DNA of 64,000 bases. It comes from Octopus vulgaris. Taxonomy: Eukaryota. Made by a program: the position numbers and the translations under genes. The stretch spans positions 27,590,001 through 27,654,000 of the forward strand of contig OX597819.1 of NCBI GenBank assembly GCA_951406725.2, written 5' to 3'. The notes under the pieces were generated by a model. It saw only the letters and a list, made by a program, of their open reading frames with translations. It searched no databases and was not told the origin of the DNA. Positions 1 through 64,000 of this stretch are shown here, piece after piece (position 1 is the stretch's first letter; every line of letters begins with the position of its first letter).

Positions 1-79
1 AAGTATACACAAGCACATTGTTTACCAAAGGAATAAAACAAGGGAGATAATGATAATAATAGATTTTTTTTTTTTCATA

Positions 80-461
80 GGCGCAGGAGTGGCTATGTGG
101 TAAGTAGCTTGCTTACCAACCACATGGTTCCGGGTTCAGTCCCACTGCGTGGCATCTTGGGCAAGTGTCTTCTACTATAGCCTCGGGCCGACCAATGCCT
201 TGTGAGTGGATTTGGTAGACGGAAACTGTATTTGTGTGTATGGTTGTGTCTCTGTGTTTGTCCCCCTAGCATTGCTTGACAACCGATGCTGGTGTGTTTA
301 CGTCCCCGTCACTTAGCGGTTCGGCAAAACAGACCGATAGAATAAGTGCTGGGCTTACAAAGAATAAGTCCCGGGGTCGATTTGCTCGACTAAAGGCGGT
401 GCTCCAGCATGGCCGCAGTCAAATGACTGAAACAAGTAAAAGAGAGTAAAGAGTAAAGAGT
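80..461 (+). mobile_element. SINE family A, near full length (tRNA-derived head, internal microsatellite, CR1-like tail)
   Basis: Head ggcgcaggagtggctatgtggtaag...ggttcagtccc (A/B-box-like) and tail ggcggtgctccagcatggccgcagtcaaatgactgaaacaag(taaaagag)n; about 10 homologous copies in the window. Confidence 0.9.
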
Positions 462-602
462 ATGTATTCGCGTTGCTAATCACATCAACTGTTCAACATG
501 AATCGACTGGCCGAGAAGTAAAGTGCGGCACAGTTTTGTAACCAAGAAATATATCTCTGAAATATTTAATGAACGATTTGAAACCATACACACTCTGTAG
601 AT

Positions 603-1081
603 CAGAGGTTCTCCCCAATTTTTTTTTATCTATGGACTCCTGTGATTGCTATTTTATTCTGGTGGGTCCCCATAGTCATTTGGTGTTTAAAATGACTAAT
701 AGGTAAAAATGGTTTCAAATTGTGACACAAATTTTGAGCTAAGGGGTTAGTTGATAACGTCGACTCTTGTGGTCAACCGGTACTCATTTTATCGATCCCG
801 TGAGAGAAGTTAAATTTAACCTAGGCAGAATTTCATCTCAGATCTTAAAGAGTCTGAAGAAGACCGGCTAGGCATTTTATCCAACATGCTAACGATTCAG
901 ATATAATAATCTGAAGATCTAAGAGTCGAGAAAAATGGTAACCAAAACAAGCCCAAGTTCTATAAAAACTTCTTTCAAAATTGCTATTTTGTCTCTCAAA
1001 CATTAACAATATATATATATTGCGTGGACGTCCCCCCCTTACCACCCAAAATCTTATATGGACCCCAGTTGAGAACCTCTA
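603..1081. mobile_element. hAT/Charlie-like MITE containing a copied 260-bp insert
   Basis: Terminal inverted repeats agaggttctc (604-613) and gagaacctct (1071-1080); related ends at about 2230, 5430 and 8050. Confidence 0.55.
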
Positions 1082-1251
1082 CTGTGGGACATAGGGTGCA
1101 GATGGAGAAGAAAATATGACCAGATTTCAAGAGGTGCCCGGCTGATGACCTATTGGAGAAAAGCAAGAAATACAAAGAAGCCAAAAATTCAATCACGCTC
1201 AGAAGCATTTTGTACTTCTTACCGCACCGAACACACACAATGTTCACAATA

Positions 1252-2064
1252 GGTGCAAGAGTAGCTGTGTGGTAAGTAGCTGCACGGAGTACCCTGAGTG
1301 GCCTTCGCAGGTGGCTGCGGAGGTCCTATGGGAACGTGAACTGTGCAGGATCGTGAATTCCTTTCCGGAGGACTCCTATAGATTTGTACCTGTGTGGTCT
1401 GGCCTGGGACCGAGTGAGTGCTTCGATGAAGCAAGAGCGCTGGTCGGCCGGGTAACCTGAATTTTCTGTGTTTTAAAAGAAAAAAATAGAACATTGTATT
1501 ATATTGAGTAATAGGTTTATTGCCTCATTTGTGATTTTTTGAAAAAAGAAGATTGTTTTAGAGAAGCGGAAGTCGGCGGGCGCTTTCGTCTTCTCACATC
1601 ATCATCATTGTTCCATCACCATCATTCATATCATTAATGTCTATGTCCAGCCCGCAAAGCTGCATCTGTGTAATGCCCCTGTGGCAAATTAGATAAAATA
1701 AAGTAGCTTGCTTACCAACCACATGGTTCCGGGTTCAGTCCCACTGCGTGGCACCTTGGGCAAGTGTCGAGCCGACCAAAGCCTTGTGAGTGGATTTTGT
1801 AGACGGAAACTGAAAGAAGTCCGTCGTATATATGTATATTTATGTGTATATGTTTGCGTGGCTCTGTTTGTCCCCTCCCCCAACATCGCTTGACAGCCGA
1901 TAGTGGTTTGTTTACGTCCCCGTAACTTAGCGGTTCGGCATAAGAGAACGATAGAATAAGTACTAGGCTTACAAAGAATAAAACCCGGGGTCGATTTGCT
2001 CGACTAAAGGCGGTGCTCCAGCATGGCCACAGTCAAATGACTGAAACAAGTAAAAGAGTAAAGA

Positions 2065-2065
<1 letters not shown>
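1252..2065 (+). mobile_element. SINE family A interrupted by an insertion at 1282-1700
   Basis: Head 1252-1281 resumes at 1701; aagtagct is duplicated at 1274-1281 and 1701-1708. Confidence 0.85.
1282..1700 (+). mobile_element. 5'-truncated retroelement 3' end with 8-bp TSD
   Basis: Flanked by aagtagct direct repeats; A-rich 3' end (gataaaata); family not identified. Confidence 0.55.
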
Positions 2066-2108
<43 letters not shown>

Positions 2109-2830
2109 ATCACGTGATATATATCGACCAGGCCATCAGATATTGCTACATATATATATGAAATTTTGAATTTAGTTCACGGACCCCCAGTACTACCTTT
2201 GCGTGCAACCATGGGTTCGCGGACCCCAGTTTGGGAGCCGCTGGCTTAGAAGAAGCTTTTTTACGCTTTCTATAAATTTCTCGGTAACACTGAATGATTT
2301 GTTATGGTAGTAGAAACTTTTGCACTTCATTCGAAATTTGTATCTTGTGTTTGAAAAATTTCTGCTCACCATACAAAAGTGAGCTGAAAAATAAACTCGT
2401 AAACCAGGATCTCGTAAAGCGAGTCCTCGTAAAGAAAGGCATTACTGTATTTACTATAAGACATATTTTCCCATGCCAAATGTATGACTAATTCTATGTC
2501 TTAAAGGCATGTCTTGGATCTTAGGTCTCCTCTCTCTCCCTCTCCAACTTCTCCTGGGTCTCCTTCTCTCTCTCCTCACCACTCTTCCCCTCTTGTGCTT
2601 TGTTTTGTTAGTTTGGCTTTTGAAGCACGCGACATAATTTTATTAAAAATTACAAAATATCACAAAATACCAAAAATCCTTGACTTTCAAGAAGAGAGTA
2701 TTTATGATGAAGGAAGGTCAACGTTAAATAAGTGAATATAGGACTTTCAACCTTTGATAAACTTCCCAAACGGAAGCATCAACGTTTTCTCCCTTCATCT
2801 ATCGTAATTATTTTTCTTCTTCCTCTTCTT

Positions 2831-2952
<122 letters not shown>

Positions 2953-2970
2953 CATTATTATTATTATAAA

Positions 2971-3140
2971 AGCGGTGATCTGGTAGAATCGTTAGCACAC
3001 CTGTCAAAATGCTTAGCGGCATTTGGTCTTTATGCTCCGAGTTCAAATTCCGCCGAAATCGCCTGTCAAGCACTGGGGTCAGTGTAATCGACTAATCTCC
3101 TCCCTCAAAATTTCAGGCCCATAACAGAAAGGGTTATTAT
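2971..3140 (+). mobile_element. SINE family B, internally deleted
   Basis: gcggtgatctggtagaatcgttagc...gagttcaaattccgccga matches other family B copies. Confidence 0.75.
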
Positions 3141-3241
3141 AGATTATTTTTAGCTTCTTTAAATTTTTTTCAACACGTCTAACTGCATATTCATTTTCCC
3201 CCCGTTTCTATACAAAAGCGATTAATTATAAATTCAAAACA

Positions 3242-3550
3242 AGATCACTCGGAAAGCGCAAACCTCCGCCAAGGCAACACCAACGTCCTCTCAACAATTT
3301 GCTCTCACAAACAAAAATACTAAAAATGAACCCGACCGTTCTCAAAAATTAAGGAAAAAAAAATAATCCAGAATCCTTGTCTGGTACCGGATCAATCACA
3401 ACATCTAATCAGTTCGTGCCAGTCGCGAGGCCAAACATCCCGAAAGTTTCATCCGAATCCATCCAGCGGTTCTTGAGATATCTTGTCCACGGACAAACAA
3501 ACAAATACGACTGAAAACAATACCTCCGGCTTAGCGAAGGCGGATGCAAT
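3242..3550 (-). mobile_element. Helentron/DINE-like non-autonomous element
   Basis: Subterminal cctccgcc-type motifs at both ends, (gttt)n after the 5' motif and a short 3' hairpin; typical HINE layout. Confidence 0.55.
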
Positions 3551-4274
3551 AATGTGAAATATAACTAAAAAAATCCATCTTAATAACTTCTTTGCTGTGT
3601 ATTTGTTGAGTGACCAAACTAAAATAGATAAAAATGGTTTCAAATTTTGACACAAATTTTGAGCTAAGGGGTTAGTCGATAACGTCGACTCTTGTGGTCA
3701 ACCGGTACTCATTTTATCGATCCCGTGAGAGAAGTTAAATTTAACCTAGGCAGAATTTCATCTCAGATCTTAAAGAGTCTGAAGAAGACCGGCTAGGCAT
3801 TTTATCCAACGTGTTAACGATTCAGATATAATAATCTGAAGATCTTTGCAATCCTCGATCTAAGAGTCGAGAAAAATGGTAACCAAGCCAAGCCCAAGCC
3901 CACATCACATTCTGTCCACTTTGATTTGATTTTAGACTGAACCAACACGCCCCCACTCCTCCTTCTCTCCCACCCCTCTCCCTCTCCTTAATATGCCATC
4001 GATTAAAGACAGATCTTGTAATTGTATACAGAGTACAAACAACCAAGAGAGACGAGGACAACAAACAAACAAAGGCACTTTTATGCAAACACTCGAACTG
4101 CAAGAAATAACAGCTATATCACACACAAATCACACGCTATAATTTTATTGACAAGACGCATCGAATAATGTCGTCCTAGATACATGATATCTGAGATAGA
4201 GACAGAAGCATACCTTGATCATAAGTCTTCTTGATTGTAGTTGATCTAACCCTAAACAATATTATCTACAGCAA

Positions 4275-4545
4275 GGCGGTGAGCTGGCAGAATCGTTAGT
4301 ACATCGGGCGAAATGCCCAGAGGTATTTCGTCTGCCGTTACGTTCTGAGTTCAAATTCCGCCGAGGTCGACTTTGCCTTTTATCTTTTCAGGGTCGATTA
4401 AATAAGTACCAGTTACGCACTGAGATCGATGTAAATTAGATACCGGTTGATAAATTAGGTACCTGTTGCTTACTGGAGTCGATCTAATCGACTGCCACCC
4501 TCCCCAAAGATTTCGGGCCTTGTGCGAAGAGTAGAAAAGATTATT
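4275..4545 (+). mobile_element. SINE family B (tRNA-derived)
   Basis: ggcggtgagctggcagaatcgttag...gagttcaaattccgccgaggtcgactttgccttt...ggggtcgat...gtaccag; more than 12 copies in the window. Confidence 0.88.
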
Positions 4546-5075
4546 ATCAGCAGTAAGTGGAGACAATTTATATTCATAGTGAAGAATATTGCGGCGAGTA
4601 GTTAATGGACTTTGTTCGGTCTTTGAGTGATTAATTAAATTATATTATAACATTTATATGCAATCAAGCAAATTGGATTGTAGAGACACCAGAAGAAATG
4701 TATAGAGGACAAGACAATAAGCCTACGTTGTCTCCAAGTTATCCATTCTGAGGGTACTTTGTTCCTACCAAGGAATCTCAAATCTTGACAGAGTTGTCAT
4801 ATGGCGTATCTTAAGGATATTAAGCCTACCGAAGTCCATACTTGTATTGGTCTGAGCGCAGCCAATTTCTTTTAAATATAGGAAAAATGGGGAAAGGGAA
4901 AAGGAGAAAACAAATTGACACTGTACTACGATTTTATCCACCCTGAAAGGATAAAAGAGTAAGTCCACGACACTGTGATTTGAAACCAGAATGCCGAAAC
5001 AAATATCGCATACATTCTAATCGGCGCTCTAAGGATTCTACCAATTCACAGCGTATACACAGACGGTACTAATAT

Positions 5076-5233
5076 CCTTTCTACTAAAGGCACAAGGCTT
5101 GAAATTTGGGCGGTGGGAGGGGGGGAGGCACTAGTCGATTACATCGACCCCAGTGTTTCACTGGTACTTAATTTATCGATTCCGAAAGGATGAAAGGCAA
5201 AGTCGACTTCGGCGGAATTTGAACTCAGAACGT
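5076..5233 (-). mobile_element. SINE family B, 3' part
   Basis: Reverse complement of the family B core and tail. Confidence 0.8.
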
Positions 5234-5654
5234 GGGTGGTGGGATAATATGTATATTTCTTGATAGCAAGATAGGTTAGATAGCATGATGTATATATAAC
5301 AATATTACAATAACCAATGCGTTGTGCATGCATAGCAATATTACGATCATGAAATTAGCATATCTCACTCTTTCTCGCGGAACACCTAGGAACCTTTTGC
5401 GGAACCCTAGGGTTCCAGGGAACCCCAGTTGAGAAACGCTAAAATTGCAAGTATTCTGTTTTAACCCTTTGCTTATCCTGAGTATTACAAGAATTAAAAA
5501 AAGTAAAGACCCTCTTTGGTCATGAATGATCATGGGACTGCGCCTGGAATATTCCACTCCGAGGCACAAGTCCGGGCAAAGTTGTTTATGGAAGACCACC
5601 AGTCCCTCATGCTTACCATGACTCCCCTCTCTGCACCATTATATGTACATATGG

Positions 5655-5995
5655 TAAAGGCTAAAGAGCCCTTTTGGTCACGAATGACCAAGGGGATTGC
5701 GCCTAGAAAGTTACTCTCCAAGGCACAAGTCCGGGCTAAGTTGTTTGTAGAAGACCAGCAGTCACCCATGTATACCAGCCTCCCTTCTCCACGTCACTGA
5801 TGTTATCCAAGGGAATGGCAAAGGTCGATATAGCATGGCACCAGTGACGTTGCAACTCATTTCTACAGCTGAGTGAACTGGAGCAACGTGAAATAAAGTG
5901 TCTTGTCCAAGAACACAATACAGCCCAGTCCAGGAATGAAACTCACTACGTCATCATTGTGAGCCTGGTGCTCTAACCACTGTGCTATGCGCCTT
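5655..5995 (-). mobile_element. SINE family C (tRNA-derived); an extra partial tail copy lies at about 5505-5640
   Basis: Reverse complement of the copies at 10042 and 21962. Confidence 0.85.
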
Positions 5996-6448
5996 TATCA
6001 CATGAATTACACAGAACATATTTCGTTTGCGTCCCTGCATCGTATATGATACACATACTCAATTTTCTTCTTCAACGCCTTCAGATTAACTTGAGAGTTA
6101 TGAAAGGGAAGCGCTTTATTATTTCACTCAGAACTTATGAAACAAGGTCCAACTAAAAGTTAGCGAAACAAGTATGGACATTTAGGTCAAATTTCTGAAA
6201 ATTATTAGGACAGGTAAAGGGTTACGTGTCAGGAGCCACTCGTGATATGTGTGTGTGGGGGTATGAATAGAACTTTGGTAGTGGCTGTATGGTCAGTAGC
6301 TTGCTTACCAACCACATGGTTCCGGGTTCAGTCCCACTGCGTGGCACCTTGGGCAAGTGTCCTTCTACTATAGCCTCGGGCCGACCAAAGCCTTGTGAGT
6401 GGATTTGGTAGACGGAAACTGAAAGAAGCCTGTCTTATATGTGTTTAC

Positions 6449-6487
<39 letters not shown>

Positions 6488-6585
6488 TGGAAAAATTAAA
6501 AAGGCAGAATGCTAAATTGAAGGAAAATTTTAATGAAAATGGGTGCATGGAAAATTTTGAAAAATTGATAAAATATATATATATT

Positions 6586-6627
6586 AATTCAAACCAGTTT
6601 TCGTCACAATGTGACTTTTCAAGAATT
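6586..6627 (-). ncRNA. Minimal type I hammerhead ribozyme, U3-A8 variant
   Basis: aattc|TTGAAAA|gtcac att gtgac|GAAA|actggt|T|T|gaatt. Confidence 0.7.
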
Positions 6628-6831
6628 GTAAGGTGGAAATCTCAATCCTCCAAGGTAATTTTTTCAAGAACTATCATTAAACTCGAGATACACAAAGACT
6701 TTACAATGTATCGGAATACCTATTTTTTAATTTTTGTACATGTTTATTGTTATTTTTTTGCAAAAAACAATGTAATTTTCTTTTTTGCCCCTCATCAAAC
6801 ATAAACAAAAAAAATTTTCTTTCCACCTTAC

Positions 6832-6873
6832 AATTCTTGAAAAGTCACATTGTGACGAAAACCGTTTTGAATT
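6832..6873 (+). ncRNA. Minimal type I hammerhead ribozyme, U3-A8 variant
   Basis: aattc|TTGAAAA|gtcac att gtgac|GAAA|accgtt|T|T|gaatt; the two copies imply a palindromic accggt loop. Confidence 0.7.
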
Positions 6874-7009
6874 AATATATATATATATTTTATTAATTTT
6901 TCAAAATTTTCCATACATCCATTTTCATTAAAATTTTCCTTCTGTCTTTTTAATATTTCCTTGCCTATCATTTCTCCACGTGCGGTCAACACAACCCCAC
7001 CATTTATTG

Positions 7010-7055
<46 letters not shown>

Positions 7056-7574
7056 TTGTGTGTGTGTGTGTGTTTGTGTGTCTGTGTTTGTCCCCCACCA
7101 ACATGGCTTGACAACCGATGGTGGCGTGTTTACGTCCTCGTAACTTAGCGGTTCAGTAAAAGAGATCCGATGGAATAAGTGCTCGGCTAACAAAGAATAA
7201 GTGCGGGGGGTCGATTTGCTCGACTAAAGGCGGTGCTCCAGCATGGCCGCAGTCAAATGACTAAAACAAGTGAAAGAATAAAAGAGTAAAGGTGTTGGAA
7301 ACAAGGAAGGCAGAAAGTGATGAAGATAAAAGGGGTTGTTTTGTGATGGTGATGACGATGGTGGCGTTTGATGTTGTCGGCAAAGGTGCTAATGGTAGTT
7401 GCGATATTGTTGTTCTGTTGTGGTGGTGGTGGTGGTGGTGATGGTGGTGGTGGTGGTTTTGGTGGTCTTGCTGTCGATGTTATCATTGATGTTGTTAGTG
7501 GCGGTGTTGTAGGTGGTAGTAGTGATGGTGGCAGTGGCAGTGGTGTTTGTGTTATTTGGCAATAGTAGCGGTAA

Positions 7575-7608
<34 letters not shown>

Positions 7609-8316
7609 GCTTTTGTTATGCTGGTGGAACACTGAAAATACAGCCAAAACAAATTAAAATAAATAAATAAACAAATATTCATACAAACAAATAAAACAAA
7701 ATAAATTAAATAAATAAATAAATAAATAAATAAAATACGAGAACTCTTCGCACTTCGGAGAGTTTCAAAATAATAGCAAAACTAGAACAAATGTTTCAAA
7801 GAAATATAAAAAAAAATCGAAGAAAATCATGCAAAAAAAAACATTAAAAAATATATTGATTACATTGTTTTATTAATCATATTTGTGTTATAACATAATA
7901 ATTATTATGAGTAACACGTTTTTTTTTTTCCAAGACATTTAGCCATTAAGAATAGATTTTCTAATGCCATAAATTATAGATTGAAAAATCTGCGATGCAC
8001 CTAGGAACCTCTTTGCCGCGCACCTAGATATCCCTGGCGGTGCACAGTTTGAGAACCACAGCAGTTGATGATAACATACGTTCTCTGTCTATTAATTTGG
8101 TAGGTAGGAGGAAGAGGTGGAGGTTAAGGGAGGAGGAGGAGAGATGAGAAGAGAAGTGAAGAGAAGGATTCGTCACACGGAAAACTTATTGGTTCCCTCT
8201 TTTATTTATTTATTTATTTATTTATTTGTTATGGCCTCTTTTTATCTTTTTCTTTTTCGATTTTTTCTTCTCTTTCTCTTCTTCGTCACCTTCAACTACT
8301 ACCACTATTACCACTA

Positions 8317-8361
<45 letters not shown>

Positions 8362-9236
8362 TCACTACTACTACTACTACAACTACTACTACTAAAGATT
8401 CTACTACTACTATTACTACTACTGCTACTAAAGCTTCTACTACTACTATTACTACTAGAGCTACTACTACTACCATTATCGCTGATGCTACTACTACTAC
8501 TACTACTACTACTACAACTACTTCCATTGCCACAGCGCGTGTATGTATGTATATATATATATATATATATATGTGCGTGTGTGTGTGTATGTATATATGT
8601 GTGTGTATGCGTGTGTGTGTGTGTGCATGTCTATACACGCACACACACAGATTAATATGTGTATGTGATTTTATGCGTGCGTGTGTGTGAGAGAGAGAGA
8701 GAGAGAGCAAGAGAGAGTCTTCTGTCACATTCTTTCTTCCATTTTCGCTTCCCTAGTTCATACCTTCCTTCTTTAAAACAGCGTCACACACCTAAAACTT
8801 ACACATACATTTCTGTCACACCCTCCACGCTCCGTTGTATTCTCTTTGACTTCACACTCACGCTCGCACCCACCCACTGACACCCATAATATGATTATAC
8901 ACACATATGATAATATGATTATACACACACGTACACACACTCACCAGCACCTCACACCCCCACTAATCACGCCATTATACTTTCGCACTTGCATACCTTT
9001 ACACACAGAGCACTAGAAAATAATTCACACTATTCCGGTCTTTCCGTATACCTATCTCAAAATGCGGATATATGCATAAATGTACGCCCACGCACGCGCT
9101 CGCGCGCTTTCTTTTCCCTTTTGAACTTTCCCCATAGAACAGCACACTCCACTGGCTTCTAACCCCTCACCCGTTTTTTACTTTCCGTTTTCCTCTCTTA
9201 TCAGCCACTTTTCTTCTTTCTCACTTCCCTATACTT

Positions 9237-9273
9237 TCGTTCTGATGAAGGATTAACATCAGAAACGTTACGA
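9237..9273 (+). ncRNA. Degenerate minimal hammerhead motif
   Basis: tcgtt|CTGATGA|a|ggat taac atca|GAAA|cg|tt|acga; core intact, stems imperfect. Confidence 0.5.
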
Positions 9274-9742
9274 CGTTCTCTCATCTTTTAAGCATTAAGC
9301 GAGCAAGTAACTGTTAAAACTTGTCCATACTCGTTGTTCATTGCATTTACCCTCTCTCTCTATATATATATATATACATATATATACACATATATATACA
9401 CATATATACACACACATATATATATACATATATATACACATATATATATAGACATATATATATACACATATATATATGCATATATATATATATATATATG
9501 CATATACATATACATAAATATATATACATATATATATATACATATATATATATATACATATATATATATACATATATATATATACACATATATATATATA
9601 TACATATATATACACATATATATATACATATATATATACACATATATATATACATATATATATATACATATATATATACATATATATATATAAATATATA
9701 TATACATATATATATACATATATATGTACATATATATATATA

Positions 9743-9786
<44 letters not shown>

Positions 9787-9798
9787 GTATACATATAT

Positions 9799-9829
<31 letters not shown>

Positions 9830-9876
9830 CATATATATATACATATATACATATATATATATACATATATACATAC

Positions 9877-9944
<68 letters not shown>

Positions 9945-10041
9945 ATGAAGGGTGAAATTAATTAATTTGGAATAATTATCAATTACACCAAGTAGTCTTC
10001 GGCATGTAAAAGCCTCATTCGAGGAAAATTTAATATTAGTG

Positions 10042-10365
10042 AATGCGCATGGCTCAGTTGTTAGAGCATCGAGCTTGCGATTGTGAGGCTGTGAGTTCGA
10101 ATCCCGGACTGGGTTGCGTGTTGTGTTCTTGAGCAAGACACTTTATTTCATGTTGCTCCAGTTCACTCAGCTGTAGAAATGAGTTGCGACGTCACAGGTC
10201 CCAAGCTGTATCGGCCTTTCCCTTGGATAACACTGGTGGCGTGGAGAAGGGAGGCCGGTATGCATGGACGACTACTGGTCTTCCATAAACAACCCTGCCC
10301 GGACTTGTACCTGGGAGGGTAACCTTCTATGTGCAATCCCATGGTAATTCATGACCGAAAGGGAT
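10042..10365 (+). mobile_element. SINE family C, full length
   Basis: tRNA-like head tggctcagttgttagagc...gagttcgaatccc followed by the conserved body ttgtgttcttgagcaagacactttatttca. Confidence 0.88.
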
Positions 10366-11119
10366 CTCAGCATGCATGCATGTATGTATGTATGTATGTA
10401 TGTATGTATGTATGTATGTATGTATGTATGTATGTCATTATACAATTTTGTTTCAAGATTTTTATCCAATAGAGAAAGAGCTGGTTTCTAACCTAGATCC
10501 AATACTTCTTCATTGGAATTTCAATATCAACAACAAGGTATTTTTGCATATATGTATGCCAGCAGATTTGTATGTTTTATTTTATGTGTCTTCTCATGTA
10601 TATACTCGCATATCTTGACATGCTCATAAATACTTAAATGATACATAACCCCAAGAGAAATGAATTCTGTAATTACGGTTTCTTCTATAACTACAGCTAA
10701 AAAGAATCTGTTTACCTGTTGAGCTGTTGTTTTCGTTCTGTTCCTCGGATGTTTTGTTGTTGTTGATGTTTTGTCCAGCCATGTTGTTTGTAGTAACTCT
10801 CTCTCCATGGTAAACTCAAGTTTCAGCAGAGAATCGCAACGATCGTGAATAAAAGATTCCCTCAGTTAATTCATCTGAAGATTAACCAATCATTTAACGG
10901 GGCAGATAGTTGTAACTCCAAAGTTGGAGATAGTGTCCATCGTATTTTCGATAAATAGTCTCCCACGCCAAATATACGATTTGTCGCTTCAAGTTCGTAC
11001 TACGTACGTACGTACGTACCTACGTATGTATGTATGTATGTATGTATGTATGTATGTATGTATGTATGTATGTATGTATGTATGTATGTATGTATGTATG
11101 TCGCTCTTGCGTCTCACGT

Positions 11120-11360
11120 TTGAACTTTGACTTCTGGCCGGAATCAGATCGCCATGTTGATTCACTAGCTTCTGCACGCATTTTTCTCTCTCCTTGTTTC
11201 TCTCCGTGTTTCTTTTCTGTGTATCTTTCTGTTGAAGAGCGTAGGCTCGAAACGTAAAAAACTTGTTTTATTTATATTCCTGAGCCCCATACTAATACAA
11301 TTGTTTGTTTGTATTCCACCTGCCTTCGTCTTTTGTTTATTTTCATAAAGCTTCCATTTA
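11120..11360 (+). mobile_element. PLE-type pseudo-LTR fragment with hammerhead-like motif at 11226-11259
   Basis: ttt|CTGTTGA|a|gagc gtag gctc|GAAA|cg|T|A|aaa (A6U change); downstream ttcctgagc...aatac...tccac is shared with 58760-58980. Confidence 0.55.
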
Positions 11361-11449
11361 TATATGTGTGTATATATATATATACACACACATATATATA
11401 CATTCACACACAAACGTGCACTCAATCACATACACAACACACACAACAC

Positions 11450-11522
<73 letters not shown>

Positions 11523-11660
11523 CGGAGATGTGCTTGCATAGCAAGTGACCTGATCTGAGATCGTATGCTAGAACGAAAACAATTGCAGCGTAGATGGTGT
11601 TTATAAGCCATTTAAGAAACATACAAAATCCGTTCGATTCACTTCAACATTTAAACTTAA

Positions 11661-11711
11661 TTTGTCAAAATATTTTCGTCGCTTTGAGACCGCGACATGT
11701 TCACTGACAAA
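11661..11711 (-). ncRNA. Minimal type I hammerhead ribozyme, G3-C8 variant
   Basis: tttgtca|GTGAACA|t|gtcgc ggtctcaaa gcgac|GAAA|atat|T|T|tgacaaa; 7-bp stem I, 5-bp stem II, palindromic loop III; lies in a 200-bp segment flanked by (TA)n. Confidence 0.72.
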
Positions 11712-13175
11712 ATTCCGTGCTTCATCTCTCTCTATATATATATATGGTACTACATTGACCAATTTGAACTTCCTTTTTTATAAAATCATGTTGTAGTTTG
11801 AGATGTATCCGCTGCTATTTCTAGCACGTAATGCAGCTGCATAAAGATCTGTTGTTTGTTGGTGCTGCTGTGCACTTCTTTTGCTGTAGGTATGTGTGTT
11901 GATATTGTTGTTGTTACTGTTGCTATTGTTGTTGCACTACTTTATTTTGTATCTGCACGTTATAAAGTTTTCGATGTTGCTGTTATTGTTGTTGTTGCTC
12001 TTGTTGTTTGGGCCCCATGTCAATCAAGACCGTCTTAAAACATCAACACACTGGGAGGTTGCACTGGGGCCACGGAGGTCTAAATGTGATCTATGTATTC
12101 TGAGGTTTACTGTCAATAAATAAACACTATAGAGCCAAGTACACTGATTGGCCCGGAAGCCTGTAATGTTGCTAAGGCGGCCCTGATGTCAACCATTTCC
12201 TGACACACCTATGATCGAAATTTTTCCAGCCGTGATTGTTCCACCCTATCTAAAGCTGAAGTGCATTTAGGATCACTTCAGCCAAAATGTCCTTCTTCCT
12301 GAAAGAGCATGAAGAAGGGATATAATTTGAGACACATTTCGCTAATACTGGCTTCAAATTTTAGCAGAAGGCTAAAAAGTTAGGGGAAGGGCGTAAATCA
12401 ATCATATCAACCCCAATCCTAAAGAGGCATTCATTTTATCTACTCCAAGAGGATGAAAAAGTCTGCCTCGGCAGAATTTGAACTCAAAACGTTAAGGCAG
12501 AAGAAATGCTGCTAGGCATTTTGTCTGGCGTATTAACGATTTCGCCGGCTCCATCGCAGCTGTCCATGACACGACTCGCAACCCTTATTGTACTCTGTAC
12601 TCACAGAACATTGAGCAGCTGTTATGATGTCGGCATTTTGATCTCTTTGGATGAGATATTGTGTCTTCTTTTCACTTTATACAAACTGTCAAATTTAGTC
12701 CAACACCTTGTAACAGAACATTTAATGGAAGTATTGATATGAATTTTCAGCGAATCATTTACCGACATCAGAATTATATCCCTTACTATTTCACACATGA
12801 CCCTATAAAGGACAGGAACATAATCACAACCCCTTCATCAGTTTTCTCATATCGCTTTCTTTAACAACATCCCACCCTTTGTAAATATCAACCCGCTGAA
12901 AGCTATATACTGTTACAAGTAACAAGTATGTTCTGTTTTGTTTTTGTTTTTTTTTTATTTAAAGCTGGAGTGTAACCTATTTTAGTCGCGTGTAATGACT
13001 TTCAACGTGAAGGTCATCATATATACAAACATAGGGCAGGGTGTCAATAGCGAAGATATAAAACATCATTGCAACTGAAATTTGAACATTTCACAAAAGC
13101 ACCAACACGAGTTTAAGTAAAACACAAATAGATTATAGCAACAATAACAATAACAACAACCACAATAATAATAAT

Positions 13176-13585
13176 CTTTTCTACTATAGGCACAAGGCCG
13201 GAAATGTTTTAGAGGAAGGGTTCTAGTCGATTACATCGACCTCGAAAAGATGAAAGACAATGTCAACACTAGCAGTATTTGAACTCAGAACGTAAGGACT
13301 GACGAATTACCGCTAAGTGTTTCGCCCGGTGTGCTAAGGGTTCTGCCAGCTCACCGCCTACGATTTGGACGTAATATTAGCAAGCTGGGAGAAACGTTAG
13401 CACGGCGGGAAAAAATGCTTAGCGGCGTTTCTTCCGACTTTACGTTCTAAGTTCAAATGCCGCCAGGGTCAACGTTACTTTTTATGTTTTCGGGTTCGAT
13501 AAAAGATGAACACTGGGGTCGATGTAATCGACTAACCCCCTCACCCGAATTTGCAGGCTTTGTACATATATTAGAAATAATTATT
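13176..13585. mobile_element. Two divergent SINE family B copies head to head
   Basis: Minus copy 13176-13359 and plus copy 13382-13585. Confidence 0.75.
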
Positions 13586-13739
13586 ATTATTAAAATTAGA
13601 ATTATTATTCCTCTTTTTTTCTGCAATTGAAGAAGCCAATTGTCTGTTCTACCTAAGAAACCCCTACTTTCTCTTAGCATGCAATAAATAGCAGCCACAT
13701 CGCCCTCAGGTCATACACCTCACTTTCTAACCATTTGTT

Positions 13740-13784
<45 letters not shown>

Positions 13785-14786
13785 AGAAACGTGGAACACA
13801 TTTGATAGCTATGTCCGATTAAAATGACATGATGGTGTGATGGTCACGGCTAGAATGCCTTTCGCGATGACGTGATGGTGAGGATTAAACAACCAATACA
13901 TGAAACCAATACAGTTCGATTCGTCATACAAATTAACAGATTTCTCATACCTCTTGTAAACACATACACTAAAACTGACTAATTCTACAAAGCAAATTCA
14001 ACGGTTACTGACTAATCTAAGAAGAGAAACAAAGATTATGAATAACATGAAGAAATGACAGCAAGAACCAACCTTGAAGAATTGTTCATATTCGATATTT
14101 ATCAACAAGTCTATGACTAATGATGCTTATTGTTTATCAGAAGCAGTCATATTTTTTTTATATAATAACAATGCTTTTCTCTCTGTATCGCTAGTAATCG
14201 CTTCTCTCTCTCTCTCCCTCTCTCTAATATGCATATGTGTGTGTGTGTATGCATGCTTGCATGTATATATATATGCATGTATGTATATTTGTATGTATGT
14301 ATGTTTGTATGTATGTATGTATGTATGTATGTATGTATGTATGTATGTAGGTATGTATGTATGTATGTGGGAGTCTGTGTATACATATGTATGGATGGAT
14401 GTATGTACTCCATGTATTTATTCGTTCCCATACATCATACGTATATGCATATATACAGACAGACAGACAGACAGACAGACAGATTGATATGTACATCCAC
14501 TCTTACACACACACATGCACATACATATCTATACATACTTGCATACATATATACATACATACATACACACGCATTGTCTGTAAATATACATATACACATA
14601 CGCACGAATATACATACAAGCTTACACATCCATACATACATTTACATCCAGTCATCCTTCCGATCACACACACACGCACACACACACACATACATACACA
14701 CATACATACATACATACATACATACATACATACATACATACATACATACATACATACATACATACATACATACATACATACATACA

Positions 14787-14819
<33 letters not shown>

Positions 14820-15049
14820 CACTGTCGAGAACTTTCATATGTACGAAAATATACTTCAAGAACATGAATCATCAAGAAGTGAGCTACAGGCTATCATATC
14901 TTTTTGAACTTGGTGTAATATTCTTTATGACAAACACATCATTATTTACACCGTTCATACAAAAATATATACGTCCGTACAAGCATAAAGACATACGCAA
15001 ATAGATACGCGAGTGTATGCACACTTGCATGAGTATAAGCAAATACGCG

Positions 15050-15116
<67 letters not shown>

Positions 15117-15390
15117 AGACAAACATGCACACATATACATACAACAGAAAAATCAATATATGCGTACATATATATATATATGTATACACATGTGTATGCG
15201 TGTGTGTAGCTAAATGCGCTTATACATAGATACATATAGAAACATACATACATATATATTTATATATATTGATATATTTTATACGATATATATTATGTAT
15301 GTATGTACATATATATATATACATATATACATATATACATATACATATATACATATATATATATATATACATATATATATACATATATAC

Positions 15391-15436
<46 letters not shown>

Positions 15437-15438
15437 AC

Positions 15439-15469
<31 letters not shown>

Positions 15470-15541
15470 CATATATACATATACATATATACATATACAT
15501 ATACATATATACATATACACACATATATATATACATATATA

Positions 15542-15600
<59 letters not shown>

Positions 15601-15616
15601 ATATACATATACACAC

Positions 15617-15650
<34 letters not shown>

Positions 15651-15877
15651 ATACATATATATATATACAACAATTGAGGGTAAAATTAATTAATTATTAA
15701 TCAATTTCACCAAGTATTCAGTTTGTGGCAAAGTAATTTATTTTACTAAGCCCTTTATAAAATATATATATATACATATATACATATACATATATATATA
15801 TACATATATATATATATACATATATATATACATATACATATATATATACATATATATATATACATATATATATATAC

Positions 15878-15908
<31 letters not shown>

Positions 15909-15919
15909 CATATATATAC

Positions 15920-15978
<59 letters not shown>

Positions 15979-16248
15979 TAAATTTATATATAAATTATGG
16001 TGGTGTCTCAGACACCTTTATTTTTAGTTATATACATATATGTATATATATATATACACACACATATACATATATATATATATACACACATATATATATA
16101 TATACACACACATATATATATACATATATATATACATACATACATATATACATAAATAAATACATATATATATATATACATACATACATAAATACATTCA
16201 TACATACATACATACATACATACATACATACATACATACATACATACA

Positions 16249-16280
<32 letters not shown>

Positions 16281-16297
16281 CTTATATATATATATAC

Positions 16298-17530
16298 AGT
16301 CGACCATGGTATGATCTGTCACAAACTGCGTGGTCTCGGCATAGGCGGAAAACTTGGAGAGTGGCTGCACAACTTCCTAAAAGACAGAAGACAAGCAGTT
16401 GTGAGCAATGGAGCCACCTCCAAGGAAACACAAATAACAAGCGGTGTTCCCACAGGGCACTGTCTTGGGGCCACTGCTGTTCATAGTTTCCCTTTCAGAC
16501 ATGCCTTCAGTTGCTACGATGACCACCCTTGCTAGCTATGCAGATGACACAAAAGTCTCCCACACAATACAAAACCCTGAAAATATTGCGCATCTGCAAC
16601 AGGAGTTGGATAAAATATACAGGTGGGCTGAGGACAACAACATGCAGTTTAATGCAGGTAAGTTCCAGGCCCTGCGCTACCGGCACACAAAAGTACACGA
16701 CGTGCAGACTGGATACACTAGCCCAGGAAGAATTGCAATCCCTGAGTCAAAATCAGTGCGTGACTTGGGCATTGACATGAGCAATGATGCATCTTTCCAA
16801 GTGCACATTACTAATCTGGTGATAAAATGCAGACGGCTAGCTGGATGGATTCTCCGAACTTTCAGAACAAGAGAGAAGGAGACTCTGATGGTCCTCTGGA
16901 AAACATTCGTCCTCAGCCGCTTGGACTACTGCTCCCAACTATGGTCACCACACAATATAAAACTAACAGCAGAACTCGAAGCAATTCAGAGAAGCTACAC
17001 AAAGAAGATCGTCTCAATACAAAATATCAGCTACTGGGAAAGACTGAAAGTATTAAACCTCTTCTCCCTAGAGCAGAGGCGGGAGAGATATGCGGTGATA
17101 TACATCTGGAAAATCCTGGAGGGTCTTGTCCCAAACTTTGGCATTCAAAGTTACCCCAACCGCAGAACGGGGCGACACTGCATGGTGCCAAAGATTCCAA
17201 CATCGCCATCAAAATACAGGTCCAGATACTGCAACAGCTTGGGTTTCAGAGGACCACAGCTCTTTAACATCCTCCCTAAATGCCTGAGAGACTTAGATGG
17301 TGTGGATGTGGGTTTCTTTAAAACTAAACTGGATCTCTTCTTGTTGGGAGTCCCAGATGAACCTACCTCACGACAGGAGACGCGGATGCGGGCAGCAGCA
17401 TCGAACTCCCTTGTTGATCAAGTGCCACGTATCAGCGGTGGATTCACATATAGTGTAGCTCATTCAGCGATGGTGCTCCAGCATGGCCGCGGCCTTCAGA
17501 CTAAAACATTTTAAAGGATTTTAAGGATTT
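16298..17530 (+). mobile_element. 5'-truncated CR1/L2-group LINE: RT C-terminal half plus 3' UTR and tail
   Basis: [18 protein letters not shown] (one frameshift near 16450), YADDTK, RDLG, SRLDYCSQLWSP and SYWERLK motifs; tail (ttttaagga)n. Confidence 0.92.
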
Positions 17531-17715
17531 ACACACATACATACATATATGTGTGTATGTGTGTGTGTGTGTGTGTGGTGGGTTAGACTCCCACGCCGAT
17601 AGGAAAGCCTTTTTTCTGTCGAGGGCTTACATGCCTCTTTATTAGACCATTTTCCTTAGTCACTGCACGGTGAACGCCATAAGCTTTAGGCTTATATAAA
17701 AATACCATTATTATC

Positions 17716-19130
<1,415 letters not shown>

Positions 19131-19301
19131 GTATATATATATACATACATACATACATATATATATATATGCACTAATATATACACATATATATATACAT
19201 TTTTATTTGCATTTAGAATGTATATAAATTTATATACGAAATACGCACACACACAGACACACACAAACATTTTCCTTTTCATCAATTCATAGTTATATGT
19301 A

Positions 19302-19357
<56 letters not shown>

Positions 19358-19419
19358 CACACACATATGTATGTGTTGCATATATTAATACATGCACACT
19401 CTTACACACACTTCCTATG

Positions 19420-19476
<57 letters not shown>

Positions 19477-19743
19477 AGAGAGAGAGAGAAAGAGAGAGAG
19501 AGTGAGAGAGAGAAAGAGGGAGAGAAAGATATGGTGGCGAAAAGGCTATCGAAGTCCGTTTTGAAAACATGGCTGCGCGCACGCCGTGCGTGTGTGTGTG
19601 TGTGAATATAATCAATAAACATGTATATATACATGCATATATATATATTCATACATTTTCCTATATATATGCATTTATATATATACTTATGTATGTATGT
19701 ATACATTATATATATTATATATTTATATACATATATATATAAT

Positions 19744-19799
<56 letters not shown>

Positions 19800-20125
19800 C
19801 ATACATACATATATATATATAAATCTATTGATTAATAAATAAAGAACTGTTAGTGTGCCAATAACAAGCAGCATCCCTAAAAAAAGATGAAAGGGTCATG
19901 ATGAATTAACTCCACCCTTTCATTTTACGCGATATTTTTCATGCCCTAACTCGCCACCCCACCCCTGATTTTCTATCTCTCCCTTTCAGTCTTCCTCTCT
20001 CTCTCTTTCTATCTCTCTCACTCTCACTCACTCTCACTATCAGAACTAGACACACAAACACAGGCACACAATGTATCTTGCACTTTACAAACACCCTCTT
20101 TGCTGAGCTTCATATAGACTTTTAC

Positions 20126-20216
<91 letters not shown>

Positions 20217-20400
20217 TAGAGAGAGAGGATGAGACAGACAGACAGGTCTAGATGGGGAGAAGAGTACATCTTTCTGACAGAATTTTTTCTATCTTTTTAT
20301 CTATCTATCTAGTTTGTCGTCTATTTGCCTATTTACATATTTACATATATATATATTTATGCGTTTTCCTATCAATACCTACGTACGTACGCACATACAT

Positions 20401-20620
<220 letters not shown>

Positions 20621-20646
20621 ACATACATATATTTGTTTGTGGTTGC

Positions 20647-20683
<37 letters not shown>

Positions 20684-20776
20684 AACACACACACATATAT
20701 ATATATATAATATATCTATGTTCTTTCTCATTTTCTCTGTCTCTGATACTCTTTCCACTGTCTGTCACTTTGTATC

Positions 20777-20845
<69 letters not shown>

Positions 20846-20958
20846 TTATCAATCTGTGGGGAGAAGATATTTGAATTTTTTCTATCTTTTTATCTATCTA
20901 TCTAGTTTTGTGCGTCTATTTGCCTATTTACATACATATATATATATTTATGCGTTTC

Positions 20959-20991
<33 letters not shown>

Positions 20992-21490
20992 GACACTCAT
21001 ACTTATACATATACATACATATATATATATGCATATATATATGTATGTATGTATGTATGCATGTATGTATGTATGTATGTATGTATGTATGTATGTATGT
21101 ATATGTGTATGTATGTATATGTGTATGTATATGTGTATGTATGTATATGTGTATGTATGTATATGTGTATGTATGTATATGTGTATGTATGTATATGTGT
21201 ATATATGTATATGTGTATATATATATGTGTGTATATATATATGTGTGTATATATGTATGTATGTATATATGTATGTATGTATGTATATTTACAAGTACAG
21301 ATTTATATAAACGGACATTTTAGTTATGCGAGCATACTTTCTGCGTGCGTATAAATATACATTTATAAATGCGAATGTGAGTGTATGTTTATATATATAT
21401 TAAACACAAACACACGCGCGCATGCAGTGTATTTGTGGATGTGCATGAGTGTGCATAGATATGCATTTATATATTTTTGTATGTGTGCTT

Positions 21491-21521
<31 letters not shown>

Positions 21522-21883
21522 CATATACATTATATTGTTATTTTTCATTTGACCTGCTCGCTTACGGTCTTAGTGTGCTAATTTTTTTTCCTGAGAACAA
21601 TTCTTAGTGGTTGAGTCCCTTTGCGGATCTATATCTAGCGTAAGAGCGTCCACATAGTGGATTCTCTCTCATATTTGTGTATATATATATAAATAAATCT
21701 ATAAGTATAAATTAATAATTTAAAACATTTCTTTTAAATTTTTAACTTTTAATTTAAATAATTTAAATTTTGAATATTATATTTTATATATTTTGTATAT
21801 TATATTAATTAATTTTTTTTCTACGTTTTGGTTTATGTTTTTCACTGTTTGATTTGCCTAATAGTGGTTTTATCTCTAATTTA

Positions 21884-21961
<78 letters not shown>

Positions 21962-21964
<3 letters not shown>

Positions 21965-22296
21965 GGCGCATGGCTCAGTGGTTAGAACGTCGAGCTTACG
22001 ATCGTGAGGTTGTGAGCTCGAATCCCGGACTGGGCTGCGTGTTGTGTTCTCGAGCAAGGCACTTTATTTCACGTTGCTCCAGTTCGCTCAGCTGTAGAAA
22101 TGAGTTGCGACGTCACTGGTGCCAAGCTGTATCGACCTTTGTCTTCCCTTGGATAACATCAGTGGCGTGGAGAGGGGAGGCTGGTATGCATGGGCGACTG
22201 CTGGCCTTCCATAAACAACCTTGCCCGGACTTGTGTCTAGGAGGGTAACTTTCTAGGTGCAATCCCATGGTCATTCATGACCGAAGGGGGTCTTTA

Positions 22297-22300
<4 letters not shown>
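21962..22300 (+). mobile_element. SINE family C, full length, inside (TA)n
   Basis: gaaggcgcatggctcagtggttagaacg...gctcgaatcccgg head; (TA)n on both sides. Confidence 0.9.
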
Positions 22301-22381
<81 letters not shown>

Positions 22382-22943
22382 CTCTTATGATAAAAGGCAG
22401 ATTTTCTCTGCCTCTGACATAGTTTGTTTTTAATACAATTGTACAATATAGAATTTCTTCAATTGGAATTTACCTATGATTTTTCGAAGTTGATTCGATT
22501 GGGTCATGGCATATCAATTTTTTTCAATTTGCCCCCCAATTAAGCAAAATTTCGAGAAAACTAAATATTTTACGATTTGCCTCTCTCATATCAACTGCTT
22601 CACTCTTTCTATTACCACACTTTCTCCTACTTTCTCTTTGCAAGTGTACTTTAAACCACTACTCAAAAAAATACACAGGAAACAGAAACAAATAAATACA
22701 TAACGATTTACTCCTCACGCAATTTCTTCAATTGGAATTTACTTTGATTTTTCGAAGTACATTCCATTGGGTCATGGCATTGAAATTTCTTTCAATTTGA
22801 CCCCCAATTAAGCAAAAATTCGAGAAAACACAATATTTTACGATTGGTTTTTAATTTACTTTCTGTCGCTAAGTTTTCGTAGTATTAATTTGCGAGCGTA
22901 CTTCAGTTGTCAATTGTTGAAAGAAAAAAATTGTAAGCTGAGA

Positions 22944-22986
<43 letters not shown>

Positions 22987-22990
22987 CGTG

Positions 22991-23043
<53 letters not shown>

Positions 23044-23161
23044 GAAGTGAAGGATAAAAATATGGCAAGAAGTGGACAGATGTACATATATACATACATA
23101 CATCCATACATACATACCTGTGTGTGTGTGTGTATGTATGTGTATTAATGTGTGTGTGTTA

Positions 23162-23540
23162 TCTCTCTCTATATAAAGCTGAAGTTGTCTGTGTGCGCCA
23201 GGTTTGGTAGCCTTCAACTAACACTATCTCCTCCGAGACCCTGCGGCGCAAGTTGGCCAAAATTGATAGTATGATAGAAGAAGGGTTGCTCTTCCTTCCG
23301 TACAAGATAAAATTCAAATCGGACCATGTTAACACCAAACATTATTTACATCAAAAAGGTGCTTTTTTATATGAAAATCCCTATTTTTTACGATTTTTGA
23401 CTGCCGTGTCACCATTTTTCGGTGTATTTCAACTGGAAAAATGGTCATTTGAAGAGAATAATGCAAAATTTTTACTTTTCAAAAATTCCAATTCTAAAGG
23501 GTCGAAACAAACCCAAGCAACAGCGGGGGGTGATACTGCT
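23162..23540 (+). mobile_element. Non-autonomous Helitron-like element
   Basis: 5' tctctatataaag and a 3' GC-rich hairpin remnant (cccaagcaacagcggg...ctgct); similar 3' end on the minus strand at 53196-53228 (actagcagagatacccggtgttacttggga). Confidence 0.5.
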
Positions 23541-23695
23541 TGTATATATATATATATAAATGAGTAGATGTGTGTATGAATACATTTCAATGTCTCTCTG
23601 TGTATATGCATGTTGTTTAACACTTTGTAAACACACACAAACATTCAAATTTGTATATATGCATACATATATACATATATACATACATAATACAT

Positions 23696-24000
23696 ATCTA
23701 TATATATAAAACTGAGAATGCGTGTCTGTTTGTCTGCGTGAATCCCTAAAACTTGAGAACTACATAACCAATTACATTCAAATTTTACACATGCCTTACT
23801 TAGGGTCCATGGGGTTAGGGTCGCGCGCTCTGAGCTCCGTAGGGATGACTGCTCACCGCCACCAGCCGACCACTTCACTTCACTTCACTTCACATATGCA
23901 TTAGCGTTTTAAGCATGAAAACATGAAATAGAATTACATCGAAAAGGAAATTGTTTTGCGAACAACGAAAGCAACAGATGTAAAAACAAGACAGGCAACA
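23696..24000 (+). mobile_element. Helitron-like repeat, 5' part; second copy at 29887-30125
   Basis: tctatatatataaaactgagaatg...gaatccctaaaacttgagaactaca...cacatgccttactta shared by both copies. Confidence 0.6.
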
Positions 24001-24784
24001 TAAAAAGCATGTGTGTGTATGCATGTGTGTGTGTATATATGTGTTTGTGTATATATGTGTATGTGTGTATATATATATATGTATGTGTATGCATGTGTGT
24101 GTATATATATGTATGTGTATGTTTGTGTGTGTATGTGTGTGTGTGTATGTATGTGCGTGTATATGTATATGTACATATGTGTATATGCATGTATGTATAT
24201 GTGTATATATATGTATGTGTATATATGTGTATGTGTGTATATGTGTATGTGTATATATGTTCATGTGTATATATGTGTATGTATGTATATGTATGTATGT
24301 GTATGTATGTATGTGTATGTATGTATGTGTATGTATGTATGTGTATGTATGTATATGTATGTATGTGTATGTATGTATGTATGTGTATGTATGTGTATGT
24401 ATGTGTATGTATGTTTATGTATGTGTATGTATGTATGTGTATGTATGTATGTGTATGTAAGTGTATGTGTATGTAAGTGTATGTGTATGTAAGTATATGC
24501 ATGTATATGTATGTATCAATATGTATGTTTGTGTATGTGTATATGCGTATGCATATAAGTACAATCTCACGTACACATATGCAGCAGCATTTTAGGCAAC
24601 GAAAACATGAAATACGAAAACATGGAAGACGACCTTGTTTTTCGAACAACGAAAGAAGCACGACAGGCAACTTAAGAACAGCTTCCCAGTTATCGTCTGT
24701 TTTATCCAATCCGCATTTCGACAAAATGCGTCTTCGTCTCAAACTGTCGCTCCTGTTTCGGTTAAAATAAATTAAAGATTTTTG

Positions 24785-25048
24785 TTTTACTTCTTTCAGT
24801 CATGCTGGAGCAACGCCTTTCTTCGAGCATATCGGCCCCAGGACTTATTCAATGTAAGCCTAGTACTTACTCTCTTCGTCTATTTTGCTGAACCGCTAAG
24901 TTACGGCGTGTTAAATACTGTCACACAAACATACACACACACACATATATATGTGTATATGTCTGTGTATGTTTGCGTATGTATGTATGTGTATATATGT
25001 GTGTGCATAATATCAAGCGATATTGAGGGGACAAACACTGACACACAA

Positions 25049-25145
<97 letters not shown>

Positions 25146-25280
25146 TATACATTCGACCGGCTTCTTTTAGTATCCATCTACCAAATTCACTCACAATGGT
25201 TTGGTCGTCCCGAGGCTCTAGTAGAAGATCTTGCCATAGGTGCCATGCAGTGGGGCTGAACCCGGAACCATGTGGTTAGT
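24785..25280 (-). mobile_element. SINE family A
   Basis: Reverse complement of family A with an expanded internal microsatellite. Confidence 0.8.
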
Positions 25281-25448
25281 AAGGAATTTATATTTATATA
25301 TATAGATATAAAGTATTAATAGAAAGAGTTATATAAAAACCAGAATATAAAATACATGTCTTAGGCATAAAATATGAGAAAAGATGAGATATGAAGGTGT
25401 TATATTCTTGAAAACTGCTAGAATTGAACTTGTACGTATGAATGTATA

Positions 25449-25480
<32 letters not shown>

Positions 25481-25841
25481 CGAGAATTTTAATAGAGATA
25501 AAGCTTCAGTACAACTGTTATTTCGCCCGTATATTAGCTAAAGATTAATAAATTTGATATCCGAGAAAAATTTCAGATATTTGTCTTAAAGTATTCAGAA
25601 AAGCAAATTCAGAATTCAGATGTAAGACATGGGGTATTATTGCATTCGAATATCCACATATTTATATTAAGAGTCTGATGATAAGCATATAGAAATATAT
25701 ACCTGAAATATATAAAATATATAAAGGCAAATTCAAAGAGGCAATTGAGAGTATTATTCCATACCTGCAGCTGTGTCAGAAAAGTTTTAACGGGTTGTCG
25801 GGGTTCCTTTCTCCAGGTAAAATCCAGCAAGGCGGCATAAC

Positions 25842-26661
25842 ATGGTCCGATTTAGTAATGAGGATTACTGAGAAATTAAAACGATTGACTGGGAAACGTT
25901 TACTTAATCATGCAAATGATAGCTTATGGGAATGTTCCATATACTACTATATACTACTATAACCAAGGAATACTTATATACAGTGGCGAAAATATATTTA
26001 AGACAGATGATAAAAGTTCGATTTCTTATAAAATAATGGTGACCCCCTTCGGTCAGACACTGAACATGGGTTTGCACCTAGAGAGTTACCCTCTGAGGCA
26101 CAAGTCTGGGCAAGGTTGTTTTATGGAAGACCAGCAGTCGCCCATGCATACCGGCCTCCCTTCTCCACGTCACCGATGTTGTCCAAGGGAAAGGCAAGGG
26201 CCGATACAGCTTGGCACCTGTGACGTCGCAACTCATTTCTACAGCTGAGTGATGGTCCGATTTAGTAATGAGGATTACTGAGAAATTAAAACGATTGACT
26301 GGAAAACGTTTACTTAATCATGCAAATGATAGCTTATGGGAATGTTCCATATACTACTATATACTACTATAACCAAGGAATACTTATATACAGTGGCGAA
26401 AATATATTTAAGACAGATGATAAAAGTTCGATTTCTTATAAAATAATGGTGACCCCCTTCGGTCAGACACTGAACATGGGTTTGCACCTAGAGAGTTACC
26501 CTCTGAGGCACAAGTCTGGGCAAGGTTGTTTTATGGAAGACCAGCAGTCGCCCATGCATACCGGCCTCCCTTCTCCACGTCACCGATGTTGTCCAAGGGA
26601 AAGGCAAGGGCCGATACAGCTTGGCACCTGTGACGTCGCAACTCATTTCTACAGCTGAGTG
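25842..26661. repeat. Near-perfect 410-bp tandem duplication
   Basis: Units 25842-26251 and 26252-26661; one difference noticed (25893 g versus 26303 a); explains the identical 112-aa ORFs. Confidence 0.95.
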
Positions 26662-27890
26662 AACTGGAACAACGTGAAATAAAGTGTCTTGCTCAAGAAC
26701 ACAACACGCAGCCCGGTCCGGGATTCGAGCTCACAACCTCACGATCGTAAGCTCGACGCTCTAACCACTGAGCTAAATTTAACGCTAAATTAATATAAGC
26801 GTTTCAAATTTACCGGCAAAATTAGTTTAAGACCGTATCATTTTAATTTTATTTAAAGCTTAAGAATGTAGCAAAGGTGAGCCACAAGAACGAAATACAT
26901 ATTAGTACTTTGTGTTGTAGTCTTCATTCTTAATAACTAGTGAACAACGCCTCGACATTGAATTCCCTAAGTGATTACAAAATTCTATGGGAATGTTTTG
27001 CCATATTTCATTGATATAATCGAATAATTGTTTTAGATTAGATGTTTTTTTAGCATAATTCCACAAGTTCTCGATCGGATTTAGGTTCGGGCTCTGGGGA
27101 AGCCATTCGATTACGTCAATGTTATGGTGATCAAACAATTCCATAACCTTTTTGGATTTGTGCACAGGACTATTGTCCTGCTCATAAAAAGCCCCCGGAG
27201 GCATTTGGTGAGTCAAATATGGCACATTATCCTTTATTAGATTCATAAAACCTACACTATTTAGCTTTCCATCAACTTTAACTAGAGGGCCAACACCAAA
27301 GCTACTAAATACCGCCCCCCGCCCCGCGCCCCCGCTTGCGTCGTCTTTTTCACGCATTTCAGATGGAATTCCTCGGTTGGGCGACGTCTGACATGTTTTA
27401 CCATCTGATCCAAATATTCAGAAGCGTGACTCGTCACTCCAAAGGACCCTGCACTAATCTTCGGCTGTCCATTGAGCATGGCTTTTTGCGAAATTAAGAC
27501 GTTTGAGTCGTCTTTTTCGGATATTATTGGCTTTTTCCTAGCGATTCGTCCATGTAGTCAAAATTCTCTCAAACGGTTGCAGGCGGTTTATGGTGTAAAA
27601 ATAACATCATTCTCGTTGGACAACTGTTCACAAATGTCAACGTCTGTCAGCATTCAGTTGCCTTCCGAAATTCGGTGGATTCGACGGTCCAACTGCGCCA
27701 TCGTTTTTCTTGGGGCGCCAGTCCTTTGCCGATTTTTATATTGACCAGTCTCCGAAAATAACTTCCACGCTTGCACGCAAGCCGTTTTACTGCACTTTAG
27801 TAGTTTGTTGATGTTCGAAAAGGAAACTTTTTGCTTCTGAAATAACACGATTTTTGCTCTCTTAACTGGACTGAGGCTACGTTTCTAGTC
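26391..27890 (-). mobile_element. Decayed Tc1-family DNA transposon
   Basis: HTH region (RTGAPRKT...DRRI, 27654-27848) and DDE motifs QDNSPVH and WLPQSPNLNPIENLW (26902-27357), frameshifted; TA|CAGTGgcgaaaatatattt TIR-like end at 26391. Confidence 0.85.
26447..26773 (-). mobile_element. SINE family C inserted in a Tc1 end
   Basis: Reverse complement of the 21962 copy; its 3' part is duplicated at 26037-26251. Confidence 0.88.
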
Positions 27891-29880
27891 CTATTTACCT
27901 TCTTTGGTGGAAAGTGAAGAAATTCACCAACCCAGAGCCAGAGATAAATATGCCTGTTATTAAACCTTTTATTCGCGTCTTCCAAATCACCTTTCTTGCA
28001 ATTGCTACTACGATGAGAAAGCAATTCTTACCTTCTTGCGATAGGAAATCCGGTGGGTCAATTTTTACTATTGACTCAGTAGATAACTGTACTCTTCCTG
28101 TACTAGACAATAGTCGGCATAAACCCACACATCTGAAACCACCGAACACTGAACAATAGCATGCGGGACGGTTTCCCTGACTCGCCCACATCTTGGACAG
28201 GTCGGTGGGTTAGGGCCACCATGATTGCGAGTTTGTCCCGGACAGGTAAGGCTCCTCGGTAACATTGTCATGCCAAACACGTCTGGAAGTTATCCAGTGT
28301 ATTCGGCCCGAATGTACGTTGGAACAGATTGGCCAGCTGATTATTTTCGAGACCTAGGGCTTCCCCAAGCTATCGTCACATTTCGCCTCTACCAACCCTC
28401 TATTGAAGAATGTGGTAGAACCACTACCGCAGGTGTTGCTCGAGAGAGGGAATATCCGGAGAGTCTTACGACATTCCGTTTACCAACTTCGATCTACGAT
28501 AGAACCAGATCTCCAGTCCACCGAAGCAAATGAACTTGGGAAACAACTGTTTCGCCAGCGGGGACACACCTGGTCACCATCCAGACGGAACCACAGAGGC
28601 CACGACCTCAGCGCGTGCCTGCGCATCATCAGCCAAGGCATCCCTAGCCCACCCATTAACGGTTGTTGGCAGCAAATAGAGCGTCTCACAAGCGTATTCG
28701 AACTCTTATACAAGAAGCGGAAGAGCTGTCTTTCCAGCTTGCTCAACCACGAATCAGGGCAGAGAACGACGGTTAGGCGGTAAGTGATGACCGATGCGAT
28801 GAACGCATTGGCCATCTCCGCCCTCCCCAGCTCAACTTTCGCAGCAATGGCTCAAGAGCCATTACATACCAAAGCGGGGAGAGAGAGGATACCCTTGACG
28901 AATCGAGTGTTTGAAGCTGAGCGGCTTAGATAAAAAGCCGTTCACCCGAACTACCGAGTCGGTGTTGTTATAAATTTCAATGATCCACCCGAGGAAGCTA
29001 ATACCCAGGCCGAAATGTGCCAGAACGGACACCAGGTAATGATGGTCTACCCTATCAAAAGCCTTTGATTGGTCTAAATCAACCACTGTCCCTCCTTTGC
29101 AAGAATCATTATGAAACCCTTCTACAGTGTACTGTAGAAGATGGAGATTATCCTGAATAGTTCTACCGGGAAACGGCACATGCCTGTGCCTTCCCGATCA
29201 AGCCATCCGCTACACGCGCCAATCTTTTCGAGAACACTTTAGCCAAAATCTTCAACTCTGTGTTTAGCAGAGTGATGGGCCGAAAATTATCAATGCAGTC
29301 CCCCGTTGTTCGGGTCCTTTCTGACAACCATCACCACTCCCCGGCGCACAGATCTGGGATCGAACCCATTCTGCTGCCAGTTCGCGTAAACATTCGCCAG
29401 CAGGTGCCCGACCAAGTCTGGCATACTCTTATACAGTTCATAGGGTAGATCATCCAGTCCCGGTGCTTTACCCGCGTCGCCCTTCACAACACTCCGCGTC
29501 AAGCTCCGAGAGGCGCGGCAGCCCGGCAAGGAAATCCGTTAGGTCCCTCTTATTGTCTGGTCCGCTCCCCCACCCCGAAAAGCTGGGCGAAGTGCTACTG
29601 AAAGACCTCACGCACCTCTTCGGGCTCGTTTATCAACTTACCTCTTTGGTTCATCAAAGATCGAATTGTGTCATCGTTGTCACGTTGGGCTTCCTCCACA
29701 CGGACCCATCCTGTTGCCTTGATTCCTTCACAACCCAATGTACGAATCCTGGCTCCAACAATGCAACCCATATATTGGGCTTTGAGATGCTGGTTTAACG
29801 CCAGTCTCTTGGCCGTCACCTGAGCTACAGAGCCAGATCCCATTGCTTCCTCCAAGTCCTTAGCTAATGCTAATCCCTTC
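27890..29880 (-). mobile_element. L1/Tx1-clade LINE ORF2 remnant
   Basis: GKAPGLDDLPYELY, PGRTIQDNL, LDQSKAFDRVDH, RQGYPLSP, GGLGMP and the C-terminal CPRC...ETVPHAIVQC zinc knuckle; multiple frameshifts and an internal deletion. Confidence 0.88.
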
Positions 29881-30143
29881 CTAGTATATCTATATATATA
29901 AAACTGAGAATGTGTGTGTGTGTGAGTGTTTGTCTGTGTGTGTGTGAATCCCTAAAACTTGAGAACTACACAACCAATTTCATTCAAATATAACACATGC
30001 CTTACTTAGAGTCCATGTAGTGTCATGGGCAAAAAAATGTTTAACTTTGCCTAGGGCGGGCCCACAGCAATATCATATCTTCTCCACTATTTCAGTATTA
30101 CGTGTTAAAAGTGAAATAAAAACATCTCCTTATGTATGTATAT

Positions 30144-30187
<44 letters not shown>

Positions 30188-30192
30188 ATATG

Positions 30193-30247
<55 letters not shown>

Positions 30248-30435
30248 ACATGTATATGTATAGCTGTATATGTATAGATGTATTTCTATAGATATACATG
30301 TATATGTATACATGTATGTCTAGATGTATATATATATATAGATGTACATGTAATATATTCACATATATACATGCATACATATATACACCCAGACACACAC
30401 CTCCACCCACCCACACACACACACACACATACACA

Positions 30436-30660
30436 GGTGCAGGTTTGGCTGTGTGCTAACAAACTTGGTTCCAAAACACATGGTCCTCAGTTCAGTCCCA
30501 CTGTGTGGTAACTTGGCATGTGTCTTCTGCTAAAGCCTCAGACCAACCAAAGCCTTGTCAGTGGATTTTGTGGACAGAAACTGAAAGAAAAATCAATTAC
30601 TGGTTTCACAAGAAGAAACTGATAGAATAAGTACCAGGCTTATCAAAATATAAAAACGCA
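30436..30660 (+). mobile_element. SINE family A, divergent and internally deleted
   Basis: ggtgcaggtttggctgtgtg...cagttcagtcccactg...gatagaataagtacc. Confidence 0.7.
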
Positions 30661-30843
30661 CTATGCAGTGTCTCATATTTTTGTTTGCCCACTCAGTTGT
30701 ATCTATCAATTTATCTTTGTGTGTGTGTGTATACATATATATATATATAAATAGATGAGTGTATTTTACCTTGTTCTGTCTATCGCTATACGAATCCATC
30801 ATTTTTTGCTAAAATGTCGTATTGACGAGTTTCGTTTTTTTTC

Positions 30844-30929
30844 ACTTTCCCGAAGAGAAGATTGCATTGTTTATACCTTTTATTCTTTTGAATAGTATCA
30901 GTGGAATTTTCGAAACATATGTAGAAAGT
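30844..30929 (+). ncRNA. Type I hammerhead with long stem II, in a PLE 5' region
   Basis: actttc|CCGAAGA|gaagatt...extended hairpin...aattttc|GAAA|catatg|T|A|gaaagt. Confidence 0.72.
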
Positions 30930-31178
30930 AAAAATACTTGTTTAAACCTGCGTTAACTCCATTTTTTATTCATATTATTCAAAATATTCAACGTAAACAC
31001 GAAGTTTCAACCTTTATAAACAAGGAGTTACAACATCTTTACTTGTGAGATTTTTGCTGCCCTGGTAACTATTTATTTATTTTTCCGTGTTAATTGTTAA
31101 CAAGGTAAAATACACTCATCTATTTATAATACTTTAATCAGGTTTATTAATAACCTGCTAACTGAATAGTTACAGCAT

Positions 31179-31502
31179 ATGGAGTTATTGAATATTAACG
31201 CATCTCTTAAGGACATTCCTATTCCACCTAAGAATATTTTCCTTAAACAACTTGTCAATAAGATTAATTCATTCATCAACCGAATAAGATGGCTTACCTT
31301 TTTCTTTGACAAAAATGACACTCAACAACACACTAATGATAAAACATCTGAGTTCAACAAGTTATTTAAATCTAAAAATAGTCCGCCGCTTAACCCAAGG
31401 TTGAAGCAATTTGAAGATGATCTCTGGTCCATTGTGAGAAATGTAAAATTTCAACGATCACCACTAAGAAATAAACATCTGAAGTATCTTCGCAAATTAT
31501 AA
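31179..31502 (+). pseudogene. N-terminal fragment of a Penelope-like element ORF
   Basis: SLKDIPIP...INRIRW..FF...FKS...PP...LKQFEDDL pattern resembles PLE ORF N-termini; lies 250 bp downstream of a same-strand HHR. Confidence 0.62.
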
Positions 31503-31519
31503 CATACATCATTCACTAA

Positions 31520-31998
31520 TAAGAAGCAGAGTGAGGATTCTGCCTAAGAAAGTCCATCACTCCAAGAAAATGGGCCGACCGCGCATTAACACTGCCAGAA
31601 CCTCGGACCTTACACTGCGAAAATGTTTTACTATTTCTATCAAGGTTGCCCTCAGTAGCTTCCCAAACTCATCTGCTGAAAGTAGGTGGAAGCTTTGTAT
31701 GCGACATCAGTAGATACTTTCGGCATGAGAGAAAGGCAATACCCAGATTGGTTCAGTGCTGTGCTCTCAGAGATGGAAACAGTTATCGAAACGAAGCGTG
31801 CAGCTCTGATGCAATACAAGAGTGATTCTTCTACGAAGTCACCCGAAGAACTCAGAAAGGCAAGAAATAAAACCCAACTGACTTCCAGGCGCTGTGCAAA
31901 TAGGTATTGGCAGGAAATCTGTCAGAGTATCCAGTCAGCTGCTGAGAGCGGCGACACCCATGGGATATATGCCGGTTTGAAGCAGAAATTCAAAAGAT
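31520..31998 (+). mobile_element. RTE-clade LINE fragment (region between endonuclease and RT)
   Basis: KKVHHSK..GRPRIN, PDWF, KRAAL, RRCANRYWQEICQSIQSAAESGD. Confidence 0.75.
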
Positions 31999-32224
31999 AG
32001 TGCTCATGAAAACCGCCCATATCCAACATAACAATACTACGTGCAAAACCAAATATATGACACCCTAGGCATGACACCAACATGAACTTCTAATTTGTCT
32101 CTTGAAGTCACTCGACCAGAAGAAAATTCTAACTGGGCCCCACCTGCAAGTAGTCATGATGGGTATATTGGGCTTCGTATATTTTACTCCACTGTCACTT
32201 TGATGGCATGCACTGCTCTCTCAC

Positions 32225-32320
<96 letters not shown>

Positions 32321-32480
32321 TGGAACCTTAAGACTAAAACAATACCTGTTGTCATAGGTACCCTAGGAATGATAGCAAAAGGGGCTGATTCCAACGTTGC
32401 CCAGATACCAGGAAATCCTAAAATAGCAGAGATTCAAAAGATAGCGCCAATGAGAACTGCCCATATCCTACATAAAATAT
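31998..32480 (+). mobile_element. R4/Dong-type LINE 3' fragments and related tail next to (AAT)n
   Basis: MWNLKTKTIPVVIGTLGMI...EIQK...TAHIL at 32318-32478; 32115-32226 is homologous to the 3' end of the 57518-58074 element and runs into (AAT)n. Confidence 0.65.
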
Positions 32481-32599
32481 TATAACGATTCTACCGCCTA
32501 AATAATAATAGTTATTATTATTAACAATAATAATAATAGTTATTATTTTTTTCCTTCTTTCTTCAAATTTTCTTCCGTTTCTCGCCGAGTGCTTTCCGT

Positions 32600-33135
32600 A
32601 CACCTAGGACAGAGAAGCTCATTGTATGCATTCCCAGATTACACGCGCAAATTCACAGGTAAAATATGTATTTAAAAAATTAATGAATAAATAAATTTAT
32701 GAATGTATGTTGTTTTCACAGCGATAATGCATTTCTCAGTACATAAGTCGTTCCAGTTAACACGATTTTTTGCACTTCTTGTAGGGATGATAAGCCTGGT
32801 ATCATTTTCAAATAGGTTTCAGTACCTTTTTTCATCATTCCTAGAGAACCTACAATCACTGGTACTGTAGTCGCCTTGAGATGCCAGGTTTTTTTCAGTT
32901 TCTATTAGCAAGTCTTTATATATACTGATCTTGTGAAATTCTTTCGCCGCTATATTGTGATCGCAAGGAATACTCATGTCAATTAATAAACACACCTTTT
33001 TTGTCTGATCTCTTATAATAATATCCAGTTTATTAGCTTTTACAGTTTTGTCGGTATGTACGGGGAAGTCCCAAAGAATCGACACATTTTCTCCCTCAGT
33101 CACAGCTTCAGGATGGTGTTTATACCATTTGTCAA
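32600..33135 (-). mobile_element. R4/Dong-type LINE, restriction-like endonuclease domain remnant
   Basis: ILWDFPVHTDKTVKANKLDIII...LIDMSIP...KE..K..YKDL. Confidence 0.8.
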
Positions 33136-33162
33136 CGTATTATTATTAATATTATTATTATT

Positions 33163-33195
<33 letters not shown>

Positions 33196-35275
33196 GCTGT
33201 TGTAACCATTGTCTACGTCATCGTTCTCATCAACACCATCATTTCTGCCACCAACACCACCACCATCACGATGATAATGATATTCGTGGTGAAGGTAATA
33301 TTTACTGATATTAATTTATCTAATGGCCATAGTAGTTGCTAATTAAACTGATTCATCAACGATACTCGATGCTGGAAGGTTTCTCAAAGAGCCTCAGGCA
33401 GTGAGGATGGAGAAGGTGAAGAAGAAGAAGGAGGGGCGATGAGGAAGGGCAGTGAGGAGGAGAGGCAGTGAGGAGGAGGAGCAGAGGGGTGGATGGGGCA
33501 GGGAGGTGGAGGGGCAGGGAGGAGGAAGAGGAGCAAGGAGGAGGAGAAGCTGAGGGGGAAGAAAGGGAGAACAACAACAATAACAACTACAACGTCCACA
33601 ATAACAACAACAATGTCTATAACAACAGCAACAACAACGACAACAACTTACAACATCCTGTTATTAAGATTCTGTCAGCTTTTACCCCGAAGATAATATG
33701 AAGATTGTCGCAATGTCCGTGATGGTAGCCGCTACTTTGCGGGAATCTAAATCAAATCTCTACTTGCTAGGTGACAGGAGCTATGTGACAAACAGACAGG
33801 CGTAGGAGCCAACGAAGATACCGCTTTGTGGTCGTTCGATCGGCTAGAAATAAATGACAAATCTCCCTAATCTCACATCATATCGCTTTAAATATAACTA
33901 CAGACGAGTCATTCTCGACTCTCGCGTAACGCACGTGACAGTCAGAGACACAAGTTATGAAATATCTAAGATCAATCTTGAACACTAGCAAGAATTGTAT
34001 TGATTCATTTTTCACAATAAAGATTGCCTGCTCAGGAAAGTATCAAGTACTTTTTTTTTTTTGAGCAGCATAAAAAGCCCTCATGGTGTTAGTTTTTAAC
34101 CAATTACCCCCAAATATATTTATTCACGCCGACGTTATACCCTTGATTTGAAAGAAGAAAATCATAGATTTTTTGAATTCAAAAGGATCATTGAATCTAT
34201 TTATATAGAGAATATAATTATAAATATAAAAAGTACAAAACAAATGCAATAAAATAAATTAATATCTTCATTATGAAACAAAAAGATTTTTCTAGAAACT
34301 TTTTTACTTCAGGTTTTGGAGAAATGATGTTTCATTTTTGTTACAATTACATCAGAATTGGAGCATTTTGATGCCAGATTAATTTGGATGCAGCTTTCGG
34401 GGTCCAATCGATTTCGTTAAAGGGCTGAATTTAATAACTACATAAATCCATTTAAATAAAGCAAAAATACGTGTGTCAAAAAGTAAGGTTAAGACGGGTG
34501 GTAGACAACTGACGAATAATAGTCACTTAACATCGCTTCAGCAACCAAATTGTTTGTAGTTCAAAATGAATTGACGTCTCCTAAGTACGTCCGTTACATT
34601 GGACAAATGCAGTGTTGCAAGAAGAAAAAAATTTGTCGTTACAAGGAACAGGGTTTTTTTTATATCATTTTACTTATGTCCAATGAATCCGCATTACCCC
34701 ACAACAATTTCACTTTTACCCCACTTGGAATAATTTACCCCGGTTCACCGACCTTTGGTTTACATTGACCTTGAAATTTTTGACAGGTTATAATAGTGAT
34801 TATTCTCGGCATTCTAAAATTTTTGGAAACCTGTTTTGGTTTAACTTTCATGACAATGGCCTCGATACACTATGCCGGAAAATACGATGGAATAGTCAAG
34901 TCTATAATGGCTTTAATCAGGAATCTGCTAAACAGCAACAGTGACGAAAATTGGACTAGATTTCCGGACAGCCCAAGATTGAATATCTGCAGAAGCCGCC
35001 ATCTTTAACTTGTGGTTACTTTTGTTCTTGTGCTTATGTGTAGGTATGTGTGCGTGTTTGTGCATTTCTGCATCTGCTGTGTGCACTTTTATGTATGCTT
35101 TCATATGTATTGCTGAGAATATGTGTAATCAGGCGTGTTTGTGCGCATGTATGTTTATAAATGTTTGGGCATGTATGCGTGTATGTGTGTGCTAGCGAGA
35201 AACTGAGAGAAATTCTATAAGTGTACGTGCGTATATCTGCATGCGAGTACATGTGCGTTCATGAGTGTATGTATG

Positions 35276-35357
<82 letters not shown>

Positions 35358-35435
35358 CATACATACATATATGCATATATATATATACACACACACACAT
35401 TACATACATATATATATATATATACATAGATCCAT

Positions 35436-35475
<40 letters not shown>

Positions 35476-35772
35476 TCTTTTACTTGTTTTACTTGTTTCA
35501 GTCATTTTAACCGCAGCCATGCTGGAGCACCCCCATAAAGGGTTTTGTCGAAGAAATCGACACCAGGACTTATTCTTCTGTAAGTCTAGTACTCATTTTT
35601 TCGTTCTCTTTTGCCGAACCGCTAAGTTACGGGGACGTTAACACACCGACACCGTTTATCAAGCGGTTGTGGAGGGACAAATACAGTGACTCATGGAAAT
35701 ATACATACATACATACATACACACATACATACATACATACATACATACACACATACATACATATACACATAC

Positions 35773-35848
<76 letters not shown>

Positions 35849-35888
35849 ATTTACACACACATATATATATATACACACATATATATAT

Positions 35889-35924
<36 letters not shown>

Positions 35925-36088
35925 GGGTGTGTGTGATTGTGTATAGAAGAATATATTAATAAAAAGAATTCCAACCTTGTCTGATTTTCACGTTTTATTT
36001 ACAATCTTATAATGATATATTATAAGATAATATATTATAATTGAATAAAATAAAATGAAATAGTAGAATGTTAAATATTCATTCTGAT

Positions 36089-36133
36089 TGAACTAGTACT
36101 TTCATGCATTGAATTCTGCAATCTTCGGGTTCA
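36089..36133 (-). ncRNA. Hammerhead ribozyme in the PLE 3' pseudo-LTR
   Basis: tgaac|CCGAAGA|t tgca gaattcaa tgca t|GAAA|gtac|T|A|gttca. Confidence 0.72.
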
Positions 36134-36627
36134 TGTAGTAGTGTTGACAGTCATGCTTCACAATTTTTGACTGTAGCAAGATGAGTGATTCTGTGCTATA
36201 AATACAGCTGGGTAGGCTCCAGAGTGCTAGGTTTTGCAAACTGTATTCTGACCAATCAGTGTGTAGTATCACTCAATTACTTAAGCTGATTGGTTGGTTG
36301 AGCTGATTGGTTTAGGCATCACGCTTTGTTGGACAGGTCAAGAGTCCTGTATCTTGACCCTGGCCGAAGCAGCAATCGTTGGGTTATTTTTAGAAATGTT
36401 GTAAATATCCTTTGTCAGAGATTTTTATATTTTTATATTTCAATTGTCATCATCATCATTGTCAGCACCTTAATTATTGTTGCTAGTGGTGATGGTGGTG
36501 GCAATAGAACTTTTAACCCTAAATAAGATAATTTTCCTGCTATCTTCGTCTTGATCACCTTTAGTATTGTTGTTGTTGTTAGTGGTCATGGTCGTAGCAG
36601 TGGAAGTAATACCTCTAAGTATTATTA

Positions 36628-38352
36628 TTATTGCTTATTCAGCTTGGGTTCGAATTTATCAATAAAATTCTTTTCTCTGATTTTCCTCTCGATTTCACTT
36701 GGGCTGTGTAATTTGTAGAATGGAAATATTATATATATTTTCCGACCACATGTTGCTAGGTGGTTACTCAAAGGTATCTGACGGACCTCTGGGTCTCTAA
36801 TCTGTTGCCGGTGTACACGTGAGCGTTCTAATAGTGCGTTTCCCGTCTGACCTACATATATTTCTTCACAATTTGGGCATTTGATGCAGTAAATTAAATT
36901 TCTGCTTTTGCAGTTCATATTCGCGTTTGTGAATATTTTCCCGGTTTTTGTGTTTATATATTGACCGGTATGTATGAATTGGCATGTGCCACATCGGCTA
37001 TCATTGCATTTAGATACCGTGAATGTTTGGTCTTTGTTGCTGAGGTCAAATTTTGCCTTTGTTAGTAATGTTTTCAAGTTTTTAGGCTGTCTTTTACTAA
37101 GCACCATAGCTCGATCCTTGATTATGTCTTTTAATTCATTACTTTGGGCAATGATTGGAAGGTTTGCTTTGGCAATGTTGAAGATATTCTGGTGACATGG
37201 GTTGTGTGTCACTATGAATGGTATGACTTGTTCTTGTTTTCCTCTTCCTTGGGTTGTCCTAAGTTGTTGTATAGGTATTTTTATAGCCCGCTGTATGCCA
37301 TTTTCTATAAGTAGAGATGGGTATTTTTGTTTGAGCAAAAATTCTCTTAGTTCTATTAGGCGTTTGTTCCTGATATTTGCATCTTCTACAATAGTACAAA
37401 TTCTTCTGGCTAGGCAGTATGGGATGTTACGTTTTGTATGCGGTGGATGGCACGACTTAAAATTTAGGTATTGATGTGTGTCTGTGTGTTTATAGTATAT
37501 ATCTGTGGTGATGGTGGTGTCTTTTTTAATTACCATTATATCCAGGAATGGTAATTTGGTACTACTCATCTCCTTTGTAAATTTGAGAGATGGGTGTAGG
37601 TTGTTCAGGAGGATATTGAACTCTTCCAGAGTATTTAGAGATTCTGTCCAGATTATGAAACAGTCGTCTAGGTATCTCTTCCATGCCTTTTCAATATACT
37701 TTCTAAATCCAGTGCCATAGTTTACCTCCACCTCTTGGTAGAGTTGTTCTTCTAAGTACCCCATTACAGAGTTGGCGTAAACGGGAGCAAACCTCGTTCC
37801 CATCGCCGTGCCTCTAATTTGGATGTAATTCTTTCCATTGAAGAAGAATGTGTTATTTTCTAGAATAAGTTTGACTGTGTCTAATATAAATGGCACTGTG
37901 AATCTGCTGGGAATCACTTCTCTATGTTTTTCTAACCAGTATTTAATCGCCTTTATTCCTAAATCGTGTGGAATATTGGTGTAGAGGCTTACCACATCAA
38001 AACTTAGCAAAACTGAATTTGTTTCTGTTGTTTTGGGAAGATGGGACAGGAAGTCGATGTCATCCCTGATGAAACTTGGTATGTAAGTACATAGTGGTTT
38101 CAAAACAATGTCAATAAAATTGCTTAGACGGTGTGTAGGGCATGCTGGACCAGCTATAATAGGTCTAAGTTTTAGGTCTTTTGGATGTAATAATTTTATG
38201 TACTCACTTTCTTGTTCTTTTACTGCCTGTTGAATGTTTTTTGATTTGTGTATTTTTGGTAAGCCGTAAAAGTTGCTGGGTTTTGGTTCAAAATTGGTGA
38301 TGTAGTCTTTTTCATTATCCGTAAGTGAGTTGTGGTGTGTTGAAATCAGGTT
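36628..38352 (-). CDS. PLE reverse transcriptase plus GIY-YIG endonuclease (5'-truncated, no internal stops)
   Basis: FYGLPKIHK, LRPII, SFDVVSLYTNIP, GTAMGTRFAP, RYLDD, FLD, YYKHT; Cys linker CNDSRCGTC; NLIYCIKCPNC..IYVGQT...H...H. The first ~32 aa of the tracked ORF derive from captured host DNA. Confidence 0.93.
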   Translation of the reverse strand, partial: NLISTHHNSLTDNEKDYITNFEPKPSNFYGLPKIHKSKNIQQAVKEQESEYIKLLHPKDLKLRPIIAGPACPTHRLSNFIDIVLKPLCTYIPSFIRDDIDFLSHLPKTTETNSVLLSFDVVSLYTNIPHDLGIKAIKYWLEKHREVIPSRFTVPFILDTVKLILENNTFFFNGKNYIQIRGTAMGTRFAPVYANSVMGYLEEQLYQEVEVNYGTGFRKYIEKAWKRYLDDCFIIWTESLNTLEEFNILLNNLHPSLKFTKEMSSTKLPFLDIMVIKKDTTITTDIYYKHTDTHQYLNFKSCHPPHTKRNIPYCLARRICTIVEDANIRNKRLIELREFLLKQKYPSLLIENGIQRAIKIPIQQLRTTQGRGKQEQVIPFIVTHNPCHQNIFNIAKANLPIIAQSNELKDIIKDRAMVLSKRQPKNLKTLLTKAKFDLSNKDQTFTVSKCNDSRCGTCQFIHTGQYINTKTGKIFTNANMNCKSRNLIYCIKCPNCEEIYVGQTGNALLERSRVHRQQIRDPEVRQIPLSNHLATCGRKIYIIFPFYKLHSPSEIERKIREKNFIDKFEPKLNKQ

Positions 38353-38514
38353 GTGTGTGTGTGTATGTGTGTGTGTGTATAAACATCTACACGCAGACAA
38401 ATAGACACACACTTGCACAAACGCATATGCTAGCATACGAGTACACATTCACAAACACATATACAAATGCAAGTATATACGCGCACTTAAATACAAATAC
38501 TAATATACATAAAC
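38352..38514. repeat. 163-bp inverted copy of host sequence 40298-40460
   Basis: Reverse-complement match, with position sum 78812 at both ends. Confidence 0.92.
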
Positions 38515-39999
38515 ACCGCATACAAAACGTAACATCCCATACTGCCTAGCCAGAAGAATTTGTACTATTGTAGAAGATGCAAATATCAGGAACAAACGCC
38601 TAATAGAACTAAGAGAATTTTTGCTCAAACAAAAATACCCATCTCTACTTATAGAAAATGGCATACAGCGGGCTATAAAAATACCTATACAACAACTTAG
38701 GACAACCCAAGGAAGAGGAAAACAAGAACAAGTCATACCATTCATAGTGACACACAACCCATGTCACCAGAATATCTTCAACATTGCCAAAGCAAACCTT
38801 CCAATCATTGCCCAAAGTAATGAATTAAAAGACATAATCAAGGATCGAGCTATGGTGCTTAGTAAAAGACAGCCTAAAAACTTGAAAACATTACTAACAA
38901 AGGCAAAATTTGACCTCAGCAACAAAGACCAAACATTCACGGTATCTAAATGCAATGATAGCCGATGTGGCACATGCCAATTCATACATACCGGTCAATA
39001 TATAAACACAAAAACCGGGAAAATATTCACAAACGCGAATATGAACTGCAAAAGCAGAAATTTAATTTACTGCATCAAATGCCCAAATTGTGAAGAAATA
39101 TATGTAGGTCAGACGGGAAACGCACTATTAGAACGCTCACGTGTACACCGGCAACAGATTAGAGACCCAGAGGTCCGTCAGATACCTTTGAGTAACCACC
39201 TAGCAACATGTGGTCGGAAAATATATATAATATTTCCATTCTACAAATTACACAGCCCAAGTGAAATCGAGAGGAAAATCAGAGAAAAGAATTTTATTGA
39301 TAAATTCGAACCCAAGCTGAATAAGCAATAATAATAATACTTAGAGGTATTACTTCCACTGCTACGACCATGACCACTAACAACAACAACAATACTAAAG
39401 GTGATCAAGACGAAGATAGCAGGAAAATTATCTTATTTAGGGTTAAAAGTTCTATTGCCACCACCATCACCACTAGCAACAATAATTAAGGTGCTGACAA
39501 TGATGATGATGACAATTGAAATATAAAAATATAAAAATCTCTGACAAAGGATATTTACAACATTTCTAAAAATAACCCAACGATTGCTGCTTCGGCCAGG
39601 GTCAAGATACAGGACTCTTGACCTGTCCAACAAAGCGTGATGCCTAAACCAATCAGCTCAACCAACCAATCAGCTTAAGTAATTGAGTGATACTACACAC
39701 TGATTGGTCAGAATACAGTTTGCAAAACCTAGCACTCTGGAGCCTACCCAGCTGTATTTATAGCACAGAATCACTCATCTTGCTACAGTCAAAAATTGTG
39801 AAGCATGACTGTCAACACTACTACATGAACTCGAAGATTGCAGAATTCAATGCATGAAAGTACTAGTTCAATCAGAATGAATATTTAACATTCTACTATT
39901 TCATTTTATTTTATTCAATTATAATATATTATCTTATAATATATCATTATAAGATTGTAAATAAAACGTGAAAATCAGACAAGGTTGGAATTCTTTTTA

Positions 40000-40008
<9 letters not shown>
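38514..40008 (+). mobile_element. Second, shorter PLE copy, an inverted duplicate of 35951-37445
   Basis: Mirror coordinates sum to 75959 throughout; encodes an identical C-terminal 236+ aa (stop at 39331). Confidence 0.95.
39826..39870 (+). ncRNA. Hammerhead motif of the second PLE copy (C3U change)
   Basis: tgaac|TCGAAGA|ttgca gaattcaa tgcat|GAAA|gtac|T|A|gttca. Confidence 0.62.
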
Positions 40009-40060
<52 letters not shown>

Positions 40061-40461
40061 GACGGTCGTCTTTTTTCAGTTTCCGTTTACCAAATCCACT
40101 CAGAAGGTTTTGGTCGCTCGAGGCTGTAGTAGGAGACACTTGCCCAAGGGCCCAAGGGCCCAAGGGGTGCCATGCAGTGCGACAGAACCCGGAACTGTGT
40201 GGTTAGGAAGCACGTTTCTTACCATATCTGTAAGTGTATCTCCGTGTTTTTAAAGCCTGTGTTAGCATGTGTGTGCTACGCTTGCTTGTGCTTTTGAGTT
40301 TATGTATATTAGTATTTGTATTTAAGTGCGCGTATATACTTGCATTTGTATATGTGTTTGTGAATGTGTACTCGTATGCTAGCATATGCGTTTGTGCAAG
40401 TGTGTGTCTATTTGTCTGCGTGTAGATGTTTATACACACACACACATACACACACACACAT

Positions 40462-40526
<65 letters not shown>

Positions 40527-40540
40527 TATATACCTATATA

Positions 40541-40885
<345 letters not shown>

Positions 40886-40904
40886 ATGTATATATATATA
40901 TATG

Positions 40905-40938
<34 letters not shown>

Positions 40939-41659
40939 TGTATGTATGTATGTATGTATGTATGTATGTATGTATTACGTTTTGGGATTTGGTTTGCAAG
41001 ATTCTTAATGTGAGTTCGTGTGTTGTGTGCTTGCATATTCATATAAACTTGTGTTTGTGCATTCGCACATGCCTGTATGTATATGTTTATACGTTTATGA
41101 ATATATGGCTATGTGTTTCTGCCGATGTGTTTGTGTCTATTTAATAAATGGATTCCAAAGAATTTGTAATGTATTTTTAAGTAATGTTAATGATAACTTA
41201 ATTTGTCATGAAATATTACAGTTACCATTTAAATGAGAGATCTAAGTGGATATGTCAGCAGTCATTTTTTCCACTAATCTGATTTTGCTTTAAGATTTAT
41301 TCTTGCATCGTCGGTCTTTGTTATGCAACTTCTACCGGAAGTAAAATAACACATATGATGGATCTCGCGTCAAATTTAACGTCCAGTTCTCCAGCTAGAA
41401 ACAGATTAAACATTAACCAAAGTAGGCACGTGCCTTGAGCACCAGGGGAAGGGAGAACCACCGAGTTCGTTTTCTTTTTCTTTTTTTTTTCTTCCACTGC
41501 CGGATTTACGATGTGAAAATAGTGAATTATAAATGTTGATAATTCAGGCGAGGTTGTTTTGTTTTGTTTTGTGTTATTTTGTTTCGTTATTTATGAGTCA
41601 ATAATTTATCTTGTTTATTGGTATTTAGTGTTAAATAAATAAATTAAATTTTTAAAAGT

Positions 41660-41703
<44 letters not shown>

Positions 41704-41809
41704 TAGAGATTTTGTTTAGTCTGGTCTCACCTGGCCTGGAAGAGAAGAGAATTTTTAACTAGGTATATATCTCATATTTGCTAAATTTAGAGAAAAGAGC
41801 AATACCCAT

Positions 41810-42500
41810 GCCATTTGCAGCCCCCCCCCCCATCCAAACCGATGAGCTTGATGTTTTTTATGATTCTAATTAATCTACTGCAGGAAAGACATGAACAGGG
41901 AAGCATTTCCAGAGGGATGATGTTCCAGTGAAGAAGGACCGGTCATAGGAATTAGTGTGGTGTGAGATTTGGACTTTCATCAAGAGTGATAAAAGTTGAG
42001 TGATGGGTAGACTGGAGGTGTCTGTCTAAAAGAGGAGGTATGATATCAGCTATTTCTGAGGAAGTATTCTAGTGGCAAGGCCAACCAGCTCTGTGTGATA
42101 GAGGTCATTAGTTCACGTGTGTAAAGCGATCCTGCTGCTGTACACACAAACATCCTAGGCCGTATCCAGAAGTGGAATATCCGACTGATTGGTGTAAAGT
42201 CATTCACAGACTTGTTCCAGCCCCTCACTCACAGACGCACTGGCTCATCCCTCTGCTGTTTCTACTGCCACTGTAATGGCCTCAACTCATTAGAACTGGT
42301 TGTCCTCATATCACTCCACATAGGTATTTCCAATATATGTGACTCTCGTCACCCTTGATGTGTCTAACTCTCAAACAGGCCCCACACTAATAACTAAACC
42401 CGTTTCTTTCGTCCTGGAACGTCGGCCCCCTGGAATTCTGTCCTTACCCAAGTGTTTTCCGCGGGATTTGTTTCAAGACGAAAATATATGGCATTAATTT
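41810..42500. mobile_element. Highly decayed CR1/L2-group LINE 3' fragments in opposite orientations
   Basis: Residual RIQK...LIG...QPLTHRR...FY reading on plus at about 42150-42290; a homologous 3' region on minus at about 41810-42000. Confidence 0.45.
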
Positions 42501-42802
42501 CACGGGATCGATATCATTAATCTTCCGCTTAAAGACTTCAGAAAGACTGCAAATGTCATGGATACTACCACTTCCTCCAAACCTAGCATCTCTTATAGAC
42601 AAGACGAATATTGCAGTTTAGAAGCCTATCAACGATATGTCAGCTTTAAGTACGATCGACAGATTGCTGTTTTCAACTAATACTGCCTCTGTTGTTCATA
42701 ATGAATTTTTATTCAACCTTCCAATTACTTGTGATATCAGTGATATTCAGTCACTGTTTTACTATAACATCGGTGGCTGATTTTGTCTTACATATACTTA
42801 CC

Positions 42803-43030
42803 TATTTCTTTACTACCCACAAGGGGCTAAACACAGAGGGGATAAACAAGGACGGACAAACGGATTAAGTCAATTATATCGACCCCAGTGCGTAACTGGT
42901 ACTTATTTAATCGACCCCGAAAGGATGAAAGGCAAAGTCGACCTTGGCGGAATTTGAACCCAGAACGTAGTAGCAGACGAAATACCACTAAGCATTTCGC
43001 ACGGCGTGCTAACGATTCTGCCAGCTCACT
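42803..43030 (-). mobile_element. SINE family B, full length
   Basis: Close match to 49426-49655; cttacatatactta occurs on both flanks as a probable TSD. Confidence 0.9.
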
Positions 43031-43207
43031 GTCTTACATATACTTACCAGTGGATACCTGCTAATGACAAAACGCAAAGAGGCAGAAATATGTATTTAGC
43101 AATGCCACCACCGCTGCTGGACGATTTCCATTTGCTATGATATATTACTTTGTTTTTTAATGCTATAAGAGATTCTTTCTCGAAACGAATCCCATAGTTT
43201 ATCAGCC

Positions 43208-43334
43208 TTTCAACGGTACATCTACTTTAAGTATAATACATATATTGCTATTTTGAACTAATACTGTTTCTTTCAACGGTACATCTACTTTAAGTATAAT
43301 ACACATATTGCTATTTTGAACTAATACTGTTTCT
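43208..43334. repeat. 63-bp tandem duplication inside an unclassified dispersed repeat
   Basis: tttcaacggtacatctactttaagtataatac...ctgtttct x2. Confidence 0.85.
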
Positions 43335-43994
43335 ATCATTAATAACGAATTTTTCTGTGTGTGTCTAATTTCATATCCGTAATCTAATTACGTTCCCATA
43401 TTTCTTAAGTGGAAAAATCTTAAGCACTAAGGATACCCTACGAAAAAACGAAAAACGGCATCACAATAAGGATTTGTATTATGGACTTATCAAGGCCGTA
43501 GTTTATGTGCAGTTTCTTAAATCTTCTTTGTGGCATCTGGTGGATTTAGAGCACTGCGAAACCTTTTAAAGACAAGCTTTTAATTTATTTTTGTTATTCT
43601 TTGATGAATTTTGACTTTATGAAAGAAACAGAAAAAAAAAGATTAATAAAGATATATAATCATTTTTATGTAGGGATTTCCTGAGACAGGAAATTAATTT
43701 TGAGGCTTCTCCCAAGAATAAAAAGATTGGGGAAAGTTGGTCCAAAGGAATAACTTTGAAATGCCTTGAAACAAAAGTATATGTAGATGTAACATAAGAG
43801 CGTAGATAAAATGAATATCACACAGACGCACACATAGAGCACAGACATATACACACACACACACACACATATACATACACACATTGTCCCCCTCTCTATT
43901 TTCTCTCTCCTTCTCTCTCTCTCTTCTCCCTCTCTTTCGCTTCTCACTCTCTTTCTCTTTCTCTATGGCACATACACACATTCTTACATACATA

Positions 43995-44028
<34 letters not shown>

Positions 44029-44196
44029 CTCTCTGTATCTATCTATCTATCTATCTATCTCTATCTCAATCACACACACACACACACACAGACACATACA
44101 CACTCCTTTTTTTCAGATTTCTCTCGCTACTCCTCTCATGTTTCTGTCTCTTAGTCATCATCATCACTAGCAGCAATAGCAGTAGCACCGTCATCG

Positions 44197-44232
<36 letters not shown>

Positions 44233-45579
44233 ACAACAACTACTACAACACTCTACTACTTCAACAACAACAACAACAACATCCCTTTTCTGTCTTCAAC
44301 CGATAGTATCCAGCGGACACTCTGAGTAGAATCGGACAGTCGAAACTCTCTCTCTCTCTCTCTCTCTCTTTCTCTGTTTCCTTCTCTCTCCTTCTCTTTC
44401 ATTCTTTCTCTCTCTCTCTCTTTTCTCTCTTACCCTCTCTTTCCTTCTCTTTCTCGGCCTCCCTCTTACTCACACTAACAACCCTCACACTAATTCTCTC
44501 TGTCGCTCTCTCTCTCTCTCTCTATTTAATTCCCCCACATGTTCTCTGCTTCTCTTTCTTTTTCTGCTTCTCTCTCTCTCTCTTTCTCTCTGTCTCACTC
44601 ACACACAGACTCTCACGCCTTTTGTCTTTCTCATATTCTCCCTCCCTCCCCATCTCTCACCCTCACCGTCTCCCCCTCTCTCCACCTCTCCCTCAGTCAT
44701 CACCACTCCACCTCTCCTCCTCTTTGCACCTCTCTCCCTCTCGACCCGTCTCTCTCTCTCTCTCTCTCTCCACCCCTCCATCTCTCTCTTTTCCTCCCCT
44801 CTCTCTCTCTTTCCTCCTCTTTCTCTCCCCCTCTCTCTCTCATTCCCCTTCTCTCTCTCCCCCTCTCTCTCTCTCTCTCTTTCTCTCTTACCCGGACTTC
44901 AGATCCTCCCAGCCTTTTCTGTTTCCTTCTTCCTACCATCGTACATTATCACAAATTATCTCGAGCACTACTCCGAGTCGAAACCATGCCGATCGAAACT
45001 CTATTATCTGACTCAGATCATCTCCATCTTCCCCCTATACTCTAAGCATTCACTTCTCTACCATCAACATATTCTTTCTATCTCGACCAGGTTTAAACCT
45101 ACCCGAAACTGCGGACTGACCGGGTTCGAAACTCAAACGATGAATTCAAAGAAAAATAAATTAAAATGCTCTGTCCGTATGCAACAGGGGAAATACGGTT
45201 TTGTGGAGCTGGGGGAGTTGAAAAGCATGACTAAGCTCTGATTACTTGTTGCTAGGTTACAGGTAAGGCGTAATAATGTAAATTTTTTTAATCAACATAT
45301 TCACAGGAGATAATTAAGAGTTAGCGGTTCCCTTTGAACTTTAACACTCAATCAGCGGACCTTCTGGCTCGGGCAGAGTCGCTTCTCGAATACTCATTAC
45401 CACAAAACATCATTAAGCATCGGCAGCGCAACCAACACAGTCATCATTATCATAATCATCATCATGATCATAGTCAGCAGCAGCGGCGGCGGTGATGGTG
45501 GTGGCGGCGGCGGTGGTGGCAGCATCCGAAGCAGCGGCATCATTAACGTCACTAACAACACATCACATAATCTCCGCCC

Positions 45580-45630
<51 letters not shown>

Positions 45631-46183
45631 TATCATTATCATTATCAACACTTACCAATATCATATTCTCCGCCCATCATCAACATCATCGTCATTATCA
45701 TCATCATCATCATCATCATCATAATCATTAACATCATTTTCATTATCGTCATCGTCGTCACCATCATCATCATCATCACTATCAGAACCACAACCACCAC
45801 CACCACTAACACCGCCACCATCTTCATCGTCATCATCAACCTCGTCATCATCAACCTCATCATCATCATCTGCATCTTCATCATCATCACCACCACCACC
45901 ACCACCACCATTATTATTATTGTCGTCGTTGTCATCACACCATCATCATTATCATCATCTATAAAATCGTTCCTTTTGCCTCCTTACTTCATCATCCTCA
46001 TCATCCTCATCATCATCGCCTCCACCACGAGAACCATAACCACCACCATTATCACCCTCACCATCACTATCACCATCAACATCATGGTCATCGACATCCG
46101 TCATCATCAGTATCATCATTGTCATCATCGTCATCATGAACATCATCTCTTTACATATCAGCATCAACATTAGCAGCATCATT

Positions 46184-46215
<32 letters not shown>

Positions 46216-46715
46216 GGACATCATCATTAGCAGCATATCGGCATCATTACCATGAACACCAATATCATCAACATCATCATTACCATGATCGCTATCATTA
46301 CAACTATCACCACCACCACCACATCGTCATTACTACGATAACTATCATCACTATCATCGTCGTAATTGTCTCCATGTTCAAAATAATCATCGCCATCATC
46401 ATCATCATTAGCATCTTCTTCTTCTTCTTCTTCTTCTTCTTCTTCTTCTTCTTCTTCTTCTTCTTCTTCTTCTTCTTCTTCTTCTTCTTCTTCTTCTTCT
46501 TCTTCTTCTTTTTCAGTTTCTACCTCACTTTACCTCGTTCTTCTATACATCAGTGTCACTTCTTATATATACATCTACAGTCAGAAATGCACGTATACAT
46601 GTATACATATGCGCATGCGTACCCAAGTATATGTATGCGCGTATGTATACGTATGTACATATATATATATACATGTATATGCATACGTGCATCTATCTAC
46701 ACATACATATTATAT

Positions 46716-46927
46716 CTTTTCTACAATATCCACAAGGCCTGAAATTTAGTGTGGGAGGGATAGTCGATTCCATCGACCCCTGTGCTTAACTGGCACCTGA
46801 TTTATCGATCCCGAATGGATGAAAGGCAAGGTCGACCTCAGCGGAATTTGAACTCAAAACGCAAAAACTGGAAGAAATGCCGTTAAGCATTTTTCCAAAC
46901 GTGCTAACGATTCTGCCTGCTCACCGC
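46716..46927 (-). mobile_element. SINE family B
   Basis: Reverse complement of the family B consensus. Confidence 0.82.
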
Positions 46928-46984
46928 TTTTTCGTGTGTATATAATATTATATGTGTGTATATAATATTATATAATATATATAG

Positions 46985-47015
<31 letters not shown>

Positions 47016-47365
47016 TGTATGTATGTATGTATGTATGTATGTATGTATGTATGTATGTATGTATGTAGCAAAACGACAGACTTGTTAGAGCGACAGACAG
47101 AAGACCTTGTGATATATGTTCCAGCTCACTGCTCGCCGTGTTCAAATTCCACTGAGGTCAACATTGCTTTGTAGCTTTCGAAGTCAATAAAGCACCAGAC
47201 CCGAACGATAAATGTACAATTTTGTATAAAAGCGTCAGAAGAGATGCTTTGCAGTACTCGTTCCGCTCTTGGAGTTCTCAGAATAACTTCGCCCAATCGT
47301 TATCTGAGCCTAATCCGTAATAGGTTTATTACGAAACGCTGACATTGGATCCAATGTAGAAAGGA

Positions 47366-47409
<44 letters not shown>

Positions 47410-47576
47410 AAAAAAACAGGTAGGTTGGTTTCTGAAACTCCAATGAACTCGTGAAATTACTGTGATGTTGAGTTCATAAGAGTTTCCCCGCATCTGTGTG
47501 TCGGGGGGTACTTGGAGACATATTTCGCTCGCATTTGCGTTATGTGAATACAGATACATTACCCAAACAAATATAA

Positions 47577-47607
<31 letters not shown>

Positions 47608-47652
47608 TGCATACATACACGCACAGACACACACACACACACCCGTGGGTGC

Positions 47653-47690
<38 letters not shown>

Positions 47691-47723
47691 ATGTGTGTGT
47701 GCGTATATATGTGTATATATATG

Positions 47724-47767
<44 letters not shown>

Positions 47768-47832
47768 CATATATATATATATATATGTATATGTATATAT
47801 ACATGCATATATATATATATATATATACATGC

Positions 47833-48014
<182 letters not shown>

Positions 48015-48226
48015 ATATATAGTAATTGATACTGCCTGATAGACTTACACTTTCAAATGGTGCAACATACTTACTTACACATATATACACATACACAAAC
48101 ACACATAAGCATACACACATACAGATGTACACACGCACATGCAGACATACAGAGTTACAGAGAAATACATAAAGGGAAACAACATAAAACAAACACACGC
48201 AATCTGTTGAAACACGTTTATAGTCG

Positions 48227-48276
<50 letters not shown>

Positions 48277-48389
48277 ACCACCACCACCACACGTGCACAC
48301 ACGTAGAAAGGGACATACATGTACGCATATAAAACAACACGGTAGTTGACCCCTTTCTTCGTCATGTCCAACGCACAAAGACATACAGA

Positions 48390-48445
<56 letters not shown>

Positions 48446-48715
48446 TATATATATATATAAATATAGACATAAGCACACATATAAACACACACATCCAACA
48501 TAGCAGGAATGTTATTGACTTCATTAAATATACAACGGCTTCACCTGCACTAATTTCACACGCGCGTGCACACACACACACACACACACACGCACACACA
48601 CACACACACACACATATACACATACACACTCACACACATGCACACACTTAAACACACACATAACACACACTTCACACATACCAAACACGTCATTATATAC
48701 ATCAAGAAGCACACG

Positions 48716-48747
<32 letters not shown>

Positions 48748-49425
48748 CTATCATGAATGTTATCATCATCGTCATCCCTATCATTATTATCATCATCATC
48801 ATCATCGTTATCATCATTGTCATAATTATCACCATCATCATCATCATAATATCATGAAAGAGAAACACACGCAAACCGACATACAAACACATCTATAAAA
48901 GTCATACATACACAAACAGCCGCGCATACATATATAAAGAAATACACAACTACAGAACACATCACACTCACATACACACTCACACACCACATGCATCATC
49001 ACTAGATAACCACTCCATCACCACTCCGGCACCACCCCATACAACTCCGTCACCACTCCGGCACCGCTCCGGCACCACTCCATGCCACTCCGGCACCACT
49101 CCGTCATCACTCCGGCATCACGCCCATACCACTCCATGCCACTCCGACACCACGCCGTTACCGCCCCCGTCACTAATGCTACTCGACACTTACAACTGAG
49201 CATCAACGTGATCGCAAGGACTGCTAGAAATAGCAATCAAATCTTCCTCAAATCACATAGCGCACCGTCTTGGAAAGCACACACACACGCACACACACAC
49301 ACACGTTGACGGAACGCCTTGGTCATGAATGGAACGCCTTGGATTATAGAACCCCTCTCTCGAATATAGCTGATCTGAGGCTAATCAACGTCATTTTCGG
49401 CCGTATCACCACACATAAGACATAC

Positions 49426-49655
49426 CTATTTCTTTATTACCCACAAGGGGCTAAACACAGAGGGGACAAACAAGGACATACATAGGTATTAAGTCGATTA
49501 CATCGACCCCAGTGCGTAACTGGTACTTAATTTATCGACCCCGAAACGATGAAAGGCAAAGTCGACCTCGGCGGAATTTGAACTCACAACGTAACGGCAG
49601 ACGAAATACCGATAAGCATTTCGCCCGGCGTGCTAACGATTCTGCCAGCTCACCA
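49426..49655 (-). mobile_element. SINE family B, full length, young
   Basis: Intact head and tail. Confidence 0.9.
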
Positions 49656-50210
49656 TCAACATCACATGACACTCGTCGTATATAACACGCGAACACATAC
49701 ACACACATACGCCAGTGCATCCACCACATAAATTATTTACACACATACGTCATATCTCCCCCCACACAACGTTAGATACGCGTACATGCAAGCACCAGGC
49801 CCCATCACGAGTATCACACGCATATAACAATCACAGTTGGTATGTCGCGCATATCTTGAAAATCATAACCATCCGCGCTTATCACACACCTATGGCATAC
49901 ATCAAACGCACACACACGCACACACACACGCACACACACACACGCGCACACACACACACACACACTCGCATCAAGCAAAGATATCACATACTCATCACGC
50001 ACAACACATGCAAACAAATACACACATCACGAGCACGCTGTCTTTGTCACTCACTTACACAGTCACACACGTGCGCGCGCGCGTGCACCTCTACCTCAAT
50101 CTCGCATACTCTCACCTACCATATCCCCAATAAATTACCTCTCCCCCCTCAATATCCTCACACCTGTCACTAATCGATTTGAGTAAAGATTTTTCACACT
50201 GTTGTTGTTG

Positions 50211-50274
<64 letters not shown>

Positions 50275-50327
50275 GGGATTGTGTCAAAATAAGAAAAGAG
50301 TTTTATTACTAATACTACTACTACTAC

Positions 50328-50378
<51 letters not shown>

Positions 50379-50391
50379 TATCATCATCATT

Positions 50392-50426
<35 letters not shown>

Positions 50427-50441
50427 TATTATTATTATTAA

Positions 50442-50483
<42 letters not shown>

Positions 50484-51362
50484 CATTATTATTATCATCA
50501 TCATCATCATTATTATTATTATTATCATTATTATTATCATTATTATTATTAGTTCGTATAATTACTATTTTCAGAAATATTAGAGGAAAGGACGGTTATA
50601 TGAAAACTAAAAAAAATTGGATTTTTAAAAAAAATTCTTTTAAATTTAAAATAAATTTATTAATGAAGTCAGTCAAAGGCGAATGGAACCCATTTTCATT
50701 AACGTTATAAAAGGGAAATATAGAGAAGGTGTGGGAGGGTAAAACAGAAAGAGAGAGAGAAAATGAGGAAAAAGAGAAGCAAAAAAGAGAAATGTTGATT
50801 CGCAACATTGGTAAACCCTTAGAATAATGTCAGTCTAGCGTCCTACAGGGTTTGCAGTTAGCATCACATCAAAACGAATTTAATTCAGCCGGCCAGTTAA
50901 TTGCGATGTCAATGATTTTTGTTTTACTACATTCTGTAGCGGCTGATTTTGTCATAGCGTGCGTTTGCCCGTGGGTACTTGCTAATGACGAAGTCCGAAG
51001 AAGGAGAAATACGAATTTAGCAATCTCACCACCTCTGATGATGATTTTTGTCTGCTATATTACTGGGTTTTTTTTTAGCACTATATGTCTCTGCTAGAGA
51101 CACGAACTCAAGACGAATATCGTAGTCTAGCAGGCTTTCAACGATGTATTTACTTTATGTACGATACACATATTGCTATTTTGAACCACGACTGCTTCTG
51201 TTGCTAATAACGAATTTGTGAGTGAGTGAGTGTGTGAGGGGGTGATTAAGACCGATGAAATAAGTACCGAACTTTAACAAAAATAATTACTGGGGTCGAT
51301 TTGTTCAAGATGTTTCCAACATGACCGCTGGTCAAAGATTGAAGCCAGTAAAAGATTAAAAA

Positions 51363-52125
51363 TACGAGATGGTAGCAAAAGTTTCCCCGACTAGTTATGT
51401 TAATAAAAAAAATAACTTATTTGCCTAAGTTTTAACATCATCTCCTTCGAAACAGTCGCTTTGCGCAAAAATATTCCGGTTCCAGGGTTCCTGCCATTTT
51501 TGGAATCCGGCCTGGAAATCCTTTTCCGTAAGCGAGTCGAGGATCTTTTGCGATTCGCTCTGGGTATCGACAACGGTGTTAAAACGGCGACCTTTGAGAT
51601 GCATTTTCGTCTTGGGGGAATAGATAGAATTTGGCCGGTGCTAAATCTGGCGAATATGGCGGGTGCAGAAACGATGCCATGTTGTTGAGAGTAGGCGTTA
51701 ATCGCAGTAAGTTGTAAAGTGTTTTGGTAGTTTGTCGGAATATCGTTTCTTGGTTCGAGTATAATTTATGGAGAGTTTGTTGTCTTCTAACGTTGTTGTT
51801 ACCCTGAAGCAGGGCAACAAACTCTCCACAAACCATGTTGTTTCTGGCGAGAAGTTCAAGAGTGAGGAGAGCCCGGTTATAGGGCGCATTGTCGTCGTGA
51901 AGAATGCTATTCTTTGCGATACACAGCTTTGGTCGCTTTCGCCGAATGTCCTCCCTCAAACTCTTCAAAACGTCACAGTAGAACTCTCGATTTACGGTGT
52001 GGTCCTAGGGAATGCACTCTCGATGCATAATACCACATTTCCGGGAGTGACACTCGTGACAGGCCTTCCAGATCTCTCATCATCTTCCAGAGAGGTTCTT
52101 CCACTTTCGAAGCATGTGAAATAAA
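51363..52125 (-). mobile_element. Decayed mariner-family transposon
   Basis: LREDIRRKRP...ILHDDNAP and HPPYSPDLAP..FYLFP motifs; ta|cgag TIR-like end near 51363; interrupted at 51687-51832. Confidence 0.8.
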
Positions 52126-52524
52126 GTGTTTACTCTTTTACTTGTTTCAGTAATTTGACTGTGGCCATGCTGGAGCACCGCCTTTAGTCGAACAAATCAA
52201 CCCCAGGACTTATTCTTTGGATGCCTAGTACTTATTCTCTTCTAACAATAAACATGTAACGAAGCATGGAAACAGCAACGTAAGAAGGCAACAAACTCTC
52301 CACAAACTATACACGAAGCAAGAAACGATATTCCAACAAACTACCAAAACAACTTCCGCGATTAACGCCTACTCTCTCTGTCTCTCATTCAGACTGCTGC
52401 GATCTATAGTCATCGAGTCAAGTCTATTCTCGCAGGGGGTGTTGTGAACCTCGCCCCTACATACATATATTTTTATATATACACGCACACACTGGTGTAT
52501 GCAAATACCCATGCACATGCATAC

Positions 52525-52567
<43 letters not shown>

Positions 52568-52571
<4 letters not shown>

Positions 52572-52738
52572 ACTAATATAAGATAAATTTTTTTCCAGAA
52601 AAAATTTCATCAAAAGTGGCAGCATATTTTGCCTTTGTTTATAAATTGTTTATAATTTTCACCTTTAAATGTATTTTAATATGCTGCCACTTTTGATGAA
52701 AATTTTTCTGGAAAAATTTTATCCTATATTAGTGGTAA
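52568..52738. repeat. Inverted repeat with about 60-bp arms next to (TA)n
   Basis: taccactaatata...aaaagtggcagcatatt versus aatatgctgccactttt...tatattagtggta. Confidence 0.85.
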
Positions 52739-53122
52739 ATTTATTACTGGGGTACTTATGTGTACACATGACTCTTGCTTCTACTTTTTTCCATTGGTGC
52801 TTGTAAGTATTTCATTTATTTCTTATCGTGTTTTCTACTGAAGAAGGAAAAATCCGTAGGATTAATCCCGAAATTGATTCAATATAGAAATTTCTATTCG
52901 TATTTCCTACTGAAGAGGAAAAAATCTATTATGAGATTAATTCGGAAATTGATTCAATATAGAAATAACGAACTTTTAAAAAATTCTGTTGACTAGCTTT
53001 CCTCGATTTTAGCACAACGTACATCTGTAGAGGGTATAATAATATGTGGAAATTGACGATTTAAAAGTCTGTTATCAGCATATAGGCATTGAAATAATTT
53101 TCTTTTGCCCTTGTTTATAAGT

Positions 53123-53197
<75 letters not shown>

Positions 53198-53574
53198 TAG
53201 CAGAGATACCCGGTGTTACTTGGGATTAACATGGCATAGTTTGAATATATACAATGGTAATGTTGAAACGGGTGATACGTGGAAGTGAAGCATTGACGAC
53301 AAAACATTTGTGGAGTAAATGATGGGCTAACTCGACTAAGTGGTATGTCATGCGTCCGTTTGGAGGAATCCAGGTATCTAACCTGTCATGGAAAATTAGG
53401 GTTGGTGAGTAATGTTGACACTCGTTAGGTGTAATATTATTACTTTGTAAAATTTGATTTGATTTAGTGGAGCCGTTTGAGACGGACTGTGTGTGTGTGT
53501 GTGTGTATGTGTGTAAGCATACCGATACATAGAGACAGAAACAGAGACAGAGAGAGTGAGACAGACAGACAGAC

Positions 53575-53636
<62 letters not shown>

Positions 53637-53723
53637 GTTTCTTTATTGGCCACACAGGGCTGCACACAGATGGGACCAGTTACAAGGTAGAGCTTTTCTT
53701 TTGGGGGATGAAAAACAAAAAAC

Positions 53724-53754
<31 letters not shown>

Positions 53755-53755
53755 C

Positions 53756-53878
<123 letters not shown>

Positions 53879-54328
53879 AATTTCTACCACCGTAATTTTG
53901 CTTTAATAATGTTTTCCTTTACGTTTCAGTCGTTACAAAACTGAAGTCAGATTCGCTCAAACGTCTCATTTCGTCAATATGGCTGTATATGCATACTAAA
54001 AGCGCTTGTGCGTCTGGTTGTTTGAGCGTGTGCTAGTGAGTGCGCATGTTTATGTGACGGTGTGTGAAGGTATGTGGGTTCACGTATGTGTGTGCAGCAA
54101 CGTTTGTTTGCGTGTGTTAGGGAGGTAAGGTGTACTTGTGTCTTCGTATACGAGGCCCTCGGGTAATTTACTCATTTCGAAGGTTTCTTTAAATGAACAT
54201 GACTAATTTGAAGTGAACTGTTGACTTTCGATACAAACTCAAACACAAATACGCGAATGTGCACACACATTTACAGTGTTACAGGCACACAAGCGCACAT
54301 ATATATATACACAAACATATATATGCAA

Positions 54329-54390
<62 letters not shown>

Positions 54391-54855
54391 ACACACACTT
54401 CTACATATAATTTTTAGGTGGAGGCTTTCAAACACAAACCTACCAAGACACATACGTTGGTACTTTCACATACTTGCATTCATTCAATAATACATACACC
54501 AATGAACACATACAAACATATAGACACACACGTGAAACACATGAGCACATACATACATACGTACGTACATACATACATACATACATACATACATACATAC
54601 ATACATACATACATGCATGCATACATACATACATACATACATACATACATACATACATACGAACATACGTACATACATGCATACATACATACATACATAC
54701 ATACATACATACATACATACATACATACATACATACATACATACGAATATACGTACATACATGCATACATACATACACACACGCACACTCAAGCACGTAC
54801 ACTCTCGTGAGTACTTAAACAGTTTCACAATTATAATTAATATATACACACTAGA

Positions 54856-54945
<90 letters not shown>

Positions 54946-55042
54946 CACAATCATACATACAGACATGATATTCACATTGCATATTCACGCACGTATGTAA
55001 ATATTTATACATACAACAGACTTACACGCCCTACAGTCATTG

Positions 55043-55080
<38 letters not shown>

Positions 55081-55162
55081 GTATATAGATACATACATAT
55101 ACATACATACATGAATATATACACCCACAGACACACACATTCGCACACGTACACACACAGAC

Positions 55163-55199
<37 letters not shown>

Positions 55200-55217
55200 T
55201 ATATACACACACATGGG

Positions 55218-55261
<44 letters not shown>

Positions 55262-55473
55262 TATACACACGTTCATACCTGTATACAATCAGTGAGGTAT
55301 TTACACTCATAAGTTATTATGCACACACACTCACGCAAACACTCCTACTTACCTGAAACTAATTGAGAGTAACCTAAACACACATGCATGTGTCGAGAGA
55401 GGTGTATATTAATGTTTCTGCACGCATATATATTTATATTATCGAGCGTGTTTGCGTCTGTGTACAAACAAAT

Positions 55474-55528
<55 letters not shown>

Positions 55529-55897
55529 TTATTCTTTCTCTCTCTATCTCCCTCCAGTCACTCACTTTTTTCTCTCTCTATCTACCTCCCTCCCACACTC
55601 CCTCTCCGTCTCGCTTTCACTCGATCCCTTACAAAAACACGCATCTATATACCCCACATATACATACAAACATATACACACACACACACATTACATACAT
55701 ACAAATTCATATAAATATTTTGTGTATATATTTATGTGTTTGTGTTTGTGTGTGTATGAGTTTGTGTTTGTGCATGAAGATATACATACCCTGTTTATAG
55801 GCATATTGTATCATGGTTTGTATATACATATATATGTGTTTGTGTGTGTGTGTGTATAAAAGTCATATGTGCGTTGTGTGTATGTATATATATATAT

Positions 55898-56011
<114 letters not shown>

Positions 56012-56049
56012 GGATAGATAGGTAGGTAGATAGACAGATAGATGATTGG

Positions 56050-56102
<53 letters not shown>

Positions 56103-56111
56103 TGGTAGATG

Positions 56112-56211
<100 letters not shown>

Positions 56212-56489
56212 CATGTACTTACATGTATGTATGCATGTTACCATATATGTATGTTAGCATGTTTGTATGCATTTATGCAGGTATGCATGTGCGGTGGGTG
56301 TGTGATGGGTTTACTCTGAAGCATAGCCACGCACAACACTAATGTCAGTAATAGCAAAACAAAACAAAACAAAAACGAAATACAGAGGAAGGAAGAAGGA
56401 AGGACGGAAGGCCTGGGGAACATTGCTTGCTAAAATTAACATAAAAAAAATCAATAAATGAATTTTTAAAATCAAATATACATATATAC

Positions 56490-56535
<46 letters not shown>

Positions 56536-57288
56536 ATGTCTGTGTGCGTGTGTATGTGTGCATGTGTGTGTGTGTGCATGTGTGTGTGCATGCGTGTGTG
56601 TGCATGTGTGTGTGCATGTGTGTGTATGTGTGTGTGTGTGCATGTGTGTGTGTGCGTGTGCGTGTGTGCGTGTGTGTATGTGTGTGTGAATGGGTGTGTG
56701 TGTGCGCGTGTGTGTGTGTGCGCGTGTGTGTGAGCGTGTGTGTGTGTGTGTGTGCATGTGTGTGTGTGTGTGCATGTGTGTGTGTGTGTGTGTGTATTTG
56801 AAAGAAAATATCTGAACGCCCAACCAACCAACCAACCAGCCTTGAGAAAATATGAAAAAGAAAATATCACATCATATCAGAAACCTTGAAATGATTTCAT
56901 TAAATTCAAGTCATTGAAATTACCTGAGGTATAATGTAATCAAATTAAAATCATTGAACGTGATAGCGTTGAAAACATTGGAGCAGAAATCAAAGTTTTG
57001 CAAGGCTCACTTGCTTTTTGGGGAGCAAAAGACAGGGAAGTATTTTATATGTTTTAGTGGAAATAAAAAGAATTTGATTCAGTTCGATTCGGTTTTATTT
57101 ATACTCAGTTACGTCCCTATTTTCGTTTTTCTTTTTTTCTTTTTCTTGTTCAAATCCCGCAAAGGTCAACTTCGCCGTTAATCCTTTTGGCTTTGATAAA
57201 ATAAAGTAATAGGCGATCACTTGTGTTGGTGCTATCCGCTAATTTCCCTTCCCTCAAACACATTGACCGTTTTGTCAAAAACAGAAAC

Positions 57289-57343
<55 letters not shown>

Positions 57344-57517
57344 GTTATAAGGTTGTCCCAAAAATTCGTAGAAAGTCTTGGAAAATAATGGTCTTTATTT
57401 TGAGGAATAATTTTTGTTGTTTTTGTTAGTACTTAGCGAGTAAAAATTCAATTTTCGCAAGTGTTTACGAACTTTTGGGACAACCTAATATTATTATTAT
57501 TATTATAATTATTATTA

Positions 57518-58074
57518 TTGAGTGAGAGAGCAGTGCATGCCATCAGAGTGACACTGGGGTAAAATATACGAAGCCCAGTATACCCATCATGACTACCCGT
57601 CTGATAAGGGTACACTAGGCACACGCATCACAACCATATGTGCGCGACATGGTGATCTCATATCAAGATAAACAGCACATGACCTTGCAGGTGGAGCGCA
57701 GTTAGAATTTTCTTCTGGTCGAGTAGCCCATCCCGCTCAAAATGTCTCTGAATAAAGGTTGTTTAAGGATGTTGAATGAAACACCCATGTTTCCAGAAGT
57801 GAATTATTCAAACACCAAAGAATCCCTCTCAACACATGGCTATGATGCTCCCCTACTACTTCTGCTCGTGATCAGAGATGCACATATCGTCAGCCACTAA
57901 GGGACATGCTCAACTGGTTAAGGTCAAACAACTGACAAGTAAATCTGTGGTGTTGAGCAGAATATTTGCTGTAGCCCATCTTTTATACCAAGACAAAACA
58001 ATGTACATGACAACACTTCCAATCAGTTAAGATCAGAATCCACGAGAGCCACTGCCTGGTACTGCATCAGGGCA
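57518..58074 (-). mobile_element. Non-coding retroposon inserted in an (AAT)n microsatellite
   Basis: (att)n on both sides; 3' end ...ggcatgcactgctctctcactc(aat)n is shared with 32115-32226. Confidence 0.7.
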
Positions 58075-58108
58075 ATTATTATTATTATTATTATCATTAT
58101 TATTATTA

Positions 58109-58317
<209 letters not shown>

Positions 58318-58859
58318 GTTATTATTAGTTCAAATCAGGCCGGTCTTGACTTCGCCTTTCATCCTTTCGGAGGTCGACAAATTAAGTACCAGTTGAGTAC
58401 TGGGGTCGACTGGTACTTTATTTTCATTAACACTGGAAAGATTTATCTTTGAAGGACATGACTCAATAACACAAAGTATTTTGTTGTTTTTGCTGTTTTT
58501 ATTGTTTGATGTTGTTATGCAGCACGTGATCAGTCGAACAGAGGTGCGATCAAAGGCGTTCCATCCGCAACCATTCCCATTTATGGGGTCTAATAAGAGC
58601 AAAACATGCACGGAGTTGTTACTGTACTTCTCAGGATCATACTTCCGCTCTGTTCCATGTTAAATCTATTTTCTTTACCCCAACCCCAAAACACAGGACT
58701 ATACTATGTACCTCTCTCTCTCTCTCTCTCTCTCCATATATATATATATATATATATATAGTTGATCCAAACAAGAAAACACAAAACAAACATAACAACG
58801 CGATGACGTGGAACAAATAAAGTATTATTGGACGCTCAGGAAAGAAGAGAAGAAGGAGG

Positions 58860-58894
58860 GTTTAACGTTTCGAGCGGAGCTCTTCGTCGGAAAC
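58860..58894 (-). ncRNA. Minimal hammerhead in a PLE-type fragment (about 58760-58980)
   Basis: gttt|CCGACGA|a|gagc tcc gctc|GAAA|cg|T|T|aaac. Confidence 0.7.
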
Positions 58895-59069
58895 ATAGGA
58901 GAAGGAAAGATCCCGAGAAGGGAAGACGGAGGAGGAAAAAAATCGCCAGCGGTACTCACGAGGTCACATATTGAAAGACCGGAAGAAGAAAGGTAGAAGA
59001 ATAATGTTTTTTAAAGACAGGAGAGTTTTCAAAGACAGTATGGTAAAGACAAGGAAAGTGAGAGGGGGA

Positions 59070-59101
<32 letters not shown>

Positions 59102-59261
59102 CTCTTTCTTTCTCTCTCTCTCTCTCTCTCTCTCTCCCTCTCTGCGTATGTGTGTGTGTGTGTGTGTTTTAGGCAGCAAGTTGTTATTTGAGTACGATTT
59201 AGCTACTATACCAATCTAGGCCAACGATTACATATTCGTTGGCTGAATAAATGCTAAAATG

Positions 59262-59544
59262 TTGTGTGGTAAGAAGCTGGCTTCCCAACCACATCATCGC
59301 TCTGGCTTCAGTCCCGTTGCGAGGCTTCTCGAGTGTCTTCTATGATAGCCTCGGACTGATAAATGCCTTATGAGTACATTTGGGAGACGGGAACAGAAAG
59401 AAGCCCGTCGTATATATATATATATATATAAGAAATTAAAAAGGAAAAATACAGACACTTTACATAGTTTTAATATAATTTTTAATATATCGACCGGTTT
59501 CGCTTTCGCTATTCATGATATTATGGTTTACTTATTTGAATATG

Positions 59545-59609
<65 letters not shown>

Positions 59610-59870
59610 GTGTGTGTGTGTGTGTGTGTGTGTGTGCATGTTTGTGTTTGACTTTGAGTTTGTGCTTGTTCCTCACCACCGTCTGACAACTGGTGTCGAT
59701 TTGTTGACGTCCCCGTAACTTAGCGATTCGGCAAAAGAGAACGATAGAATAAATACTTGACTAAAAAGAAAAAAAAATACTGGAATTGATTCATTCGGCC
59801 AAAATTCTTCAAGGTGGTGCCCCAGCATGGCCGCAATCCAACGACAGAAACAAAACTTAAAAGATGAAAG
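59262..59870 (+). mobile_element. Old SINE family A copy with an HHR fragment in its (TA)n tract
   Basis: Head at 59262-59410 and tail at 59640-59870. Confidence 0.75.
59487..59521 (-). ncRNA. 35-nt minimal hammerhead, A3-U8 variant
   Basis: atatc|ATGAATA|gc gaaa gc|GAAA|ccgg|T|C|gatat. Confidence 0.65.
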
Positions 59871-60175
59871 ATAATTAAAAATCACATTCTAAGTGGTAAG
59901 AACAAGTCACTATCTCAATGACTGGCTTGTGGCAAAAACAGTCAAGGGAGATAACCCTGAACATTTTCCACAATAGAAATGAATTTAACTTGGAAGACAG
60001 CGGAAGATTGATACTTAGAAATACGGTATCACTCCCGTGCGTGTTTCGTTCTTGTCGTCGTTGTTACAGCTGCTGTTGATGTTGTTGATCAGCCCCAAGG
60101 TGGCTCTGTAAAACAAGTATAACTGTTTACATTATTTACATTCGATGGATATTTGTCCTCATCTTGTTTGTTGTT

Positions 60176-60221
60176 AACACAACGTTTCGGCTGATATACC
60201 CTCCAGGCTTCTTCAGGTGTC
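60176..60221 (-). ncRNA. Hammerhead ribozyme, canonical core
   Basis: gacac|CTGAAGA|a|gcctg gagggtatat cagcc|GAAA|cg|T|T|gtgtt. Confidence 0.75.
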
Positions 60222-60407
60222 TTGGGAAATTTCGAACCTGGGTTCTTATTCCTAAGGTATTTTTTTGATGTTGTTATTATCATTATTATTGTTGTTGTTG
60301 TTGTTGTTGTTGTTCATGTCATTATTTGGAATCGAACTTGGAATCTTGGGCTTAGTAGCCCGCGCTCTTAACCACTACGCCATATGCCCGTGGGCATAAT
60401 AATAATG

Positions 60408-60492
<85 letters not shown>

Positions 60493-60543
60493 CAACATCA
60501 AAAATGCCTTAGGAATGAGAACCCAGGTTCGAAATTTCCCCAA

Positions 60544-60589
60544 GACATCTGAGGAAGGCTGGAGGGTATATCAGCTGAAACGTTGTGTT
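60544..60589 (+). ncRNA. Hammerhead ribozyme, canonical core
   Basis: gacat|CTGAGGA|a|ggctg gagggtatat cagct|GAAA|cg|T|T|gtgtt. Confidence 0.75.
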
Positions 60590-60897
60590 AAAAACAAACA
60601 AGGACAAATATCCATCAAATGTAAATAATGTAAATAATGTACTTAATTCCTCATCTCTTAAATATAGAAAAGTATAACTTTTGTCACCACGCTTTACCTC
60701 TTTTATTTTTGTTTTTGTTATAATGAACCCTCAAACCCCAAAACAACAAAATCTAATGGGTGATTTAAACAATAAATTGTAAACGAAACGAAATTTGACT
60801 GTTATTTCTAGTATGTCGAGCGACCAGATTGAGCAGTGGTTCTCAACAAGGGTTCATATAAGATTCTGTTGTTGATGTTGATGGTTATACTTGTACA

Positions 60898-61268
60898 GTG
60901 GAGTCGCAATGGCCCAGTGGTTAGGGCAGCGGACTCGCGGTTTCGATTCCCAGACCGGGCGTTGAGAGTGTTTATTGAGCGAAAACACCTAAAGCTCCAC
61001 GAGGCTCCGGCAGGGGATGGTGGTGATCCCTGCTGTACTCTTTCACCACAACTTTCTCTCACGCTTACTTCCTGTTTCTGTTGTACCTGTATTTCAAAGG
61101 GGCCGGCCTTGTCACTCTCTGTGTCACGTTGAATATCCCTGAGAACTACGTTAAGGGTACACGTGTCTGTGGAGTGCTCAGCCACTTACACGTTAATTTC
61201 ACGAGCAGGCTGTTCTATTGATCGGATCAACCGGAACCCTCGTCGTCGTAACCGACGGAGTGCTTCCA
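60898..61268 (+). mobile_element. SINE family D (tRNA-derived head)
   Basis: A box tggcccagtggttagggcag, B box ttcgattccc, GC-rich body; single copy in the window. Confidence 0.7.
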
Positions 61269-61817
61269 TCCATTATACTTGTACAAGTTATAAAACATTT
61301 TTACAATATTTTTTATACAATTTCTAATACAATAGGGGACAATAGGGGACATCGAATTGTTGTGAGGGTCCAGTGAAATAAAATAGGAATCAAAGGGACA
61401 TATAGGCAAAATATGGTTGACAACGATTGAGGCTTTCTCATTTATTCGTCCTGTAACCTTGAAGATTAATGTTCGTGATTACAGGGGTGGAAACAGGTAT
61501 AGTTTGGACGCCTTCATAAGAGACCATCATTTAGTGTCCTCAAAAAACGTCGTCGTTGTTGTGGCTGTTATGGCTGTGGTGTTGATAGTGACGTCGATGC
61601 TGCTGCCTGTAGTGGTGATGTTGATGGTATTGCAGGGGAGGGGGGAGTTGTGATGGTAGTGCTATTGGTCGTCGTCTTCGTCATCGTCATCGTCGTCGTA
61701 TTTGTGATGATGTCGTCTTAAGTAGAGAAGCCTGAGGCTCGTCTACTTAAGCAGATTCTCCATAGCATTGACAAGGAGAAAATTCTCATGTCCAATGTTT
61801 CTCCTTATATATATATG

Positions 61818-61850
<33 letters not shown>

Positions 61851-61949
61851 ATTAATATATACATTTAGTAATTTTCATACTTTCAAATGTGCGTGTGTGT
61901 GTGTTTGCGGGTATGTATTTGTGTGTGTGTGTGTGTGTTTTTATTTATT

Positions 61950-62517
61950 CATTTTACTCTTTTATTCCTTTACTGGTTTCAGCTAGAGGCTGGGGCCATG
62001 CTGGAGCACCGTCTTTCAGTGTTTGGGGGGTCTCATATCGATAGTATTTTCGGGCTCATCTGAGATTTCAGGTAGAAATCTGTCCAGGTGCTTTTTGAAC
62101 GTTTCCACATCTATACCTTGCAGATCTCTTAGGTTCCTTGGCAGGGTATTAAACAATTTTGGTCCCCTGAAACCCAAGCTGTTGTAATACAGAGTCCTTC
62201 TCTGAGACGATGAAGACGGTATCTTTGGTATTATGCACTGCCGTCCAGTTCGGTGGTTTGTCTAGCTTTTAATTTCGAAGTTGGGAGCTAGACCTTCCAG
62301 GATCTTCCATATGTATATCACTGCATACCTTCCTCGCCTTCTCTCCAGGGAGTAGAACTTCAGTTCTTGTAGCCTCTCCTCGAAACTAATGTTTCACCGA
62401 GTCAATCTTTTTCGTGTAATGGTGCTGTACTGCCTCAAGTTCTGCCATCAATTTGACCCTATGCGGTGACAACAGTCAGTTGGGAGCAGTAATCTGCACA
62501 ACTGAGGACAAATGTCC
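61950..62517 (-). mobile_element. CR1/L2-group LINE 3' fragment, related to 16298-17530
   Basis: Minus-strand translation YYNSLGFRGPKLFNTLPRNLRDLQGIDVETFKKHLDRFL...DEP; tail cggtgctccagcatggcc...ctgaaaccagtaaaggaataaaagagtaaaa. Confidence 0.85.
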
Positions 62518-62554
62518 TCCATAGGAGTAGCAAGGTATCCTTATATATATACAT

Positions 62555-62720
62555 AGGCGCAGGAGTGGCTGTGTGGTAAGTAGCTTGTTTACCAACCACA
62601 TGGTTCTGGGTTCAGTCCCACTGCGTGCCACCTTGGGCAAGTGTCTTCTACTATAGCCTCGGGCCGACCAATGCCTTGTGAGTGGATTTGGTAGACGGAA
62701 ACTGAAAGAAGCCTGTCGTA

Positions 62721-62787
<67 letters not shown>

Positions 62788-62996
62788 TTGTGTGTCTGTG
62801 TTTGTCCCCCTAGCATTGCTTGACAACCGATGCTGGTGTGTTTACGTCCCCGTCACTTAGCGGTTCGGCAAAAGAGACCGATAGAATAAGTACTGGGCTT
62901 ACAAAGAATAAGTCCTGGGGTCGATTTGCTCGACTAAAGGCGGTGCTCCAGCATGGCCGCAGTCAAATGACTGAAACAAGTAAAAGAGTAAAAAGA

Positions 62997-62998
<2 letters not shown>
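62555..62998 (+). mobile_element. SINE family A, full length, young
   Basis: Complete head, internal (TA)n(TG)n and tail. Confidence 0.92.
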
Positions 62999-63056
<58 letters not shown>

Positions 63057-63259
63057 TAGGTGTGTGTATTCATACATGTATATGCATGTATATCTACGTA
63101 TGTAAGCATATATGTATAGTATGCATACATGTATATTTTTTTTCTTTTTATCACAGTTTATATTGTAACTCCTGGAGTATTGCATGCGTAGTAGGCTTGC
63201 TGCCTACAGCCTACGGTACCATGTTATCTGGGGGGTTTTTCAACTAATACTTACCTGAT

Positions 63260-63625
63260 TATTCTAGATGTGCCCAAGGAGGCAAAGCTTTTGCAATAGT
63301 TCTACTGGGCACCCTATTCTAATTTTCTTTATATTCCTCTTCATGCCTTGTTGGATCCCCAAGGCCCCAAGAATAATCGGTACTATCGTTACCTTCTTCA
63401 TTTTCCATAACCGGGCTATTTCGTACTTAAGAGGGTTGTATCTATTTATATTTTCGTCTTCCTTCTTGACTATTCGTGGGTCAAAGGGCCATGTAACATC
63501 AACTACACGGCATATGTGGTGCACGTTGTCCGCCACCACTAGGTCCGGTCCGTTATGCTCCAGCAGATATGCTTGGATTGAGAAATCCCAAAGGATTTTG
63601 CTTGTCTCCCACTTCGCAACTCTCT
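63260..63625 (-). mobile_element. R4/Dong-type LINE endonuclease domain remnant
   Basis: KILWDFSIQ...PDLVV...VDVTWPFD...KE...Y..LKYEIARLW....IVPIILGALG. Confidence 0.8.
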
Positions 63626-63629
63626 GGTT

Positions 63630-63845
63630 TGCGCTCCTTTAATCGGGACGGCAAGGCAGCTTTCTTTTGTCTGGTGACTGTGGCGAAAGAGGTTATCTGG
63701 TGGACGAGGCTGAAAGGAATGAGGACAGAAACTTACCTCTTTGGTAGAGCCCTCATCAACTTTTTCAAGTTTCACTTAAAAAGGAAAGTGAGGGTAGAGA
63801 GGGAGGTGCCATCCTCGAGTGAATTAGTGGTGGACGAATACAGCA
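63630..63845 (+). mobile_element. L1/Tx1 ORF2 C-terminal fragment
   Basis: GKAAFFCLVTVAKEVIWWTRLKG...LINFFKFH is homologous to GKNCFLIVVAIARKVIWKTRIKG...LVNFFTFH at about 27900-28030. Confidence 0.7.
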
Positions 63846-64000
63846 GAAACAAAAAAAAAACTCTTGTGCGTGTGTGTGATGCCGAAACTCTCTTTGCCAA
63901 AAAATATTTGAGTTTTTGTGTTTCTGTTGTATTCGTCCCCCACTAATGGCTGTTGGCTTATTTGTGTCCCGTAATTTAGCAGTTCGGCAAAAGATTCCAT

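What the first reader, a model, noticed from the sequence alone, without database searches (positions are those of the whole stretch)
60115..60679. Candidate Pol III-driven, ribozyme-bearing SINE mobilised by Penelope-like machinery
The minus strand reads a tRNA-like head (GGGCATA TGGCGTAGTGG TTAAGAGCGCGGG CTACTAA...GTTCGATTCC; A and B boxes, 60389-60328), then an (AAC/AAT)n linker, then a tail of about 150 bp containing a canonical-core HHR. A second, head-deleted copy points the other way from a fold-back junction tatgccc-gt-gggcata (60383-60398). The whole unit is bounded by a 10-bp TSD, so it inserted as one event. It has no poly-A or LINE-derived tail, and the inverted geometry and HHR are PLE hallmarks. 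Inference: a non-autonomous tRNA-promoter plus hammerhead retroposon that depends on PLE RT/GIY-YIG rather than a LINE, analogous to Schistosoma SMalpha and retrozymes. I cannot verify whether this family has been described.
Basis: partly seen in the sequence, partly recalled or inferred. Interest (0 to 1): 0.85.

Follow-up and report, generated by a model that had tools for sequence, protein, structure and literature searches.

The report
Penelope retrotransposon with tRNA-derived promoter repeat

Summary
In detail: tRNA-like head, (AAC/AAT)n, hammerhead tail, inverted second arm and 10-bp target duplication are all present. It is not a separate SINE. Head, linker and tail together are the terminal repeat (pLTR) of an autonomous Penelope/Poseidon-type element in the same genome. 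The head sits about 35 nt after its RT/GIY-YIG frame, and the 'tail' is the first ~52 codons of that frame, with a minimal dimer-type hammerhead. Estimated copies: ~35,000 tails, ~12,000 heads, ~2,400 with upstream UTR. About two thirds of heads start within ~14 nt of the tRNA-like 5' end, and their alleles match ORF-linked copies. Inverted pairs carry one long and one short 3' end (19 of 21) inside 8-15-bp duplications, the Penelope 'optional tail' signature. Best model: RNA starting at the head, likely by Pol III, is reverse-transcribed from internal sites in its first tail, and two cDNAs at the two nicks join head to head. The coding strand has no fixed TTTT, hinting that Pol III made the mRNA too, but this is weak (P 0.014-0.04, one counter-example). 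No transcript or cleavage evidence; no intact copy seen.

The parts
60115..60124 (+). Left target-site duplication (AAGTATAACT)
60125..60396 (-). Left arm: ORF-less pLTR copy (leader + tRNA-like head + linker + tail) with the SHORT 3' end
60390..60396 (-). Native leader TGCCCAC (end of the parent element's 3' UTR), palindromic with the head start; inferred RNA start at about -6/-7
   Evidence: (loose ends at L184:3249)
60313..60389 (-). tRNA-derived head (closest to tRNA-Arg among 30 sampled genes); A box 60382-60372, B box 60337-60328
   Evidence: not a tRNA gene
60272..60312 (-). (AAC/AAT)n linker, variable in length, frequent target of nested insertions
60125..60271 (-). Left tail = 5' UTR plus decayed first codons of the Penelope ORF (start codon mutated, one-base deletion)
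60176..60221 (-). Minimal type I hammerhead (CUGAAGA-A, helix II, GAAAC-GUU); predicted cut after 60181; C-C mismatch in helix II
   Evidence: sequence; compared with PMC4209133
60397..60494 (+). Right arm (ATA)n linker; the arm is 5'-truncated here and lacks the head
60495..60669 (+). Right tail with the LONG 3' end; ORF start codon at 60515-60517
60544..60589 (+). Minimal type I hammerhead of the right arm; GUU at 60582-60584
60641..60669 (+). Optional ~30-nt Penelope 'tail' between the two inferred RT start sites, present on this arm only
   Evidence: PMC11167929 and PMC8557442
60670..60679 (+). Right target-site duplication

Best explanation
The feature is a single insertion of two ORF-less copies of the terminal repeat of an autonomous Penelope/Poseidon-type retrotransposon whose repeat starts with a tRNA-derived A/B-box segment; that segment likely serves as a Pol III promoter, and the element's own RT/GIY-YIG protein likely made the short copies by starting reverse transcription inside the first tail of the head-initiated RNA. 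Shown: identity with the pLTR, the tail as the start of the ORF, 5' ends piled at the head, long+short pairing, TSDs, and arms that often differ at source alleles. Inferred: (1) transcription starts at about -6 of the head; (2) GIY-YIG cuts both strands 8-15 bp apart; (3) two RTs prime on two RNAs, one at the distal and one at the proximal start site; (4) the cDNAs run to the RNA 5' end or stop early and are joined head to head, helped by the palindromic leader or microhomology; (5) the hammerhead can only work as a dimer and is not needed for making these copies.
For: An RT-motif pattern gave 121 matches and 0 in the control. Of 30 such loci, 19 have a sense head ~1,030 nt downstream and 20 a sense tail. 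In L147, L164, L179 and L188 an upstream tail runs on into the ORF, and the tail peptide matches the N-terminus of an independent PLE protein (12/20, E 1e-5). Exact 21-mer counts: UTR 788, head 4,006, tail 11,666, each ~1/3 exact, a five-fold step within ~55 nt. In 30 positionally sampled heads the script put 17 starts at -10..+2, 3 at -19..-11, 4 further upstream and 6 inside the head; by eye only 3 continue into the UTR. L335, L337 and L339 have a unit starting exactly at GCCCA(C/T) joined to an ORF-internal point, so ORF-bearing RNA was also a template. Long ends run on into the ORF continuation (20-33 of 38 matches at each of six positions). Alleles are equal in head-start and ORF-linked copies (N7 A 5/30 vs 4/24). 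19 of 21 classifiable inverted pairs are long+short, and 15 of 27 pairs have a TSD versus 0.3% of controls. Arms differ at N7 in 4 of 12 pairs and are no more alike than random arms (p 0.22). The geometry matches the in vitro behaviour of Anolis Poseidon (PMC11167929).
Against: No direct evidence of Pol III transcription: the three RNA runs are unstranded, their depth follows the element's 3'-biased copy gradient, and 79-81% of reads run on into unrelated flanks. Of 7 ORF-5'-bearing copies with an upstream head, only 2 start at the head, 2 start inside it and 3 continue into UTR, so upstream-extended or jumped templates are common. The 5' pile-up could also come from RT arrest or snap-back at the palindrome, or from a Pol II start at the same place. 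No intact ORF was seen (longest open frame 569 aa among 128 matches); copies average 4.5-6% from the majority, so the family looks inactive.
Confidence: 0.72

Rival explanations
1. The copies are ordinary 5'-truncated products of a Pol II-transcribed Penelope element. The tRNA-like segment is an old SINE or tRNA fragment fixed in the pLTR, and 5' ends pile up there because RT stalls or snaps back at the palindrome, or because a Pol II promoter starts there.
For: Truncation is frequent along the whole 3' end (tail 11,666 to head 4,006). Fold-back extensions of variable length are common at the head start. PLE pLTRs are reported to hold internal promoters (PMC8557442, PMC6765202 passages). A T4-free ORF occurs in a relative with no tRNA head.
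Against: Starts lie a few bases upstream of the tRNA-like end, where Pol III starts (established knowledge). Both boxes are intact. The whole unit's sense strand lacks fixed TTTT. The drop per base at the head start is roughly 6-15 times that on either side (my arithmetic).
Confidence: 0.17
2. An independent, self-propagating tRNA-headed SINE family parasitises the Penelope protein, and the autonomous copies carry the head only because such a SINE once recombined into the repeat.
For: Short copies outnumber UTR-bearing ones about five to one. Tandem tail arrays exist (L005). Secondary source loci among ~12,000 heads are likely.
Against: The head follows the ORF in 19 of 30 RT-motif loci. No allele difference between classes in the unbiased sample (small sample, three sites). 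Long ends carry ORF-continuation bases. No head with a different shared body was seen in the 16 tail-distant loci I read.
Confidence: 0.09
3. A LINE-mobilised SINE or a chance nesting of a tRNA-SINE and a hammerhead repeat.
For: REL-type LINE fragments sit next to the linker in several loci.
Against: Those fragments interrupt the unit from outside. The tail is the Penelope ORF start, has two internal 3' ends and no A-tail.
Confidence: 0.02

Closest known systems
Penelope/Poseidon EN+ PLEs (Anolis Poseidon, PMC11167929; structure review in PMC8557442; minimal hammerheads in PMC4209133)
   Same: Single RT + C-terminal GIY-YIG frame without the Neptune Zn-finger linker; hammerhead overlapping the ORF start; two internal RT start sites giving an optional ~30-nt tail at one end; inverted 5'-truncated partner; partial tandems.
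   Different: The pLTR starts with a tRNA-derived A/B-box head plus (AAT)n, and most copies that reach the head start there. No paired A and B boxes were seen within 500 nt of 46 related ORFs (several flanks are short or the frame ends early).
Schistosoma SMalpha / Sjalpha hammerhead SINE-like repeats (as described in PMC6765202 and PMC8490949; primary papers not read)
   Same: Pol III-type promoter followed by a type I hammerhead in a short repeat.
   Different: Described as tandem units freed by self-cleavage, with no autonomous partner named in the passages I read. Here copies keep the uncut ribozyme, start at the promoter and are part of an autonomous element.
Metazoan non-LTR retrozymes and non-autonomous PLEs such as MRC1 (PMC7761336; bioRxiv 10.64898/2026.07.22.740005; PMC8557442)
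   Same: Short non-coding units related to PLE pLTRs, with type I hammerheads; a tandem array occurs here too (L005).
   Different: Mostly dispersed or head-to-head rather than tandem; tRNA head; minimal ribozyme; no circular RNA evidence.
TRIMp3 elements Cassandra, Helenus, Ajax (PMC10886601)
   Same: A small-RNA-derived Pol III promoter placed inside a terminal repeat.
   Different: Those are non-autonomous LTR elements, and that paper argues autonomous partners must use Pol II. Here the autonomous, non-LTR-type element itself carries the segment.
Octopus SINEs OK, OR1, OR2 (Ohshima and Okada 1994; only the citation seen, names OK and OR1 recalled)
   Same: tRNA-derived retroposons from what is probably the same animal group.
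   Different: Could not be compared. OR2 is a CORE-SINE according to PMC4758252. This short unit may already be catalogued under one of these names or in Repbase/Dfam.

Membership tests
Penelope/Poseidon PLE | One frame with PLE-type RT (DKG, MGSPLSP, YVDD) and C-terminal GIY-YIG | tested here: met
   the majority of 47 copies has an 838-codon open frame. Pfam gave RVT_1 just under cut-off and no GIY-YIG hit; the nuclease is read from motifs and homologs.
Penelope/Poseidon PLE | No CxxC Zn-finger linker between RT and EN (unlike Neptune/Nematis) | tested here: met
   Read from translations versus Neptune-type frames; no tree with named references was built
Penelope/Poseidon PLE | pLTR with minimal hammerhead, direct or inverted | tested here: met
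Penelope/Poseidon PLE | Optional 30-40-bp tail at one end | tested here: met
   47 long, 40 short, 9 other of 96 tails; 19 of 21 pairs long+short
SINE (tRNA-derived) | tRNA-derived head with A and B boxes at the 5' end of copies | tested here: met
SINE (tRNA-derived) | Transcribed by Pol III | not testable with these tools
   RNA runs unstranded and read-through dominated
SINE (tRNA-derived) | Independent non-autonomous lineage whose head is absent from the autonomous partner | tested here: not met
   Head is part of the partner's repeat; alleles shared
SINE (tRNA-derived) | Fixed LINE-like 3' end with A-rich or repeat tail | tested here: not met
   Two internal ends, no A-tail
Non-LTR retrozyme | Tandem units each with a type I hammerhead | tested here: not met
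   One long array (L005) and one dimer (L006) among 57 non-redundant loci
Non-LTR retrozyme | Self-cleavage and circular RNA | not testable with these tools
   No assay; read joints show no clear circle junction among the rows shown
Minimal type I hammerhead of PLEs | CUGANGA/GAAA core, extra base after position 9, G10.1-C11.1, palindromic 15.2-16.2, short helix I | tested here: met
   Column counts in 73 copies: core bases 67-73 of 73 except N7 (T38/A33) and the CpG-prone or deleted helix III columns (50-62 of 73); criteria from PMC4209133

The most novel reading that the evidence does not exclude
An autonomous, protein-coding retrotransposon that swapped its Pol II promoter for a tRNA-derived Pol III promoter: its ~2.9-kb RT/endonuclease mRNA was a terminator-free Pol III transcript, and internal RT initiation on that same RNA threw off thousands of SINE-like copies, so one element is both the LINE-like and the SINE-like partner.
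Probability: 0.4. Interest if true: 0.85.

Novelty: new variant of a known kind. Interest (0 to 1): 0.62.

Why it matters
It gives a concrete, sequence-level link between a SINE-like repeat and Penelope machinery, a pairing so far proposed mainly from co-occurrence and pLTR similarity. Tens of thousands of natural insertions test the in vitro Penelope model: two start sites, both strands extended, and apparently two RNAs per event. If Pol III also made the coding RNA, it would contradict the stated expectation that autonomous retrotransposons need Pol II (PMC10886601) and raise how an uncapped RNA was translated. For annotation, these repeats will be mislabelled as tRNA-SINEs or tRNA pseudogenes.

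Tried and rejected
Partner search by Pfam GIY-YIG returned mostly Neptune-type families and a further family; none shares the tail, and they end in (TA)n or carry other ribozyme variants. A family accession was not in the library. Earlier scan findings were not available. Rfam and ARAGORN found neither the ribozyme nor a tRNA. Fold-back copying of one cDNA as the general source of the second arm was rejected because arms differ at source alleles. My first UTR-extension count was off by one base and was read by eye only; one search replaced it. N7 looked 50:50 in query-picked loci but is 25:5 in the unbiased set. Run search: no RNA holder listed among indexed runs; raw RNA runs were uninformative on promoter or strand. 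Terminator avoidance is not significant under Markov nulls (expected 2.1-2.7 runs), and the closest relative with context (L257, 48%) is T4-free without a tRNA head. The monomer fold z-score was -1.4, no support for unusual stability. Ten literature searches found no description of a tRNA-headed PLE repeat; three of them returned nothing at all.

Full report
Observation. The window has, on the minus strand, a tRNA-like head (60389 onward; A box 60382-60372, B box 60337-60328), an (AAC/AAT)n linker and a 147-nt tail, and on the plus strand an (ATA)n run plus a 175-nt tail, all between two copies of AAGTATAACT. The head aligns to genuine tRNA genes of this genome far above shuffles (54-60 versus 27+-5; best to tRNA-Arg among 30 sampled, Arg-ACG not sampled) but is not a tRNA. 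The ribozyme has the canonical core, an extra A after it, a 5-bp helix II, a 4-5-bp helix I and only a palindrome where helix III should be. These are the marks of the minimal PLE hammerheads that need dimers (PMC4209133, parts 1-2 of the text read). The genome is 2.8 Gb in 227 contigs; I infer an octopus from size, contig pattern and repeat style, without testing it.

The family. Exact 21-mers count 11,666 tails, 4,006 heads and 788 upstream UTRs. About one copy in three matches exactly (13/39, 13/38, 17/52), giving roughly 35,000, 12,000 and 2,400 copies. Head and tail are linked in 26 of 30 head-picked loci and 23 of 30 positionally sampled ones. In the tail-distant loci I read, the linker runs into unrelated sequence, several times REL-type LINE fragments. 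In 57 non-redundant loci (three duplicates dropped), 96 tails split into 47 long, 40 short and 9 other ends. Of 27 head-to-head pairs, 19 are long+short, 1 long+long, 1 short+short and 6 involve an 'other' end; 19 of 21 has a binomial P of about 1e-4 (my arithmetic). Fifteen of 27 pairs have an 8-15-bp TSD against 0.3% of 702 mismatched flank pairs. An optional 30-40-bp tail at one end and an inverted 5' partner are described PLE features (PMC8557442, passages).

The parent. Several Neptune-type families and one other GIY-YIG family were checked and rejected. A recalled Penelope/Poseidon RT motif gave 121 matches and none in the control. In 30 of these loci, 19 have a sense head about 1,030 nt downstream, just past the ORF stop and a ~35-nt UTR ending in TGCCCAC, and 20 have a sense tail. 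Where an upstream repeat survives, the tail runs straight into the frame: it is the first ~52 codons, and this peptide matches the N-terminus of an independent PLE protein. The majority of 47 copies has an 838-codon open frame, but no natural copy among 128 matches exceeds 569 aa, so the family appears inactive. The layout (ribozyme over the ORF start, RT start sites about 50-60 and 85-95 nt beyond the cut site) parallels Anolis Poseidon, where RT starts internally at two sites, both strands are nicked and extended, and cleavage is not required (PMC11167929, parts 1-2 read).

Where copies start. The five-fold step from UTR to head lies within about 55 nt. Of 30 sampled heads, 17 start at -10..+2, 3 at -19..-11, 4 further up and 6 inside the head by script; by eye only 3 truly continue into the UTR. 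RNA-read depth, which here mostly reflects read-through of genomic copies, triples between L184:3248 and 3261, with loose ends at -7. Three partial tandems have a unit beginning exactly at the leader, joined to a point 232-252 nt into the ORF: RT reached that 5' end and jumped to ORF-bearing RNA. Long ends continue into ORF bases, and head-start and ORF-linked copies share allele frequencies. Against a single start: of 7 ORF-5' copies with an upstream head, 2 start at it, 2 inside it and 3 extend into UTR.

Mechanism. I commit to this (0.72): RNA starts at about -6 of the head, likely by Pol III; the element's protein nicks both strands and primes two RNAs, one at each internal start site; and the cDNAs join head to head. 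Two templates are indicated by N7 discordance in 4 of 12 pairs and no excess similarity within 14 pairs (p 0.22). In the window, the left cDNA began at the proximal site and reached the leader; the right began at the distal site and stopped in the linker. Short fold-back extensions and both orientations of the two-base loop (AC or GT) occur in other copies; self-priming at the palindrome followed by hairpin opening would explain them, but that is conjecture.

Was the coding RNA also Pol III? No fixed TTTT occurs in 763 well-covered codons (expected 2.6 by synonymous shuffling, P 0.040; 3.7 with other PLEs' codon usage, P 0.014), nor in the tail majority. Forty-five of 46 related ORFs have such runs, and two Neptune frames here have 9 each, though two other local frames have only 2. 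Markov nulls are not significant, and the one T4-free relative is the closest one and has no tRNA head. I put this at 0.4.

Literature. Ten searches found no tRNA-headed PLE repeat. Seen as passages: PMC6765202, PMC8490949, PMC7761336, PMC10886601, PMC4758252, PMC13282606 (plus its one held supplement). Seen as part 1 of 5 plus passages: bioRxiv 10.64898/2026.07.22.740005, whose supplements are closed. Verdict: a new variant of a known kind; interest 0.62.

Noticed in passing
window 60898-61272: A different tRNA-headed SINE-like insertion bounded by a 13-bp direct repeat (60885-60897, 61273-61285).
   Followed up: no
window 36637-39322 and flanks to ~35950 and ~40000: Neptune-type Penelope element as an inverted pair, with long open frames and ends in (TA)n.
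   Followed up: partly
L091-L098: Young Neptune-type family with many intact 781-codon frames and a hammerhead core variant (U3-A8) near the 3' end.
   Followed up: partly
L005 (G000:C30:17290170-17293314): One head followed by six or seven tandem tail-only units, a retrozyme-like array, with an inverted short arm and a 14-bp TSD.
   Followed up: partly
L044, L053, L054, L200, L219, L223: REL-endonuclease LINE fragments (Dong/R4-like, label recalled) sit in the (AAT)n linker.
   Followed up: partly
L334-L362: Partial tandems in which a terminal unit is joined to ORF positions about 200-450 nt past the long end, several near 232, suggesting preferred RT jump sites.
   Followed up: partly
L119-L143: Another large, decayed GIY-YIG retroelement family with (CA)n-rich UTR and a different candidate ribozyme core.
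   Followed up: no
window 59640-59870: Fragment of another common short repeat, seen again at ~35560-35680 and in many loci.
   Followed up: no
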